DNA of 64,000 nucleotides from Candidatus Heimdallarchaeota archaeon (GCA_016840095.1 JAEOSZ010000095.1:32001-96000), one strand, 5' to 3'. Shown: positions 1-64,000, numbered from the stretch's first letter. Numbers and translations: made by a program. The notes: a model not told the origin generated them from the letters alone.

Positions 1-326
1 CTAGGATTAAGAGAAGTAGATTTGAAGTAATAGTTTTCAGCTATTTCTGTCTGATTACGTATTCTATAAATCTCTCCCAGAAGCTCATATGCTTCCCAAA
101 AATCAGAGTCATCTGCAATAACACTACTCAGTTCAGTAACTGAATCATCGAATTTACCCATAAGATAGTAAACTTTGCCTTTGAGATATTTTAAACCAAT
201 ATCGGAATATTTTGTTATTGCTCTGTTAATAAAAGACAATGATTCCTCATATAGACCATTTTCGATTAAACTTTCAAGTAGTTCAATGTCATACTTTTTT
301 TTGTCCTCCCCTAATTCTGACCCCAA
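1..326 (-). CDS. TPR-repeat protein, N-terminal part (runs off the left edge; not in ORF track)
   Basis: Read by hand: TTG at 326 after a GGTGG RBS (331-335). Open frame LGSELGEDKKKYDIELLESLIENGLYEESLSFINRAITKY...YLKGKVYYLMGKFDDSV...WEAYELLGEIYRIRNQTEIAENYYFKSTSLNP fits the TPR consensus. Confidence 0.8.
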   Translation of the reverse strand, partial: MGSELGEDKKKYDIELLESLIENGLYEESLSFINRAITKYSDIGLKYLKGKVYYLMGKFDDSVTELSSVIADDSDFWEAYELLGEIYRIRNQTEIAENYYFKSTSLNP

Positions 327-400
327 GGAACCACCTTGAATGTATAAGCATCTCAATTTAAAAAACTTTTCAGTAGTTTTCAGAAACAGATTATCACGAG

Positions 401-2005
401 TTAGATGTTTTTTCTGTTGATTAGTTCTCGCTTTAAAACCTTACCAGCTGCACTGAGAGGTAATGAATCTATGAATTCAAAGGATTTTGGAATTTTATAT
501 TTTGTCATTGACTGTTTCAAACAGAACTCTTTCATTTCTTTCTCAGTAATTTTGTATCCTTCCTTTACAACTATGAAAGCTTTGCCTACCTCTCCAAAAT
601 AATCGTCAGGAACAGGTATAACTGCTGCAAGAGATACTCCTGGGTGTTTGTAAAGATCTTCTTCAACTTCTCTGGGGTAAACATTCAATCCACCTGAGTT
701 AATGATGTCTTTAGACCTATCAACAATGAAGTAATAGTCTTCAGAATCTTTACGTGCAAGATCTCCAGTTTTCAACCATCCATCAGAAGTGAAAACATTC
801 GATGATTCTAATCCTTTTCCTAAATATCCTTTCATAACTTGGGGACCTAGAATGAGTATCTCTCCAATTTCTCCCTCATTAACTTCTGCAAGAGTTTCTG
901 GATCAACTAGTTTTGCATGTGTATCAGTCAAAGGTTTTCCAATAGAGTTAACAATAGCCTTTCCATATGGGTTAATGTGAGTAACGGGAGAGCATTCTGT
1001 TAAACCATATCCCTCAGTAATAGCAATGGAAGTCTTTTGCTGAAATTCCTCATGAATTTCTTTTGGTAAAGCTGAACCTCCTGAAACACAAACTTTCAAA
1101 CTCTCAAGGTTATATTTTTCTATCTTTGAACGAAGTAGAGCAATATACATTGTTGGGACACCATAAAAGGAAGTGGCATGTAATTCTTCCATAAGTTCAA
1201 GTAAACTTTCAGGTTCAAATTTGGGGATTATAACAATCATCTCACTACGGAAAAGAGGAGCTAGAAAACTGCATTGCAAACCAAAACTGTGACACATAGG
1301 AAGAGCTGAAACTACACAACCAGTAAATTCAGAAGGGATTTCCTTAGCCCATTCATTGAACTGAAGAGCATTTGCTAGAACATTGGCATGCGTTAGCATC
1401 ACAGCCTTAGCGGTTCCAGTTGTACCTCCTGTATAGAGGAGGAAAGCTAAGTCAGAACTTTTACTTCGTATATCTGTTAATCTTTCCTTTTTTTCAAGAA
1501 TACTTGATAAGAATACTAGCTCACAATTTTGGTTTTGAGTAATTTTTTCTATATCCTTTGGACTATCTACTAAGATTTTTGCTTTAAACTGATATTGACT
1601 TACAATTTCTGCTATTTTGTCACATAAATCTGTATTAGTTATCAACACTTTTGATTCAGAATCTCTAAGTTGGAAAGAAATATCTTTTTGAGATAATCTT
1701 GGATTTATTAGAGTTACCTTTGCGCCTACCTGAAATGATGCAAATATAGAAGTTACAAGGCCAATTGAGTTTGGTAAAAGAATTGCAATAGTTTCATTTT
1801 TCTCAATTGTATTTGCATCTAGGAAATATGCTAATTTATTGGTCATTTCGATTATTTCTTTTGCTTTGTAATCTCTTGATTCTTCTTTGAAAAGAATACT
1901 ATTTTCATCTGATTTTTCAATAATTTCCAAGAAGTACTCGTAAACTGATTTGTTTGGATACTTTATTCTACTTGGAAACATATCCTTCCAGCTTGATTCA
2001 CTCAT
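401..2005 (-). CDS. fadD: Long-chain fatty acid-CoA ligase (AMP-binding family)
   Basis: YTGGTTGTAK P-loop, EGYGLTE, GWLKTGD, DRSKDII and C-terminal GKVLKR motifs. Confidence 0.9.
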   Translation of the reverse strand: MSESSWKDMFPSRIKYPNKSVYEYFLEIIEKSDENSILFKEESRDYKAKEIIEMTNKLAYFLDANTIEKNETIAILLPNSIGLVTSIFASFQVGAKVTLINPRLSQKDISFQLRDSESKVLITNTDLCDKIAEIVSQYQFKAKILVDSPKDIEKITQNQNCELVFLSSILEKKERLTDIRSKSSDLAFLLYTGGTTGTAKAVMLTHANVLANALQFNEWAKEIPSEFTGCVVSALPMCHSFGLQCSFLAPLFRSEMIVIIPKFEPESLLELMEELHATSFYGVPTMYIALLRSKIEKYNLESLKVCVSGGSALPKEIHEEFQQKTSIAITEGYGLTECSPVTHINPYGKAIVNSIGKPLTDTHAKLVDPETLAEVNEGEIGEILILGPQVMKGYLGKGLESSNVFTSDGWLKTGDLARKDSEDYYFIVDRSKDIINSGGLNVYPREVEEDLYKHPGVSLAAVIPVPDDYFGEVGKAFIVVKEGYKITEKEMKEFCLKQSMTKYKIPKSFEFIDSLPLSAAGKVLKRELINRKNI

Positions 2006-2093
2006 TTATAGCCACTAAACCACTTCTTGTAGGTCCATTAATGAACTTTGTTGCTTGTAACTTATTTTTTCTCATTTTTGGTAAAAGAAAACG

Positions 2094-4892
2094 TTGATAA
2101 ACAAACCTTTCGACACTCATATGTTAGAAGGTTCTTGTAAAATGTCTCCTAAAAGTCGCAATACTGTGAAGAAGGAAAAACTGGAAAGTGATAATAATGA
2201 AGAGCTTTCTAAGATTGCTTCCAAATTCAATGTTACTTTTGAGAATAACAAAGAGGTACTTGTTACGAATTTAGCTTTGAAGGGACAAGAAGCTCTTAAC
2301 AAAGATCAGATTGATGTTGCTCAAGAAATATGTGAAATTCTTTATGGTCTCTCTAAGAGGTGGAAGGATGATTTTATCAAAGTGAAAACTTTGCTTCTAA
2401 ATGCTCAAATTGCAAACTACAAGGGAGAATCACAACTACACCTTCTAGAAAGTGCTCTAGCTTTAGCAAAGAAAATTAAGTTTATTGATATTGAAATAGG
2501 TATAAGAGTTCAATTAGCTTATGAATACTACAGAAAACGTTTTTACAAACAAGTTCTAAAGCAAATTAAGAAAATAAAAAAATACCCAAACTTTTTCTCT
2601 GACAATGCAACAATCATTCTCGAGCTCCAATCTAGAACATATTGGGAGACTGACGAATATGTTAAAGGATTCGATTCTACTCTCAAATGGTTTGAAATAC
2701 TTAGGAAATCTCTAAATGATATTCATTCTCTATTTTTGGTGGTTGTTTACCTTCTTACAGTGATGAATTCCCTAGAACTCCCATATTCAAAGGAGAAGAA
2801 AGTAGAAATCAAGAATGATATTGCAGAACTTCTAATGAATCTGGGATCTGCTACTCATGTTTTTCCAGAAATTCTAGAAAACTTGGATGTTCTCTTTGCA
2901 AAATCTCTAATGCTTGTTGAACCTGAAACATTATACCAATTTGCAGACTTATTATTACAGACTTCAAGATGGAATGATGAAGAGAAATATCTCTTCTTGT
3001 GTCAAAAATTATCTGATGCATTTTACAATATTAACGATTTTGAAAAATCAAAAAAACTAATGCTAAATGCTCAAAAATATGCGAAAGAGAAAAAGTATAC
3101 ACAAATTGAATCCTTAATTAAATACAAAATGACTGAAATTACAAGTCTAATTTTCTATTTCATGTCATTTGATCCTTTATTTGATCCATTTAGTGCTGAA
3201 TCGATTAAAATTTCATCAAAAGATATTGATAAGGAGTTATTTCTACAAATAGTTAATCCCAAAGCGAACAATTTCCCAACAACATCTTATTCCCAGTTTC
3301 TCAGGATTATCGATAAAGCTTCTTACAGCTATATTCATGAGAATGCACTAAAGATTGAAGGATTCAGTGTTGAAGATGAACGAAGTTTCTTTGTACTTGA
3401 TTTAGAAATAGCTGAAGATAAAATTGTGCTACTTATGAAGGAAGAATTCAAAGTAGATCCAACAGAATATCAAACTTTACATTCAACCTTAACTCCTTAT
3501 TATAGCGTAATTGGCATTTTATCCGCTGAAAAAAAACCAACAATGGATGAAATAGATGACATAGAAGAAGTATTACTGAAAGTTCAAAGATCAATTAACT
3601 GCCCTGCTGCTAAAGCGATTATATATCTTCCCGAAAAAAAACCTCAATTAAATCTTTTCAAATTCTATCTACAAAAAGGCGGATTTAGAGATTTGAAGGT
3701 TAAAATCATAGATTCAGTTCAAAAATTCCAAAAAAAGTATGATTTTCTAAAAACACCCGATATTTTACAAATCTTCCAAGCTGATCCGATAACTATATTT
3801 GATTTATCTTTAAGAGATACTGAACAATTAAAATCACTAACAAATCTTATTAATCATGCATATGGAGTAAACATTTCTTCCAATACTCTCTTTAATTTCT
3901 TTGAAGATTTAATTGATGATTTCCTGAGCAGAAGTGATACTAGATTCTGGAAAGATTTTTACTTCCAATATTCTTGGTTACAAACTAAAGGGATATATCT
4001 TTCTTTATCAAATGAATTCATTGATAAGAAAGAAAAAATATGTGAGAAATTGGTTGTAATAGCTAATAATCTTGAAGAAGAAGAGAAAATTCTTGAAAGT
4101 TTATATTATAGAACATTCTTAGGATTAGTTTCGAACAATAGTGGTTTTAGTAATGATTTACTTAACTTGAAAACTCAAGCAAAAGAATATAAGAATACTA
4201 AATTCATTCTAGTTTCAGACATTTTTCAGCTAATAGACAAAAAAGAATTAGATAAGCAGGAAAATTTGATTCAAACACTGAATTTGTTTTGCGAATTATG
4301 TGAATTCAAAGACTGGGATATCTTGTTAGAGTTGTTTATTTACCTTCTAAAGGAGTTAAAAGAGATAAAACCATTGTTTGAAATGTGCAAGGAAAGAGAA
4401 GTTAAGGATAGTGGATTATATCTTTACTTACATTTAGTAAAACATCTAATAAAAATACAAAGATATGAGTCTTCAATGGATCTTCTACATTGGGTTTTAG
4501 ATACAATTAAGATTCGAAAGGATAAGTTTCATTACTCAGAACATATTTGGGACTTCATGTTTGTGACAGCAAATATGTACATGCATTCGCTAATTGATGT
4601 TGTTTCAGCTGAACTATTAGAAAAATTCGAAGTAAATCGAAGTGAAATCAACCAGAATTTGCTCGATATGAATGAATGGATTACAGATCCTCTCTTTCTT
4701 GTTGAACTTTTGAATGATAGAATTTCCGAATTACTCGATCAAACAGATTTTGCTCAAGCAGAGAAATTTTATCACTGGGTTGAGCAGTTGATGTTCTATT
4801 ATTGGGACATTTTTACTAGTGAAGACAATAAAGAATTATTGACCTCAGTTAATGAAATTAAGAAGCGAATCGAAAGCCAACATTTTATTTAA
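2094..4892 (+). CDS. Large alpha-solenoid/TPR-like hypothetical protein (start may be ATG 2142)
   Basis: 932-aa ORF with amphipathic helical repeats at both ends and a central alpha/beta segment. Confidence 0.6.
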   Translation: MINKPFDTHMLEGSCKMSPKSRNTVKKEKLESDNNEELSKIASKFNVTFENNKEVLVTNLALKGQEALNKDQIDVAQEICEILYGLSKRWKDDFIKVKTLLLNAQIANYKGESQLHLLESALALAKKIKFIDIEIGIRVQLAYEYYRKRFYKQVLKQIKKIKKYPNFFSDNATIILELQSRTYWETDEYVKGFDSTLKWFEILRKSLNDIHSLFLVVVYLLTVMNSLELPYSKEKKVEIKNDIAELLMNLGSATHVFPEILENLDVLFAKSLMLVEPETLYQFADLLLQTSRWNDEEKYLFLCQKLSDAFYNINDFEKSKKLMLNAQKYAKEKKYTQIESLIKYKMTEITSLIFYFMSFDPLFDPFSAESIKISSKDIDKELFLQIVNPKANNFPTTSYSQFLRIIDKASYSYIHENALKIEGFSVEDERSFFVLDLEIAEDKIVLLMKEEFKVDPTEYQTLHSTLTPYYSVIGILSAEKKPTMDEIDDIEEVLLKVQRSINCPAAKAIIYLPEKKPQLNLFKFYLQKGGFRDLKVKIIDSVQKFQKKYDFLKTPDILQIFQADPITIFDLSLRDTEQLKSLTNLINHAYGVNISSNTLFNFFEDLIDDFLSRSDTRFWKDFYFQYSWLQTKGIYLSLSNEFIDKKEKICEKLVVIANNLEEEEKILESLYYRTFLGLVSNNSGFSNDLLNLKTQAKEYKNTKFILVSDIFQLIDKKELDKQENLIQTLNLFCELCEFKDWDILLELFIYLLKELKEIKPLFEMCKEREVKDSGLYLYLHLVKHLIKIQRYESSMDLLHWVLDTIKIRKDKFHYSEHIWDFMFVTANMYMHSLIDVVSAELLEKFEVNRSEINQNLLDMNEWITDPLFLVELLNDRISELLDQTDFAQAEKFYHWVEQLMFYYWDIFTSEDNKELLTSVNEIKKRIESQHFI

Positions 4893-5152
4893 TAAAGAAA
4901 CTGTTGAATAATTAAATTTACATTATTTCTTTTATGTAAGGGTGTAAACAAAATAGCATTACAGTACCTATACAGATTTTTTTATCTTTATAAACAGTTT
5001 TGGTATTATTGCTTTACAAGCCTTCTAACTACAAAATTATGTGGGTTTTCTTACTGTAATCCATAAAAATCTTTATGAATGATGGTAAGATAAAATGTGT
5101 GTAATATAAATAATTCAAAAATAGTTCCATATCTGTACTTGGTGTCAAATTC

Positions 5153-7723
5153 ATGTCTTCTGAACACGATATAGCTATAATTTCTGTGGGATACAGGAAC
5201 AGTCCTTTCACAGAAGAAATCCTAAAAACTGACATAATTCCCTATTCCATTATAGCTAACAACTCAAGTGATTTTCAAATTCATCACGCTGATCCCTCTA
5301 AAATTCTCTTCTATAGCCTTGAATTTACTAAGATAATTGAAACTATAGCTAAGAAGAGTATGGATTCATTAGCTGTTTTTGAAACACTAGGACAATTTTT
5401 TGAGTTTTACAATCCTTTACATCTTTCAACTCTTAACTACTTAATTTCAAAATATGCTACTAGTATAAAACCTGAAAACAAAGATTACATGCAAGCATGG
5501 AAAAATATCTCGGAAGCAATTTTTGAAGAAGAATTCATCTATCCATTATTTCAAGAAAGCAGAATCTTACACATTAAAGAAGGGGAAGTGGAAATTCCAG
5601 TTCGACAATTCCTGATGTCTTCAGAAATTGAGAAGAAGAAAGATAGTTCAAAGAATAACAACAAGGCTTTGAATCAAGTTCTTGAAGAAATTACTGGGAT
5701 TATAGATCTTGAAGAAGCTAGTAAGATGAAACTTTGCACTATTGCTATGAAGAAGATTACATCAGCTTCTGCTGTAGTGATAGTTCCCACAGACATTGTT
5801 TCTTTATTTATCCTTTTCAGTTCCAATCATTTTAAAGAAACTTTACAGAAAACTAATGGTGAGATTGCTATTATATCTCCTTTCTGGCCTGGTAATGAGT
5901 TAAATCAAGTTGAGAAAACTATACTTCAAAAAACAGAATTTGAGGCTAATCTTACCAACCTAGTAAAATTGGTAAAAGATTGTGTGGATGCTGTTATTAT
6001 TGATACTAAGAATAGTGATTTAGTTCCAACACTTAGAGAGGAAGGAATTACAGTTTTAGTAGAGGAACTTACACCCGAGAACCAAGCAACTCAAGAATTC
6101 TTAGAAACTGTATTAAAAAGCATAGACATTTCATTAGATTCTATAGCTGTAGAACCTCAAGGTTTGATTGAAGGTTTAGGAGAAAAACTTGTTAATTTGT
6201 TCAGAGTTCGAGAACCTAAACAAGAAAAAGAAGTAAAGGAAGAAAGTACAGTTCAAACACTTGAAATGTCAGTTAGTGAAGAAGATAAGGAACTTATCGA
6301 ATCCATTTTTGAAGAAGATATAGAAGTAGAGGAGCCTAAGGTTGAAACAGAAGTATCAAAAACTTCAAAGGAAGAGGAAACACTTACAGATGAGTTTGAA
6401 ATGGAAGTAATTGATACTGAAGATACCATTCAAACAATACCAGTTCCACCACCCAAAAATGGAATAACTGAAACCGATTTCTATTATCCAAAAGCTGATG
6501 GTCAATTTGCTTTACCTGGAATAGAACAAATAACTCAATTTGAGCTAGAGGAATTGGAATCCTTAGATGTGGACGAACACATAATAAATTCATTTATTGA
6601 AAGAGCAATGACTAGTAATGCAACTGGATTAGAAGTTGTTTTCTCTGATTTATTGTCTTTACAGAATAATCCTTTATTGATAGAGAAAATTTACCAAATG
6701 ATACTGAAGAGATTAATAAAAATTCGTGAGTTTAATCCTGAAGTTAAAATTGCAGATATGGTAACCTATCTTTCAGCTCATAAACCTGAATTTTACCATG
6801 AAAAACTAGAAGAATTACTAGAAGAAACACTTCATTCTGAAGAAGATAAATCATTCAATCAAAACCTAAAAACTTCAACACTTGTTGTTAAGAGCTCTTT
6901 GCTCATTGCTAGAGAAATAATTGAAAATTTCTTAAGGAAAAATATCACTAATGAAGACATCTATATTGAAGATAGATTAAAACGAATGATTAGTACCTTT
7001 GGAGGTTCTAATATTGATTTGTTACATCTTCTTTGTAGAATTCTTGTTAACATTTATGAAATTGAATTAGAAAAAGAAGAACCGAATGTAAGTGTAATCC
7101 AAAAGATTATTTCTTTCCTTACTTTATTTGATGGACTTAGTGTTTCAATGACACTTGTTACGTTAGGATCAGATACCGTATTAGAATCCATTTCGAATGC
7201 AATAAATGAAATGGTTTTGAACAATTCATTTAAGAAAATAATAACTGATGTTTTGACTGTTTTCAACGAAGGAACTTATGAAGATTTGGTTAAAGCTTTT
7301 CATGGAAGAAAATTACCAGAAAATCTTGAATTTGAAATGATGAAAAGAAAATATATCTCAAGTCTGTCCAAGGTTGGATCTATACCATTAGACTTGTTTG
7401 CAGAAAGAATTGGTATGTCTGTTGATAATGCTGAAAAACTCATCTATGACATGATTTTGAAGGAGGAAATTCCTGCTAGAATTGAATTAGTTAGTGGAAG
7501 ACTCTATATCGTTCAAGAACATGAAGAAGTAGAAGTTGTTATGGAAGAAGCAACAGAAGAAGAATCCATAGAGATTATTGAAAACCAAAAAGAAATCCAA
7601 GAAGAGCCAGATAAACCTGAAGTAGAAGAAGTTTTAGAAGACTTTGTTTGTACTCAATGTCAAAGGTCCTTTAAGACAGAAAGAGGACTGAAGATGCACA
7701 CTACTAAGGCTCATAAGGAATAG
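5153..7723 (+). CDS. Fusion of a degenerate CofD/YvcK-like domain, acidic linker, helical repeats, PCI-like winged helix and C2H2 zinc finger
   Basis: N-terminal IAIISVG..YSIIANNSSD..IYPL..AVVIVPTD..IAIISPF..VDAVIID follows the CofD pattern. SIPLDLFAERIGMSVDNAEKLIYDMILKEEIPARIELVSGRLYI is PCI-like. CTQCQRSFKTERGLKMHTTKAH is a C2H2 finger. Confidence 0.75.
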   Translation: MSSEHDIAIISVGYRNSPFTEEILKTDIIPYSIIANNSSDFQIHHADPSKILFYSLEFTKIIETIAKKSMDSLAVFETLGQFFEFYNPLHLSTLNYLISKYATSIKPENKDYMQAWKNISEAIFEEEFIYPLFQESRILHIKEGEVEIPVRQFLMSSEIEKKKDSSKNNNKALNQVLEEITGIIDLEEASKMKLCTIAMKKITSASAVVIVPTDIVSLFILFSSNHFKETLQKTNGEIAIISPFWPGNELNQVEKTILQKTEFEANLTNLVKLVKDCVDAVIIDTKNSDLVPTLREEGITVLVEELTPENQATQEFLETVLKSIDISLDSIAVEPQGLIEGLGEKLVNLFRVREPKQEKEVKEESTVQTLEMSVSEEDKELIESIFEEDIEVEEPKVETEVSKTSKEEETLTDEFEMEVIDTEDTIQTIPVPPPKNGITETDFYYPKADGQFALPGIEQITQFELEELESLDVDEHIINSFIERAMTSNATGLEVVFSDLLSLQNNPLLIEKIYQMILKRLIKIREFNPEVKIADMVTYLSAHKPEFYHEKLEELLEETLHSEEDKSFNQNLKTSTLVVKSSLLIAREIIENFLRKNITNEDIYIEDRLKRMISTFGGSNIDLLHLLCRILVNIYEIELEKEEPNVSVIQKIISFLTLFDGLSVSMTLVTLGSDTVLESISNAINEMVLNNSFKKIITDVLTVFNEGTYEDLVKAFHGRKLPENLEFEMMKRKYISSLSKVGSIPLDLFAERIGMSVDNAEKLIYDMILKEEIPARIELVSGRLYIVQEHEEVEVVMEEATEEESIEIIENQKEIQEEPDKPEVEEVLEDFVCTQCQRSFKTERGLKMHTTKAHKE

Positions 7724-7784
7724 TATTTCCTAGACTAACGCATTTTTAAGATAGACTTTTTTATCTGTAAAAATTTAGTTATTT

Positions 7785-8321
7785 ATGAGGAAATTTCAGA
7801 TTGCAGTAGTTGGTTCAGGGACAATTCCAGACAATTCTGAAGAATATCAATTGGCAAAAAATCTTGGTAAATGTTTAGCTGATAATGATTTCATAATTCT
7901 ATGTGGAGGATTAGGAGGGGCTATGAAAGCTGTTTGTGAAGGAGTAAAGGAATCTGAGCATTATGTTTATGGGCAGACGATAGGTATCCTTCCTGAGCTA
8001 GACAAATCTACTTCAAATGCTTTTGTTGATGTCCAAATAGCTACAGGTATGTCTAAGGCTAGAAACCAGATAATTATTGCTTCTGCTGATGCTGTAATAG
8101 CAATAAGTGGAGGTGCAGGTACATTATCCGAGCTCTCTTTTGCTTGGCAGTTGAAAAAGAAGATACTGGTTTTGGAAAATTCAGGAGGATGGTCTGAAAA
8201 GCTAGCAAATTCAAGAATAGATAATAGTAGAGATGACAAAATCATTGCAGTTTCTTCTGTGGATGAAGTGATAGATATTCTTGAGAAGATACTTGTCCTT
8301 AATGATATCAATAGACTTTAA
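7785..8321 (+). CDS. TIGR00725/LOG-family Rossmann-fold nucleotide-binding protein
   Basis: CGGLGGAMKAV, TGMSKARN and GGAGTLSEL motifs. Confidence 0.88.
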   Translation: MRKFQIAVVGSGTIPDNSEEYQLAKNLGKCLADNDFIILCGGLGGAMKAVCEGVKESEHYVYGQTIGILPELDKSTSNAFVDVQIATGMSKARNQIIIASADAVIAISGGAGTLSELSFAWQLKKKILVLENSGGWSEKLANSRIDNSRDDKIIAVSSVDEVIDILEKILVLNDINRL

Positions 8322-8329
8322 AGACTTGT

Positions 8330-9346
8330 GTGAGAATTGAGTTTATGCTTGTTTGCTTGTTCAGGTTAGAGGATGTAGGACCCAACTTAGTTGAAATGGT
8401 TCTAGACAAAAATGTTGAATTTGATCAAGATACAATTGATAAATTTACGTTCTCAGGAACTGTTACATACTCACTCGTTTTCCAAGGGATGGTGACATTA
8501 GATGATATGTCCTCAGAACTTTATGGGCCTTTTCCATTTGCTTTCTCTTCAGGTTTTGTTCAATATGCTTTTTCTTTTATTGCTGGGGATAAAACAATGA
8601 AGGATAAAAGGATGAAAGAAAAAACCTTTGGCTTGATAATAATGCTTGTACCAGAAATGGTATCTAAAATTGATGCATTCAGAGAAGAACTGGCAAAAGT
8701 TCTATTATATAAGTTTCACAAGGTTTACAAAATTAGTCAAGTTGATACAGCTTTTCTCAAAGACATAATCAATTCTTATAATGAAATCTTAAAGGACCTT
8801 CTAAGTTTTAAGCAAGCAGATTTATTATCTGAACAAATACTGGAATTTTTACAAGCAAAGAAGAAACCAGCAAAGAAACAACCAATAACAAAAATCGGTG
8901 TGATTTATCCTACGGAATTCACTAGTTTCATCAAAAATTACTATGCATCTTTGTTAGGTTCCTTACCTTATACTGAAACATCCTATTCTGAGGATATAGC
9001 AATTATTAGAACTGCAACACATGAGTTCAATTTCATGAATTATTTGAATGCAGATGAGAAATATGTGAATACACAGAGCGCATTGATTCTTCTAGCAGAT
9101 GTTAGAGGTAGGAAATATAATCCACTCTTTGAAATAATAGAAGGTCTAAAATCAAGACCAAAAATTGCAACTGTTGTTTCTCTTTACGAGGATATCGAAA
9201 AAGCTAGCACTGAATATGCTAAATTCTTTACAGGGCTACAAAGATATATTGGTGATCTTCCATTCTTTTCAGCGAGTTTTAATACAAATTATGAGTTTAA
9301 GACCAAAATGCTGGAAGCACTATTTTGGACATTATCCCCTGAATAA
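8330..9346 (+). CDS. Hypothetical: longin/uDENN-like N-domain plus degenerate GTPase-like C-domain; probable paralog of 33612..34676
   Basis: Shares LYGPFP / D-x-R / hydrophobic-strand pattern with 33612. The C-half has small-GTPase-like strand-helix order with no P-loop. Confidence 0.5.
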   Translation: MRIEFMLVCLFRLEDVGPNLVEMVLDKNVEFDQDTIDKFTFSGTVTYSLVFQGMVTLDDMSSELYGPFPFAFSSGFVQYAFSFIAGDKTMKDKRMKEKTFGLIIMLVPEMVSKIDAFREELAKVLLYKFHKVYKISQVDTAFLKDIINSYNEILKDLLSFKQADLLSEQILEFLQAKKKPAKKQPITKIGVIYPTEFTSFIKNYYASLLGSLPYTETSYSEDIAIIRTATHEFNFMNYLNADEKYVNTQSALILLADVRGRKYNPLFEIIEGLKSRPKIATVVSLYEDIEKASTEYAKFFTGLQRYIGDLPFFSASFNTNYEFKTKMLEALFWTLSPE

Positions 9347-9351
9347 AACAT

Positions 9352-10476
9352 TCATATTACCAATTTTTTGATTGATTTTTGCTTGATTATTTCTTCTTTT
9401 ATTTCTACACCCAATCCTGGTCCATTGCGAGGAAGAGAGAGAGTTCCATCAGAATTTAACTCAAAAATTGGTTCTATAATATAGTCTGTATAATATCTGG
9501 CACTTTCACTTATATCATTAGGAAGAGTAAAAGAACTTAAACAAGAAACTGCGACATTTTTTGCTCTACCTATTCCAGTCTCTAGCATCCCACCACACCA
9601 CAGTGGGATTTCTGTATCTAATGCTAGTTCATGGATTTTAAGAGTTTCAGAAATACCTCCAACACGAGCAGGTTTAACATTAATTATCCTTGTAGCATCT
9701 AGTTCTATGGCAACTCGTGCGTCATCAACGCTTTTAATCGATTCATCCAAACATATAGGGGTGGAGATTTTCTTTTGTAATTTAGCATGGTCAATAATAT
9801 CATAGTATTGAAGTGGTTGTTCTATCATCATTAAATCAAAACGATCCATTTTGACAAAGATATCTGCATCTTTGATTCTGTATGCTGAATTTGCATCAAC
9901 CATTAATTTAATTTCAGGAAAATGATCTCTTACTTGTTTGAGCACGTTATTATCCATTCCTGGTTCAATTTTTAGTTTTATTCTTTGATACTTCTTATCA
10001 AGTGCTTCTTCTATTTTTTTGACAAGAGTTGTAGTGTCATCTTGAATACCCAATGATATTCCAGCTGGAATTTTGATCTTTTCTCCTCCAATAAGTTCAC
10101 TGATTGACTTATTGGTTAATTTTCCATACAAATCCCATAATGCATCTTCTACACAAGCTTTTGACATTTGGTTACCTCGAATAGGTTTAACTAAGTTAGG
10201 AAACTCATTAGGATGCTCTAAATCAGTTTTCATCAACCAAGGACCAATATAATTTGTGATCAAATGTACACTAGAGTTTATTGTCTCTCCTGAATACCAT
10301 GGACCTTCACGTGCTACACACTCTCCCCATCCAGTTTTATCACCTGTTTTCAAACTAACTAGCAAAATAGTTGCATCTTGTTCAACACCAAAACTTGTTC
10401 GAAATGGATTCCTCAACTGCATCCTTGTTAAAAACAGATTAATACTATCGATCTTCATTGTTTCAAATCGACTCAT
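9352..10476 (-). CDS. menC: o-succinylbenzoate synthase / N-succinylamino acid racemase (NSAR/OSBS, enolase superfamily)
   Basis: PFRTSFG, KLK, MVDANSAY, IEQP, CLDES, INVK, WCGGMLE and DIS motifs. Confidence 0.9.
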   Translation of the reverse strand: MSRFETMKIDSINLFLTRMQLRNPFRTSFGVEQDATILLVSLKTGDKTGWGECVAREGPWYSGETINSSVHLITNYIGPWLMKTDLEHPNEFPNLVKPIRGNQMSKACVEDALWDLYGKLTNKSISELIGGEKIKIPAGISLGIQDDTTTLVKKIEEALDKKYQRIKLKIEPGMDNNVLKQVRDHFPEIKLMVDANSAYRIKDADIFVKMDRFDLMMIEQPLQYYDIIDHAKLQKKISTPICLDESIKSVDDARVAIELDATRIINVKPARVGGISETLKIHELALDTEIPLWCGGMLETGIGRAKNVAVSCLSSFTLPNDISESARYYTDYIIEPIFELNSDGTLSLPRNGPGLGVEIKEEIIKQKSIKKLVI

Positions 10477-10526
10477 AAATCCTAATATTTAGAGGTTTCT
10501 CTCATCTTCTGAGTAAAACTGAATAA

Positions 10527-11369
10527 CTACTGCTTTTCAAGAATATAAAAACAATTCAGAGATTCTTTTTCTTTCTGCAAAGCAAAATCAATGATTGTGT
10601 AACCTTTGTTGAAATAATTCCTAAAAGCAGTTCTAGATTTGTTTCTCCAATCAATTGCAAGTGTTTTGTTATTTTCCATATATCTAGCTATGTTACTTGG
10701 TATTTCTATTGCAAGAATGGATTCATCCATCTCAAGCTTAACATCCATAATTTGTATGTAATTTCCTTTTTCTATAGTTTTCATTACTAGATGATTCTCA
10801 TTATCAACAATATCGGTAAAATCTCTATACTTCTTTATAAGATAATTTTTAACATGAGAAGAATCTAAATTCCAGTTGCAATACAGTCGGTCAGTTTCCA
10901 TCCCAACATTGAGTGCATCTATCATCTCCCCCCAATATCTAATATAATAGGTGTTACAAGTAGCTCCAAGTTTATGTAGATTCAAATAAGCATTCTTTGA
11001 TTGCAAGGGGTCAAAAGTCCAATTAATAAGCTCATAACCTTGTTTAAGGGCCCATTTTCTCTGTTCTAGTTTAAGTTGGAAACCAATACCTAAGTTACGG
11101 TATTTTTCTCTAACAGCATTGTGATGCGAGTAAATAAAAATACCAAAAGGTTCCTTGTTTCCTATCCATCCCCAAGTATATCCAATAATTTTATCCTCTA
11201 AGTAAGCTCCTATAACAACTCCTCCGCTTTTTCGTGTAGCATATATTAACCTCTTTGGGACGAGTTCACTATCAGGCATTTTCCAGGCATCACGTTGAAT
11301 GTCCTCTAATATAGAATATTCTGCAAAATCAACAATTTCTCTATATTGAATATCTTCTATCATATTCAT
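10527..11369 (-). CDS. GNAT acyltransferase of the NSAR-linked (D-amino acid N-succinyltransferase) type
   Basis: YSHHNAV..YRNLGIG..LKLEQR, WTFDPLQSKNAYLNLHKLGA and TDRL motifs; adjacent to the NSAR/OSBS gene. Confidence 0.8.
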   Translation of the reverse strand: MNMIEDIQYREIVDFAEYSILEDIQRDAWKMPDSELVPKRLIYATRKSGGVVIGAYLEDKIIGYTWGWIGNKEPFGIFIYSHHNAVREKYRNLGIGFQLKLEQRKWALKQGYELINWTFDPLQSKNAYLNLHKLGATCNTYYIRYWGEMIDALNVGMETDRLYCNWNLDSSHVKNYLIKKYRDFTDIVDNENHLVMKTIEKGNYIQIMDVKLEMDESILAIEIPSNIARYMENNKTLAIDWRNKSRTAFRNYFNKGYTIIDFALQKEKESLNCFYILEKQ

Positions 11370-11371
11370 CC

Positions 11372-12664
11372 CTACTTACTCTCTAAGGATAGTGATTGAA
11401 CAGTAGGATTAGAAAGCGCCTCAAATAGTATAACAGCAAAAGCATTACCAAGATTACTCGGGGTGAATCTCTCTCCTTTTGTTAATCTACGGATTTTAAA
11501 TTGCAATTGCTGAATAATTGTATCTTTATTCTCATCAATGTAATTGTGAGGATCTGTTACAAATTTAGCGTATTGACGTATGTCTATGATTGGGAGAGCC
11601 ATTTGAGGATATTCCTCAAAAATACTGAACCATGTGTCGAGTAAGTACTGCATGTACTTCTGTTGATCAGATATATCTTGAACCCCGAATTCTTCAATTG
11701 CCATCCTTTTCAATGCTATTTCGATGTTTTTCTCAAGATTTTGACGTTTTGTTTCTGTCAATTCTCTCTGGAGTTTCAATGTTTCAAATAATGTTTGTTC
11801 GATAGCTGCTAGTATCTGTTCAATTCTACCCTGGTCTACTTTTATTTGATCAAGCTTTTGGTACTCTTTTTTCACTATTGCATATTTTTCTTCAAGCTCT
11901 GATTGTCTTCGATTTATCATAGTTTTGTATGTATCTTTTACTTCTTGATAATATGGTTGAATTAAACTGAGATGTATTAAATCAAAAAGAATGTCTTCTT
12001 TGCCACTTAAAGGATAATAGGAAATAATATTCTGGTAAATTCTTCCTGCAGATTTTGGAATTTTATCAAAGTTTTCTTCTTGCAGTATTTTTTCTAGTGC
12101 ATGTGCAAAGATCGAAGCTATAAATCGTAAGTCAATTGAAAATTCACCAACTTCAAAATAGAGATAAGCTTCTGTAAGAGCTTCCACAAAGTTCCGTGAA
12201 ATCAAAATAGATTGGATGATATTATCCTCAACGTTTAAACTACATAATTCGATGAAATGATGAATTATATGCTTTGAAGAATTCATGACCGCTTTGATGC
12301 AATTCACAAAAGATGCTAGTAAGCCTACAAATTCATCATCTGTACAACTCATTTTCTTATCAGTTGCTTCTAGTAAAGCTGAAATGTCTTCTGCATAGGA
12401 CAGGGGTTTGTATTTCTTGATTAAGTCATCAGTTATTATAATACCATAAATAGCTAAAGCCATATCTTTCTTCTGCGGTGATAAAAATCCTATTTCTGTC
12501 TTCAATTCTTTCCTTAATTCATTCAAGAATGTAGGTTGAGTCTGAATGAAATGACGCATTTTTGATTCAAGATTTGAATAGAGTGCTCTAAAATCATTTA
12601 CAATTTCAACAACATCCCTTGATGTATAGCTTAGTTCTTCTGTATTGAAAATTTCTCCAGCCAT
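11372..12664 (-). CDS. Hypothetical helical/coiled-coil protein
   Basis: 430-aa ORF with heptad-rich segment around aa 240-320; abuts the upstream gene (TAAATG). Confidence 0.6.
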   Translation of the reverse strand: MAGEIFNTEELSYTSRDVVEIVNDFRALYSNLESKMRHFIQTQPTFLNELRKELKTEIGFLSPQKKDMALAIYGIIITDDLIKKYKPLSYAEDISALLEATDKKMSCTDDEFVGLLASFVNCIKAVMNSSKHIIHHFIELCSLNVEDNIIQSILISRNFVEALTEAYLYFEVGEFSIDLRFIASIFAHALEKILQEENFDKIPKSAGRIYQNIISYYPLSGKEDILFDLIHLSLIQPYYQEVKDTYKTMINRRQSELEEKYAIVKKEYQKLDQIKVDQGRIEQILAAIEQTLFETLKLQRELTETKRQNLEKNIEIALKRMAIEEFGVQDISDQQKYMQYLLDTWFSIFEEYPQMALPIIDIRQYAKFVTDPHNYIDENKDTIIQQLQFKIRRLTKGERFTPSNLGNAFAVILFEALSNPTVQSLSLESK

Positions 12665-13861
12665 TTATCCCATTCCTCCAAAAATAGAGAAGATTCTCTC
12701 CAAAGAATCTAGATTCTCTAGTTCTCTAACCTTTGTAAAAGGTGTAACATTCCAGTCTCTTAGTTCAGTTCTGCGAACTACATCCTCAGGGGTAAATTCT
12801 CCAGATATACTGCTTTTAACATCTCTCAAAATCATTGGTAAGGAAACAGCAGAAACTAAATCAGTAGATCTGTACCTTGTATCGGTTATACACGCAAAAA
12901 TGATTATATCATCTTTAGAGTTGAAATGGTATTCAAAGAATACTCTAACTTCATCATTTGTATCTTTTATATTGTAGTGCGCTAAAGAGGGAATTGCAAC
13001 TTTTTTGCTTAACTTTAGTTCCGAGATTTGGTTTAAGAGAAGAACAAGTCTTTTAGGTAGAAATGAATTTTGCACAAATTCCAGAATTCTTTTTGGGGAT
13101 ACTTCCTCTTTTGAAACCACAATTTCTGTAAGATTCTTAGGATAGATGAAAGATACATTTTCTACTCTTGTGACTGGTGGGGCTAGTACTATCTCTCCTC
13201 CACAGTCACACTTCACTACATCTTCTTCTACACCTTCGGAATATATCTTTCCACAGTTTCCATCACAAATCTCCAAGTCATCTAAAATTGAAGCTTTCAT
13301 TAGCAAAGCTGAAGTAATAACTGGAGTGATATTTGATTGTTCTGTTCCTCCACGTAGACTTGCCTCCTGGCACACTTGCCAGTGATAGAATTTACCTAAT
13401 ATTTCGAGATTTTCTTCTAAAACATTTAAAGGACTACTTTGCGATCTAAAACCTTCCTTTATCTGATAATCTATTCTCCTATAGACTCCTTGTAAAGAAT
13501 TCAGCATTTGTTTAATTTCAGGTGAAGTTTTTGACAAATTAATATCTCCGAAATTAGAAAAAAACAAGTTTAAAAAGAAGATACTGTCTTTCAGTTTTAA
13601 TAAAGTTATATTGGTACCTGGATTAGTCAAATCATCAATTGGTATTGAAGAGAGTTTCAAACCTTCTAGGGCAATATCCTTCTCATTGAAAATTTCATCT
13701 ATATTGACATTTTTAAAAAGCTGATTTAGTTGTCTCTTCATATTAACTGAAGTTTTAGCTTCTTCTGTTTCTAGGACTTTAAAAAAATGAATAGGATATC
13801 CTAGTTCCTCATCTAAATATTCACATCCAAGAATATTGTAAATATCTTTTACTTCATCCAT
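12665..13861 (-). CDS. Hypothetical protein with central Zn ribbon and possible longin-like flanks
   Basis: CDGNCG...CDCGG cysteine pairs; GGAG RBS upstream. Confidence 0.55.
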   Translation of the reverse strand: MDEVKDIYNILGCEYLDEELGYPIHFFKVLETEEAKTSVNMKRQLNQLFKNVNIDEIFNEKDIALEGLKLSSIPIDDLTNPGTNITLLKLKDSIFFLNLFFSNFGDINLSKTSPEIKQMLNSLQGVYRRIDYQIKEGFRSQSSPLNVLEENLEILGKFYHWQVCQEASLRGGTEQSNITPVITSALLMKASILDDLEICDGNCGKIYSEGVEEDVVKCDCGGEIVLAPPVTRVENVSFIYPKNLTEIVVSKEEVSPKRILEFVQNSFLPKRLVLLLNQISELKLSKKVAIPSLAHYNIKDTNDEVRVFFEYHFNSKDDIIIFACITDTRYRSTDLVSAVSLPMILRDVKSSISGEFTPEDVVRRTELRDWNVTPFTKVRELENLDSLERIFSIFGGMG

Positions 13862-14000
13862 ACTAAATTCTCCTGATTTTACCAGAAATCTAAATTTACT
13901 GAATTTTCTTAACCAAGTAGAGTATACTTAACTACTTGTAAATAGTTTTTCAACTTTTATATAATTTCTTGTGATTTTTGGTTAAACTCAGCATAAAATT

Positions 14001-14519
14001 CTATGAAATTTCATTGTTTTCCATAGCAATTGATACTATTTTCTTGAAAGCAGTAAAAAGGTTAATCTTTGCCTTTGCTGAAACCTCAAAATAGATTGTG
14101 TTTAATTTCTCTGCATACTTTTCTGCTTCCTCTTTTGTAACTTCTCTAGATTCTTCTAAATCTAATTTGTTGCCAATAACAATGACAGGAATGTCTCCTA
14201 CTGTTTGAATTAGTAAATCATGCCAGAAATCTAGTTTGCTAAAGCTCTCTTTTTTAGTGATGTCAAAAACAAGTGCTGCAACAACTGAACCCATGAAATA
14301 TGTAGGTAGAACTGGTAGAAACTTCTCTTGAGAACCTGAATCACCTATAATTAATCGAATATCTTTACCATCTATCATAGTGTTCCAGATTAGAAAATTT
14401 GCTCCTAAAGTAGGTTGATGAGTTATTGGGAATGAATCCTGAGCCTGTCTTAAAGCAATGGATGTTTTCCCAACACCTGGTTCTCCACATAATGAAACCT
14501 TATAGCTAATATCAGTCAT
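14001..14519 (-). CDS. Rab/Ras-like small GTPase
   Basis: G1 GEPGVGKT, G2 PTLG, variant G3 DSGSQ, G4 NKLD, G5 SAK; no C-terminal prenylation cysteine. Confidence 0.92.
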   Translation of the reverse strand: MTDISYKVSLCGEPGVGKTSIALRQAQDSFPITHQPTLGANFLIWNTMIDGKDIRLIIGDSGSQEKFLPVLPTYFMGSVVAALVFDITKKESFSKLDFWHDLLIQTVGDIPVIVIGNKLDLEESREVTKEEAEKYAEKLNTIYFEVSAKAKINLFTAFKKIVSIAMENNEIS

Positions 14520-14622
14520 TGTTTCTTTACTTCTCTATTTACTGCTTTAAAGCATTATTATAATCCTAAAGTGATAAAAGAAAATGATTTAAACAATAAA
14601 CTAAAACAGAGGATGACAAAGC

Positions 14623-14808
14623 ATGTCAGAAAGAGAACAATGTGGAGATTTTGAAATCTATCAAGATGAAGAAGATTGGTGGGTAGTTAAGAATACTATA
14701 ACCAAAGTGATTATTGGAAAATTCTTGAAAAAAGATGATGCTTTAGAGAAGATTGCAGCTTTTCTGCAAAGTGATGATGAAACTGCTGAAAGTGAATCTG
14801 TTTGCTGA
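14623..14808 (+). CDS. Small acidic 61-aa protein; candidate substrate or partner of the downstream radical SAM enzyme
   Basis: ATG after GAGGA RBS; ends at the start of the rSAM gene. Confidence 0.65.
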   Translation: MSEREQCGDFEIYQDEEDWWVVKNTITKVIIGKFLKKDDALEKIAAFLQSDDETAESESVC

Positions 14809-16253
14809 GTAAGATGGAAGCTAAAGATCAAGTTCTTCAGATATTTTTAAAAGAAAATAAGTATATTCTACTAGATAGTTCTACAAGATTGTTTTGGGTT
14901 CTTGAACCAACTAAGATTATACAAGAATTAGCTTCAAAGAAGTTGAGTTTTCGTTCTTTAATTGAGTTACTTGCTAAGAATGACGATTTATATTCAAAGG
15001 ATTTGTATCAGAAACTAATAAAACTCAGAAAGTTTCACTTTTTTAGCTATACAGAAAATAACATTCAAACCCCTCCAAGCACTACACAAACTGATATCAA
15101 TCACATCTACATAAATCCCTCTTCGGATTGCAATCTAGATTGTTGGTTTTGTTATGCCGACAATTTAAGGAAGAGAAAATTACCTAGGCTAGATATTGAA
15201 AACATATTGAAACTAATTCAGTCTGTATTAGATTACAAAGAAAGGATAAATTCAACTACAGCTTTAGGTGTTTCTATTGGTTTTACTGAAGAACTGAACC
15301 TGAATTTTACGATTTTTTTGGAAGTTTCTAAATTTATTGAAAAGATGAAAATTAATTATAATCATCCAATTTTTCTTTTTATTCCTTCATCAAATTTGTT
15401 GGATGTTTCTGATGAATTTATTGAATTTACAAACAATTATAAATTTTTAACAGTCTCCGTTGATATTGATAATGAAATACAAATTAGTCAAGTTATCAAA
15501 AATCTTGGGGAATTCAATAGCGACGTTAAGAAACATCTAATAATACCTTTTCATTCTAGAACAACCAACCTTGTAAAGCTGTATTCTAGATTTTCTGAAC
15601 ATTTCAACTTAATCTCTTTAAGACCAGTTAGAGTTAGTATAGATTCAAAACATCCTTGGAGTCAAGAAAACTTTGAGAATTTTAAAGAAGTAATCTCAAG
15701 ATTCTATCATGATCTCCAAATGCTGAATGATGAAAATCTTCTCTCAATATTTTCTCTTCTTGGTCCTGTAGATTATTTCTATCGTTATTTTAAGCGAATC
15801 ATTGAAAGACAAAAACTTAGTGAAAGATGCACAGCTGGAAAGACAGCTTTTGCCATAAATTCTTTGCTTGAAGTTTCTCCGTGCTCAAGTTTATTTAGTT
15901 GTGAAAAATTGAATGTAAAAATCCATGACTTTCAAGTGGAAAAAGCACTTCAAAGCTTAACGAAAAGATTACCAAATTATAAAGAAACTGAATGTTCAAC
16001 TTGCTACATATCAAGTTTCTGTGGGGGGCCTTGTATGGATTGGCTTGTAAAACAAGAAAATCAAAGGATATCAAATCCGAGCAAAATAGAATGTGATTTC
16101 AATAAGTATATTGTTGAGGAATCTTTGTCTTTCATAACTAATTTATCAGTGAATAGGCAAGCTGTTTTTGAAAAAATTGTAAAAAAAAGAGAACTTAGGA
16201 ATAGGTTGAACTATCCTCTTTCATTCAATAGTTTTTCTGAGTTTTTTAGTTAA
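14802..16253 (+). CDS. Radical SAM/SPASM protein with N-terminal RRE/PqqD-like domain
   Basis: CNLDCWFC; SPASM cysteines CTAG..PC..CSTC..FCGGPC..C; N-terminal ~75 aa has a three-strand plus helices RRE pattern. Confidence 0.82.
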   Translation: MLSKMEAKDQVLQIFLKENKYILLDSSTRLFWVLEPTKIIQELASKKLSFRSLIELLAKNDDLYSKDLYQKLIKLRKFHFFSYTENNIQTPPSTTQTDINHIYINPSSDCNLDCWFCYADNLRKRKLPRLDIENILKLIQSVLDYKERINSTTALGVSIGFTEELNLNFTIFLEVSKFIEKMKINYNHPIFLFIPSSNLLDVSDEFIEFTNNYKFLTVSVDIDNEIQISQVIKNLGEFNSDVKKHLIIPFHSRTTNLVKLYSRFSEHFNLISLRPVRVSIDSKHPWSQENFENFKEVISRFYHDLQMLNDENLLSIFSLLGPVDYFYRYFKRIIERQKLSERCTAGKTAFAINSLLEVSPCSSLFSCEKLNVKIHDFQVEKALQSLTKRLPNYKETECSTCYISSFCGGPCMDWLVKQENQRISNPSKIECDFNKYIVEESLSFITNLSVNRQAVFEKIVKKRELRNRLNYPLSFNSFSEFFS

Positions 16254-16254
16254 A

Positions 16255-16671
16255 CTAGGTTAAAGGCCAATCTAATAATGTTGGAAAATCATTTGGAGAG
16301 AATTCTAACCAACCAGCAGCTCTGAATATGATTAGCAAAAGCCAACTGAATGTAAACCAGATTAGCATTGCCCCAAATGTAGCATAAATTGCTCTTCTCT
16401 CTGAAATTCCTCCTCCTATTACCCATAAAATCAAGCATATGAAGAAGATTATTATTCCAAAGGTGATTAGATCTGCAGACCCGAAGAAATCTAAATAACC
16501 TCTAAAAACCCAAACACATGCTGCTACAACACCTAAGATTAAGTTTAACCAAGCCCATTTTCTTACTTCTCTTCTAAACATTATTGTGCACATTATTGCT
16601 GAAGCAAAATAGAAGAGGAGTGTATTGAAAACTATAGCTAGAATTATATGTACAGTAGGATCTAGTGCCAT
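16255..16671 (-). CDS. Small membrane protein (about 4 TM)
   Basis: Four hydrophobic segments. Confidence 0.7.
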   Translation of the reverse strand: MALDPTVHIILAIVFNTLLFYFASAIMCTIMFRREVRKWAWLNLILGVVAACVWVFRGYLDFFGSADLITFGIIIFFICLILWVIGGGISERRAIYATFGAMLIWFTFSWLLLIIFRAAGWLEFSPNDFPTLLDWPLT

Positions 16672-16756
16672 GCTCCATGTAAAAACAGCTTACTAAATAA
16701 GTTTTATTCTAATATGCGTTAAACTTAACAGTTTGCTTTCAATTGTATATTAACAG

Positions 16757-17890
16757 ATGTTTGTTCCACCAAGAAAGCACTTCCATCAGCAATTATGCAA
16801 CATATGCAATCAAGAGAAGACTCTATCTTCTTCACTAGGTATTTGCAAAACATGTCTCATAGAATACGAAATAGATTCAGAGAATTCAGTGATACAAACA
16901 CATGCTCATTCAAGAGAGAAATTTGTACTCCCAATTAATCCACCAAAAGGTGATTCTTTTTCCTGTGATCTTTGCAACCACAATTGCAGTTTTTCTAGCA
17001 ATGACCTTAGTTTTTGTGGTTTAAGATATACAAAGGATGATAAATTTATATCTAGGTCTTCAAAGAACTCTGCAACTCTGGATTTCTACTTTGACCCATT
17101 ACCATGTAATTGTTGTGCAGCTTGGTTTTGCCCAGCTGGTACTGGTAAAGGGTATCCAGAGTATGCTTACAAAGAAGGAAAAGAAACTGGCTATTATAAC
17201 CTTTCAGTCTTCTTCTATGGTTGCTCTTTTAATTGTTTATTCTGCCAAAATAAAAGTCATAAGAATGTAAGGATTGCTTCTAAAGTATCAGTAGAAAGAC
17301 TTAGTACATCTTTTAAAAACAATAAGAAAGTTTCTTGCGTTTGTTTCTTTGGTGGATCTCCTGAACCACAATTCGTTTATGCTTTAGAAGTGTCAAAGAG
17401 AATTCTAGAAATTGCAAAACAGGAGAAAAGAATAGTTAGAATCTGCTGGGAATGGAATGGTTTTGGCAATCAAAAATATATAGAAAAAGCTGTTCAAATA
17501 TCTTTGCAATCAGGTGGCAACATTAAATTTGATTTGAAAGCATGGTCTCCTCAAATTCACAAAGCACTAACAGGTGTAAATAATAAGAAGGTACTTGAAA
17601 ATTTTGAATATGTAGCTAAGAATTTTTTTGAAAAACGTCCTGAACTACCCGTTCTTAATGCAACTACACTTCTGGTTCCAGGATATATTGATGAGTATGA
17701 AGTGGAAAAAATAGCTTCTTTCATTGCAGAACTTGATCCAAATATTCCATACTCACTTCTAGGTTTTTACCCTCATTTCGAGTTTTCGGATTTACCATTA
17801 ACTACTCGAGCTATAGCAGAAAGATCTTTAGAAATTGCATCTAGTTATTTGAACAATGTCAATATTGGAAATAAACATCTACTTCTTTAG
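16757..17890 (+). CDS. Radical SAM protein, PFL-activase-like archaeal family with N-terminal Cys-rich region
   Basis: GCSFNCLFCQN, CFFGGSPEPQ, RICWEWNG, KFDLKA and TLLVPGY motifs. Confidence 0.85.
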   Translation: MFVPPRKHFHQQLCNICNQEKTLSSSLGICKTCLIEYEIDSENSVIQTHAHSREKFVLPINPPKGDSFSCDLCNHNCSFSSNDLSFCGLRYTKDDKFISRSSKNSATLDFYFDPLPCNCCAAWFCPAGTGKGYPEYAYKEGKETGYYNLSVFFYGCSFNCLFCQNKSHKNVRIASKVSVERLSTSFKNNKKVSCVCFFGGSPEPQFVYALEVSKRILEIAKQEKRIVRICWEWNGFGNQKYIEKAVQISLQSGGNIKFDLKAWSPQIHKALTGVNNKKVLENFEYVAKNFFEKRPELPVLNATTLLVPGYIDEYEVEKIASFIAELDPNIPYSLLGFYPHFEFSDLPLTTRAIAERSLEIASSYLNNVNIGNKHLLL

Positions 17891-17897
17891 CTAAAAA

Positions 17898-18599
17898 TTG
17901 GAATTCTTTTTATACTTAGAACCATTAAGAATAATGATGAAATTTTCATTGAAATTTTGTTTCTTCTTAATTTCAATATTCTTGTTCATCTCTGCGTCTC
18001 AAATTCAATCCTCTTTACCAGAAATTAAAGAAGTTGATATAATTCAAACTAGAATTACCGAAATAAGCTGGCCCTTTGAATCAGAAGTAGAAAGTGATTG
18101 GACTATATTTAGTTGTGACATAACTTTTGAAATTATGAATAATAACTCTGGATTTTATGTCCACGTTGGAGGATTGCCATACTTCATTCCTAGAATAAAC
18201 GCTAGTTTCGTAGAAACATCATTAGATGTTGGTATAAGTTACGTCTTCGTTACAATCTCTACAGATATTCTGATTAAGGAAGGCATAGAGAAGAGGAAAA
18301 CTGGTTTGTCTTTTTATATCTTCAACTATAGAAACTCCACACTAGCATTGGGTAACTATACAATATGGTATGGTGTTAGAAGTGAACCATTTGATTTTGA
18401 GTTGGATCCTTTTTATACTATAATAAATGTAACAGAGAATAAAGTGTTAATAACTCATCAAGGTACAAACGAAACTGTTACTTATCCAGAGGAAGAAACT
18501 CCAAGTACGACAAGTAGCTTTCTATCATTCTCGTCGCTTCTTTTATTAAATTGTTTAGTGATTTTTAGGAAGAGAAACAAATCTAGAAATTTAACTTAA
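17898..18599 (+). CDS. Secreted protein with C-terminal membrane anchor (start probably near 17934)
   Basis: Signal peptide, beta-rich body, Thr/Ser/Pro linker, hydrophobic helix and RKRNK tail. Confidence 0.7.
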   Translation: MEFFLYLEPLRIMMKFSLKFCFFLISIFLFISASQIQSSLPEIKEVDIIQTRITEISWPFESEVESDWTIFSCDITFEIMNNNSGFYVHVGGLPYFIPRINASFVETSLDVGISYVFVTISTDILIKEGIEKRKTGLSFYIFNYRNSTLALGNYTIWYGVRSEPFDFELDPFYTIINVTENKVLITHQGTNETVTYPEEETPSTTSSFLSFSSLLLLNCLVIFRKRNKSRNLT

Positions 18600-18969
18600 G
18601 AAAATGACTTTCGCAATGACTCATACAGTCACTGTTTCCGAAATCTATTACAGGAGATGTATCAACTAATTTACTCAGCACTTTGTAAATTTCACATTCT
18701 GTTTTCTTGTTAATAGAAATAGCAATTCCAATAATTTCACAGGATTGATGCATAGTAATTTGATCAATATGCCAGTGTTTTTTCTTTAGTCTTCTTAGAT
18801 GACGATGAATTCGTGAGGATAACCCTCCAGCTCCAAAAGCACTACCTACATAGAAGTAGAATCCTTTATTTAAAGTTTTTAATTCACTATGTATATTGAT
18901 AGTAATTTCTTCAGAGGTGTATAGAAAGAGAATATATGTACCCTTTAAATCTTGAGTAAACTCTATCAG
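18583..18969 (-). CDS. DUF123 / GIY-YIG (Uri) nuclease family protein (not in ORF track; non-canonical start, probably CTG)
   Basis: Hand translation: LIEFTQDLKGTYILFL...GFYFYVGSAFGAGGLSSRIHRHL..KKKHWHID..EC..DFGNSDC..CESH..LNF, stop TAG at 18583-18585. Confidence 0.8.
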   Translation of the reverse strand: MIEFTQDLKGTYILFLYTSEEITINIHSELKTLNKGFYFYVGSAFGAGGLSSRIHRHLRRLKKKHWHIDQITMHQSCEIIGIAISINKKTECEIYKVLSKLVDTSPVIDFGNSDCMSHCESHFLKLNF

Positions 18970-18986
18970 GGGTCCTGTGAAAATAC

Positions 18987-20021
18987 TTATCCCTCTTCCA
19001 AATCTGTTGCTTTTTCCCAGTATTCAAGTGTTTTTTCTTCATCTCCAAGATCTTCAGAAATATCTCCAAGCATTCTATAGATTCTTGCTTCATTCTTATT
19101 ATGTCGTAATGCATCTTCTAGATATAAGATAGCCTTATCATAGTCTTTTGAAGCCCATGATAGAGATGCAAGTGACACTGATGCTTCAAGGAAAGCAGGA
19201 TCTCTACTCAAACACTCCTCATAGTATCTAATAGCTTCTTCGATATTTGCTATGGAAGCATAAATATTTGCCAAATTGAAGAATCCTAGAACATTATCTG
19301 GATCAAGTTCAATCACTTTTGAAAACGCATCTATTGCTTGGATGAAATCTTGTTTTGCTTCCTGGGTTTTTCCAAGATAAAACCATGCTTGAAGATTCTC
19401 ATCATTAATCTTTGAAACGGTTTGGAAATAATCTTCAGCTCTATCATAGTTATCTAGTTCGAGATAAGTTTCTCCTATTTGCATGAGAATTTTTTCATTT
19501 GTTGGATCAAGTTGTTCTGCTTTCATTAAATTATTCCAACTCTCAATTTCATTTCCCATTTTCTTGAAAATAACAGATAATAGACTGTAAACCTCTATAT
19601 TTTCTTCATATTCAATGAAATTTGAGAAAGCTCTAGTAGCACCAGCATACTCTCCAATCTCATAATATAAATGACCTATCTTATTCCATAGAAGGTATTT
19701 CTTAGGATCTAACTCACATACTTTCTTCCAGGAAATTAGTGCTTGATTCCAGTTCTTTAAGTTATGATAAACGTCTCCTAGAAGTTCCAATGTTTCAAGA
19801 TTTTCAGAGTCAATTTCAATTGATTTATTAAGATAATTAAGTGCTAAATCTGGTTTATGTATTAAATAGTAGATTTTAGCAATAAAATTTAGAAAAGTAA
19901 TCTCATTTTCATAATACTGTACTTGTTTCTCTAAAAGGTCTATAGCTTCCTCTATTTTGCTTTCTTCTATCAAACGTTCTGCTTCTGTTAGTATTGCAGA
20001 TAAATCATTTTCTTCAAACAT
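18987..20021 (-). CDS. TPR-repeat protein
   Basis: About nine tandem TPRs, e.g. AWFYLGKTQEAKQDFIQAIDAFSKVIELDP. Confidence 0.92.
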   Translation of the reverse strand: MFEENDLSAILTEAERLIEESKIEEAIDLLEKQVQYYENEITFLNFIAKIYYLIHKPDLALNYLNKSIEIDSENLETLELLGDVYHNLKNWNQALISWKKVCELDPKKYLLWNKIGHLYYEIGEYAGATRAFSNFIEYEENIEVYSLLSVIFKKMGNEIESWNNLMKAEQLDPTNEKILMQIGETYLELDNYDRAEDYFQTVSKINDENLQAWFYLGKTQEAKQDFIQAIDAFSKVIELDPDNVLGFFNLANIYASIANIEEAIRYYEECLSRDPAFLEASVSLASLSWASKDYDKAILYLEDALRHNKNEARIYRMLGDISEDLGDEEKTLEYWEKATDLEEG

Positions 20022-20125
20022 TAATATCCAAACAGAAATCTTTCCTTAAGAACATTACGAAATAATGTTAATTCTAAAGGAAAGTAAAGAAAATTTTAAG
20101 TTAAACGTTAGAATTAGTATAGTAG

Positions 20126-21022
20126 ATGTTTCAGGTTATTGTAAGAAGAGATGATAAATTTGGATATCAAATCTTAAAATCAGATGTTCCTAAAGAACTA
20201 TCAAAAGATTCAATTGTCTACATGCCTGAATTATCTACAAAACAGCAACCCCATATAAAATATAGCTCTAAATATACTCATACAACTGGGCACGTAATAA
20301 TAAAACTAGTTAGAAGTGATGGTGATGATCCATTTGGAAGACCAAAATCACTAGCTCATAGTTTAGTAATACCTTCTGAAGAATATAACTTGAATTCTCT
20401 TCTGTATTATACTTCTCCACTATACCAGACACAATTATTCGATAATATTGAAGTAGATCAAGAAATGTTATCTCAGAATATTTTTAAGAGCAGCGAAAAC
20501 GAAATTCTTGAAAAAGTTGGTATATCTCAACTCAGAGAGATAATTGTGGCTGCAATGACAGAACAAAAAGTCACTATATTGCCAAATTTAGATGAAAAAG
20601 GGATTTTTGAGCTTTTCAGCTTAATTGATAAGTCAATACCTTTTGAAGCATCATATGATTTTTCTCTTATTAGTTACTCTGATAGAAGTTGCAACAAATT
20701 CCTTGTTCATAACATTGTTTACTTATTGGGAAAAGAACAAAAAATAAGGAGTATTGTAAGTTTAAAGAATGTAAGTACTAAAGTTCGAAAAATAGCTAAA
20801 GAAGAAGCGACATATTTAGACAACTTCATTGAAATGATTGTTCAAGAAAATTACGAAGAACTACTAGAAGAACACGCAAAATGGATAATAGGAAAGTATC
20901 ATAACGATCATAAAGATTTACAAAAGATGTTTACAAGAAGATATCAATTAGATATGCCTTTTTCAAGAAGAAACAAATTTCATGCACGACTTGTTCAATC
21001 TTTATCCAGTTATGAAAACTAA
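20126..21022 (+). CDS. DENN-like / GAP1-N-like hypothetical protein
   Basis: DDPFGRP..AHSLV motif followed by a cDENN-like IIVAAMTEQKVTIL..LFSLIDKSIPF..FSLISY segment. Confidence 0.5.
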   Translation: MFQVIVRRDDKFGYQILKSDVPKELSKDSIVYMPELSTKQQPHIKYSSKYTHTTGHVIIKLVRSDGDDPFGRPKSLAHSLVIPSEEYNLNSLLYYTSPLYQTQLFDNIEVDQEMLSQNIFKSSENEILEKVGISQLREIIVAAMTEQKVTILPNLDEKGIFELFSLIDKSIPFEASYDFSLISYSDRSCNKFLVHNIVYLLGKEQKIRSIVSLKNVSTKVRKIAKEEATYLDNFIEMIVQENYEELLEEHAKWIIGKYHNDHKDLQKMFTRRYQLDMPFSRRNKFHARLVQSLSSYEN

Positions 21023-21084
21023 CAAATATAAAATAAAAGAAAAAGTCAAGAATTTGATTCTAACAGTTAGTAGATTTTGATTTA

Positions 21085-21501
21085 TCAACTTGAATACTTG
21101 GCACGTACTACTTCAAATACTTCCTTGCATTTTTCTTCAGTTAAGTTAGAAATTGCACATTCCATATTCTCAGAAATTCTATTTATGAGTTCTTTTAGTT
21201 TAGTTTTGAGCTCTTCAACTGATAAACTTGAATATAGGTATTTGAAACCACCTCTTTCAAGATTTATTTTTGTTTTTCTGACAATCCCAATTCCAATTAA
21301 TCTTTGAATTGATCTTGAAATTGTAGCTCTATCCTTCGGAATAATATCAGTTATTGTTTTGATATCAGCGGGTTGCATGTTTTTTATACACATCATGATT
21401 TCAATTTCATTTTCAGAGAGTGCATAAGCTGCTTTTATGATATCAAAGCAAGTGACATCTTTAGAATCAAAAGAAGAAAGAGGAAAGGACATTTTAATCA
21501 A
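21085..21501 (-). CDS. Winged-helix transcriptional regulator (TrmB/MarR-like)
   Basis: LSENEIEI..DRATISRSIQRLIGIGIV..GGFKYLY; N-terminal C-x-D; last gene of the sulfur operon. Confidence 0.85.
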   Translation of the reverse strand: MIKMSFPLSSFDSKDVTCFDIIKAAYALSENEIEIMMCIKNMQPADIKTITDIIPKDRATISRSIQRLIGIGIVRKTKINLERGGFKYLYSSLSVEELKTKLKELINRISENMECAISNLTEEKCKEVFEVVRAKYSS

Positions 21502-21502
21502 C

Positions 21503-21871
21503 TCAGAAACAGTAGTTTAAGTCGGCCTCTAAAGACTCTGTAATAGCGTACATTCCACCAACTATGTCGTCGACTTCATCTATGAAATCTTCACGTGTTA
21601 ATCCATATCTTTCCAGAGTAGGACTACAGACAAAAATCTTAACTCCAAATTCCTTTACTTCTTGAATCATCTCTAAGAATGATTTCTTACCTACACCAGG
21701 TGTAATTCTTTCTGCGTTTCCTTTTTTGAGAAGCAGACCACCCGACATGGTATAAACCATCTGAACATCAGCATCTAGTGCAGCAGATAATGTTGCTAAA
21801 TGAAGAGGGGTTTCTAACCTATCAGGATAGTCCTCTCCAAATGTTACCATTATCATGATTTTGTGTGACAT
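21503..21871 (-). CDS. DsrE-family sulfur carrier
   Basis: GVKIFVCSPT active Cys and DsrE fold pattern. Confidence 0.85.
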   Translation of the reverse strand: MSHKIMIMVTFGEDYPDRLETPLHLATLSAALDADVQMVYTMSGGLLLKKGNAERITPGVGKKSFLEMIQEVKEFGVKIFVCSPTLERYGLTREDFIDEVDDIVGGMYAITESLEADLNYCF

Positions 21872-21883
21872 GTTGAATCTCCC

Positions 21884-22357
21884 CTAGATATAGAGTGTGA
21901 TTTCTGCTTTAGATGCGAATTCTAAGAAAGTTGCTGCACCACCAGGTGTACAATCTTCAATAAGATCCTTATCTTTAATTTTCATAACTGCTTTTGTCAT
22001 TTCACAAGCTATTAGTTGTACTCCAGATTCTATGGCTATATCCATTAGCTCTTGAAGAGTAGCTACATTTGCTTTCTTCATCCAACTCTTCATCATTTTG
22101 GTTGCCATACCTGTCATTCCAGGTAACATTCCAACGATTTGAGGGATTGGCATTGGCATTGCAGTTTCTCCAGCAGGAGTGATTTTTATTTTCTTTAATT
22201 TCTTCTTCTTCAGTAGGTTCAAACCGAAGAAAGTGAAGAAGATTCCTACTTCATAATCCATAGCTGCAGCTGTTGTAGCCAATAGTAATGGTGGATATGC
22301 TCCAGGTATATCAGCTTTTGAAGCTATTATAGCTAATCTTTTCTTTTTTTCAGACAT
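21884..22357 (-). CDS. DsrE2/DrsE-like protein
   Basis: YPPLLLATTAAAM, FFTFFGL, LIACEMT and GAATFL motifs. Confidence 0.9.
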   Translation of the reverse strand: MSEKKKRLAIIASKADIPGAYPPLLLATTAAAMDYEVGIFFTFFGLNLLKKKKLKKIKITPAGETAMPMPIPQIVGMLPGMTGMATKMMKSWMKKANVATLQELMDIAIESGVQLIACEMTKAVMKIKDKDLIEDCTPGGAATFLEFASKAEITLYI

Positions 22358-22370
22358 ATTTATTCCTCGT

Positions 22371-22619
22371 TTATTTTGTTTTTTTAATTACATAACGAAA
22401 TATTCCGTTATCAACGGATTGATCCGCTAATTCGTGTCCAGTTGAATTGGTCCATGCTTTGAAATCTGCAACAGATCCTGGATCAGTAGCAACAACTTCT
22501 AGGTACTCCCCAACTGCTATTTCTCCAATTGCTTTCTTTGTTCTTAAAATTGGGAGAGGACAACTTAGATTTTTTGCGTCAAGTGTTTTTGCGATTTTTA
22601 TATCAGACATTTTTTTCAC
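22371..22619 (-). CDS. tusA: TusA-family sulfurtransferase (start probably ATG 22610)
   Basis: LDAKNLSCPLP motif. Confidence 0.9.
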   Translation of the reverse strand: MKKMSDIKIAKTLDAKNLSCPLPILRTKKAIGEIAVGEYLEVVATDPGSVADFKAWTNSTGHELADQSVDNGIFRYVIKKTK

Positions 22620-22620
22620 C

Positions 22621-23763
22621 TTACAAATAGCCCTTAATTAGAGCCTTGAAATAAACAATTTTGAATGCTTTCTTGAATAATCCATATAGAAATAAGTTGT
22701 GTAAACCAAATTTTCTAGGAGCATAGTTATAACTAAATACCAATAACATTGATCTGCGGAATGAAGTGACTACAAAACAAACAGTAAAACCTCCGTATTT
22801 CTTAGTAGGTTCCTTTCCTTTCATTTCAAGTAGAATGTTTTTTATCAGCGCAGGAGCTGAAAAATGAGCAGCTGCTCCAGATTTTGAAATTGGCATATCA
22901 GTGCAATCACCTATTGCATACATACTTTTCTGATCTTTTACTTTTAGTGTAAACTTATCAGTACGAACAAATCCTTCGCGATCTCCTATACCTGCATCGA
23001 AAATTACTTTGTGCCCAACATGAGGTGGAATTAAGACTAATAAATCGTATTCTATCTCTTCTCCTTCTAGAGAAATAATTTTTTGATTTTCTTTATCAAC
23101 TTCTTCATAGTTGAAGAATTCAACAAATTCTATCCCTCGTTTGTCAAAGAGTTTTTGAACTTTTTCAGAGACTCTTGCTTCTGGATATGGTCGCATTAGT
23201 GGATAGAGATATTTAATTGTGGTCTTATCACGTAGTTTGATCTTCCTTAGGTAAGTGTCAAGTAAAAAGGTAAATTCAGCAGGTGCGGGAGGGCATTTGT
23301 ATGGTACTGTTGATGGAGAAATTACAATAGTTCCACCTTTGAAGTTCTTAAGTGCATCTTGGAATTTCTTTGTAGCATCAGCTAGATAGAAATGATGAAT
23401 TTTATCATCTTCATAAGAATCAACTTGCTCTTCATCCATTTTAGCTCCTGTTGCTAAGACTAAGTAGTCATAAAGTAGGGTTTCTCCATTAGATAAGGCA
23501 ATCTGTTTCTTTTCAGAATCAATATTTGTTGCAACTGTTCTCAGCCAAGTAGCTTTACCACTAAGGACTTTGTTCATTGGTTTAGTAAACTTAGATTGAG
23601 GATATTTCTTAAAACCCCAAAAAACGTATTGAGGTTCATAAATGTTGAATTCGTTGGGTTCAATTAAGATTACTTTGGCATCTTTTCTACGTAGTTTCCT
23701 AGCTAATTTATTAGCTACTGTAATTCCTGCAAAACCTCCACCAACAATGACTATATTTTTCAT
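22621..23763 (-). CDS. Sulfide:quinone oxidoreductase-like FAD-dependent oxidoreductase
   Basis: GGGFAG, LVLATG, YKCPPAPAE, YAIGDCT, SKSGAAAH and a second Cys in VCFVVT. Confidence 0.85.
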   Translation of the reverse strand: MKNIVIVGGGFAGITVANKLARKLRRKDAKVILIEPNEFNIYEPQYVFWGFKKYPQSKFTKPMNKVLSGKATWLRTVATNIDSEKKQIALSNGETLLYDYLVLATGAKMDEEQVDSYEDDKIHHFYLADATKKFQDALKNFKGGTIVISPSTVPYKCPPAPAEFTFLLDTYLRKIKLRDKTTIKYLYPLMRPYPEARVSEKVQKLFDKRGIEFVEFFNYEEVDKENQKIISLEGEEIEYDLLVLIPPHVGHKVIFDAGIGDREGFVRTDKFTLKVKDQKSMYAIGDCTDMPISKSGAAAHFSAPALIKNILLEMKGKEPTKKYGGFTVCFVVTSFRRSMLLVFSYNYAPRKFGLHNLFLYGLFKKAFKIVYFKALIKGYL

Positions 23764-23774
23764 AATCTAATCCT

Positions 23775-24014
23775 CTAGTGTAATTTCTTGACAATGTATT
23801 TGTCGTGATCTTCTAAGTTGATGATTTCAACTAATTCATGCTTTGCTTTCTTTATCCAAGCAGGAACATCATTACGTGTTCCTTCATCAGAACTAAGAAG
23901 AGCTAATAATTCACCAACTTCAGCTTGACGAATCATTTTAATCAATTCCATCATTGGTCCAGGACAAAAACTTCCCCTGGCATCTATTTCTATAGCGATT
24001 TCATACTCTGTCAT
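23775..24014 (-). CDS. tusA: TusA-family sulfurtransferase
   Basis: IDARGSFCPGP motif. Confidence 0.9.
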   Translation of the reverse strand: MTEYEIAIEIDARGSFCPGPMMELIKMIRQAEVGELLALLSSDEGTRNDVPAWIKKAKHELVEIINLEDHDKYIVKKLH

Positions 24015-24074
24015 ACATTCACCAATTGTTTCCGATTATGACATTCATCTGCACAACCGTTTTTAAGCCTTTGG

Positions 24075-24127
24075 ATTTGTATACAAATATACTATTGTAC
24101 TCTGGAGTACTTGTTCGTTCTACAATA
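24075..24127. promoter_or_regulatory. Palindromic candidate operator(s) upstream of the sulfur operon
   Basis: Perfect ATTTGTATACAAAT (24075-24088); GTACTC-TG-GAGTAC (24097-24110); TATTGTA..TACAATA (24093-24127). They lie just upstream of a minus-strand CTTAAAAA TATA-like box near 24060-24067. Confidence 0.5.
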
Positions 24128-24182
24128 AGTAAATCTGTTGAACTAGTGATATTTATTAATAGTTAGTATACTTTATTGAATA

Positions 24183-25868
24183 ATGAATAGAAAAGCTTCA
24201 GCAGTAGTTACGATTCTACTCTTTCTTAACTATCAATTTCTATCTGTTGCAATTGATGCTTCTATACCTATTAACATTAGAAAACAAGAAGCAGAACCAT
24301 ATCATTGGATTTGGGAAGAGCTTTACGGAGCTCCAGGTTCCATACCTGGAGAAGATGTTGTTTTCTGGGGAGAAAATCTAGGTCCATATCATAACTATAC
24401 TGAACTAAGTACAAGACTGTCGATACTCAATTCAACCTTCTCAGAGTTTGTTGATTTATATTCAATTGGTCAAACCTGGCATGGGAGAGAGATTTGGTGT
24501 ATTAAGTTAACTAATGAAACAGTTTCTACTCCCAAAACAGAATTCTATATTGTTGGAGCTCATCATGCTCGAGAAATGATTTCTGTTGAAAATTGCCTTT
24601 ATTTCATTGATAAGATTATATATGAGACTGGGTTTGGATTTTATGAAAATCTTCTAACTACAACTGAAATCTATGTTATACCCATGCTTAATCCAGATGG
24701 TCTCTCAATCATGCATTTCTATCCTGAACAAAGAAAAAATCTCAGACCAATTGATGATGAGGGAGATAACACAACTGACGAAAACCTGGATGGTTTCCTC
24801 GATGATGAACTAGAACGACTTTATTTCTGGAATGAAACTTCTAATGCGTCTGAAATTGTGCAAGAAGACCTTGATGGTGACTTCTCAATAGGTGAAGATT
24901 TACCTGGAGGTGTAGATCTGAATCGTAACTATGGAGCTTTTTGGAATGGAACAGGTTCTTCTCCAGATAAGATAAATCCTCTTTATCGAGGACCAGAACC
25001 ATTCAGTGAAAATGAAACACGTGCCATTAGAGATTTTATGAAACAACATTTCTTCAATTTTGCTTTAAGTATGCATAGTGGAATTGAAGCTATTATTCCT
25101 CCATGGGGTAACAATGGTTCTCTACCAACAAAAGATGAAGTTGAATATAATGCACTAATGGCTGAACTAAAGACTTTGACACTATTCCCCTTCTGGAATG
25201 AAACAGCTGGTTATTTAGCAAATGGTGTTTGGACTGATTACTGTTATCTTTTCCATGATATTGTTTGTTTTACACTAGAAGTTTATGAAACTGTATGGAA
25301 TGGTAATTATTTTGACTACTACAATCCTTCTGGAAATGGAATATTAGCTAATTGTGAGATGGTGTTTGATGCCTTAGTTTTCATGGCTGAAGGACCTCAG
25401 TTAACATACTCAAATAGTCTACCTTCAATTACAGTATTCTCACCTAGAAGTCCTAACCAAGTATTTGATAATTATACAATTGAATGGACTATGTCTGATT
25501 TGGAAGATGAGAATCTAAATTGTTCAGTCTTGGTCTCAGCTGATGGTTTTACATGGACTGTTCTTGCAGACAACCTAATTGATGAAACAAGTTATTTCTG
25601 GAATGTAACAGATGTTCAACCTGGTTCATATTACTTGAAAATTGCAGTTTCTGATGGAGATAATTGGATCACTGATATCGGAGAGATCAGATTAAATGTT
25701 AAAAGGGAAGTAGAGAGTTCTAGATTTGGTTTCTGGTTGTTAGCCATACTATTTGGTGGTTTAGCTGCAATTTTTATTTTCTTCAATATTAGAAAACAAA
25801 AAAGTGTTGGCAAAATGTGGGATGATGAAAAAATTACAGATGAAAAAACAGATACTGTAGACAACTAA
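24183..25868 (+). CDS. Membrane-anchored M14 zinc carboxypeptidase
   Basis: HHARE, NPDG, GVDLNRNY, FSENET and MHSG motifs; signal peptide, Ig-like domain and C-terminal TM. Confidence 0.9.
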   Translation: MNRKASAVVTILLFLNYQFLSVAIDASIPINIRKQEAEPYHWIWEELYGAPGSIPGEDVVFWGENLGPYHNYTELSTRLSILNSTFSEFVDLYSIGQTWHGREIWCIKLTNETVSTPKTEFYIVGAHHAREMISVENCLYFIDKIIYETGFGFYENLLTTTEIYVIPMLNPDGLSIMHFYPEQRKNLRPIDDEGDNTTDENLDGFLDDELERLYFWNETSNASEIVQEDLDGDFSIGEDLPGGVDLNRNYGAFWNGTGSSPDKINPLYRGPEPFSENETRAIRDFMKQHFFNFALSMHSGIEAIIPPWGNNGSLPTKDEVEYNALMAELKTLTLFPFWNETAGYLANGVWTDYCYLFHDIVCFTLEVYETVWNGNYFDYYNPSGNGILANCEMVFDALVFMAEGPQLTYSNSLPSITVFSPRSPNQVFDNYTIEWTMSDLEDENLNCSVLVSADGFTWTVLADNLIDETSYFWNVTDVQPGSYYLKIAVSDGDNWITDIGEIRLNVKREVESSRFGFWLLAILFGGLAAIFIFFNIRKQKSVGKMWDDEKITDEKTDTVDN

Positions 25869-25951
25869 CATAAATTGGTGAAACTAGCAAGTTTTTTAAA
25901 TCTGGTATCTAATATTATTATTATTAGTGGAAAGGATTAAGGGGTTCTAAC

Positions 25952-27094
25952 ATGCAAGCTCAATTATACATAACTCTGAAGTATGTTGTAGCTGTTGCAT
26001 TATTCTGTGGTTTTATTGTGGCTATTTTCTTTGGTAGACGAAGACAAAATCCATTCTATATCCCTTGGTCAATTTTCTTGATTTCTTTTGGTTTATTTCA
26101 ACTGATGGATGCTTTAACAAACCAATATGGAGTATTGCAAAGAATTGATGATATGCTGCCACCTGTTGGTAATGATACCATTCTTTTTCGATTGCTAAAT
26201 GTTACGCACGCTTTAGCCATGATATTTCTATTTGCATCTTGTTTAGAGCAATCCATGATTGTTCCTCCAAGAGCTAGTAGAATTATTGCTGCAAGTTTAA
26301 CACTATTAGTTCTCTATTTTATTGTTATTCCACTAGAAGCGACACTTTTCAGTTTTGGAACTCTTACCATTTCCATATATGGTAGATTGTTTACAGAGTT
26401 TTATGGTTTCATTTTTGGATTCATTGTTTTGTGTAGTGCTTTCCTACTGATTCCTGTATTCATTCGTTATCTCAAACTATCACTTATTTCAAAGAATAAC
26501 AGAATTAGATGGAAAACTATTATTACTTTTACTGTGTTCTTAATGTTACTTGGTTTAGCATTTCTTATGACTGTGAGAAGAAAAGTAACAGAGAACGGTA
26601 TGAATGAAAATACTTTTGCTATTTTTGAGATAGTTTACTCTTTCTTCATAGTATCAATAATAGCGATTTATCAGAGTCAATCTGTTTCACATGGTATTGA
26701 AACAATAATAGTTGTTGATAGGGAAGGAAATCCTCTCCTTGGTTATTCTCCTTTTAGAAGAAGAAGGATTTCATTTGAGGAAAAGATTATTGCTGCTTCT
26801 GGGTATCTATCAGGGCTTTTTCACTTCATACATGACTATGTTGCTACGACAGACAAAGAAGAATTTAAGGAGCTAAAAACCACTTCCTCTACACTTTCTT
26901 TCTATGCTGGTGAAAAGATATTTATGATTGTTCAGTCGAAAATCTCAGGGGATCGATTAGATAAAACAACAAATACAGTTCTTTCAGAATTGGACAAATA
27001 TCTTGTTGATTTTGAAGCTAATAGATTACCGTCTGAAGAACAGGTTGATGATATGATCAACTTATTGGAAAAAAATTTCTACCTAATTGCTTGA
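25952..27094 (+). CDS. 7TM membrane protein with C-terminal longin/roadblock-like domain
   Basis: Seven hydrophobic segments, then IETIIVVDREGNPL..SGYLSGLFHFI..FKELK..LSFY..IFMIV. Confidence 0.65.
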   Translation: MQAQLYITLKYVVAVALFCGFIVAIFFGRRRQNPFYIPWSIFLISFGLFQLMDALTNQYGVLQRIDDMLPPVGNDTILFRLLNVTHALAMIFLFASCLEQSMIVPPRASRIIAASLTLLVLYFIVIPLEATLFSFGTLTISIYGRLFTEFYGFIFGFIVLCSAFLLIPVFIRYLKLSLISKNNRIRWKTIITFTVFLMLLGLAFLMTVRRKVTENGMNENTFAIFEIVYSFFIVSIIAIYQSQSVSHGIETIIVVDREGNPLLGYSPFRRRRISFEEKIIAASGYLSGLFHFIHDYVATTDKEEFKELKTTSSTLSFYAGEKIFMIVQSKISGDRLDKTTNTVLSELDKYLVDFEANRLPSEEQVDDMINLLEKNFYLIA

Positions 27095-27138
27095 CATTTG
27101 CACCAAAACTTATATCTTGAAAATAATATTTTCATTTA

Positions 27139-28455
27139 ATGCTATCTATTGCGTTTGTTCTTGGAACAAGACCAGAAATAATCAAACTAGCCCCGATTAT
27201 TTTTGAAGTTGAAAAAAGAGAAATTATACATACTATAATTCACACAGGTCAGCATTATGATGAGAATCTTTCTTCAGAAATTTTTAAATCAGTAGGTCTT
27301 CGATCTCCTGATTATAATCTTGAAGTTAAAACAAAAATACCACATAAACAGCTTAGTGAGATGATAGAGAAACTTGGAGAAGTTTACTTAGAGGTAAAAC
27401 CATCAGTAGTATTATCTGTGGGTGATACAACTAGTGTATTAGCCAGTAGTTTAGCATGTATTCAGACAGGGATTCCATATGGTCATGTTGAAGCAGGTTT
27501 AAGATCCTTTGATCTTACTATGCCAGAGGAGAGAAATAGAAGATTAGTTGACCACATGTCCTCAATTCTGTTTGCACCTTCTGAAAGAGCGGTAATTAAC
27601 CTAAATAATGAAGGAATTGAAGCAAAGAGAATTCATCAAACAGGAAATACAACAATTGATTCAATTCGTATTTTCAAAACTTTGATTCACAAAAAAGATA
27701 CAAAATCTGCTGATATCATTCTAGAACAAGTTAATGATTTCTTTGTTCTTGCTACAATTCATAGAGTTTCAAATGTAGAAAACAAAGAGAACTTAGAAGA
27801 AATTGTGAAAGCACTAGTAGAATTCAAGGATCACTCAATCGTTCTACTTATACATCCTAGAACCATGAAAAAAATAGAAGAATATGATTTGCACAAAACA
27901 ATGAAGCAAAACAAGAAACTTTATTTGTTTTCGCCAGTAGATTATCCTTCCTTACTAAAACTACTCAAACACAAGAATTGCTTATTAGTTTTGACTGATT
28001 CTGGAGGATTACAGGAAGAAGCTGCGTACTTGCAAAAACCTTGTTTAACAGTTCGTCCAAATACAGAAAGACCTGAAACAGTTGAACATGAGATCAACTT
28101 TTTAGTTGAAATAAAAGCATCTAAAATCTTGCAAAAAATATCTCTAATTTTATCTGAAGATTTTGAATATAGATTTTCTACTTTTAAAACTCCTTATGGT
28201 GAAGGTTATGCAAGTCAAGAGATATTAAATTTAATTGAATCTAACTTCAAATTACTCAGCTTCAAATCACCCAGTAATTATCGTTCTGGCTCAAAATCTT
28301 ACAACCTTTTGGAAATGGGTGTATCTATGGATAAGGAACTTATTAAGGATCAATTTAATTGTCAACTAGTATCTTCATTTGATGAAAATGGATATCCAAA
28401 GAAGCTTGAAGATAAATTGAAAAAAGGGGATAGGGTTAGGATTCTGAAAGATTGA
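27139..28455 (+). CDS. wecB: UDP-N-acetylglucosamine 2-epimerase (non-hydrolysing)
   Basis: GTRPEIIK, HTGQHY, GDT, HVEAGLRS, DSGGLQEEA and TERPE motifs. Confidence 0.95.
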   Translation: MLSIAFVLGTRPEIIKLAPIIFEVEKREIIHTIIHTGQHYDENLSSEIFKSVGLRSPDYNLEVKTKIPHKQLSEMIEKLGEVYLEVKPSVVLSVGDTTSVLASSLACIQTGIPYGHVEAGLRSFDLTMPEERNRRLVDHMSSILFAPSERAVINLNNEGIEAKRIHQTGNTTIDSIRIFKTLIHKKDTKSADIILEQVNDFFVLATIHRVSNVENKENLEEIVKALVEFKDHSIVLLIHPRTMKKIEEYDLHKTMKQNKKLYLFSPVDYPSLLKLLKHKNCLLVLTDSGGLQEEAAYLQKPCLTVRPNTERPETVEHEINFLVEIKASKILQKISLILSEDFEYRFSTFKTPYGEGYASQEILNLIESNFKLLSFKSPSNYRSGSKSYNLLEMGVSMDKELIKDQFNCQLVSSFDENGYPKKLEDKLKKGDRVRILKD

Positions 28456-28456
28456 T

Positions 28457-29446
28457 CTACCAATTTATAAGTCCTATTGCTTTCAAAAGAACCCTTATTG
28501 CTGCAAAAGTTGCTAAAGACCAAAATCCTACTAGAATTATCTCTGACTTTATCCTATGTAGAAACCTTGGCACTATATTTGCCGTTATAACTGTACCTGC
28601 AGCCATTAATAAGACAATATCCCACTGAATAGAAGCTCCGGTAGGTACTCCTGAACCGAATATGTCAAAAGATCTTATGAGAACTGCAAATGGTGTGGCA
28701 AACAATATTGTAAAAGTTGATGTTGCAGTTGCTACAGCTGCTGGAACACCCAAAGCCATTGTTAGGATTGGAACATAGATAACGCCACCACCAAGTCCAA
28801 GAGTTGCACCAACAAATCCTCCAAGTATTGCAATGAAAATTCCAGGGATAAGTTTAGCCCTATACTTGAATTTAACACCTCTTTTATCTTCAAAATCTCT
28901 ATAGAATGTTGTTCTTTTCCACCAAGGTCTAGCCATCTGCTCTTTATCACAATCTTCCTCTAAACACTCATCCGTTTCTGTTTCAAGACCTCTCCGTTTT
29001 TTTATCCAAGCAATGAAGATCGTAGTTAATTTGTATAATGCTATAGCAATCATCGTTGCACCAAAGATAATCTGAAAGACATCTTTATTGACCTCTTGAA
29101 CTTTTAACCATTGAGAAAATAATGCCCCAGATATTGCACCAGGAATTGCAAAAACCATAAATCTAACCGCTAAAGCATAATCGATTCTTTTCTCTCTTAT
29201 ATAAGAAATAGAACCACTCAAAGCAGTAAAAATAATAACACCAAGAGAGGTTGCAGTTGCTGTTGCACCAAGTAGTTCAGGATCTCCAACTTTATCTAAT
29301 AGCAAACCACTGAAGGCAATAAGTAGGATTGGTACATTTAGTAAACCTCCACCAATTCCAAAAGTTGGTGATACAGCTCCACTAAGAAGTCCTGCCCCAA
29401 AGAGTGCTAAATAGGTCCACCATTGAAAGTGTTCAAACATTACCAT
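28457..29446 (-). CDS. TauE/SafE sulfite exporter family
   Basis: Duplicated GIGGG/GLGGG..VP motifs, ATATS and multiple TMs. Confidence 0.88.
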   Translation of the reverse strand: MVMFEHFQWWTYLALFGAGLLSGAVSPTFGIGGGLLNVPILLIAFSGLLLDKVGDPELLGATATATSLGVIIFTALSGSISYIREKRIDYALAVRFMVFAIPGAISGALFSQWLKVQEVNKDVFQIIFGATMIAIALYKLTTIFIAWIKKRRGLETETDECLEEDCDKEQMARPWWKRTTFYRDFEDKRGVKFKYRAKLIPGIFIAILGGFVGATLGLGGGVIYVPILTMALGVPAAVATATSTFTILFATPFAVLIRSFDIFGSGVPTGASIQWDIVLLMAAGTVITANIVPRFLHRIKSEIILVGFWSLATFAAIRVLLKAIGLINW

Positions 29447-29560
29447 AGTAACACCATTAATATTTGAACTCTCATTGAACGTGATATTTAAAACTTTAAT
29501 GTATGAACAAAATGGGTTATAGCAGAAATGATTTTAAACTACTAAAACATAGGAGAAACA

Positions 29561-30421
29561 ATGAGTTCAAACGTCGAATTCTCCTTAGCAGAACATTTTC
29601 TTTCACTTATCGATAAGAAAACTATCTGGGAATTGGATATGATTTGTTCAATTCTTAATATTAACGTGGAGGATTTCACTAATTTCATAAACAAGTTTCC
29701 TATGGCTTATGGATTATCCGTTCAAGGTAAAAAATTATACATAACACCTGAATTGGTAGGTGATGTTGTTGATGAAATAAAGAAGTCATTTATTGAATGG
29801 TATCAAAGAATCGCTCCTGATGGATATTCTCAAGTGGTTCAAGCAACTATTTCTAGAAGAACTGAAGAGATTAGAAGTGATACTCCAGAAAGAGTTTCAC
29901 CTAAAATCAAAATTTCTGTTTATGGAAATAACTATATTGTAGAAGATGTACTAAATGATTATCTTGCAAGAGCAGGATTAAGTCCTTCTTTTAACTATAC
30001 TGGAGGGTATGAGCCAATTGATTTTCAAAAAAACATTGGGAATGAAATATACAACTGTCAATTCATGTTGATAAATTATAATAGAGATATGATTTCTTTA
30101 GCTAATCTTTTATTTGAGATGCCAGAAGCTTTCATCTTCATTTTTGATCCTCTTGACCCATTGCAAAGTGATAGGTTAGTCAAGATGATAAAAATCTTGA
30201 TTTCAAAAAGGAAAAACGATATGTTCATCACTTTTCTAGCTAATGTTAAATCCGAGATATCTCAAGATTCCCTAGAGGATGTAGCTAACACTCTTTCTTA
30301 TCTGGTAGAGTTTCTAGAAGAAAAACCTCAATTTAAGGTATCTTTTGCAATTCTTTCATCAACTGATCAAGTTGAGAGAAAAATTAACGATTTAATCCAA
30401 ACAGCTAGAATGCTATTTTGA
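29561..30421 (+). CDS. Hypothetical: N-terminal winged helix plus degenerate small-GTPase-like domain
   Basis: KIKISVYG..AFIFIFDP..ITFLANVK follows Ras topology without GKS/T. Confidence 0.5.
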   Translation: MSSNVEFSLAEHFLSLIDKKTIWELDMICSILNINVEDFTNFINKFPMAYGLSVQGKKLYITPELVGDVVDEIKKSFIEWYQRIAPDGYSQVVQATISRRTEEIRSDTPERVSPKIKISVYGNNYIVEDVLNDYLARAGLSPSFNYTGGYEPIDFQKNIGNEIYNCQFMLINYNRDMISLANLLFEMPEAFIFIFDPLDPLQSDRLVKMIKILISKRKNDMFITFLANVKSEISQDSLEDVANTLSYLVEFLEEKPQFKVSFAILSSTDQVERKINDLIQTARMLF

Positions 30422-31153
30422 TCTTATTTCTGTAACTTGTTTGGATTTAGTTTTCTTCTTTGGTGATTGTTTTTTGTACATCTGTTCTTCTAGATAATCA
30501 CCTAGTTCAGGAAAAGCTCTAAAAGCTAGGTATAACTGATATGTACCTATTGCAAGAGAAACAAAGAATAACCCAAATAAAACAAAACCTATTATGAGAA
30601 AAACTGTATAAATGGTTTCATTTGAAAGAATGCCTAATGCAAGAACACTTACTGTAAAAGAACTATAAGCAAGAGCTTGAATAAGATAAGCAATTGATAA
30701 AAATGGTAAAGGATTTCTCGGCATGAGTTTCTTTATATACAAAGTAACGAGATCTCTGTAAAAGAAGTAAAAGCCTATTGATATTGCTAGAAGAGAGAGA
30801 ATCTGTAATATGGCAAAAATATAGAAGAAAGCTATAGTATACACGAATTCTCCAATTATCAAACTGATTTGAGATAGGAGAAGTCCCACACTACCCCCAA
30901 AAATAAATCCTATTGTTTTTTTACTTCTCTCCCACTTTACAACAGGATCATAGGTCAGATTAAAAACGCCCCAACAAAACCCTACTAAGCCAAGAATTAT
31001 TGGAATTAAGGGAATTTGCTGAGCCTTCCATCCTATAAGCATAGTATCTTGAAAAAACTTTGAACTAGCTGCTACAAGTACATAGAAGAAGAAAACCAAA
31101 ACTGAACTATTGATAATAAATTTGGAATGTTGTTTGCGGTTAATTATCCTCAC
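30413..31153 (-). CDS. Multi-pass membrane protein
   Basis: About 6 TM; third gene of a tandem trio. Confidence 0.7.
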   Translation of the reverse strand: MRIINRKQHSKFIINSSVLVFFFYVLVAASSKFFQDTMLIGWKAQQIPLIPIILGLVGFCWGVFNLTYDPVVKWERSKKTIGFIFGGSVGLLLSQISLIIGEFVYTIAFFYIFAILQILSLLAISIGFYFFYRDLVTLYIKKLMPRNPLPFLSIAYLIQALAYSSFTVSVLALGILSNETIYTVFLIIGFVLFGLFFVSLAIGTYQLYLAFRAFPELGDYLEEQMYKKQSPKKKTKSKQVTEIRSK

Positions 31154-31865
31154 CCTTTATCTCATTTTCAAGGAGCTCAACATCTTCAATATAATTTGCA
31201 TCATCTGAATCTAAGGAGTAATCTTCTATAGTATACTTTTCTGAATTGAACATATTCAATGTTGATGATAAACCAAAGAAACCTAAAATTATAAGAAAAG
31301 CAGCAAATAAGAAAAGTATTAGTGAAACATTTTCAATCCAGGCATATAATACTAACGGATAAATTAGCACACTATACCAGTTAATAATCGCTGGTGCTAG
31401 TAACACTATAATACCTGCTGGGATGTACCATTGTCCTTTTCTAGGTAAGTAACTATTGTTGAATAGAGAATTAATTGTATTCCTTAGAAAAATAAAGCCT
31501 ACGGCTAAAACAATAAAGTATGTAACTATAAATGAGAGTCGAACATAAATGAATGGTTTCATGTTCCAGCTAGCTTTTAAGTTGATATACGCTAATATTA
31601 ATGCTACAATATCGATAAGACTTGATGATATTAGAAAAATACTTGGAAGTTTCCATTTGATGTTCTCACTTAATGATAGGCCCAATCTTATCAAGCCTAT
31701 TGAAAAGAGTATAAGAGCAAAATCAAAAGCAGCATCAACTACTAATACAAGTTCTATTGCATATTTACCAAAAATGTAGCTTCCAGCAACCTTTAACATC
31801 TGAAGAATTGTTAATATCCACGCACTATAAACCAGATGTTTGGTAATATCGGATCTTTCGCTCAA
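31140..31865 (-). CDS. Multi-pass membrane protein
   Basis: About 6 TM with an acidic tail. Confidence 0.7.
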   Translation of the reverse strand: MSERSDITKHLVYSAWILTILQMLKVAGSYIFGKYAIELVLVVDAAFDFALILFSIGLIRLGLSLSENIKWKLPSIFLISSSLIDIVALILAYINLKASWNMKPFIYVRLSFIVTYFIVLAVGFIFLRNTINSLFNNSYLPRKGQWYIPAGIIVLLAPAIINWYSVLIYPLVLYAWIENVSLILFLFAAFLIILGFFGLSSTLNMFNSEKYTIEDYSLDSDDANYIEDVELLENEIKGEDN

Positions 31866-31869
31866 TTTT

Positions 31870-32886
31870 CTAACCCTTTTTCAGATATGGATTAGGTTCT
31901 CCACAGTCTCCACAGAAAGCTGAATCTTCATCAAGCTCTAAACCACATTTTACGCAAAACATCTTCTTTGGAATTGATGGATCATCGATTAAGATGTCTT
32001 CTATTTTCTCCTCTGATTGAACAGCGGGTTTGACAGGTGGTGGTGGAGCTAACCCTCCAAACAATCCTCCCCTTCTTCCACCAAACATACCTCCTCCTTG
32101 TTGTCTAGCTTGTGCTTGCTGAGCTCTGGCTTCTTCTATTCTTTGGAATAGCTCTTCTGGGATTTTATCTAGAGTTGCAAAAGCTCTTCTTAGATACCAA
32201 AAACCTAAGACAATCATAACTAAATTCCCCATACTGAAGAAGTATTGAACCCAGAGAAGAACCTGAAATCCTTCTTCTACAAATAGCTCTGCATCCTCAC
32301 CTTCACCAACGAAGTAGGCATAGGTTTCCTGAGGAATTATGGTTTCAATTGTTAGATAGATGAATAATAATGCAAAACCTATGGGAAGTGATAGTTGTCC
32401 TTTATAGATATTCCTTCTGTCTGCTGCATATTTGTCTACTTCTCCTTTGAGAATATAGAACGCTCCGGTGAAAACTGCAGCTGAAACAATAAAAGTGATA
32501 TTTACAGGTAGTTGAACTTGAGCTACAGGATCACCTATACTAATGATACCAAATGATATAACACCTGTTGCATAGAGAATACCTAAAAACCTAGATACTA
32601 ACAAAATAATTGCGGCTACTCCAATGGTGATACTGGTTATGAAAATTGTTTTATTCTCTTCATCTTTGTGAAAAGAGTATAGTCCATAGGCTAACCATAA
32701 TATCGCTAGGCTTTGAACAACACTAAGTCCGATGTCTACATACACAATTGCAGGTCCAGAAGCTAATAGGAATGTGAACATACTAACCATCATTGCTAAA
32801 ACATAAACAAGAGATGAGTTTGTTATGTGTTTCCTGATTGAATTTTTAATCCCTGTTTCAGGCTTTAACTCTATTTCATCCATCAT
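31870..32886 (-). CDS. Multi-pass membrane protein with Gln/Gly/Pro low-complexity tail and C-terminal Zn ribbon
   Basis: About 6 TM, QQGGGMFGGRRGGLFGG, PPPP and FCVKCG..FCGDCG. Confidence 0.75.
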   Translation of the reverse strand: MMDEIELKPETGIKNSIRKHITNSSLVYVLAMMVSMFTFLLASGPAIVYVDIGLSVVQSLAILWLAYGLYSFHKDEENKTIFITSITIGVAAIILLVSRFLGILYATGVISFGIISIGDPVAQVQLPVNITFIVSAAVFTGAFYILKGEVDKYAADRRNIYKGQLSLPIGFALLFIYLTIETIIPQETYAYFVGEGEDAELFVEEGFQVLLWVQYFFSMGNLVMIVLGFWYLRRAFATLDKIPEELFQRIEEARAQQAQARQQGGGMFGGRRGGLFGGLAPPPPVKPAVQSEEKIEDILIDDPSIPKKMFCVKCGLELDEDSAFCGDCGEPNPYLKKG

Positions 32887-32988
32887 TATAATCTAACCAT
32901 CTTAAAGTATTATTTAAATTTGTGGAGTTGTGTTATTTCCGGTTGAAGAGAAAAAGGAAAGTATATAAGTACTCCCAAATACCATTTT

Positions 32989-33558
32989 TTGATGAGATTA
33001 TCCTCCTCTATGTCACTTGTTGCATGCATTACAGGTTTCTTAAGTTTAGTAACACCTGTATTCTTTGATACTGAAGGATATGCTCTCACATGGATAGATA
33101 TTCAAGAATCACCTCCTTTATGGATATATGTTATTGTAACGTTTATAGTAGCTATGCATGATATTAAGTGGTTTGACGGAATAAAATTCATCCGAAAATC
33201 TGATTTTAGAGCTTTTAGGCTTGTTTTGATTTTCATTGCTATTCTAATGGCTTTCGCAATGGAACTAGCGGTAAATGTCAGGCTGACACCTTACATCTTC
33301 TGGGAACAAAGTCTCTTCTTCAGACTACCATATAGGTCTACAGTTATGCTCCAATACGATGTTTTGTATTATAGTTTTCAAAAAGCAATTGTAGAAACAG
33401 TAATTTTTCGAGCCAGTATTGGATATCATTTAATCCGTCTCTGTAGATTGGTTTTAATATTTACATTCCTCTTCACAATATTTGAGAAAAGTCCAAGGAA
33501 AACTAGGATTGCGATAGATGAAGTCTATCAAAATTATCTAGAAAAATCTCAGCCTTGA
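32989..33558 (+). CDS. Membrane protein (about 4 TM)
   Basis: Hydrophobic segments. Confidence 0.6.
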   Translation: MMRLSSSMSLVACITGFLSLVTPVFFDTEGYALTWIDIQESPPLWIYVIVTFIVAMHDIKWFDGIKFIRKSDFRAFRLVLIFIAILMAFAMELAVNVRLTPYIFWEQSLFFRLPYRSTVMLQYDVLYYSFQKAIVETVIFRASIGYHLIRLCRLVLIFTFLFTIFEKSPRKTRIAIDEVYQNYLEKSQP

Positions 33559-33611
33559 TACAAATAGTTTTTAATTTCAGTTTCTAAACAGATAAGTAAG
33601 CAAGAAGCGGT

Positions 33612-34676
33612 TTGATGTTAATGTCTTCTCCTCTATTCGTACCATATATTGCATTATTAGTTCTTGACGAGAATGGAATGACACTTAGGAGTACAATTCC
33701 AATTCCTGATATTTCAAAAGAAGAGATTATAGGTATAGGAAACTTCTATAGCCCTGTTGTATCCGCTTCTTCACCCCATCTAGAGATATATGGTCCTTTA
33801 CCAATTCCTCATTACGAGAAATACCATTTGCTAATTGTAACTTTTAGAAAGAAAGATTCTATGGTTCAAGATCCAAGAACAAAGGATCAGAATATTCAGT
33901 CCTTTTGCCAGCTACTTATTTTCTATCGAAAAGAATGCGATGAAAAAGTTAAATTTGGTCATTCACAAATATTTACAACGGTTGATATTTTTCTTCAAGA
34001 ATTTCAGGATATAGCAGATGTTAGAGATGAAGAACTTCTCAAACTAAGTGAGATGCTAATTGAAAATGTTATTCTTGATGACCAGATCAAATCCAAAAGC
34101 ATTGAAGATATAGTTAGGGATATAGCTTCAAGATTTAATACTATACAACAAATATCTAACCTCCTCAACCGAAGAACGAAAATAGGTATTATATCTTCAG
34201 ATACTCTATCATATAATCTTATCATCCAATCTCTTTTCCATTTTCAGAATATTGATTTTATCTACCAACTGGATAGAAACGAATTCATAACTCGAATAGA
34301 TACATACTTCATGAGGATAGTCTTAACTCTCCTTTTTGATCTAGAGATGATCGAAGGAATAGACTACTTCAGAGAAATTGATTATTATGTATATCTGGCT
34401 TCTTGTGAAGAAGAGGGAAGTTGCCAAAAACATATAGACAATATCGATAGTCTGTTTAAACTAGACAAAAATGCAAAAATCTTCTTCGTTACAACTGAGA
34501 GAGCTGAGCAATTATCTTTAGAAAAAAAGAAATTCCTATTTCAAGAAACAGAAGACAGAAAGAATCTCAAACTAATGATTTCAGTAGGAGATGTTTTTAG
34601 AACTCTAGATAATGCTATTTATCTAATATTGAATGATATATTAGAGTTAAGAAAAATTATTCTCAGTCAAAATTAA
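33612..34676 (+). CDS. Hypothetical: longin/uDENN-like N-domain plus degenerate GTPase-like C-domain; probable paralog of 8330..9346
   Basis: IYGPLP..DPR..LLIFY shared pattern; TKIGII strand without a P-loop. Confidence 0.5.
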   Translation: MMLMSSPLFVPYIALLVLDENGMTLRSTIPIPDISKEEIIGIGNFYSPVVSASSPHLEIYGPLPIPHYEKYHLLIVTFRKKDSMVQDPRTKDQNIQSFCQLLIFYRKECDEKVKFGHSQIFTTVDIFLQEFQDIADVRDEELLKLSEMLIENVILDDQIKSKSIEDIVRDIASRFNTIQQISNLLNRRTKIGIISSDTLSYNLIIQSLFHFQNIDFIYQLDRNEFITRIDTYFMRIVLTLLFDLEMIEGIDYFREIDYYVYLASCEEEGSCQKHIDNIDSLFKLDKNAKIFFVTTERAEQLSLEKKKFLFQETEDRKNLKLMISVGDVFRTLDNAIYLILNDILELRKIILSQN

Positions 34677-34753
34677 GTAATTAGAGGTATGTCCAAAATA
34701 CAATACATGTTAGTTTTCTAATAACATTTTTATTTGATAACGTTATATCTCAA

Positions 34754-36685
34754 ATGGTAAATATGGTAGTATTTGAAGTAAATGAAGTTACACTCTATAA
34801 AATGGGTGTAGGGTGGCTCTCATCACGAGCTACTTGCGATGCGAAAGAGGTTCTCTTTCCAGTATTAGTTAAAAATCAAGATGACTTCCTAAAAACCTTT
34901 CATGTAGAAATAGAAGGAGAAGCAATGCTTTCATCAATTGCATTTGATACAGATAGTAGTAAAGGAATAGAAATTGATCAAGATGGAAATGCTCTTGCAT
35001 CAATACTAAATTTGTTGTCTGGTTCAAAAGTAAAAATTGGTGAATTGGAAGGAAAATTGGTTGGTTATCAATATGTTGAATCTGAGAATGGCAAGGAAAA
35101 TATGATTGTTCTTCTAATGACAGGTGATTTAGGGATACATCCGATTCCTGCTGATACTATTAAATATATACTTCCTATTGAAGAATATTTCATCAAGAAT
35201 CTGGGTGACCAGATTGATTTGCTTTCAAAGAGTAAAAAGGAGAATGTAAAAAATATTAAAATCTCTTTCACTGAAGAAGGTAAAAATGTTGTAAATGTTT
35301 CATATTTAACTGAGCTACCTGCTTGGTTATCTTCATATCGAATTTATGCTATTGATGAGAAAAATGTTATGTTTGAATTATGGAGTTTGGTTACAAATAA
35401 TTCTCAACAAGATTGGATTGATGCAAAAATCCATCTTATTACTGGATTGCCAATTTCCTTTAGATATGATGTTAGCTCTCCATGGTTAATTGATCGTCCG
35501 TATATAGAACGTCCAAAACAAACTGGAATAAGTGTAATGACACCAGAAACAAGCTATGAGATGCGTGATGAAAGACCAGCTCCTGCACCTGCTGCTGCTC
35601 CAAAGAGAGGATTAGCACGCATGAAAAAATCTATGGCTGAAGGAGTTGGTTTTGCTGCAGATGAAGATATGGATGATCTCTATGAATATGAACCAAGTGC
35701 AGAAGAAGCAGCTGAAATTGTAGATACAACTGAAAGTGTTTCATTTAGTCTTAAGCAGCTAGTCACAATCAAGAAAGGTGAATCAGCTTTTTTGTTACTC
35801 CATTCAAAGCAATTACCTAAAGAAACAATAAACATCTATAATAAGTTTCAACATGTAACTCATCCCTTCAAAGCAATAGAAGTTGAGAACTTGACAGGTT
35901 ATGGGTGGGAAGCAGGTCCTGTTACCATATATGAAAAGGGAAATTATGCAGGAGAGGCAATGTTAGATAAAGTACCCAAGGAAGAAAAACAGATTATCCC
36001 ATATTTAGTTGAGCAAGATATCTCAATTAAGCAAATTGAAAATTCAACAACTAAGAAGGTAGGAATTTCTTTATCTGATCATTATTATGTGGAAACCTAT
36101 CTAAATGAAACAATCTATGAGTTAGAAATTGATAATAAAGGCGACGAAGAGAAAACAATCATCTGTGAAGTTCCTAAGTTATACGGTTACAAAATAGATA
36201 AGAAGAAGTTCAAACTTGAAACTAAAGAAACTGCAAATTACTTCCGTTCTAAGATTGTTGTAGATGCTAAAACAACTAAAAAGGTAAAAATACCAACTTT
36301 GCGTAAAACATCTGAAAGTGTCTCTATAGCATCTATTTCTGATGAGTATCTTGATGATTTACTAAAACTAGAAACAATAACTGAAAAACAAATTCAAGTG
36401 CTAAAGAAGATTAAACAAATGAGAAAGGATAAGAATCAAATCAATGAACAAATCAATTCAGAACAAGCTAATTTAGGTAGAATAGATCAAGAATATCAAC
36501 GAATCACTCAATCAATAAATGTTCTCACTTCTGAAGGTGATGAAGGAAAAATGAGAGCGAAGTATGTTGAGAGAATGAATAATCTTTTTGAAACAATGGA
36601 GAAAAAACGTAAACTTGTAGAGGATTTGCAACACAAGTTAAGTACTGTTGATGATGAGATATATGGGTTACTTGATAATCTATGA
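34754..36685 (+). CDS. DUF4139-domain protein with C-terminal coiled coil
   Basis: VTLYKMGVG, VSYL..W..SYR, VTNNSQQDW, GPVTIY..YAGE motifs. Confidence 0.8.
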   Translation: MVNMVVFEVNEVTLYKMGVGWLSSRATCDAKEVLFPVLVKNQDDFLKTFHVEIEGEAMLSSIAFDTDSSKGIEIDQDGNALASILNLLSGSKVKIGELEGKLVGYQYVESENGKENMIVLLMTGDLGIHPIPADTIKYILPIEEYFIKNLGDQIDLLSKSKKENVKNIKISFTEEGKNVVNVSYLTELPAWLSSYRIYAIDEKNVMFELWSLVTNNSQQDWIDAKIHLITGLPISFRYDVSSPWLIDRPYIERPKQTGISVMTPETSYEMRDERPAPAPAAAPKRGLARMKKSMAEGVGFAADEDMDDLYEYEPSAEEAAEIVDTTESVSFSLKQLVTIKKGESAFLLLHSKQLPKETINIYNKFQHVTHPFKAIEVENLTGYGWEAGPVTIYEKGNYAGEAMLDKVPKEEKQIIPYLVEQDISIKQIENSTTKKVGISLSDHYYVETYLNETIYELEIDNKGDEEKTIICEVPKLYGYKIDKKKFKLETKETANYFRSKIVVDAKTTKKVKIPTLRKTSESVSIASISDEYLDDLLKLETITEKQIQVLKKIKQMRKDKNQINEQINSEQANLGRIDQEYQRITQSINVLTSEGDEGKMRAKYVERMNNLFETMEKKRKLVEDLQHKLSTVDDEIYGLLDNL

Positions 36686-36830
36686 TATAGTTTTGTGTAA
36701 TTGTGTATTTACGCACAACTTTTATTAGAGGTCATCGTAAAGGAACATTGGGATGTTCGATACTCACTCTTAAGGGGTACATCACGTACCCTCCTACCCC
36801 GTTCACTGTACGATTAGGTACAGCTTTCGG
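36672..36830 (-). ncRNA. Putative TnpB omegaRNA (scaffold overlapping the tnpB 3' end plus flanking guide); limits approximate
   Basis: Hairpins GGGTAC-N5-GTACCC (36775-36791), GAACAT-N4-ATGTTC (36743-36758) and TTGTG-N8-CACAA (36701-36718), at the position expected for an omegaRNA. Confidence 0.55.
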
Positions 36831-38170
36831 ATCGCTTTTGACTAAAATATTGTACGCTGCATTGACATCAGCATTGATCAAGTACCCTTGAGCAGATCGG
36901 AACAACCCTCGCTTAATTCTTTTCCCTGCATAAGTAGGATGATGTTGGGGGAACTCATTGTCTAAGAAACTGCACTTGGAAGTATGATTCTCAGGAATAG
37001 TTTCCACCACTATACCTCGCTCTGCACCCTTGTATTTCAAGATGTGGATGATTTTCAAAAAAGGGATAGTAACGAACATCTGTGTGGTTTTCTTCCAGAA
37101 ATGCATCCCTTGTTTCCACAAATCGTTGTAGCCTATCACCACTTCTTCCAGCCCTCGTTCTACCCATAATTCCACAAGGTAGTAGGTGAGCTTGTGGATA
37201 GCATCCTTAAGCTTCTTGCGCCACTTCTCACGAAGACAGTAGAAACTGGTTCCGTAACTCAATTTGATCTTGCTTCCTTTCAACTTTTGTTTCTGCTGTT
37301 GAACATACTGTTCTCTTAACTTTGTTTGTTTTTTCAAATAATATTGTGTTATGCTTTTGATTCCTTTCCCGTGGTCCTTGACAACAATCGGTCTGTTTCC
37401 GAGGTTATCCACAAAGGTCACGAGATTGTGCAACCCTAAGTCTATCGCTCCTTTCCTTTTCCTGTTCTTCTTGAGGTCAGGGATGGTTTTCAAATAAACT
37501 AACTCTAGGGTATATCCCACTCGTCTAGGGATGATACGTACTTCCCTCAGCTTGGTTTTAACTGTCATTCGGGTCTTGTACGTGAAGTCTACTTTTTTCG
37601 GTAACACTAGCCATCCATTCTTGATCCTTGCTTGTTGATTGGAGAAGATAGCTATTATTTCCCCGTTCTTAGCTTTATATCCAGGAGAGCGAGGGGGAGC
37701 AAAGAACAAACTTGAATCCTTTCTCCATTCCTTTACTGCTTGAAAATAGCCTTTCCAGTTCCGAGTGAGGAGTTTGAGCGTGTGTTGGGCAGTATGGGCA
37801 GGAAGAACTTTGTAACATACTTCTTCTTTGAGGAGTTTGTTGAGATCGTAGTAGAACAGGACTTTGTTCTCATTCTTCAAGACTTCTTTCAGTAGATAGT
37901 TCGCGCGATTGTAAAGATTCTTAGTTTGATGACATACTCTACTAAGTTCCTTGTTCTTCCCCACTTCAATATGCTCTACTCTCAACACTTGAGGCATTAT
38001 CAGTTTAGCTATATTTTGCTATAAAAACTCCAGTAATATTTCCTCCCTCCTATACACTTAAGGGTAGTTTTTGTCTGTTTAAACTCCTATCCAACCTCTT
38101 CTTCCCCTCCATCCTTCCTGCCTTTGTTCACTTCCCCCACAATGTTAATTACACAACTACACAAGAATCC
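36690..38170 (-). mobile_element. Non-autonomous TnpB-only insertion element (IS607- or IS200/IS605-like); boundaries approximate
   Basis: Visibly more GC-rich than its flanks; inserted between convergent stop codons; no tnpA. Ends carry tandem TACACAA motifs in inverted orientation (36691-36710 versus 38147-38166). Confidence 0.75.
36732..37997 (-). CDS. tnpB: TnpB RNA-guided endonuclease with rearranged RuvC-II site
   Basis: NLYNRANY, RuvC-I AIDLG, VVIGYN..WKQ, PENHTSKCSFLD and RuvC-III NADVNAAYNI. Confidence 0.93.
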   Translation of the reverse strand: MPQVLRVEHIEVGKNKELSRVCHQTKNLYNRANYLLKEVLKNENKVLFYYDLNKLLKEEVCYKVLPAHTAQHTLKLLTRNWKGYFQAVKEWRKDSSLFFAPPRSPGYKAKNGEIIAIFSNQQARIKNGWLVLPKKVDFTYKTRMTVKTKLREVRIIPRRVGYTLELVYLKTIPDLKKNRKRKGAIDLGLHNLVTFVDNLGNRPIVVKDHGKGIKSITQYYLKKQTKLREQYVQQQKQKLKGSKIKLSYGTSFYCLREKWRKKLKDAIHKLTYYLVELWVERGLEEVVIGYNDLWKQGMHFWKKTTQMFVTIPFLKIIHILKYKGAERGIVVETIPENHTSKCSFLDNEFPQHHPTYAGKRIKRGLFRSAQGYLINADVNAAYNILVKSDPKAVPNRTVNGVGGYVMYPLRVSIEHPNVPLR

Positions 38171-38182
38171 CTTATAATTATT

Positions 38183-38914
38183 TTATACTCTTTTCTTCAT
38201 CCATTTTTTTATTTCTTCAAAAAGTTGAAATCTTCCAGCATCTTTTGGAATAACATGACCTCCCTTTTCTATTACTACAAGGGTTTTGTCAGTTGATTTT
38301 ACCGCTTCCAGAATATTCTCTCCAAATTGAACAGGAATACTTGGATCATTTTTACTATTAACTACAAGTATAGGAACTTCTATTTCATGAATTGATTTTT
38401 TAACCGCTCTAAGAAGTTTGTAAACTTGTTTTATTGCTTTTATCGGATAATAACCATAGCTTTCATGAGTTGATAGAGCATCTAGATCTTCCCATCCTCT
38501 TTCTTCATTCTTATGATTTGGATAAATCAAACCTAGAAATGGGACTCCTATAATAAGATACATTCTCCAATCTGGAACTTTGTGAACTGCTGCTAATGGA
38601 ATAATACCTGCTAAATCTCTATTTCTAGAACCTAGTAGTAAAGTAATAGCTCCTCCCATACTAAGACCACAAACATATACTCTCTCGAATTTCTCCTTTA
38701 GTATATCTAGTTCCGATTGGGCAAAATCTATCCATTCAGTCCATTTGGTTTTGCTTAAATCATCAACTGATGTCTCATGCCCTGGAAGGGTAATATTCTT
38801 AAAAGAATAACCCTGTTCTCGTAAAAATTCAGCTAAGGGAACCATTTCATGATGGGCTCCTGTGAAACCATGTATTAGTAGGAAACAAATAGAAGATTCA
38901 CTCATGTTGCACAA
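38183..38914 (-). CDS. Carboxylesterase / monoacylglycerol lipase (alpha/beta hydrolase)
   Basis: HGFTG, LPGH, GLSMGG and catalytic D and H (GGHV). Confidence 0.9.
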   Translation of the reverse strand: MCNMSESSICFLLIHGFTGAHHEMVPLAEFLREQGYSFKNITLPGHETSVDDLSKTKWTEWIDFAQSELDILKEKFERVYVCGLSMGGAITLLLGSRNRDLAGIIPLAAVHKVPDWRMYLIIGVPFLGLIYPNHKNEERGWEDLDALSTHESYGYYPIKAIKQVYKLLRAVKKSIHEIEVPILVVNSKNDPSIPVQFGENILEAVKSTDKTLVVIEKGGHVIPKDAGRFQLFEEIKKWMKKRV

Positions 38915-39006
38915 TTACAATAGAGGTTAATAAAAATTGTTCAAATTACTGGATAATTTAGTTTATTCGTAGAAAAACTCAAAAATAAAGAAACTAACTA
39001 CCATTT

Positions 39007-39618
39007 GTGATAGACCCAATAACTTTCTGGACTTTAATAGGTATTATCTCTTTTGTTCTGTTTATATGGTCTATTATTACTATTTCACGTGGAATTAGGT
39101 ATGAATTCCTGCAAGTAGTAGGTTTTATACTTCTAATACTTGCTCTAAGTTTAACAGGAACTTATTCTTATATCTACGAAGTTGGTGATGAGGAAGCTAT
39201 TTATCTATCTATGAGTTTAGCTTTTGCTTTTCTTTCATTATCTCTCATTCTCTTAGGAACACTTTCAGCAAGAAGAAGATGGGTTCGTAGAAGAGGAACT
39301 GATAACCTAAATAGTTTTACAAATTTACTTGTCTTCGCTTATATTCGACATCCAATATCTTTAGGATTAATGTGCATTTCAATCTCAATGATACTCTATC
39401 TACATTCATTATTATCTAATATTTTAGCAGGTATTGCTTTGATAGTTTTCATGTTTGCATCTCTAGAAAAAGACCACTTTTTCGAGGGACTATATGGTTA
39501 TCCATACAAAGTATATTGTAAAGCTGTTCCTCGATTCAATATTATACATGGTTTTATCAAGGCGATGCTTTTCAGTAGAAAAACAAGTGCCGATGAGATT
39601 CAAAAACAGAAAGAATAG
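39007..39618 (+). CDS. ICMT/PEMT-family membrane methyltransferase
   Basis: FAYIRHP..LG, EKD..F..Y..Y...VPRF and multiple TMs. Confidence 0.75.
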   Translation: MIDPITFWTLIGIISFVLFIWSIITISRGIRYEFLQVVGFILLILALSLTGTYSYIYEVGDEEAIYLSMSLAFAFLSLSLILLGTLSARRRWVRRRGTDNLNSFTNLLVFAYIRHPISLGLMCISISMILYLHSLLSNILAGIALIVFMFASLEKDHFFEGLYGYPYKVYCKAVPRFNIIHGFIKAMLFSRKTSADEIQKQKE

Positions 39619-39693
39619 AGTAATGATGATGCATTTTTTTGGGTAATTGAAAATATTTAATAATTGAGCATATGTGTTTATCGCGGTGATTAA

Positions 39694-40365
39694 ATGTCGA
39701 TAAAAGAATATGAAGAGACAGGAAAAATACCCTTAATAAATACTAAATTTCCAAAAATGGTTGTTGGAACAACCCATGGTATGAAAAAACTCCCTGGAGA
39801 TTATGAAGGTAAATGGCTTATTCTATTCAGTCATCCTGCAGATTATACACCAGTATGTACAACCGAGTTTGTTTCTTTTCAGAAGTACTATGATGAATTC
39901 AAGTCTATGAATGTAGAACTGTTGGGTTTGAGTATTGACCAAGTATTCAGTCATATAAAATGGGTTGACTGGATTAAAGAAAATATGGCTGTTGAAATCA
40001 AATTCCCCATTATTGCAGATCATGGTGAAGTTGCTAAACAACTTGGAATGCTTCATGCAAAAGGTAGCAACACAGTTAGAGCTGTCTTCATAATAGATCC
40101 CAAATCAATTATTAGAGCAATTTTGTATTACCCTTCAGAACTAGGTAGGAATATGAAAGAAATCCTAAGAATGATTAAGGGATTGAAGGTTGCAACAAAG
40201 TATGATGTAGCTATACCTGCAAATTGGCCTGAAAATGAGCTCTTTGGAGATGATGTTATAGTTCCCCCTGCAAAAGATGTTGAAACAGCTAAGGAAAGAT
40301 TAGCAGATGACTCTATAACATGTCTTGATTGGTGGCTATGTCACAAGGAAAACCCAGAAAACTAA
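39694..40365 (+). CDS. Peroxiredoxin (archaeal Prx6 type)
   Basis: [26 protein letters not shown] and CLDWWLC motifs. Confidence 0.95.
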
Positions 40366-40392
40366 TTTCTTTCTTTTTTTCTTCTTTTCTTC
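40366..40392 (+). terminator. Oligo-T/pyrimidine archaeal terminator
   Basis: TTTCTTTCTTTTTTTCTTCTTTTCTTC directly after the stop codon. Confidence 0.5.
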
Positions 40393-40429
40393 AAGAGAAA
40401 CTCATATATTGAGATAACTAATTCTTACA

Positions 40430-41272
40430 TTGATGAGTGAAATAGAGTTTATACAAACAAATGAAAATCCACCAATAGAAGTAAGAATTGCTAAGTTTAG
40501 ATCTCAAAATGAGGAATATAAATCTCGAGAAGTAATAATCATTCCTGGTTGGTTGAGTACTATTGATGAGTTTACAGAGTTGGCTAAGAATCTTTCAAAA
40601 TTTGGCAATATTTTTATCTATGAACCAAGAGGTTATGGGAAGTCAAAAACACCTCATAAAAAAGGTTATTTCACTCCAGATGCATATAATGAAGAACTTG
40701 CTAATGTGATCAGAATTCTTAATTTTAAAGAAAAAGAGTTCATCCTTTTTGGAAGCTGTTCAGGAGCTTCTCAAGCCTTTAGTTACTATATCAATGGAGA
40801 AGGTATGAAACCAGACTTAATTGCAGCTATTAGTCCTCAAGAGAAGTATAAGACACCTTTCTGGTTGCCATGGTTAAGCTGGTTACCTGGTTTTATTATG
40901 GGTTTCTTTCAAGGATTGATTCTCTTCTTCATGAATATTCTATTAAAATTTAAAAAACCTGAAGAAACTCAAAATGTAAGATGGGCTGCTAAGCAACTAA
41001 GAGAAAATGATGCTTGGTGTCTAAGACGGTATGTTTTCGAGTTTGTTATCAAGTACTCTATTCAAGGAAGATTGAGTGAAATTGATGTACCCATGTTGAT
41101 GTATGTAGCTGAAGAAGATTATTTCGTGGACCCTGAAGTTTCAAAGAAGTTCTTATCAAATGAAAACTCAAAAATAGTTGAATTAAAATCAACCTTTCAT
41201 AGGATTCAAATGGATAATGAAGAAATTATGGCAAAGAAATTTAATGAATTTCTTCTTAAACTTGGAAGATAA
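40430..41272 (+). CDS. Alpha/beta hydrolase
   Basis: IPGW, RGYGKS, GSCSG nucleophile elbow, D and H. Confidence 0.8.
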   Translation: MMSEIEFIQTNENPPIEVRIAKFRSQNEEYKSREVIIIPGWLSTIDEFTELAKNLSKFGNIFIYEPRGYGKSKTPHKKGYFTPDAYNEELANVIRILNFKEKEFILFGSCSGASQAFSYYINGEGMKPDLIAAISPQEKYKTPFWLPWLSWLPGFIMGFFQGLILFFMNILLKFKKPEETQNVRWAAKQLRENDAWCLRRYVFEFVIKYSIQGRLSEIDVPMLMYVAEEDYFVDPEVSKKFLSNENSKIVELKSTFHRIQMDNEEIMAKKFNEFLLKLGR

Positions 41273-41282
41273 TCATTTTATT

Positions 41283-42146
41283 TTAGTCCAAAGAAGGAAG
41301 TAAAGATACAATAATAGTCCCCATTCCAGTATTACTCCCAATAATTGGAGAGGCGAATGTTATGAATGATCTATCAATTTTCCTGTTCTTCTTCAAATTA
41401 TCTAAAATATACTGAGCTCCTCTTAAATTATCTACATGAGAGATTACTAAGTTATATTTTATATCGGCTACAGTTCCTTTAATTGCTAATTTTAGTAGTT
41501 TTTTCACCATTCCTTTCTTGCTAAAAAATACTGGAACTGTTGACACTAACTTTCCTGGTCTTTCCATTTGAGCTATGGGTTTAACACCTATCATTTTAGT
41601 CAAAAAAAGAATGAATTTTGACTTTATTCTTCCAGATTTATAGATGTTATCCATTGTATGAAAGCCCACGTTCAGATAATACTTAGGTATAAGATTTTCA
41701 ATGATTTTAGTTATCTCTTCTACATTCTTCCCCTGTTTAGCAAGTTCTGAGACATAAAGAGTAATTAGACCTTGAACTCCAGAAGCTGATTCTGTATTTA
41801 CTAATGTTACATTTTCCGAGTGCTTCTTCATTGCTACTCTATAAGCTGAATATGTTGAACCACTAAGCTCTTTCGCAACAGAAATACAAAAAACATGGTC
41901 ATAATCACCGCTTTCTAAACTTTCTTTGATTATATTCAGGAAATCTGATGCTTCTGGATTTGCGGATGATGGAAAGAATTTAGAATCTCTCAAACGAAGA
42001 TAAAAATCTTCGATTTCTATATCAACTCCAAGTTTCCAAGGTTTATCTTCAAACAGTACAATATGGGGAACAAAGGAAATTTTATGTTTTTCCATAAGTT
42101 CACTAGGTAAATCTGCAGCAGAATCTGTAATAACTTTAATTTTCAA
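41283..42146 (-). CDS. DegV family fatty-acid-binding protein
   Basis: ITDSAADL, LSGSTY, SGRI and GSNTGMG motifs. Confidence 0.9.
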   Translation of the reverse strand: MKIKVITDSAADLPSELMEKHKISFVPHIVLFEDKPWKLGVDIEIEDFYLRLRDSKFFPSSANPEASDFLNIIKESLESGDYDHVFCISVAKELSGSTYSAYRVAMKKHSENVTLVNTESASGVQGLITLYVSELAKQGKNVEEITKIIENLIPKYYLNVGFHTMDNIYKSGRIKSKFILFLTKMIGVKPIAQMERPGKLVSTVPVFFSKKGMVKKLLKLAIKGTVADIKYNLVISHVDNLRGAQYILDNLKKNRKIDRSFITFASPIIGSNTGMGTIIVSLLPSLD

Positions 42147-42240
42147 AGTATTCAGCTAACAATTAAAACCTGGTGTAAAAAACCTTTTGTGGTAAACAAA
42201 TTGAAAATTAAATAATTAGAATTCTGAAAACTTATAATGG

Positions 42241-44025
42241 ATGAGGAGAAATAACAAAATGTTCGTAATGAAAACAAGTGAAATAATCAAAAGAGCTATG
42301 GCTCAAACCAAAGCTGATATCATCCTTCGTGGTGGAAAATATGTTAATGTTTTCACCAGAGAACTTCTTATTGGTGACATAGTAATGTCTGGAGGGAAAA
42401 TAGTTCATATTGGTCTTAACACTAGTGATTTTGAAGGAGAACAAACTGAAGTTATTGATGCTACTGGGAAAATCATCTGTCCTGGTTTAATTGAATCTCA
42501 TATCCATATTGAATCCTCTAAATTAACAATTACCGAATTCACAAAAGCTGTAATAACACATGGGACAACTGCTGCAGTTATTGATCCTCATGAATTAGCT
42601 AATGTAACAGGACTAGGAGGTCTAGATGTTCTGTTTGATGAAGTTATAAAACAGAAAATTAGATACTTTGTTGAAGCTCCTTCCTGTGTTCCTTCGCTTC
42701 CTGGATTCGAAACATCTGGTAGTGAGATTACAGCAAATGATATCGAAGAACTAATGAAAAGAGATGAGGTTTTTGCTCTAGCAGAGATGATGAACTATCC
42801 TGGAGTTTTTCTTGGTTTTGATGAAGTAATTAAGAAAATTGACGCTGCAAAGGATTCTAAAAAATTGGTTGAAGGACATGCACCTCTCCTCTCAGGCAAA
42901 GAACTTCAAACCTATATTGCCGCAGGCATTGTTTCTGATCATGAAGCATCATCACTTGATGAAGCTCTTGAGAAGTTGAGATTAGGGATGAAACTCCAAG
43001 TTAGAGAAGGTTCATTTGCTAAAGATTTAGTAAACATAATGACAGAACTGAACAAACAAAGGATAGACACAAGACATATTCTAATTTCATCAGATGATCG
43101 AAATCCAATTGATCTATTTGAGAAAGGTCATCTTGATTATACATATAGACTTCTTGTTAATAGTGGTATTGAACCATTAGAAGCTATACAAATGCTAACA
43201 ATTAATCCTGCGATTCATCTTAGAGTTGATGATGAAATTGGCAGTTTAGGACCTGGAAAAAATGCTGATATCATTATTGTAGACAATCTGGAAGATTTCA
43301 ATGTAGAATTAGTTTTTGTTAAAGGAGAACTTGTAGCAAAGGAAGGCAAAATCGAATATCATTCAGAAAAGATTGACTATCCTGATTTCATTCTAGATAC
43401 AGTCTCTAAACTTCAAATTCCTAAAATAGAGGATTTGCAGATTTTGGTAAAAGATAAAACTTCTGTTAGTGTTAAAGTTATCTCTCTCAATGAAAATTCT
43501 CTAATCACAGATAATCTGAAACACTCGTTGAAAGTTGAAAATGATAAGGTTGTACCAGATTTAGATAATGATATCTTACCGATAGTTGTTGTAAATAGAC
43601 ATACAGACGAACAAAGAATTGGAAAAGGGTTTGTAAAAGGACTTGGGATAAAAGAGGGAGCTTTAGCTAGTACTATAGCTCATGACAGTCATCAAGTAAT
43701 CTGTGTAGGTACAGACTACCAATCGATGTGTAAAGCAATTTCTGCAATCAAGGAAGCAAAAGGTGGGCAAGTGGTTGTTTTCAAAGATAAAATAACGGTA
43801 TTACCCTTAGAATTTGCTGGAATAATGAGTAGTTTACCTTTTGAAGAAGTAGTTTTCAAAACCCAGCAATTGAATGAATCTTTGCATGATTTGGAAACAT
43901 CAATTTCGGAACCTTTCATGGCTCTAGCTTTTGTTTCTCTTCCAGTAATTCCTCACTTAAAAATAACTGATCACGGTTTGATTGATGTAGATTCAATGAC
44001 AAAAGTTTCTGTATTTGAGGAATAG
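42241..44025 (+). CDS. ade: Adenine deaminase
   Basis: HIHIESS, DPHELANV, EMMNYPG, EGHAP, SDHE, REGS and AHDSH motifs. Confidence 0.95.
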   Translation: MRRNNKMFVMKTSEIIKRAMAQTKADIILRGGKYVNVFTRELLIGDIVMSGGKIVHIGLNTSDFEGEQTEVIDATGKIICPGLIESHIHIESSKLTITEFTKAVITHGTTAAVIDPHELANVTGLGGLDVLFDEVIKQKIRYFVEAPSCVPSLPGFETSGSEITANDIEELMKRDEVFALAEMMNYPGVFLGFDEVIKKIDAAKDSKKLVEGHAPLLSGKELQTYIAAGIVSDHEASSLDEALEKLRLGMKLQVREGSFAKDLVNIMTELNKQRIDTRHILISSDDRNPIDLFEKGHLDYTYRLLVNSGIEPLEAIQMLTINPAIHLRVDDEIGSLGPGKNADIIIVDNLEDFNVELVFVKGELVAKEGKIEYHSEKIDYPDFILDTVSKLQIPKIEDLQILVKDKTSVSVKVISLNENSLITDNLKHSLKVENDKVVPDLDNDILPIVVVNRHTDEQRIGKGFVKGLGIKEGALASTIAHDSHQVICVGTDYQSMCKAISAIKEAKGGQVVVFKDKITVLPLEFAGIMSSLPFEEVVFKTQQLNESLHDLETSISEPFMALAFVSLPVIPHLKITDHGLIDVDSMTKVSVFEE

Positions 44026-44074
44026 TTTAACTTGCTTTCATAACCTTTTTAATTTCTCTTTTTCTTATTCAATC

Positions 44075-44794
44075 ATGACTGAACTACTCTTTCAACAAGA
44101 TTCTTACATCAGGGAATTTGAAGCAGAAATTATAGATGTGTTTGAAGATACCATCCTTCTAGATAAAACCGCTTTCGCACCTAAAGGAGGAGGACTAATG
44201 CCAGATCAAGGTATTCTACAGTTTGATGATGGCTATCAATGTGAAGTGATTGATGTGTATTCTAAAAGTGGAAAAGTATATCACAAACTCTCATTAGTTC
44301 CTGATGAAACATACATAGGAAAAACAGTGAAGGGGATAATTGATTGGGAAAGAAGAAATAAACAGATGAGACTGCATACATTGATCCATACAATTTCAAG
44401 TATACTGTATAAAAAATATGGAACAACAGTTACAGGAGGAAATATTACACCTGAAAAAAGTAGAGTGGATTTCGATATTGATCATTTAAGACAAGAGAGA
44501 GTTCAGGAAATTGAAGCTGCTGTTAGGGAAATTATAGCTGGTGATCACAAAGTGTCAGTTTCTTTTTTAGAGAGACAAGAAGCACTGAAAGATCCAGAAC
44601 TGATTAGAACAAAAGTAAACTTGATTCCAGAAAGTGTGAAAATTTTGAGAATAGTGGAAATAGAAGATGTTGATCGTCAAGCAGATGGAGGAGTTCATGT
44701 AAGAAGTACAAAGGAAATTGGTACTTTTGTTCCACTAAAAACGGAAAATAGAGGGAAAGATAAGAAACGACTTTACTTCACAATCTCTCCATAA
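44075..44794 (+). CDS. alaXM: AlaX-M alanyl-tRNA editing protein (ATG 44075 preferred over 44015)
   Basis: LDKTAFAPKGGG, RLHTLIH and QADGGVHV motifs. Confidence 0.9.
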   Translation: MTELLFQQDSYIREFEAEIIDVFEDTILLDKTAFAPKGGGLMPDQGILQFDDGYQCEVIDVYSKSGKVYHKLSLVPDETYIGKTVKGIIDWERRNKQMRLHTLIHTISSILYKKYGTTVTGGNITPEKSRVDFDIDHLRQERVQEIEAAVREIIAGDHKVSVSFLERQEALKDPELIRTKVNLIPESVKILRIVEIEDVDRQADGGVHVRSTKEIGTFVPLKTENRGKDKKRLYFTISP

Positions 44795-44881
44795 ATTTTT
44801 TTCTGTAGGGTTAACCGATAAGGTTAAAAATGTGTTATATTCAACGATAAAACAAATATACTAGTAATTAAAGGGATATAT

Positions 44882-45847
44882 ATGAAAAAAAGCAGATTCG
44901 TTGGTTTACTCGCTATTTTAGTGGTTTTAAGTTCTTCTTCAACCAATATGTGGACTGCTTCAGCTGTCTATAATCATATTCAACAAGGTAGTCTCGGATT
45001 GAATGATGATATACATCATGATGTATATGCTCCTAGTATCGTAAACATGACACAATTGGATGCTTATGAATATCATAATGATGTTAGAGGAGATAAAAAA
45101 TACAGATGGAAAGTTGACGAATTAGAAATTACTGATAACTTCCATATTGCTGAAGGTGATAAAAATCTTAAAATCGGAGATAAACTTATTATTAGTCTTG
45201 GGGATGATCCCTCAAACCAATTAGCCCAACCTCATGTATGGTGTTTGATTTATGTCAATGATGTAATGGCTAGATACACTAATGATGTAGCACATGGTAG
45301 AGCAGTTTTCAAATTTGTGCAACCAATTGGAATAAATTATTATGAAAACTTTACTGACCCATATTATAACTCAACAGTATTTTTAGACTATTATGAAGCA
45401 AATTACAATTATACACAATTTAATGAAACTCACTATGGTCAGATATTCTTTTACAATGAAACAAGCTTTTTTGATTATTTAGACACTTCTCCATTTATCA
45501 ATAAAACCCTATGGACTATAGAAGAATCAGTCGCAAGATACTCTAATACAATTATAACAGAAATAAACAATGTAACTAACATAGAACTGATCTATGACAA
45601 GGAAACAGGGTTCCTTAACGAGATGTATTATTCTGCTAGTTTTATAAATGGAACAGGATATTTTGCAGGAGTAAACATGACGTTGATTAGGCTTCATGGA
45701 TGGGGATTACCTTACACAGTTACTACATGGGTAGTATGGATCCCTATACTTCTCATTACAGTAGGACTTATAGTTGCTATAAGACTACGTGCTTTCCAGA
45801 GATTTAGACTCTACTTAGAGGCAAGAAAAATTGCTCAAAGAGAATAG
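44882..45847 (+). CDS. Secreted, C-terminally anchored surface glycoprotein
   Basis: Signal peptide, many N-x-S/T sequons, YDKETGFL and a C-terminal TM. Confidence 0.7.
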   Translation: MKKSRFVGLLAILVVLSSSSTNMWTASAVYNHIQQGSLGLNDDIHHDVYAPSIVNMTQLDAYEYHNDVRGDKKYRWKVDELEITDNFHIAEGDKNLKIGDKLIISLGDDPSNQLAQPHVWCLIYVNDVMARYTNDVAHGRAVFKFVQPIGINYYENFTDPYYNSTVFLDYYEANYNYTQFNETHYGQIFFYNETSFFDYLDTSPFINKTLWTIEESVARYSNTIITEINNVTNIELIYDKETGFLNEMYYSASFINGTGYFAGVNMTLIRLHGWGLPYTVTTWVVWIPILLITVGLIVAIRLRAFQRFRLYLEARKIAQRE

Positions 45848-45964
45848 AATCACATCTCTTTCTTTTTATTTTTTATAAGTTTTCAGAGTTCTTTTTATCC
45901 AATTTTCCCCCAAACGAAAACGTTATATGTTTCTTTAACAGTTTTTTTCTTCCTAAGAAAAGTA

Positions 45965-47524
45965 ATGAATTTTAATGTAAAAAACTATGGATTGATTTTA
46001 ATGACTACATTAAAGACTAAAAAAGTTGATTTGGAAGTAGAAAGAGATTTTGCTCTACTTAATACAACTACACTAAATGATTTAAAAATTAAGCATTCTG
46101 CTAATGTAAAAGTGAAAAGTGATGCTGGCGAAATTATGTGTGAAGTAATTGCCACAGATGAACTCATCGAACCAGGTTTTGTTGGTTTAAAATCTGGGAC
46201 TCTTGAACTTCTAAAAGTAGCTCAGAATAAGAAGGTGAGTGTTTTCGTTAGACGAAGACCAGCATCAATCGAATATGTGAAGAATAAAAGACAAGGAAGT
46301 ATATGGAAAGAGGGAGAAATAAGAACTATTGTCAATGATATTTGCAGTGGCCAATATACTGACCTAGAAATTTCTATGTTTACACTTGCTCAATATTATC
46401 TCGGATTAAATATGGATGAAATTCAGTATCTTACAACCTTTATGGCTGAATATGGAACAACTCTTAATTTTGGGGAACCTGTTTATGATAAGCATTCTAT
46501 AGGGGGAATTCCTGGAAATAAAGTAAGTCTTATGATTGTTCCTACTGTAGCTGCAGCTGGTTTACTTATACCCAAAACAAGTTCTAGAGCTATCACAAGT
46601 CCATCAGGAACAGCTGATACGATGGAAGTTCTCTGTGATGTGAACTTCTCTGCTGATGAAATATTAGAAATAGCACCTAAGGTTAGAGGTATGTTAGTTT
46701 GGGGTGGAACTTTAGATTTATCTCCTCTCGATGAGATAGTAATTCATAAAGTTGAACAACCACTTGGAATTGATCCCCATAGTCAAATGCTTGCTAGTAT
46801 CTTTAGCAAAAAAGTATCAACAGGAGTTGATCATATGGTTCTTGATATTCCAACAGGAGAGGGAACAAAAATGCCAACAAAAGAGGATGCAATAAATTAT
46901 GCTCATGAAGCTACTGAACTTGGTAGAAGACTTGGAATTCAAATAGAAGCAGCTTTAAGTTACGGTGAGCAACCTCTTGGAAAAGCAATAGGTCCAGCAC
47001 TTGAGGCTAGAGAAGCTCTAGATGTTCTTTCTGGTAAAGGTCCAACTAGTGTTTTTGAGAAAAGTAATGAGCTTTCTGGTATTTTATTTGAACTAGCTGG
47101 ACTTGCACCAGCTGGACAAGGTGCTACTTTAGCCGCCGATTATATAACTAAAGGTAAAGCAAAAGCAAAAATGGAAGAAATTATTGGAGTCCAAGGTGGA
47201 AATGCATCTATAACAGTAGAAGAAATTGCTGTTGGAGAATATACAGTTGATGTCATAGCTCCAAAGGATGGCTACATCGTAAAATTGTCGAACTCGGCAG
47301 TCAAAAGAATAGCTAAAGCAGCTGGGACACCAAGACACAAAGAAGCTGGTGTCTATCTCCACAAGAAAATTGGTGACTTTTGCAAGAAAGATGAGAAACT
47401 AATGACCATTTATTCTAACAGTGAAGGAAGGCTAACTGAAGCTCTCAACCTAGCTATGAATTTAAATCCATTTTTATTAGAAGGAATGATCATGAAAAGA
47501 ATATCTTCTGGTGGTCCAAGGTAA
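45965..47524 (+). CDS. AMP phosphorylase
   Basis: N-terminal double-psi-like domain, DKHSIGGIPGNK and PKTSSRAITSPSGTADTMEVL. Confidence 0.93.
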   Translation: MNFNVKNYGLILMTTLKTKKVDLEVERDFALLNTTTLNDLKIKHSANVKVKSDAGEIMCEVIATDELIEPGFVGLKSGTLELLKVAQNKKVSVFVRRRPASIEYVKNKRQGSIWKEGEIRTIVNDICSGQYTDLEISMFTLAQYYLGLNMDEIQYLTTFMAEYGTTLNFGEPVYDKHSIGGIPGNKVSLMIVPTVAAAGLLIPKTSSRAITSPSGTADTMEVLCDVNFSADEILEIAPKVRGMLVWGGTLDLSPLDEIVIHKVEQPLGIDPHSQMLASIFSKKVSTGVDHMVLDIPTGEGTKMPTKEDAINYAHEATELGRRLGIQIEAALSYGEQPLGKAIGPALEAREALDVLSGKGPTSVFEKSNELSGILFELAGLAPAGQGATLAADYITKGKAKAKMEEIIGVQGGNASITVEEIAVGEYTVDVIAPKDGYIVKLSNSAVKRIAKAAGTPRHKEAGVYLHKKIGDFCKKDEKLMTIYSNSEGRLTEALNLAMNLNPFLLEGMIMKRISSGGPR

Positions 47525-47533
47525 AGAACAAAA

Positions 47534-47986
47534 CTAATCTTCTATTTCTTCTTTTTTTAATACCATTTTGTTCATATAGAGAGATTGATCAAAAAACATG
47601 ATCTCAAATCCAACTTTTGACCAAAATGGTTGAACAAAAGGTGAACAACAAAGCTGTATGGTGTCTTCTTCAATTACATTATTTATTAAAACTTGAGCAC
47701 ATTTGTAACCAAGACCTTTCCTTCGCATATCCTCTCTAACTTCAAAAACATAGATAATTGGACATCCAACTGAAACAAAACCTCCTTCATAGTCAGGTTC
47801 ATCCGGAATTACAGCTGTAACAGCCACAAGATCTTGCTTAAGGAAGAATCCATAACACTTAATCTGTTCATCAAAAAACATTCTGTAAGATACAAAGAAT
47901 GGAAATAGATGACCAGGAACCTCATCATAGTCAATGATTTGGACTTTTAGGTTAGCTAATTCAGGATTTTCTTCCATCAAATGCAC
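47534..47986 (-). CDS. GNAT acetyltransferase
   Basis: FEVREDMRRKGLG and FWSKVGF motifs. Confidence 0.8.
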   Translation of the reverse strand: MHLMEENPELANLKVQIIDYDEVPGHLFPFFVSYRMFFDEQIKCYGFFLKQDLVAVTAVIPDEPDYEGGFVSVGCPIIYVFEVREDMRRKGLGYKCAQVLINNVIEEDTIQLCCSPFVQPFWSKVGFEIMFFDQSLYMNKMVLKKEEIED

Positions 47987-48104
47987 CTTATGAATAATTT
48001 AAATTGTGTTTTTACTTCTAATAAAATTAATTATGGTACTAAAACCTTTAAGAGCGGAAGATTTTTTATTAAAGAGTAAATGTATTTTTTGTTGAGGAGA
48101 TACA

Positions 48105-49307
48105 ATGTCTGGTTTTGATTTCGTTGAAGAAGCAATGTTCGGAAAGTCTATTTTCAAAAATGAATCAACTCTCTATCCTGAATATGTTCCACCAGAACTA
48201 CCTAGACGAGAAGAGGAGATACAAAGACTCGCTAGAAATTTTAGGTCTTTATTGGGTGCAGAAGGGTCTTTTTCAGTCAATGTAGCTATAGTAGGGAACG
48301 CAGGAATTGGAAAGACTAATTTATGCAAGTATACTATGAAAAGGTTTGAAACTACAGCTAATTCCAGAAACATAAATGTAAAGTTTCTATATTATAATTG
48401 CCACTCATTTAGGAGTAAAACAGCTATATTAAGAAATATTTTGTCAGAACATTTTCATATCCAATCTCGTGGATTCAGTGATGAGGAAATTCTTGATATG
48501 TTGGTTAAAAGACTATCAAGAGAGGACATCAGATTGATAATTGCTCTTGATGAAGCAAATATGTTAAATTCAGAAGATATCTTGAGTATTTTTCATGCAG
48601 GAGAATATTTTGGCTCAGAACAAAGTATGATTTCAACGATAATTATATCAAGGCCTACTGAATGGAAGTCTCTTCTTAATGTTCCATTATCAGGTCATAT
48701 ACATGATCAAATGGATATCTCAGGTTACTCAAGAGACCAACTATTAGAGATCCTTGAGTATCGAGCAAGCATGGCGCTCTATCCAACTTCTTACTCTGAA
48801 GAAACTCTAAATCTTATAGCTGATATATGTGCTTCATCACAAAATGCTAGACATGGGATTGAAATTCTCTACCGATCTGGAAAATTGGCTGACTTAAAAC
48901 AAGAAAATTTTATTGTTCCTGATTACATTAGAGCTGCAAAAGCAGATGTTTACCCTGAACTGAGAAGAGATGTTTTAGCTGAACTTAGAGATCATGAGTT
49001 ATTAGCAGCTTTAGGTGTTGCTAGAAAACTTTCATTGAAAGGAATAACATCAACTACTGTGGATGAAGGTTACGATAGCTATCTCATAACCTGTGAAGAA
49101 TATGGAGAAGAATCTCGCGGAAAATCAACCTTTCGATCTGCTATTGAAACATTGGATAAAGTTGGTGTAATTGGTAAAAGTGTTGGACCAATTGAAGAAG
49201 GTAAAAGAGGTAGAAGGGCAAAAATAACTACTTTTGATATACCTGCTACAGTTCTAGTAGAAAGAATTGAGAATATCTTATCAAAACCAAGAGATTCAAA
49301 GGAATAA
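48105..49307 (+). CDS. cdc6: Cdc6/Orc1 replication initiator
   Basis: L.PEYVP.ELP.RE, Walker A GNAGIGKT, Walker B LDEA, NAR sensor and C-terminal winged helix with GKRGR. Confidence 0.93.
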   Translation: MSGFDFVEEAMFGKSIFKNESTLYPEYVPPELPRREEEIQRLARNFRSLLGAEGSFSVNVAIVGNAGIGKTNLCKYTMKRFETTANSRNINVKFLYYNCHSFRSKTAILRNILSEHFHIQSRGFSDEEILDMLVKRLSREDIRLIIALDEANMLNSEDILSIFHAGEYFGSEQSMISTIIISRPTEWKSLLNVPLSGHIHDQMDISGYSRDQLLEILEYRASMALYPTSYSEETLNLIADICASSQNARHGIEILYRSGKLADLKQENFIVPDYIRAAKADVYPELRRDVLAELRDHELLAALGVARKLSLKGITSTTVDEGYDSYLITCEEYGEESRGKSTFRSAIETLDKVGVIGKSVGPIEEGKRGRRAKITTFDIPATVLVERIENILSKPRDSKE

Positions 49308-49310
49308 AGT

Positions 49311-49544
49311 TTAGTTAACACAGATCATAGTCATAGAATTCTTTACTCCTTCTACGATTATGTTATTGTTCAAAACTTGATTTTTTAGTTCATCCATTGT
49401 ATCAAATTCAATCTTAACTATTAAATCATATATGCCATAGACTGCATAAACTTCTGTTACTTCGACCATATCTTTGAGTCCTTCCTGTACTTTCTCTAAC
49501 ATACCTGATTGGACGTTTAGAAGGATGTAAGCTGCTTGTGTCAT
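49311..49544 (-). CDS. Stand-alone Lrp/AsnC ligand-binding (RAM) domain (MTQAAYIL start preferred)
   Basis: AYILL..V.EVYAVYGIYDLIVKI motif. Confidence 0.85.
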   Translation of the reverse strand: MTQAAYILLNVQSGMLEKVQEGLKDMVEVTEVYAVYGIYDLIVKIEFDTMDELKNQVLNNNIIVEGVKNSMTMICVN

Positions 49545-49639
49545 TTTTATGGTATACTCCTTTTGAACTGTTAGTTGCGAATGCATTTAAAAAAACTAAC
49601 ATACAGACATACCAATAAAAAAAAAGAAAAAAAGGTGAA

Positions 49640-50920
49640 TTATTGTTGTTGAATCTTTAATCTCACTTTACATGCTGGGCAGGTTCCATTTCCTACTACC
49701 CACTGGTAAAGATGATTTTTGTGAAATGCTATATCGCATGAAGGACATCGTATAATATTCTCCTTGTTGGTTATTGTTTGCATACAAATTGAGCAAGCAA
49801 CTGTAACAGCTTCATTTGTAACTAAATCGTAATTTATATCAGTACTCTTAAAATTAATTTTGTATGAATGATTTGGAGAATACTCAACCTTGTTCCTATT
49901 TAGTTCGAATTCTGATGAATTTCTAGCTCTTTTGCGTTTATAAGCCTTAAATACACTGAAAGATCCGATTATGTAGAGAATACATACAATTGTATAGATT
50001 AGTGGTTTAAAATTAAATGGTGGAGAATAGATATACGTATACTCTTCTTCAATTGTCCATAAAAATGGCCAGTGTGAATGGTGATAATCGATAGGGATTT
50101 GATAGATGTCTTTTGAGCCAATATTAAGAAAAACTCTAGCAATATTTTCTGTTTGTATGTGATCATAATACATCCGAATCTGAATTTCATTTTCTAAATC
50201 ATAACCTGAAAAGTTGAAGTTTATTTCATACCATTCACCTTCGTATACTCCTTCATCAACATACATTTCTAATTCAGAAACATCGCTTACTGCAAAATTA
50301 TCCAACATAGTTTCAACAGTATCTTGATTGGAATCTACAAGGTTAACTGTGTAATTGTCAGGATCTAAATATCTACTATTTAATATGAAGCAGAGTTTGT
50401 TAATGCTGTAATAGTATTCATAGAATCTTTCAACGCTGAAATAGTATTGTTGTTCCAATTGTATGTTGAGTGAATAAGACCAAAGTGGATATATATCCAA
50501 AGTTGTTAAATCAAAGACACATTCCTCTATGTATAGTGAGCTTGTTCTAATTCTTACTATTCCATTGATAGCTTCAATACTAGTAAAATGATGAGTTGTA
50601 GTATCTCCATGATTTATTAACCAGCTATCATAGATTATGTCATCTGAGTCTCGTACTAGTTCAACCATTAAGCCATTGTATGGGCCTTGAAGAGTGTTTC
50701 CCCAAGATGATACAGTAATATTAAACTCAAAAATCTCTCCTTCGATATGTAAGAAGTATTCACTCTTGTTCATTTCTGAACTTACTTGTAATTTGTATGT
50801 CTTATCCACGGCTTCAACAAAGAATTCATTATTAGAATTCAATCCTTTTACTAAATATAGGGATGTAAATATTATTGAAAAGCAAACAAAAAAAAGAATA
50901 AGAGTCTTTGATTTTCCCAT
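49640..50920 (-). CDS. Single-pass membrane protein with ectodomain and cytoplasmic RING finger (putative E3 ligase); ATG 50920 preferred
   Basis: AGGTGA RBS, signal helix, beta-rich ectodomain, TM followed by KRKR, then CSIC..CPSC..FHKNHL.QW...CPAC. Confidence 0.8.
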   Translation of the reverse strand: MGKSKTLILFFVCFSIIFTSLYLVKGLNSNNEFFVEAVDKTYKLQVSSEMNKSEYFLHIEGEIFEFNITVSSWGNTLQGPYNGLMVELVRDSDDIIYDSWLINHGDTTTHHFTSIEAINGIVRIRTSSLYIEECVFDLTTLDIYPLWSYSLNIQLEQQYYFSVERFYEYYYSINKLCFILNSRYLDPDNYTVNLVDSNQDTVETMLDNFAVSDVSELEMYVDEGVYEGEWYEINFNFSGYDLENEIQIRMYYDHIQTENIARVFLNIGSKDIYQIPIDYHHSHWPFLWTIEEEYTYIYSPPFNFKPLIYTIVCILYIIGSFSVFKAYKRKRARNSSEFELNRNKVEYSPNHSYKINFKSTDINYDLVTNEAVTVACSICMQTITNKENIIRCPSCDIAFHKNHLYQWVVGNGTCPACKVRLKIQQQ

Positions 50921-50924
50921 CAAA

Positions 50925-53012
50925 TCACCTCTTTTTCTGTTTATAAAACCCAAGTAAAGCTGCTAATCCAAGAACTGCTATAGCTACTGGCCATGATAAA
51001 CCCTCAGTTTGATAATAGTGTTCATATGGTGTATATTCCGATTCATAAGTAAACCCTACTTCAATCTGTCCAGTATGGTAGTCAGCAACAACTAGCATTA
51101 AGTATTCCTCTTCAGCCAATTCAACAGAGGCATATTTCTTGGATAGGTATTCCAAAGACGATGCGTTGAAAACATAGATTCCAGTTTGAACTTCTTTAGA
51201 ATCAGCATAAAATTGACGATTTTCTTCATCTTGGAATCGATTATCTATTCTGTATAGATATACATCATTATAATCTATCGCTACAGTGAAAGTTTCCTTG
51301 AATTCTACAGTTTCTGGGATAACATTGGCAATGATCACACTTACACATCCTGAAGCGATAAGCGATACTTTTACAGTATGTTCAGCTGGAACAATTAATG
51401 AATCAACTTGAGAATCAATTTTATTTATTAAAATCGTTGAACTATCTATATCTGCTGCCATTATATCGTAGAAGTCATGGCTATCGCTAAATATAATTCC
51501 ATAAGAATCATCATTTGAAGCACCTGTTAGGCGCAATATCACTTGTTGATTTGGCATAAGAGTTATCTCTTTTTTACTAGAAACAGGTATGATGGAATAT
51601 TCATAACTGCTAGAAAGATCTACTATTTGTTCTTCTGAAAAAATTTCGTTTCCAATCCAATCCTTTGTATATATTTTATAGTATAGGTTTTGATCTTGAT
51701 AGTCGTATGCTAGTGATAAACAGTAAGAATCATTGAATAAAGATGTTGCATTTGAAATGGTCCAAAATGGAGTATTATCAAATTTGTAATATATTTCTAC
51801 AAATGGTATGCCAGTTACATCCTTTACCTCACTCATAATGGTGACAAATTTTTCATCGGTTAGAAAGTCTTCACTGAAGTAAATCCAAGTATCAATTTCA
51901 GGAGGAATCTCATCTAGAAGAACTACAAATTCTCTCGCAAAAAATTCTCTGACTCCTGGGTCAATTTCATAAGTTAGATTTGCTATGATTTTGAAATCTA
52001 ATTCAATTGAATACAGTACTATTAACTCTCCAATTAAGTCTGGAATATCTTCAGTTTGAGGATATTCAGTTCCAATTTCGATGTATGTACCACCAGTTAT
52101 ATCAGCTCCTGGTATTAATTCTCCTCTAGTAATCTCTTGAGCTGTACTAGATCCACCACTTGCCATTATAGGACAGAGAATAAAATTTTCTGCTGCATAC
52201 TGTCCATATAATTCTATAAGATCACTATTGAATCTTATTAATGATCCACTATTATTTGGTTCATCAGTAATTACAATAACTAACTTAACTGCATTTAATC
52301 TCCACTCAAGATAGTTCTTAGCACAATACAAAGCATCACCCCAGGGCTCTTGACCACCTGAAGTTCCTCTATTAGAAAGGACATCGACAATAACTGAAAT
52401 ATCTGAAGTTAGATGAGTAATCAAACTATTTGATATCAATGGATTATACAAAGGATCTCCTCCAAAGAGTATCAATCCAACACGAAGGTCAGGAACTTCA
52501 GCTTTAATCTCATCAACAACATTGATTAGCTCCTCTATTAGAGCGTCTATCTCATCGTTCATCGATCCAGATTGATCAAGAACAATAGCAAGATCAAGAG
52601 CTTCAGAAGCTGTTCCTCCCTCTGTTACTGTTACAATTGTTTTTTCATCAGTTATCCATGATTCTCCAGCTGCCAATGAATCCTTTGAAAATAAAGTTGG
52701 ATCCAGAACTGCACCATAGCCATTTGTTTCTGTAGAAACCTCCAATAAATTCATTTCTTGATCTGAAATGTTTGTGATATTGAAGCTAGCAGAGAAAGAA
52801 TCACCAGGTCGTACACTTGGAATGTTATCCTCTCTTTGAGAAGGCAAGTTAGTTATCATTTCAATTGAAATGTTATCTGTTGCACTTGTTATATTAGTCT
52901 CTAAAGGACTTGTTTCATTTAAAAAAAACTCAGTTTTAGAATGTGCTTGAATGCTAGGAAGAATCATAGCAACCAGCACAAAAGTCAAAATAATCTTTCC
53001 TTTTATTTTCAT
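50925..53012 (-). CDS. Surface-anchored vWA-domain protein (ATG 53012 preferred)
   Basis: Signal peptide, MIDAS DQSGSM, EPWGDAL, ITDEP, TGG, Ig-like domains and C-terminal TM with KQKKR. Confidence 0.88.
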   Translation of the reverse strand: MKIKGKIILTFVLVAMILPSIQAHSKTEFFLNETSPLETNITSATDNISIEMITNLPSQREDNIPSVRPGDSFSASFNITNISDQEMNLLEVSTETNGYGAVLDPTLFSKDSLAAGESWITDEKTIVTVTEGGTASEALDLAIVLDQSGSMNDEIDALIEELINVVDEIKAEVPDLRVGLILFGGDPLYNPLISNSLITHLTSDISVIVDVLSNRGTSGGQEPWGDALYCAKNYLEWRLNAVKLVIVITDEPNNSGSLIRFNSDLIELYGQYAAENFILCPIMASGGSSTAQEITRGELIPGADITGGTYIEIGTEYPQTEDIPDLIGELIVLYSIELDFKIIANLTYEIDPGVREFFAREFVVLLDEIPPEIDTWIYFSEDFLTDEKFVTIMSEVKDVTGIPFVEIYYKFDNTPFWTISNATSLFNDSYCLSLAYDYQDQNLYYKIYTKDWIGNEIFSEEQIVDLSSSYEYSIIPVSSKKEITLMPNQQVILRLTGASNDDSYGIIFSDSHDFYDIMAADIDSSTILINKIDSQVDSLIVPAEHTVKVSLIASGCVSVIIANVIPETVEFKETFTVAIDYNDVYLYRIDNRFQDEENRQFYADSKEVQTGIYVFNASSLEYLSKKYASVELAEEEYLMLVVADYHTGQIEVGFTYESEYTPYEHYYQTEGLSWPVAIAVLGLAALLGFYKQKKR

Positions 53013-53147
53013 TTGTATCAATATATCATTATTCTGAGATATTAATAAATGTTTCTCATGTGGCTGTTTTTGCCTTTCTAATTCACCCTTATAAAGAGAT
53101 ATCAAAATTCCGATATGTTTATATAGTTCTTTTGTATTTTTTACTTA

Positions 53148-53540
53148 ATGTCAGAAAAACACTTCGAAAAAATGATTAGTTTACTTGAGGACATTAGTAG
53201 TAGGTTGAAGAGAATTGAAGACAAATTAGGTGATGAAGTAGCAGTTCAATCTGGTGTTTCTGCTTTAGATATACTCTCTAAATCTGCTCTTGATTCTGGT
53301 ATTAAGATAAACAAATCACACATCAAAACCTATTTCACTGTTCAAAAGATTGGTAAAGCTACTTGTAAAGAAGTCGCAGAAGTTACAGGTAGAGCTTTCA
53401 ATCTAGAATCTAGATATCTTGTAGCATTATTTAATGAAGGATTTTTAGATAGAGAAAGAGTCCCAATTCAAAAACCAAGTAAAGATAATCCTGCTGGTCG
53501 AGGTACTGAAGTAAGATATTTTGTTAAGGAGAGGAAATAA
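53148..53540 (+). CDS. Coiled-coil plus winged-HTH DNA-binding protein
   Basis: LEDISSRLKRIEDKL; KATCKEVAEVTGRAFNLESRYLVALFNEGFL. Confidence 0.8.
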   Translation: MSEKHFEKMISLLEDISSRLKRIEDKLGDEVAVQSGVSALDILSKSALDSGIKINKSHIKTYFTVQKIGKATCKEVAEVTGRAFNLESRYLVALFNEGFLDRERVPIQKPSKDNPAGRGTEVRYFVKERK

Positions 53541-54305
53541 ATGAAAACAATTAGTGTACATAGTTATAAAGGTGGAACTGGTAAAACAACCTTTCTACTC
53601 AATATTGCTGGGTTACTTGCTAAGGAAGGAGCTAAGACTATTGCAGTTGATTATGATCTGAGAGCTCCATCTTTTCAATCCTATTTCAAAGTGGAAAATC
53701 CATTATATTTGTCAGATTATCTTCTAGAAGGTGCTTCTGAATCTGAAATTATCTTTCCTTGCATAGCAAGTAATGGTATTAAATTGGATCTAATATTCTC
53801 TTCGATGGAATTTCTCAAACAACATTCACAACAAAGGGACAAATTATCAAGAGATGATTCAAAATATCTAACTAAGCTATTTCAATTGCAAAGTAATTTA
53901 TCTGAAAAATATGATTATATGTTACTAGATACGATTCCTGGTTTCTTTTACCGTTCGATTGATTCAATGATGGTTTCGGATATCATAATTGTAATTGCTA
54001 CACCCAGTGTTTCGAATATTTTGGGATTGAATGAGTTAACAGATAATATCTATGCTATGTTGAAAGAAGACACAAAGATGATTTTATTGATTAATAAGAT
54101 AGATGAAGAAGGAATTGAAGCAGATAAGGAACTTTTTGAAAAAAGTTTATCAACGCTTAAGAGAATAGGTAAAGAAAAATTCTCTTCTGTGCTTGAAATA
54201 CCATATTTAAACATTTTGAGCGAAAGAATATACGCATTTGAAGATGAAATTCCAGAAGAGTTTATGAAAGCAATAAAAGAAATAATGAATCTAATGAAAG
54301 GGTAA
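53541..54305 (+). CDS. ParA/MinD-family ATPase
   Basis: Deviant Walker A KGGTGKTT, DYDLRAP, LDTIPG and INK. Confidence 0.92.
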   Translation: MKTISVHSYKGGTGKTTFLLNIAGLLAKEGAKTIAVDYDLRAPSFQSYFKVENPLYLSDYLLEGASESEIIFPCIASNGIKLDLIFSSMEFLKQHSQQRDKLSRDDSKYLTKLFQLQSNLSEKYDYMLLDTIPGFFYRSIDSMMVSDIIIVIATPSVSNILGLNELTDNIYAMLKEDTKMILLINKIDEEGIEADKELFEKSLSTLKRIGKEKFSSVLEIPYLNILSERIYAFEDEIPEEFMKAIKEIMNLMKG

Positions 54306-54307
54306 AA

Positions 54308-55681
54308 ATGGCTGAAAGTAAAAAAGCAATTGGAAATGGAGAGCTAGAAAAAATACGCGATTATCTTCAAGATTCAAAGAAAAACATAGACCGATTAAAA
54401 AAAGGTAAGAAACCTAGAAGAAAATTGCGTTTCGTAATTGCTGAACACAAATTTGCTTTTACATTGCTTTCTCTCATGCTGATGACAACTCCTTTCATTC
54501 CCTTAATGCTTCCAGGAGAACCTCCACCGATTTATCAACCTCCAAACTATGAATCTGTTGAACTAACTGTAGGTCTAATTGATTCCAATTTTACAGACCA
54601 AGATGGTTATCCAGTCTACGAAAAAACAGAAGCAAATACTTCTTCTGAGCTAATAATATTGTCTTCTTTGACAAATTCTATGCTTTTACAAGCAGGATAT
54701 TTACCTGAAAATGAGGAAATATACAGCAAGATTTCACTGATTCAGGACATTCTTATTAATAGAACTTTTAGAGACGTTGAAAATCTTGATGAAAACCTAA
54801 CTATCACCGAACAAATTATTGGATTGTATACTTTAGTTCAAGCTTACTTTTCTCTACAGGGAACTAACCATTCTTTTAGCTCCTCTATTATTGGTGCTGC
54901 TTATGCTACTTTGATTAACAATTATTTTGATTACAATGAAAAATTACTCTTTCAACCTACTACTAACAGTAGTTATTTTATTGATCAAGCACTAGTTGTT
55001 TGGTTATTAACAACTTATCAGTTAGTGTTTGATGAGGATTATATTTATCATACTGTTTATCCTGCTGATTATTATGTTGATTATCTTCTTGACTCAATTT
55101 TTCTCAATTTCGTAAATTATACAAACAACATTTTTTACAGTGAATATAATGTTACTTCAGGTGAAAAAGCTGTTGTAGCTAATTCTTTGGATCTTTCGTT
55201 CCTATCTGTTGGATTATCTAGAATTGAGAAACTACGACATTATTATTTCTATTATAGTAGTTATTATGTCCATCAAAAGGTAGTAAATGATTTTATTGAT
55301 GAAAACTGGATTGTTCATGAAACGTACAAGAGCGATGATATTCGAGTATTAAAGAATCAAGCATATTTTGCTCTAAGTTCATATCTGATGAGTTTGAACA
55401 CTCTCGGATCTGAACTAGTAAACTCTACAAAGCTGAATTATCTGGCTGGAGATGGATTTTATCAAGATTTAACTGATTATAAAATAACTGCTGAATCATG
55501 TTTATATGGACTATTAATTTTCGCAAGTAATGAATGGTCAAAGATACAGATTGAAAGAGAATATAGAGATGATATACCAACAGAATATACTTATCCTTCA
55601 CTGTTTTGGAGTCTTCTAGCAACTCTTTTCCTTGCAATAGTGGTGCATAGAAAAACAAAGAAGAGAAAAAATTCATGGTGA
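54308..55681 (+). CDS. Membrane-anchored protein with helical ectodomain (N- and C-terminal TMs)
   Basis: Basic N-terminus, TM, (alpha/alpha)-like Tyr-rich domain, C-terminal TM and RKTKKRK tail. Confidence 0.65.
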   Translation: MAESKKAIGNGELEKIRDYLQDSKKNIDRLKKGKKPRRKLRFVIAEHKFAFTLLSLMLMTTPFIPLMLPGEPPPIYQPPNYESVELTVGLIDSNFTDQDGYPVYEKTEANTSSELIILSSLTNSMLLQAGYLPENEEIYSKISLIQDILINRTFRDVENLDENLTITEQIIGLYTLVQAYFSLQGTNHSFSSSIIGAAYATLINNYFDYNEKLLFQPTTNSSYFIDQALVVWLLTTYQLVFDEDYIYHTVYPADYYVDYLLDSIFLNFVNYTNNIFYSEYNVTSGEKAVVANSLDLSFLSVGLSRIEKLRHYYFYYSSYYVHQKVVNDFIDENWIVHETYKSDDIRVLKNQAYFALSSYLMSLNTLGSELVNSTKLNYLAGDGFYQDLTDYKITAESCLYGLLIFASNEWSKIQIEREYRDDIPTEYTYPSLFWSLLATLFLAIVVHRKTKKRKNSW

Positions 55682-55813
55682 CCAGGAGGGGATTTGAACC
55701 CCCGATCACATCCATGATAGCTTGAGGGAAACTTCCTATCAAGTCCCCAAGGATGTATCATACCATTCAAGATAGAAGGGCCTCAACCCTTCTATTAGCT
55801 TGACTACCTGGTC
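55676..55813 (-). tRNA. tRNA-Pro(GGG) with two introns (D-loop 55766-55796; canonical 37/38 at 55715-55744) and encoded CCA
   Basis: Spliced sequence GACCAGG TA GTCA AGCT^TGGTA TGAT A CATCC TTGGGG^T GGATG TGATC GGGGG TTCAAAT CCCCT CCTGGTC ACCA forms a full cloverleaf. Both junctions form relaxed BHB motifs. Confidence 0.9.
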
Positions 55814-55845
55814 TACCGTTGAGCTATGTTTTGTTTCAAAGATAC

Positions 55846-55860
55846 AAATTTAAAGCTTTT
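55846..55860 (-). promoter_or_regulatory. BRE/TATA promoter of the tRNA
   Basis: AAAAGCTTTAAATTT on the minus strand, about 35 nt upstream of the mature 5' end. Confidence 0.55.
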
Positions 55861-55892
55861 CTATCTTAAGACTTTAAGTTCACTAGTAAGAA

Positions 55893-56420
55893 TTAATAAT
55901 TTCTTGCTATCAAATCTGCAACCAGTTCTAGAGCTTTTGAGTCTTCATCCTTCCAGCTAATTTCCTTTTTAACTGTTTCATATCCAATAAAACCTATTGG
56001 ATTGGAATCTTTTAAGATAGGAACTGCAAGTATGCTTTTTACTCCTTGAAAGTTCATCAATTCTATCATTGATTGAGCTTCTTCTGATAATTCGTTAATT
56101 GTATCAATTTGAACTACTTTACGTTGTTCAAACAAAACTTGTTTGTAATAGGGAAACAAGTCCGTTGGAATATTCTGTTGTTCATCTTTAACTGAAGGGA
56201 TTTTCTTTCTACACCATTCATGAGTGTTACTAGCTATCAAATAGTCATTTTCATCTTTTTCGAAGAAGTAGATATAAACTCTATCAGCAGTACTAAACCT
56301 TCCAAGTTCTTCAATCCAATTATGCATTTTCTGATCTAAAGTAAGTTTCATCATCTCTGTATTCATAAGTTTGCTAGAGAAACTTCTTAGTTTTTTAGAT
56401 AGTAAAGAGTTTTTATCCAT
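55893..56420 (-). CDS. Stand-alone GAF domain protein
   Basis: ADRVYIY, SNTHEWC, QGVKSILAVP, IGFIGYE and W..ED..L motifs. Confidence 0.88.
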   Translation of the reverse strand: MDKNSLLSKKLRSFSSKLMNTEMMKLTLDQKMHNWIEELGRFSTADRVYIYFFEKDENDYLIASNTHEWCRKKIPSVKDEQQNIPTDLFPYYKQVLFEQRKVVQIDTINELSEEAQSMIELMNFQGVKSILAVPILKDSNPIGFIGYETVKKEISWKDEDSKALELVADLIARNY

Positions 56421-56531
56421 TAGATGTTCAAAACAACTATACTAATTTTAAATTCTTAAATCTTTAGTGGAAACAGAAAATCTAATAATCTTATTAAAAT
56501 GATTTAAAAATAAGAAAGATTCCATTGAATT

Positions 56532-57272
56532 ATGAAAAATAATAGATTTCTATTACACGAGTTATCATGGCAAGATATTTCCAAAATAGATAAAGACAAA
56601 ACAATAATTCTTTTACCAATTGGAAGTACTGAACAACATGGTCCTCAAAATCCAATAGGAACAGATTTTCTAATAGCTGAACACATTGCTCGAAAAACTG
56701 CAGAAATATCACCTCTGACATATTGCTTACCAACAATTCCCATAGGAGTCGCTTCTCATCATCGTAATTTTCCAGGGACTCTATGGGTTTCTCATGAAGT
56801 GTTTGAGGAATATGTTACTGAAGTCCTAAACTCTTTACATTATCATGGTTTTGATAAGGTTATAGTTGTAAATGGGCATGGAGGAAATACATCTTCAATA
56901 TCAAATGCAATATCATATTGTAACGATACTTTGGAAATGACCTGCATTCTCTTTGAATGGTGGAAAGATCAATCACTAATAGGCTCAATATTTGATGGTC
57001 TTTCTTGTGGACATGCTGATGCTGTTGAAACATCAGTTATTTTTGCTGCAAGACCTGATTTGGTTCAATCTGATAAGTTTGATTCTCTAACTTCAGCTTC
57101 TAAATGGGGAAGAGAAATTGGAGGATTATATCTGTCATCTAGAACAGATCAATTCACTTCCTCTGGAATTGCAGGATCAGTAGAAGGGATTTCTCAGGAA
57201 AAAGGACAAAAACTACTAGAAAAAACTGTTTATCTACTAGAAAAAGCTATAAAAGAGATATCTAAATCATAA
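56532..57272 (+). CDS. Creatininase family amidohydrolase
   Basis: GSTEQHGP, GTD, HH..FPGT, NGHGGN and HA...ETS motifs. Confidence 0.92.
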   Translation: MKNNRFLLHELSWQDISKIDKDKTIILLPIGSTEQHGPQNPIGTDFLIAEHIARKTAEISPLTYCLPTIPIGVASHHRNFPGTLWVSHEVFEEYVTEVLNSLHYHGFDKVIVVNGHGGNTSSISNAISYCNDTLEMTCILFEWWKDQSLIGSIFDGLSCGHADAVETSVIFAARPDLVQSDKFDSLTSASKWGREIGGLYLSSRTDQFTSSGIAGSVEGISQEKGQKLLEKTVYLLEKAIKEISKS

Positions 57273-57334
57273 ATCAGAGAAATGATTTTTAAATCAACAG
57301 AGAAAATATTATAAACACCTAAACTATGAAGTGA

Positions 57335-59038
57335 TTGTTCATAATGTCAAATCTAGATTCATCCAATGAAGCTCTAATCCTACAAAGAATGAGATATGAA
57401 GCCTTGGGAACAGCTTTGAATAAATCTTCAAGTATAAGAAGCTTGTTCAAAGTTCTTTTCGCAACTACACTTATTTTTGGTATCCCAACAGTTATTCTTC
57501 TTTCTGACCCATTGAAAGATAATCTTACAATAGTCTTTCAAATGGTTATTTTCGGTTTCAGAATCCTAATTATAGCAATGGCTCTCCTGCTCTTTTCAAG
57601 AATTACACCACATTTGTACACAGCAAAGAACGATTCTGATAAGAAATTAGAAGAAATAGGATATAAGGATCCGAATACAAATACTAAGGAAGAAAAACTA
57701 TCAATGACTCGAAATGTGATATTCTCTATCCTGAAGGTAATGGTTTTTACATCAACATTTTTCGGAATTTTCCTAGCTAGTTCAAGAGATAACTATGGAT
57801 ATATAATTGGACAACAAGCATTGTATTTAGTAGTATTATTCCTAATCATAGTATCTGTAAAGTTCTGGATATCAAGAAAACCTGATTATTCCCCAAGACT
57901 TGGAGGAAGATTAATGATGTTAGTATTTGTTCCAGCACTTGGTTTCTGGGGTTTTGAAATTATAATAGGTTTTTTCAGTGTAATAAGTAATTCAAGATTT
58001 CATCACAATGTTCTCCAAATCTCTTTTGGTTTGATTTATCCGTTTGCATTTATCTTCTTACTAGTTGCAGTTCTTTATACTACTAAGAAAACAATAAGAG
58101 AAAAACAAACAATTCAAAAAGCTAAAGAAGCAGATTTTGATAGACGTGCTGGTTTTATTGAAGAAAAGAATCCATTCAGTAGAATGATATATCGAATGCA
58201 GCTTTCCTTTAATAAAATGTTTAGAACTATCACCAGAACAGAACAAAAAGAAAAGAATATCGACAAGAAACCTAACCTTCTTATTGTTAGAAGTATGTGG
58301 CTTACAATCTTTGTTACTTTCTTTGCATTTGCATTCATAGTTCCTTGGAATATGTTCCCTCATGATGGAGTTTTACTAGCAGGGGCTGCAATGATTGCTT
58401 ATCAGTATTCCATGATTAAATATGAAAGAGATGAGATCAATGTAATAGCTGTAGCTGAAAAGGATGAAACAATTGAACCTCCAGCTATTAGAACAAAAGA
58501 ACTCCTGACTTCAACTACAAGGTATATTTTGTTACCAACCTTAATCTTCATAGTAGTTCAATACATATTGAATGGAGTACTAACAGATGGAGTTTTTACC
58601 ACAGCAAATTTGCAACTCCTTCTTAGCTTTACTTGGTTGACGGCTCTAATCGTCATACCTTTGTCAATTCATATTATCTATAAGATAACTCAGAATATCA
58701 AAGATAATAGAACAAAAGAAAATTCAAGTATGTTTGTCAGAGGATTGCTGTTTATACTTCTCTTTGAAATAGTTCTCTATGGTACAACAGTTGGTGCACT
58801 TGTAGGAGCATTCTATGGGTATCAATTCGAGTTAATTCACTTTATAGCTCTATTACTTCAAGCAACATTCATAGTAGTTCTAATTATCTTACCAATAGTG
58901 TTTCAACTAATAGCTATTAGAATTGATGAGAAAGGATTCAAAATTCTATCAATTTCAACCTATGTGCTAATAGGTTTGATAAATATAGGAATCTTTACCG
59001 GATTCATTTTGCACATACTACAATTATTCTTTGGATAG
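57335..59038 (+). CDS. Polytopic membrane protein of unknown function
   Basis: About 12-13 hydrophobic segments. Confidence 0.7.
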   Translation: MFIMSNLDSSNEALILQRMRYEALGTALNKSSSIRSLFKVLFATTLIFGIPTVILLSDPLKDNLTIVFQMVIFGFRILIIAMALLLFSRITPHLYTAKNDSDKKLEEIGYKDPNTNTKEEKLSMTRNVIFSILKVMVFTSTFFGIFLASSRDNYGYIIGQQALYLVVLFLIIVSVKFWISRKPDYSPRLGGRLMMLVFVPALGFWGFEIIIGFFSVISNSRFHHNVLQISFGLIYPFAFIFLLVAVLYTTKKTIREKQTIQKAKEADFDRRAGFIEEKNPFSRMIYRMQLSFNKMFRTITRTEQKEKNIDKKPNLLIVRSMWLTIFVTFFAFAFIVPWNMFPHDGVLLAGAAMIAYQYSMIKYERDEINVIAVAEKDETIEPPAIRTKELLTSTTRYILLPTLIFIVVQYILNGVLTDGVFTTANLQLLLSFTWLTALIVIPLSIHIIYKITQNIKDNRTKENSSMFVRGLLFILLFEIVLYGTTVGALVGAFYGYQFELIHFIALLLQATFIVVLIILPIVFQLIAIRIDEKGFKILSISTYVLIGLINIGIFTGFILHILQLFFG

Positions 59039-59059
59039 AACAATCTATCCAATTTTTGT

Positions 59060-60031
59060 TTATTTTATTTCCACATAAGAACTAGATCTCTTTTCAGGTT
59101 TGACCATAGAAGAATCTGCATAATAGTGAAATAAACCATCTTTATTGGTAAAAGCTGCACATTTGCCGTTTTTATCCAATGAGATTATGTGTAGTACTCC
59201 TTCTTCTTTGAGCTGTTTTAGTTCTAAAATTCCCATTTTTGTTGCTTCATCAAGCGGTATGTTTCTTTGAACTCTATCAACAACTAAACGAGTTGTAGAT
59301 AAACGAATTGCTAATTCTCCAGTTCCAGTGCAAGCTGATCCTGCAGTATTTGAGCAATATATTCCTGCACCAAATATTGGGGAATCTCCTACTCTTCCAG
59401 GAAATTTCATAGCTAATCCTGATGTTGAAACACCAACAGCTAAATTACCTTCCATATCTAAAGCAATAACATTGGTTGTCCCATGTCTGTCAAAACTTAG
59501 TTTTCGATACCATTCTCGAACTGAATAGTCTTCCATAACTTCCTTGAGATGGTCATCAAATCTCATAAAAAGTTCTCTGACCAAAGTTTGAGCTTCAAGA
59601 GGCATTTCCAGACTTTTTCCTTCCATTATATTGTGGTAATTTCTGATACCTAGTTCATCAATAATTTGTTCTTCTTGATAACCCAGAGCTCTAGCAAATT
59701 TCTCTGCCCCTTCACCTACTAACATTACATGAGGACTGATATCCATAACTTTTCTAGCTATAGATATGGGATGACGAAAATTCTTCACAGCCGCTACAGA
59801 GCCAGCATTCCTTGTCTTGCCATCCATAATTGAAGCATCTAGTTCAACAATTCCCTGAAGATTAGGAAAACCATTGAAACCTACTGTTATGTCATAAGGA
59901 TTGTTTTCAATTAATTTGATACTCTCTTCAACTGCATCTAAAGCAGTACCTCCTTCTTGCAGAATTTTCAATCCGGTTGGTAAGCCTATGTCTGAATTAC
60001 GAGTACCACAAATTGCATAATCATGATTCAT
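59060..60031 (-). CDS. Isoaspartyl peptidase / glycosylasparaginase (asparaginase 2, Ntn hydrolase)
   Basis: ELDASIMDG, HGT cleavage site, STSG, GRVGDSP and TGTGE motifs. Confidence 0.92.
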   Translation of the reverse strand: MNHDYAICGTRNSDIGLPTGLKILQEGGTALDAVEESIKLIENNPYDITVGFNGFPNLQGIVELDASIMDGKTRNAGSVAAVKNFRHPISIARKVMDISPHVMLVGEGAEKFARALGYQEEQIIDELGIRNYHNIMEGKSLEMPLEAQTLVRELFMRFDDHLKEVMEDYSVREWYRKLSFDRHGTTNVIALDMEGNLAVGVSTSGLAMKFPGRVGDSPIFGAGIYCSNTAGSACTGTGELAIRLSTTRLVVDRVQRNIPLDEATKMGILELKQLKEEGVLHIISLDKNGKCAAFTNKDGLFHYYADSSMVKPEKRSSSYVEIK

Positions 60032-60163
60032 TAATTGTTAAAAATAAAAAGGAAATAAAAATACATCTGTTGAGTTATGTATGTTGATTATCAAAATTCC
60101 AAGAAAAAAGATAATATTCTAAAAACATAATTTTAAGAACGATAGAGATTCTTCTAACACAAC

Positions 60164-60943
60164 ATGTCAGATTTAATTGTAGAAACACATCAATTGTCTA
60201 AGCAGTTTAAATTTCTTCTAGCTGTTGATGGAGTGAATCTGAAGATACAACGAGGTAAGATTTATGCTTTACTTGGACCAAACGGGGCAGGTAAGACAAC
60301 TACTATTAGAATGCTATTAGGTCTTCTGAAACCCACTTTTGGAAGCATCAATGTTAATGGAATTGATGTGGTTTCAGATCCGAAAGCTATCAGAGGAAAG
60401 ATCGGACTATTACCTCAATTTTCCGCAGCATACTATGATTTAACACCTATGCAGAATATCCAATTCATTTTGGAAATGAATGGTCTTTCATATGAAGAAG
60501 TTAGTCAAACATTAGGAAACTATTTTCATACTCTGAATATAACACATGAGCTTCTGAATAAACCGTTTTCTAAACTGTCTGGAGGCGAACAAAGATCAAT
60601 TAGCTTTATTATGGCTATAATAACAAACAAGGAGTTTTTGGTGCTTGACGAACCCACTTCTGGTCTCGATATAGCTCGAGCTAAATACATTAGATCTATT
60701 ATTAAGAAAATTGTAGAAGAAGAGGGTAAAACCATTCTTCTATCTTCTCATATTGTTTCAGATTTGGAAGAACTTGCTGATTATTGTGGGATTCTTAAAC
60801 AAGGGAAATTAATCTTCCAAGGAAAGAAAGAGGAAATTATAAACGCATATGCTCCTGATACTCAGGTATTTGAAGATGCTATAATTAAAGCATTTGAAAC
60901 ACCAATAGCTAGTTCTCAAGTTAGAAAGGAGGGAACTTTATGA
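60164..60943 (+). CDS. ABC-2 transporter ATP-binding subunit
   Basis: GPNGAGKTT, LSGGE, LDEPTSGLD and SSH motifs. Confidence 0.95.
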   Translation: MSDLIVETHQLSKQFKFLLAVDGVNLKIQRGKIYALLGPNGAGKTTTIRMLLGLLKPTFGSINVNGIDVVSDPKAIRGKIGLLPQFSAAYYDLTPMQNIQFILEMNGLSYEEVSQTLGNYFHTLNITHELLNKPFSKLSGGEQRSISFIMAIITNKEFLVLDEPTSGLDIARAKYIRSIIKKIVEEEGKTILLSSHIVSDLEELADYCGILKQGKLIFQGKKEEIINAYAPDTQVFEDAIIKAFETPIASSQVRKEGTL

Positions 60944-62139
60944 GCAAAGAAAAGGGTATAAGTCAGCTCAAAACATTGCTGAAAAAAGATTTGAGATTAT
61001 TATTCAGAAAACGAGTTGCTATTTTTGTATTTGGAGGACCTTTTATTATGATGTTTTTACTGATCGGATTACCATCTCTCTTCAGTTCCCAGCAGACATC
61101 TTCCCTTCTAATCTGTAGTGATGATTTGGGTTATTCTTCAACAAATATCGGAGATTCGATAATAGGCAATATATCTTATTATTTCTTATCTGAATCTACA
61201 ATAGATGTGGAAGAAGTTGCTAATTTATCTGCTGTAACCTATACTTCTGATTTCGGTTTATATATACCTTCTAACTTTTCTGAATTAGCTTACACTGATC
61301 TACCAACGTATTATATTGTGGATGCAACACAATCACTTTTCTCAGAAAGTATCTTCACAACAATTAGAAGTATTGCAAACAGTGTGATTGCTACTACTCT
61401 TGCCAACAGGACCATTCCGCCCATAAACCAAGGTGAGATTGCTCCTGCTTCAATACCTGAAGAACTACTTTTAGGACCAAAAGCTGCTTCTGTTGCTTTA
61501 CCTCTAAGTTATATGATTTTTCTTTTAATAGCACTAAATTCTGGTTCTTATACAAGTATTGGTTTTGCTAGAGAAAAACGAATGAGAACTATGGAAGTTC
61601 TTCTAGCTTACACTCATCGACATCGTAATCTAGTAATTTCAAAAACAATTACTGGTTTAGTAGCTTCATTAGGGTCAACCTTATCTTATGTACTTGGTAT
61701 CCTTGCAGCTACACAAATTTCTGGAGCAAGTTTTAACAGTATCTTTGAGATATTTGGGTTAAATTTAGGACTGCTGCATGCTGGTGATATAATAGTTTTA
61801 TTCCTTTTTTCAGTATTGGCATTACTTATTTCTCTATTGATTACTATGGCTATAGACAGCAATTTAGTGAGAGAAGCTTCAGAGAGAATATCTCCTTTAG
61901 TATCTATTGGATTAGCAATGTTTTTCTACTTTAGTGCAGTATCAAGCCCTCTAAGTGCATCTAATGCTTCAATGATTAATCCATTTTTCTGGTGTTATAG
62001 GTCAAGTCTACTAATAATATCTGGGAAATTTAGTGCAGAAGTTATAATTTATCCATTGTTGATTATTTCTCTAATAACAGTATTAATTTTCTTTTCCACT
62101 AAAGGTATACAAAAGGAAAAAACACTGTATCTAGAATAA
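60940..62139 (+). CDS. ABC-2 transporter permease
   Basis: ATGA overlap with the ATPase gene; EKRMRTMEVLL motif; about 6 TM. Confidence 0.9.
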   Translation: MSKEKGISQLKTLLKKDLRLLFRKRVAIFVFGGPFIMMFLLIGLPSLFSSQQTSSLLICSDDLGYSSTNIGDSIIGNISYYFLSESTIDVEEVANLSAVTYTSDFGLYIPSNFSELAYTDLPTYYIVDATQSLFSESIFTTIRSIANSVIATTLANRTIPPINQGEIAPASIPEELLLGPKAASVALPLSYMIFLLIALNSGSYTSIGFAREKRMRTMEVLLAYTHRHRNLVISKTITGLVASLGSTLSYVLGILAATQISGASFNSIFEIFGLNLGLLHAGDIIVLFLFSVLALLISLLITMAIDSNLVREASERISPLVSIGLAMFFYFSAVSSPLSASNASMINPFFWCYRSSLLIISGKFSAEVIIYPLLIISLITVLIFFSTKGIQKEKTLYLE

Positions 62140-62168
62140 AAGAATTCTTTCTTCTTTTTTCTTACTTT

Positions 62169-62651
62169 TTATGTGATTTTATCAATTCCTAACCAGATTA
62201 AAACCAAAATAACATCTATTGCAGTTGCTATGAGAAAACCAATAAACGTAAATAGAAGAGAATACAAAATTTGATGTCTGAAGTGCTTTAGAGTCTCTAA
62301 TGATTTATCACTTGATTCAGGTATATTCTTCAGTTTTCTATATCTGATCCCATAAACAGTAAAAATACTAGCCATAATGATGTTGAAAAGAATTACAAAA
62401 ATATCAACTGATCGAATCTGTATGAAAGTGGAAGTCCAGAACCCATAAATGGCAGCCATTGCAAAGAAAGGTACTCCGATAAAATAAGGTATAATGAACC
62501 GGTTGTTAATCTCTTCCCAAAAGGAAACTACATCCTCACCACATCTTGGACAAATATAATCCTGCTCAACTGTTTTTTTTGTGGCAAATTGAGGAAAAAA
62601 AGCTGCTTTTTTGCATTTGACACAATAATGAGTCCTATGAACAAATTTCAT
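62169..62651 (-). CDS. Zn-ribbon membrane protein
   Basis: CVKC..CPRCG followed by three TMs. Confidence 0.7.
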   Translation of the reverse strand: MKFVHRTHYCVKCKKAAFFPQFATKKTVEQDYICPRCGEDVVSFWEEINNRFIIPYFIGVPFFAMAAIYGFWTSTFIQIRSVDIFVILFNIIMASIFTVYGIRYRKLKNIPESSDKSLETLKHFRHQILYSLLFTFIGFLIATAIDVILVLIWLGIDKIT

Positions 62652-62674
62652 ACCCTCAAATAGGTAAGGTCATT

Positions 62675-63970
62675 TTAACTGTTTCGAAGAGGGTTCAATC
62701 GAGAACTTTTTCTTTCTTTCAATGCTAGTATGAATACAGGAATCATTGCTATTATTCTTAAACAAGTGATAATGATTAAGAAGTTTCTAAGGAAGAGATC
62801 AAAACTCTCCAATGAAAGATCTAAGAATTTTGCAAATACTCCTGTTGAGAAATCGGATATTAGTGATTTGGAAACCAGAGATACACTTGTTTTTGTGAAA
62901 TGTTCGAATATTAAACCTGAGATAAAAGATCCTCCGAAGGTCAAAATTCCCAGAAATAGATTGTATGTTCCACTATATGTACCCTTAATTTCAGGTTCAG
63001 CAAGATTGAGAATTTCTGTATTGAGTGCAGGATTGACCAAACCATTTCCAAGACCTCCGAAGAAGTTAGTTATTATGATAAGTGCCCAATGAGTACTATA
63101 TGCTAAGGTAATCGGTACTAAACAGAGTGACATAAAACCAATGAAAATCATGGTTCTTCTACCTATTCTTTCTGCAATTTTAATGGTAAGAATATATCCT
63201 AAAGCCATACTTGCTGAAAATACAGCTGACAGTATTGCTACTGCTGCAGTACTAGGTTCCAATCTACTAAGAACAAATGGAGATAAAGGCCATAGTAAAC
63301 TCATTGCTAGAAAATATGTCCATGTAGCACCACTGAAAATGACAAAAGATCTATTTTGAACCAGTCTTCTAAGTGGGACAGATTTTCTTTTAATTTTCAT
63401 TCTGTTTGTTTCGGATAAGGTTAGTATCAGTAAAGCTGCTAGAGCAAAAAATAAAGCTGCGACAAGAACCATTACTCTGTATTTTGTTTCAAGTTCTGTG
63501 TTTTTGAACTGGATAGCATCTGTGACAAATCCAAGAATAAGGAGTAACCCTGAAGAAGCTAAGGTTCCTACCATACTTAATTGGCTTATGACTTTTGATC
63601 TTGTTTTTTCAGTTGTAATATCACCCATAAGAGCATTCCAAGATGGAATAACCATACTAATACCAATTGAATACAAACCAATAATGACCATAAAAATAAC
63701 AGGTGATGTTAGAAAAGCAAGAGTCAATGTGCTTACTGTAGCAATAATGAAACCCAATAGTAGAATTAATTTTCTACCAATTCTATCAGATAGACGTCCA
63801 AAAAATCCTTGAAAAAGAGCTGATCCCAAATTCTGGATAGCTGTGATAAAAGACATTTGTATTGGTGTTGCTCCAACACCTACAGCTATTAAGGTAGCAT
63901 AATTCCAGTAAAACTGTTGACCCCCAGCATTTGCAGCAGCAATTGTGTAGGTCTTCAATTTGTCTTTCAT
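62675..63970 (-). CDS. MFS transporter
   Basis: GRLSDRIGRK and AERIGRR motifs; about 12 TM. Confidence 0.92.
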   Translation of the reverse strand: MKDKLKTYTIAAANAGGQQFYWNYATLIAVGVGATPIQMSFITAIQNLGSALFQGFFGRLSDRIGRKLILLLGFIIATVSTLTLAFLTSPVIFMVIIGLYSIGISMVIPSWNALMGDITTEKTRSKVISQLSMVGTLASSGLLLILGFVTDAIQFKNTELETKYRVMVLVAALFFALAALLILTLSETNRMKIKRKSVPLRRLVQNRSFVIFSGATWTYFLAMSLLWPLSPFVLSRLEPSTAAVAILSAVFSASMALGYILTIKIAERIGRRTMIFIGFMSLCLVPITLAYSTHWALIIITNFFGGLGNGLVNPALNTEILNLAEPEIKGTYSGTYNLFLGILTFGGSFISGLIFEHFTKTSVSLVSKSLISDFSTGVFAKFLDLSLESFDLFLRNFLIIITCLRIIAMIPVFILALKERKSSRLNPLRNS

Positions 63971-64000
63971 GATTGATTTATCTTCAGATAAATCTTCGTC

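Follow-up and report, generated by a model that had tools for sequence, protein, structure and literature searches.

The window analyzed here is a 64,000-nucleotide stretch of DNA from Candidatus Heimdallarchaeota archaeon (GCA_016840095.1, JAEOSZ010000095.1:32001-96000), and positions are counted from its first letter. On its minus strand we found two adjacent genes, encoding a vWA protein and a RING protein, and on its plus strand a divergent operon of three genes. The features of the locus are as follows.

53012..50925, minus strand: gene 1, vWA protein, an open reading frame of 695 aa with its ATG at 53012
52005..52598, minus strand: vWA domain of gene 1 (residues 139-336) with MIDAS residues D146, S148, S150, and D250, from a 23-sequence alignment and the model
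50943..51008, minus strand: predicted C-terminal TM anchor of gene 1 (residues 669-690) and 5-residue basic tail KQKKR, from hydropathy and model helix 674-694
50918..50930, minus strand: coupling junction, an SD-like AGGTGA with the gene 1 stop inside it, TTTG, and the gene 2 ATG
50920..49640, minus strand: gene 2, predicted type-I membrane RING protein, 426 aa, from the open reading frame and an AF2 model
50111..50815, minus strand: predicted gene 2 ectodomain (residues 36-270), two beta-sandwich or jelly-roll domains, from DSSP of the AF2 model
49943..50011, minus strand: predicted gene 2 TM helix (residues 304-326), from hydropathy and model helix 305-331, followed by basic KAYKRKRAR
49670..49795, minus strand: RING finger of gene 2 (C376 to C417), from Pfam zf-RING_2 and PDB profile matches to RING-H2 E3s
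49617..49633, minus strand: oligo-T run TTTTTTTCTTTTTTTTT, beginning 6 nt past the gene 2 stop codon
53023..53047, minus strand: 25-nt TATA-plus-inverted-repeat element, copy 2 of a direct repeat, 10 nt upstream of the gene 1 ATG
53099..53123, minus strand: copy 1 of the 25-nt element, TATAAACATATCGGAATTTTGATAT, proximal to the divergent wHTH gene
53148..55681, plus strand: divergent operon of three genes, from Pfam/NCBIfam for the ATPase and from phyletic pattern

The junction between the two genes reads ...AAAAAG AGGTGA TTTG ATG... on the minus strand, with AGGTGA at 50930-50925, the stop TGA at 50927-50925, the spacer at 50924-50921, and the ATG of gene 2 at 50920-50918. A preliminary description of this DNA had claimed that the vWA stop codon lies within an AGGTGA ribosome-binding site, 4 nt from the next ATG. 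This is borne out by the sequence and by comparison across species: at approximately 20 species loci, the gene 2 ATG has a TGA at a distance of 4 nt or, in a few of them, of -4, -1, +1, or +7 nt. Given this recurrence, the placement of the stop codon inside the SD-like motif is not a matter of chance. As read from the junction, gene 1 and gene 2 are one translationally coupled operon, and by predicted topology its products are two single-pass type-I membrane proteins. The oligo-T run after gene 2 is likely an archaeal terminator that closes the two-gene unit.

We found that gene 1 is laid out as a signal peptide, a beta-sandwich, the vWA domain, three to four beta-sandwiches, a TM helix, and the KQKKR tail. 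Residues 1-23 form a signal-like N-terminal helix, and residues 140-257 match Pfam VWA (PF00092) with 35.5 bits against a cut-off of 23.8. Strands and helices alternate in the vWA domain of the AF2 model (mean pLDDT 81). In Foldseek, this model best matches PitA, an adhesin of pilus tips, and the alpha-I and beta-I domains of integrins, with TM-scores over the whole chain of 0.2-0.47 and the likeness restricted to the vWA fold. Gene 1 shares with integrin I domains and PitA-type adhesins a vWA domain with DxSxS and a further Asp, here set among beta-sandwich stalk domains and combined with one C-terminal TM anchor and a short tail. Unlike integrins and PitA, it has no beta-propeller, hybrid-domain insertion, or sortase motif. 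The MIDAS had been described as intact. This holds for DxSxS (D146, S148, and S150) and D250, which are invariant in 23 of 23 aligned orthologs, but not for what we take to be the canonical Thr position, which we placed by the vWA motif rather than by structural alignment and which varies (Q, H, T, N, I) in these orthologs. An invariant E222-P-W-G-D226 follows this presumed position in all 23.

The signal-like N-terminus, C-terminal TM helix, and basic tail of gene 1 support the earlier claim that the protein is anchored and extracellular, as predicted from these features; this build is common to approximately 116 ORFs of this genome. Archaeosortase-type C-terminal sorting found no support, with neither a PEF- nor a PGF-type motif at the C-terminus of the gene 1 protein. 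The genome contains one weak exosortase-family match. We collected 33 full-length orthologs of gene 1, and all named ones come from Heimdallarchaeota or Heimdallarchaeaceae records.

Gene 2 is predicted to begin with a signal peptide (hydrophobic residues 3-28), and its RING sits approximately 50 residues from the membrane in the cytoplasmic tail. Hydropathy, the AF2 model, and Pfam zf-RING_2 agree with the order that had been proposed, namely signal, ectodomain, TM helix, and cytoplasmic RING variant. Together, hydropathy and the models gave a type-I layout for both proteins, each with basic residues on the C-terminal side of its TM helix. Further support for the topology comes from two conserved N-glycosylation sequons, N51 of the gene 2 ectodomain (16 of 16 orthologs) and N78 (23 of 23). 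Residues 39-266 of gene 2 are all-beta and helix-free in the model (pLDDT approximately 80), and domain 1 of the ectodomain matches the folds of PirA (Z 11.0), p24 GOLD (Z 9.4-10.0), PPC/collagen-binding domains (Z 9.2), and the SID1 ectodomain. Homology of the ectodomain to the beta-sandwich stalk of gene 1 was rejected (hhalign probability 7%), as was a 2794-aa match, P0063, which reflects a repeated short DYHHxxWP-like motif with no domain match. ESM Atlas look-alikes of the gene 2 ectodomain (PPC) and of the 457-aa membrane protein of the divergent operon (GH127-like) all lie at <0.85 and are leads only. Gene 2 has 21 homologs, and all named ones come from Heimdall-group or Asgard records.

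Residues 376-418 of gene 2 match Pfam zf-RING_2 (PF13639) with 31.3 bits against a cut-off of 27.3 (E 2.5e-7), and the same site scores 35.6 bits in a whole-genome scan. The ligand pattern is C376-x2-C379-x12-C392-x2-C395-x4-H400-x2-H403-x3-W407-x6-C414-P-x-C417. All eight Zn ligands (C376, C379, C392, C395, H400, H403, C414, and C417) are invariant in 16 orthologs and would form a cross-brace; this part of the AF2 model, which carries no Zn, is of moderate confidence (pLDDT 61-82). The spacing C392-x2-C395-x4-H400 departs from the canonical C3-x(1-3)-H4-x(2-3)-H5, and in the Arkadia alignment gene 2 has Ile at the H4 position. A knuckle of the form C-x2-C, separated from H5 by four residues, is PHD-like in spacing, in contrast to the canonical C-x-H-x2-H, and as a consequence E2-binding loop 2 may differ. 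The PHD finger family (PF00628) itself scored 13.3 bits against a cut-off of 24, and ligand 6 is His, not Cys. Furthermore, the first 29 matches of a PDB profile search with the RING were RING E3s, among them Arkadia (best, E 1.6e-10), RNF165, EL5, AMFR, RMR1, RNF38, and ZNRF3, with the first PHD finger at 6.7e-3. The Zn domain is RING-like and not PHD-like by sequence, as the preliminary description had it. Prok-RING_1 (PF14446) was likewise rejected (19.8 bits against a cut-off of 29.1, a partial match over residues 373-402). These profile matches indicate that the C-terminus of gene 2 belongs to the RING family and is of RING-H2 type.

Conservation is concentrated in this domain, where the mean pairwise identity among orthologs is 76% versus 36-41% in the ectodomain. 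Among candidate E2-contact positions in the 16 orthologs, W407 and P415 are invariant, I378 is nearly so (I or V), and K418 is K, R, or N. They represent the aliphatic residue that comes after C1 (I378), the Trp that comes after ligand 6 (W407), the Pro that precedes C8 (P415), and the Lys/Arg linchpin beyond C8 (K418), positions used by srfp or by RING E3s generally. By motif position, not by alignment, I378, W407, and K418 correspond to I30, W58, and R69 of srfp, the RING E3 of Caldiarchaeum subterraneum, where mutation of these residues abolished or impaired E3 activity (PMC5654768). In the srfp RING, the C3/H4 region is irregular and involves an additional Cys, comparable to that of gene 2, and srfp is a small, soluble protein encoded inside a Ub/E1/E2 operon (PMC5654768). 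Gene 2, by contrast, encodes 426 aa that are predicted to form a type-I membrane protein whose ectodomain spans 270 residues, and it is coupled to a vWA gene and away from ubiquitin genes, while both proteins occur in genomes with eukaryote-like Ub, E1, and E2. From its sequence, the gene 2 RING may be an active ubiquitin ligase.

We compared gene 2 with PA-TM-RING ligases (RNF43, ZNRF3, GRAIL/RNF128, RNF13, and plant RMR), which share its order of signal, ectodomain, single TM helix, and cytoplasmic RING-H2 and are represented among the significant PDB matches (ZNRF3, E 1.2e-4; RMR1, 6.5e-6; RNF13, 8e-4). The gene 2 RING does not, however, resemble this family more than it does Arkadia, EL5, or RNF38, and its Zn ligands 3 and 4 are C-x2-C. 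Its ectodomain is modelled as two all-beta sandwiches, unlike the alpha/beta PA domain, and its partner would be the operon-encoded vWA protein instead of Frizzled or R-spondin. Searched against Pfam at E up to 1, the ectodomain did not match PA, and its fold matches are jelly rolls (PirA, GOLD, and PPC) with no PA domain among them, although absence from a list of folds does not exclude the family. Since the ectodomain gives no sign of a PA domain, we keep gene 2 out of the RNF43/ZNRF3/GRAIL family. The comparison drawn in the preliminary description applies to topology only, the RING having no special affinity to this family, and we read the likeness as one of layout, not as demonstrated homology.

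Ubiquitin, E1, and E2 had been expected in this organism, and profile matches to all three are present in the genome: four to UQ_con, two to ubiquitin, and three to ThiF/E1. A Cys follows an HPN or HAN motif in two of the four UQ_con matches, at C159:20922-21395 and C49:101504-101875, and the ubiquitin matches are on C118 and C159. These matches lie on contigs C159, C118, C49, and C14, with none near C95:81640-85012, and by this whole-genome profile scan the vWA-RING operon is not clustered with Ub, E1, or E2 genes. There are 17 RING matches in the genome, and 12 of the 17 RING-bearing frames, each taken from its first Met, have predicted TM segments. Other membrane RING proteins of this genome carry the same variant of RING at the C-terminus as gene 2 but, unlike it, are N-terminally anchored or polytopic and mostly cytoplasmic. 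Among the 17, only gene 2 combines an apparently cleavable signal and a large ectodomain with one TM helix ahead of the RING, and no other adjoins a vWA gene. An E2-RING-Ub-E1 locus on contig C159 encodes a RING with the same CPxC-x4-H-x2-[HE]-x3-W variant as gene 2.

Conservation of the pairing had been proposed as a check, and we found the two genes side by side, with translational coupling, in 22 of 31 Heimdallarchaeaceae species genomes, with both missing in six. One closed genome carries a deletion of the vWA gene, and its RING gene has lost the signal peptide. The pair is also retained in distant members at approximately 27% ectodomain identity. The family is small (18 clusters among 1.84 billion representative proteins); beyond this one archaeal family, only the RING domain found matches, in differently built proteins; in L057, for instance, the RING belongs to a protein whose TM helix is N-terminal and whose cytoplasmic domain is helical. 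Because the pair is confined to one archaeal family of close kin, from which the adjacency counts come, most of these counts are not independent. The pair was not described in the literature that we searched on membrane or receptor-like RING ligases of Asgard archaea and on their vWA or integrin-like proteins.

The adjacency might be nothing more than inherited synteny, the two proteins acting independently, given that the genomes are close kin and that in most of them the whole neighborhood (Cdc6, a RAM-domain gene, and AMP phosphorylase) is syntenic as well. Against this, the 4-nt stop-to-start coupling is retained at 27-35% protein identity, the pair survives both the loss of downstream synteny (L065, which retains the whole block of five genes described below) and the insertion of five genes upstream (L029), its two members are absent jointly in six genomes, and the sole vWA deletion is accompanied by a truncated RING gene. 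We consider independent action very improbable.

The pair is part of a larger co-inherited five-gene block, which had been overlooked in the preliminary description. In the divergent operon, a 130-aa wHTH-like protein, for which no family matched, was judged a winged-helix DNA binder by eye. The operon also encodes a MinD/ParA-type ATPase of 254 aa and a 457-aa membrane protein, which has one TM helix at either end and lysine-rich termini and the phyletic pattern of which is that of the vWA-RING pair. The 25-nt element is common to both operons and conserved in five species. As a genome-wide regulon signal it was rejected (core palindrome observed 13 times versus 14.7 expected), and its only other close match adjoins an apparent tRNA gene on C150. 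NCBIfam returned nothing specific for the five proteins, and defense-system membership was dismissed, as PADLOC matched none of the five save for weak ParA-type matches.

Alternatively, the RING could be a non-catalytic Zn module that works without ubiquitin and tethers the surface complex to a partner in the cytoplasm, such as the MinD/ParA-type ATPase or the cytoskeleton. A positioning ATPase requires a membrane tether, and co-inheritance and the common promoter element tie the pair to the operon of the MinD/ParA-type ATPase; the atypical ligand spacing (C-x2-C and 4-residue spacer) and the distance from Ub/E1/E2 genes point the same way. The (near-)invariance of the domain, however, extends beyond its Zn ligands to I378, W407, P415, and the K/R after C8, all of its best solved relatives are active E3s, and the same variant is found in the C159 E2-RING-Ub-E1 locus. 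We judge a ubiquitin-free tether unlikely.

We hypothesize instead that the operon encodes a surface complex with a RING tail that ubiquitinates nearby lysines via the E2s of the cell, an explanation that, taken whole, we think about equally likely to hold or to fail. The gene 1 and gene 2 proteins would assemble together at the cell surface, with gene 1 as an adhesin-like vWA subunit that has a putative metal-ion ligand-binding site and almost no cytoplasmic tail. Most likely, the gene 2 RING would recruit a ubiquitin-charged E2 to the inner membrane face. Candidate target lysines are those of the gene 2 juxtamembrane KRKR, the gene 1 KQKKR tail, and the lysine-rich ends of the 457-aa membrane protein. 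A cytoplasmic tail of 5-7 residues makes gene 1 a poor target for ubiquitination, which counts against the mechanism, and the positive-inside rule is enough to account for the basic residues of this tail. Ubiquitination might mark the surface complex for turnover or for the Asgard ESCRT machinery, of which ESCRT-I and ESCRT-II bind ubiquitin (PMC9192718). That the RING acts as an E3, that the two proteins form a heterodimer, what the substrates are, and any need for a ligand outside the cell are all what we infer from these data.

The reading of the preliminary description is a stronger version of this explanation, in which a ligand at the vWA MIDAS, or clustering on contact with another cell or a surface, switches on RING-dependent ubiquitination. 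Such gating would be a genuine counterpart of what RNF43/ZNRF3/GRAIL do in down-regulation or signaling. It is consistent with a topology as in PA-TM-RING ligases, an adhesin or integrin-like fold in the vWA partner, and fast-diverging ectodomains beside a near-fixed RING, as expected of a sensor with a conserved output. The ubiquitin-binding ESCRT pathway of Asgard archaea (PMC9192718) would provide a destination. The gene 2 ectodomain, however, gives no sign of a PA domain by Pfam or fold matches, ligand dependence is not visible in sequence, and constitutive turnover fits the same data equally well. We find such gating doubtful. In its fullest form, a MIDAS adhesin/RING heterodimer would be positioned in the membrane by the MinD/ParA ATPase and its DNA-binding partner, sense contact with a partner cell or a surface, and ubiquitinate its own tails for delivery to ESCRT; we regard this receptor-type ligase as rather unlikely.

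Asgard archaea are already known to encode RING E3s and complete ubiquitin systems, while to our knowledge the targets of Asgard RING E3s have not been reported. Judged by its predicted layout, the vWA-RING pair is a real and new architectural variant of Asgard RING proteins, found in one family only. A RING on a receptor-shaped protein that is translationally coupled to one surface protein offers a concrete candidate substrate or partner. Our data suggest that surface proteins may have been linked to ubiquitin tagging before eukaryotes, a possible archaeal case in which ubiquitin works at the surface of the cell, as in eukaryotic receptor down-regulation and ESCRT sorting. If the receptor-type ligase reading is true, the archaeal lineage closest to eukaryotes would down-regulate surface proteins through ubiquitin and under ligand control, which is a hallmark of the eukaryotic endomembrane system. 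Given that the pair forms a small, sharply bounded family in one archaeal family, it is a lineage-specific invention and not the ancestor of eukaryotic PA-TM-RING ligases. Rather than in proof of ancestry, its value lies in offering a tractable system in which to study how coupling of this kind comes about.

Two long open reading frames are arranged head to tail on the minus strand, and a three-gene operon diverges from them:

53012-50925, minus strand: gene 1, the vWA protein gene, an ORF of 695 aa from ATG 53012 to TGA 50927-50925
50920-49640, minus strand: gene 2, the RING protein gene, an ORF of 426 aa from ATG 50920 to TAA 49642-49640
53148-55681, plus strand: divergent three-gene operon upstream of the pair, encoding a 130-aa protein (no family match; a winged-helix DNA binder by eye), a 254-aa MinD/ParA-type ATPase and a 457-aa membrane protein with a TM helix at both ends
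53099-53123 and 53023-53047: two copies of a 25-nt element consisting of a TATA-like box and ATATC-N8-GATAT

We took ATG 53012 as the start of gene 1 because the open frame 5' of it, where a TTG start at 53105 would lengthen the protein by 31 residues, varies in length among orthologs (approximately 9 codons in the closest genome). The junction between the two genes reads AAAAAG-AGGTGA-TTTG-ATG; therefore the gene 1 stop codon lies within the Shine-Dalgarno-like AGGTGA, 4 nt from the gene 2 start, exactly as the preliminary description had claimed. Most species share this 4-nt spacing between stop and start; in a few it is -4, -1, +1 or +7 nt. The run TTTTTTTCTTTTTTTTT, which starts 6 nt past the gene 2 stop codon, has the usual appearance of an archaeal terminator, from which we infer that the transcription unit probably consists of gene 1 and gene 2 alone. 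In most syntenic genomes the RING gene is followed, approximately 50-130 nt downstream past the T-run, by a stand-alone Lrp/AsnC ligand-binding (RAM) domain gene (49311-49586, minus strand), which adjoins an Orc1/Cdc6 gene (48105-49307, plus strand); a replication origin may lie near the latter.

Gene 1 has 33 full-length homologs and gene 2 has 21, all of them from Heimdall-group records. Among 31 species genomes of the family Heimdallarchaeaceae, we found both genes adjacent, on the same strand and with the vWA gene first in 22, and neither gene in 6 (four from genus g1, plus genus g2, whose two genomes are 95% and 89% complete), counts that are not independent because most of these genomes are close kin with syntenic neighbourhoods. 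Mere synteny of the two genes is nonetheless unlikely: the informative cases are the joint absences and two loci from relatives that retain the pair, L065, where downstream synteny is gone, and L029, where five genes are inserted upstream. In one further genome a contig end truncates the RING gene, and in G007, a closed genome, the vWA gene is missing and the RING gene starts without a signal peptide. The G007 locus (L061, G007:C1:1196000-1212000, approximately 6385-10300) has a deletion that took the vWA gene, the wHTH-ParA-membrane operon and the RING signal peptide; an HD-domain gene and a transposase-looking gene (by eye) lie in and near the gap, and we read the locus as a deletion leaving a decaying remnant. 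The RING ortholog of G005 (L062, G005:C2, 6842-8030) matches in two frames, residues 41-178 and 216-423, and that of G026 (L043) is interrupted by a TAA in frame; pseudogene formation or an assembly error may explain either case.

An ectodomain-only search of 1.84 billion representative proteins returned 18 clusters alone, most of them similar in length to gene 2. Three distant full-length relatives that we inspected have the same build, and in the most distant relatives (25-27% identity) the end of a vWA-protein gene still lies immediately upstream. Beyond the family, we found RING matches alone, within proteins of different architecture.

Within the family, the 457-aa membrane protein is present or absent in step with the pair; the exceptions are G009, which has a broken remnant, and G008, which has no match. 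Its gene always lies on the contig of the pair, within a few kb. The five-gene block is intact in L065 despite all downstream genes differing, and in G007 the divergent operon was lost along with the vWA gene. This shared phyletic pattern, together with joint retention in L065, suggests that the pair and the divergent operon form a functional five-gene unit. Both 25-nt elements lie in the 135-nt divergent intergenic region and show conservation across five species. In G005 they are separated by an inserted Sir2-like gene (by eye), and each operon retains its own copy. The core palindrome showed no genome-wide enrichment. The element is likely a shared promoter and operator, and the two operons are probably regulated in common, possibly by the wHTH protein. 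By analogy to other MinD/ParA systems, we would guess that the ATPase positions a membrane complex.

Gene 1 was described as an anchored extracellular protein, which agrees with its hydropathy: the N-terminus is signal-like, and near the C-terminus a TM helix (669-690) precedes KQKKR. Its N-glycosylation sequons N78 and N421 are kept in 23/23 and 20/23 orthologs, respectively, which fits an extracellular location. VWA matches residues 140-257 (35.5 bits against a Pfam cut-off of 23.8). In the AF2 model (mean pLDDT 81), a beta-sandwich (48-128) precedes the alpha/beta vWA domain (139-336), and another three to four beta-sandwiches (339-656) lead to the TM helix. Foldseek ranks the pilus tip adhesin PitA and the alpha-I and beta-I domains of integrins highest, and the modelled build is adhesin-like. 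D146, S148, S150 and D250 are invariant in 23 orthologs, while the presumed position of the MIDAS Thr, assigned from the motif rather than by structural alignment, is variable and followed by an invariant EPWGD. The claim of an intact MIDAS is therefore largely, not fully, confirmed. Across the genome, approximately 116 ORFs of at least 200 aa (e.g., on contigs C95, C11, C45 and C145) begin with a signal-like N-terminus and end in a TM helix plus basic tail, and in many of them PEF- or PTxT-like motifs precede the helix; there is one weak exosortase/archaeosortase-family match (C14:28435-29196), and a C-terminal sorting system may operate.

The signal, ectodomain, TM and cytoplasmic RING layout ascribed to gene 2 is borne out by hydropathy (hydrophobic N-terminus at 3-28; single TM helix at 304-326, then KAYKRKRAR) and by the AF2 model (mean pLDDT 69). 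The ectodomain has two all-beta domains (39-153 and 159-266, pLDDT approximately 80). A stalk leads from it into the TM helix, and a 45-residue linker connects the helix to a beta-beta-alpha RING; stalk and linker are both modelled with low confidence. Sequon N51 is kept in 16/16 orthologs. In an exhaustive structural comparison, domain 1 falls among jelly-roll binding domains (PirA, Z 11.0; p24 GOLD, Z 9.4-10.0; PPC/collagen-binding, Z 9.2; SID1 ectodomain, Z 8.8), with no single family prominent and no PA domain seen; gene 2 is thus provisionally left out of the PA-TM-RING family. In the otherwise variable linker, Y347, P349, F357 and Y364 (a Y-S-P motif within residues 345-365, window approximately 49826-49888) are invariant; they may belong to a strand that packs against the RING, or serve in docking or as a site of modification.

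The Zn domain passes the Pfam cut-off for zf-RING_2 (31.3 bits against 27.3). PHD finger, at 13.3 bits, falls below its cut-off of 24. A PDB search with a profile built from 15 orthologs ranks 29 RING E3s first (best E 1.6e-10), ahead of the earliest PHD finger at 6.7e-3; the closest solved relatives in a single-sequence search are Arkadia, EL5, RNF165, RNF24, RLIM, RNF38, RMR1 and ZNRF3. All eight Zn ligands are invariant among orthologs. The alignment to Arkadia identifies F-H-x2-[H/C]-x3-W-x6-CPxC, which makes up the second half, as canonical RING-H2. Ligands 3 and 4 form a C-x2-C knuckle, and Ile occupies the place where H4 normally sits; the canonical C3-H4 spacing is absent, and this is a real departure from the textbook RING pattern. 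Because of this atypical geometry and the link to the ATPase operon, a non-catalytic RING is possible. In Caldiarchaeum srfp, an experimentally active archaeal RING E3, C3 and H4 are described as shifted by two residues in the alignment, with one Cys more than usual; ubiquitylation was lost in its I30Q mutant and weakened in W58A and R69A (PMC5654768). By our own reading of motif positions alone, the equivalents in gene 2 would be I378, W407 and K418, which are conserved among orthologs; gene 2 is not itself an operon-encoded srfp. Mean identity among orthologs is 76% for the RING, 36-41% for the ectodomain and 34% for the linker, and the RING is predicted to have some conserved binder.

The window's genome (3.44 Mb, 165 contigs, 89% complete) contains four UQ_con, two ubiquitin (one with a GG-L ending), three ThiF/E1 and 17 zf-RING_2 matches. 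Two of the four E2-like proteins have a Cys following an HPN or HAN motif; the other two lack that Cys and have a UEV-like look. These latter (C49:35114-35413 and C118:19779-20033; HPN present, long coiled-coil tails) resemble ubiquitin binders of the UEV/Vps23 type more than they do E2s. Ubiquitin binding has been reported for Asgard ESCRT-I and ESCRT-II (PMC9192718). At least five further RING proteins of this genome share the CPxC-x4-H-x2-[H/E]-x3-W variant with gene 2; the gene for one of them has an E2 on one side and a ubiquitin-E1 pair on the other, on contig C159. TM segments are predicted in 12 of the 17 RING-bearing frames, among which only gene 2 combines a signal peptide with a large ectodomain and a lone TM helix ahead of the RING; it is also the only one with a vWA neighbour. 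Given the RING-like profile, the presence of ubiquitin, E1 and E2, and the conserved pairing, the three objections open to the preliminary description (a PHD-like domain, a missing ubiquitin system, an unconserved pair) are therefore answered in its favour.

The best-supported reading is that gene 2 encodes a membrane-tethered RING E3 within, or beside, a surface complex with the vWA protein, where it would act on lysines near the inner membrane face. It had been proposed that surface contact triggers ubiquitination; the sequence fits an E3 that would be ligand-gated in this way and a constitutive one alike. Our literature searches found no description of a vWA-RING pair. The pair is confined to one archaeal family and, with its E3 role predicted, offers a defined partner and a candidate substrate for an Asgard E3.
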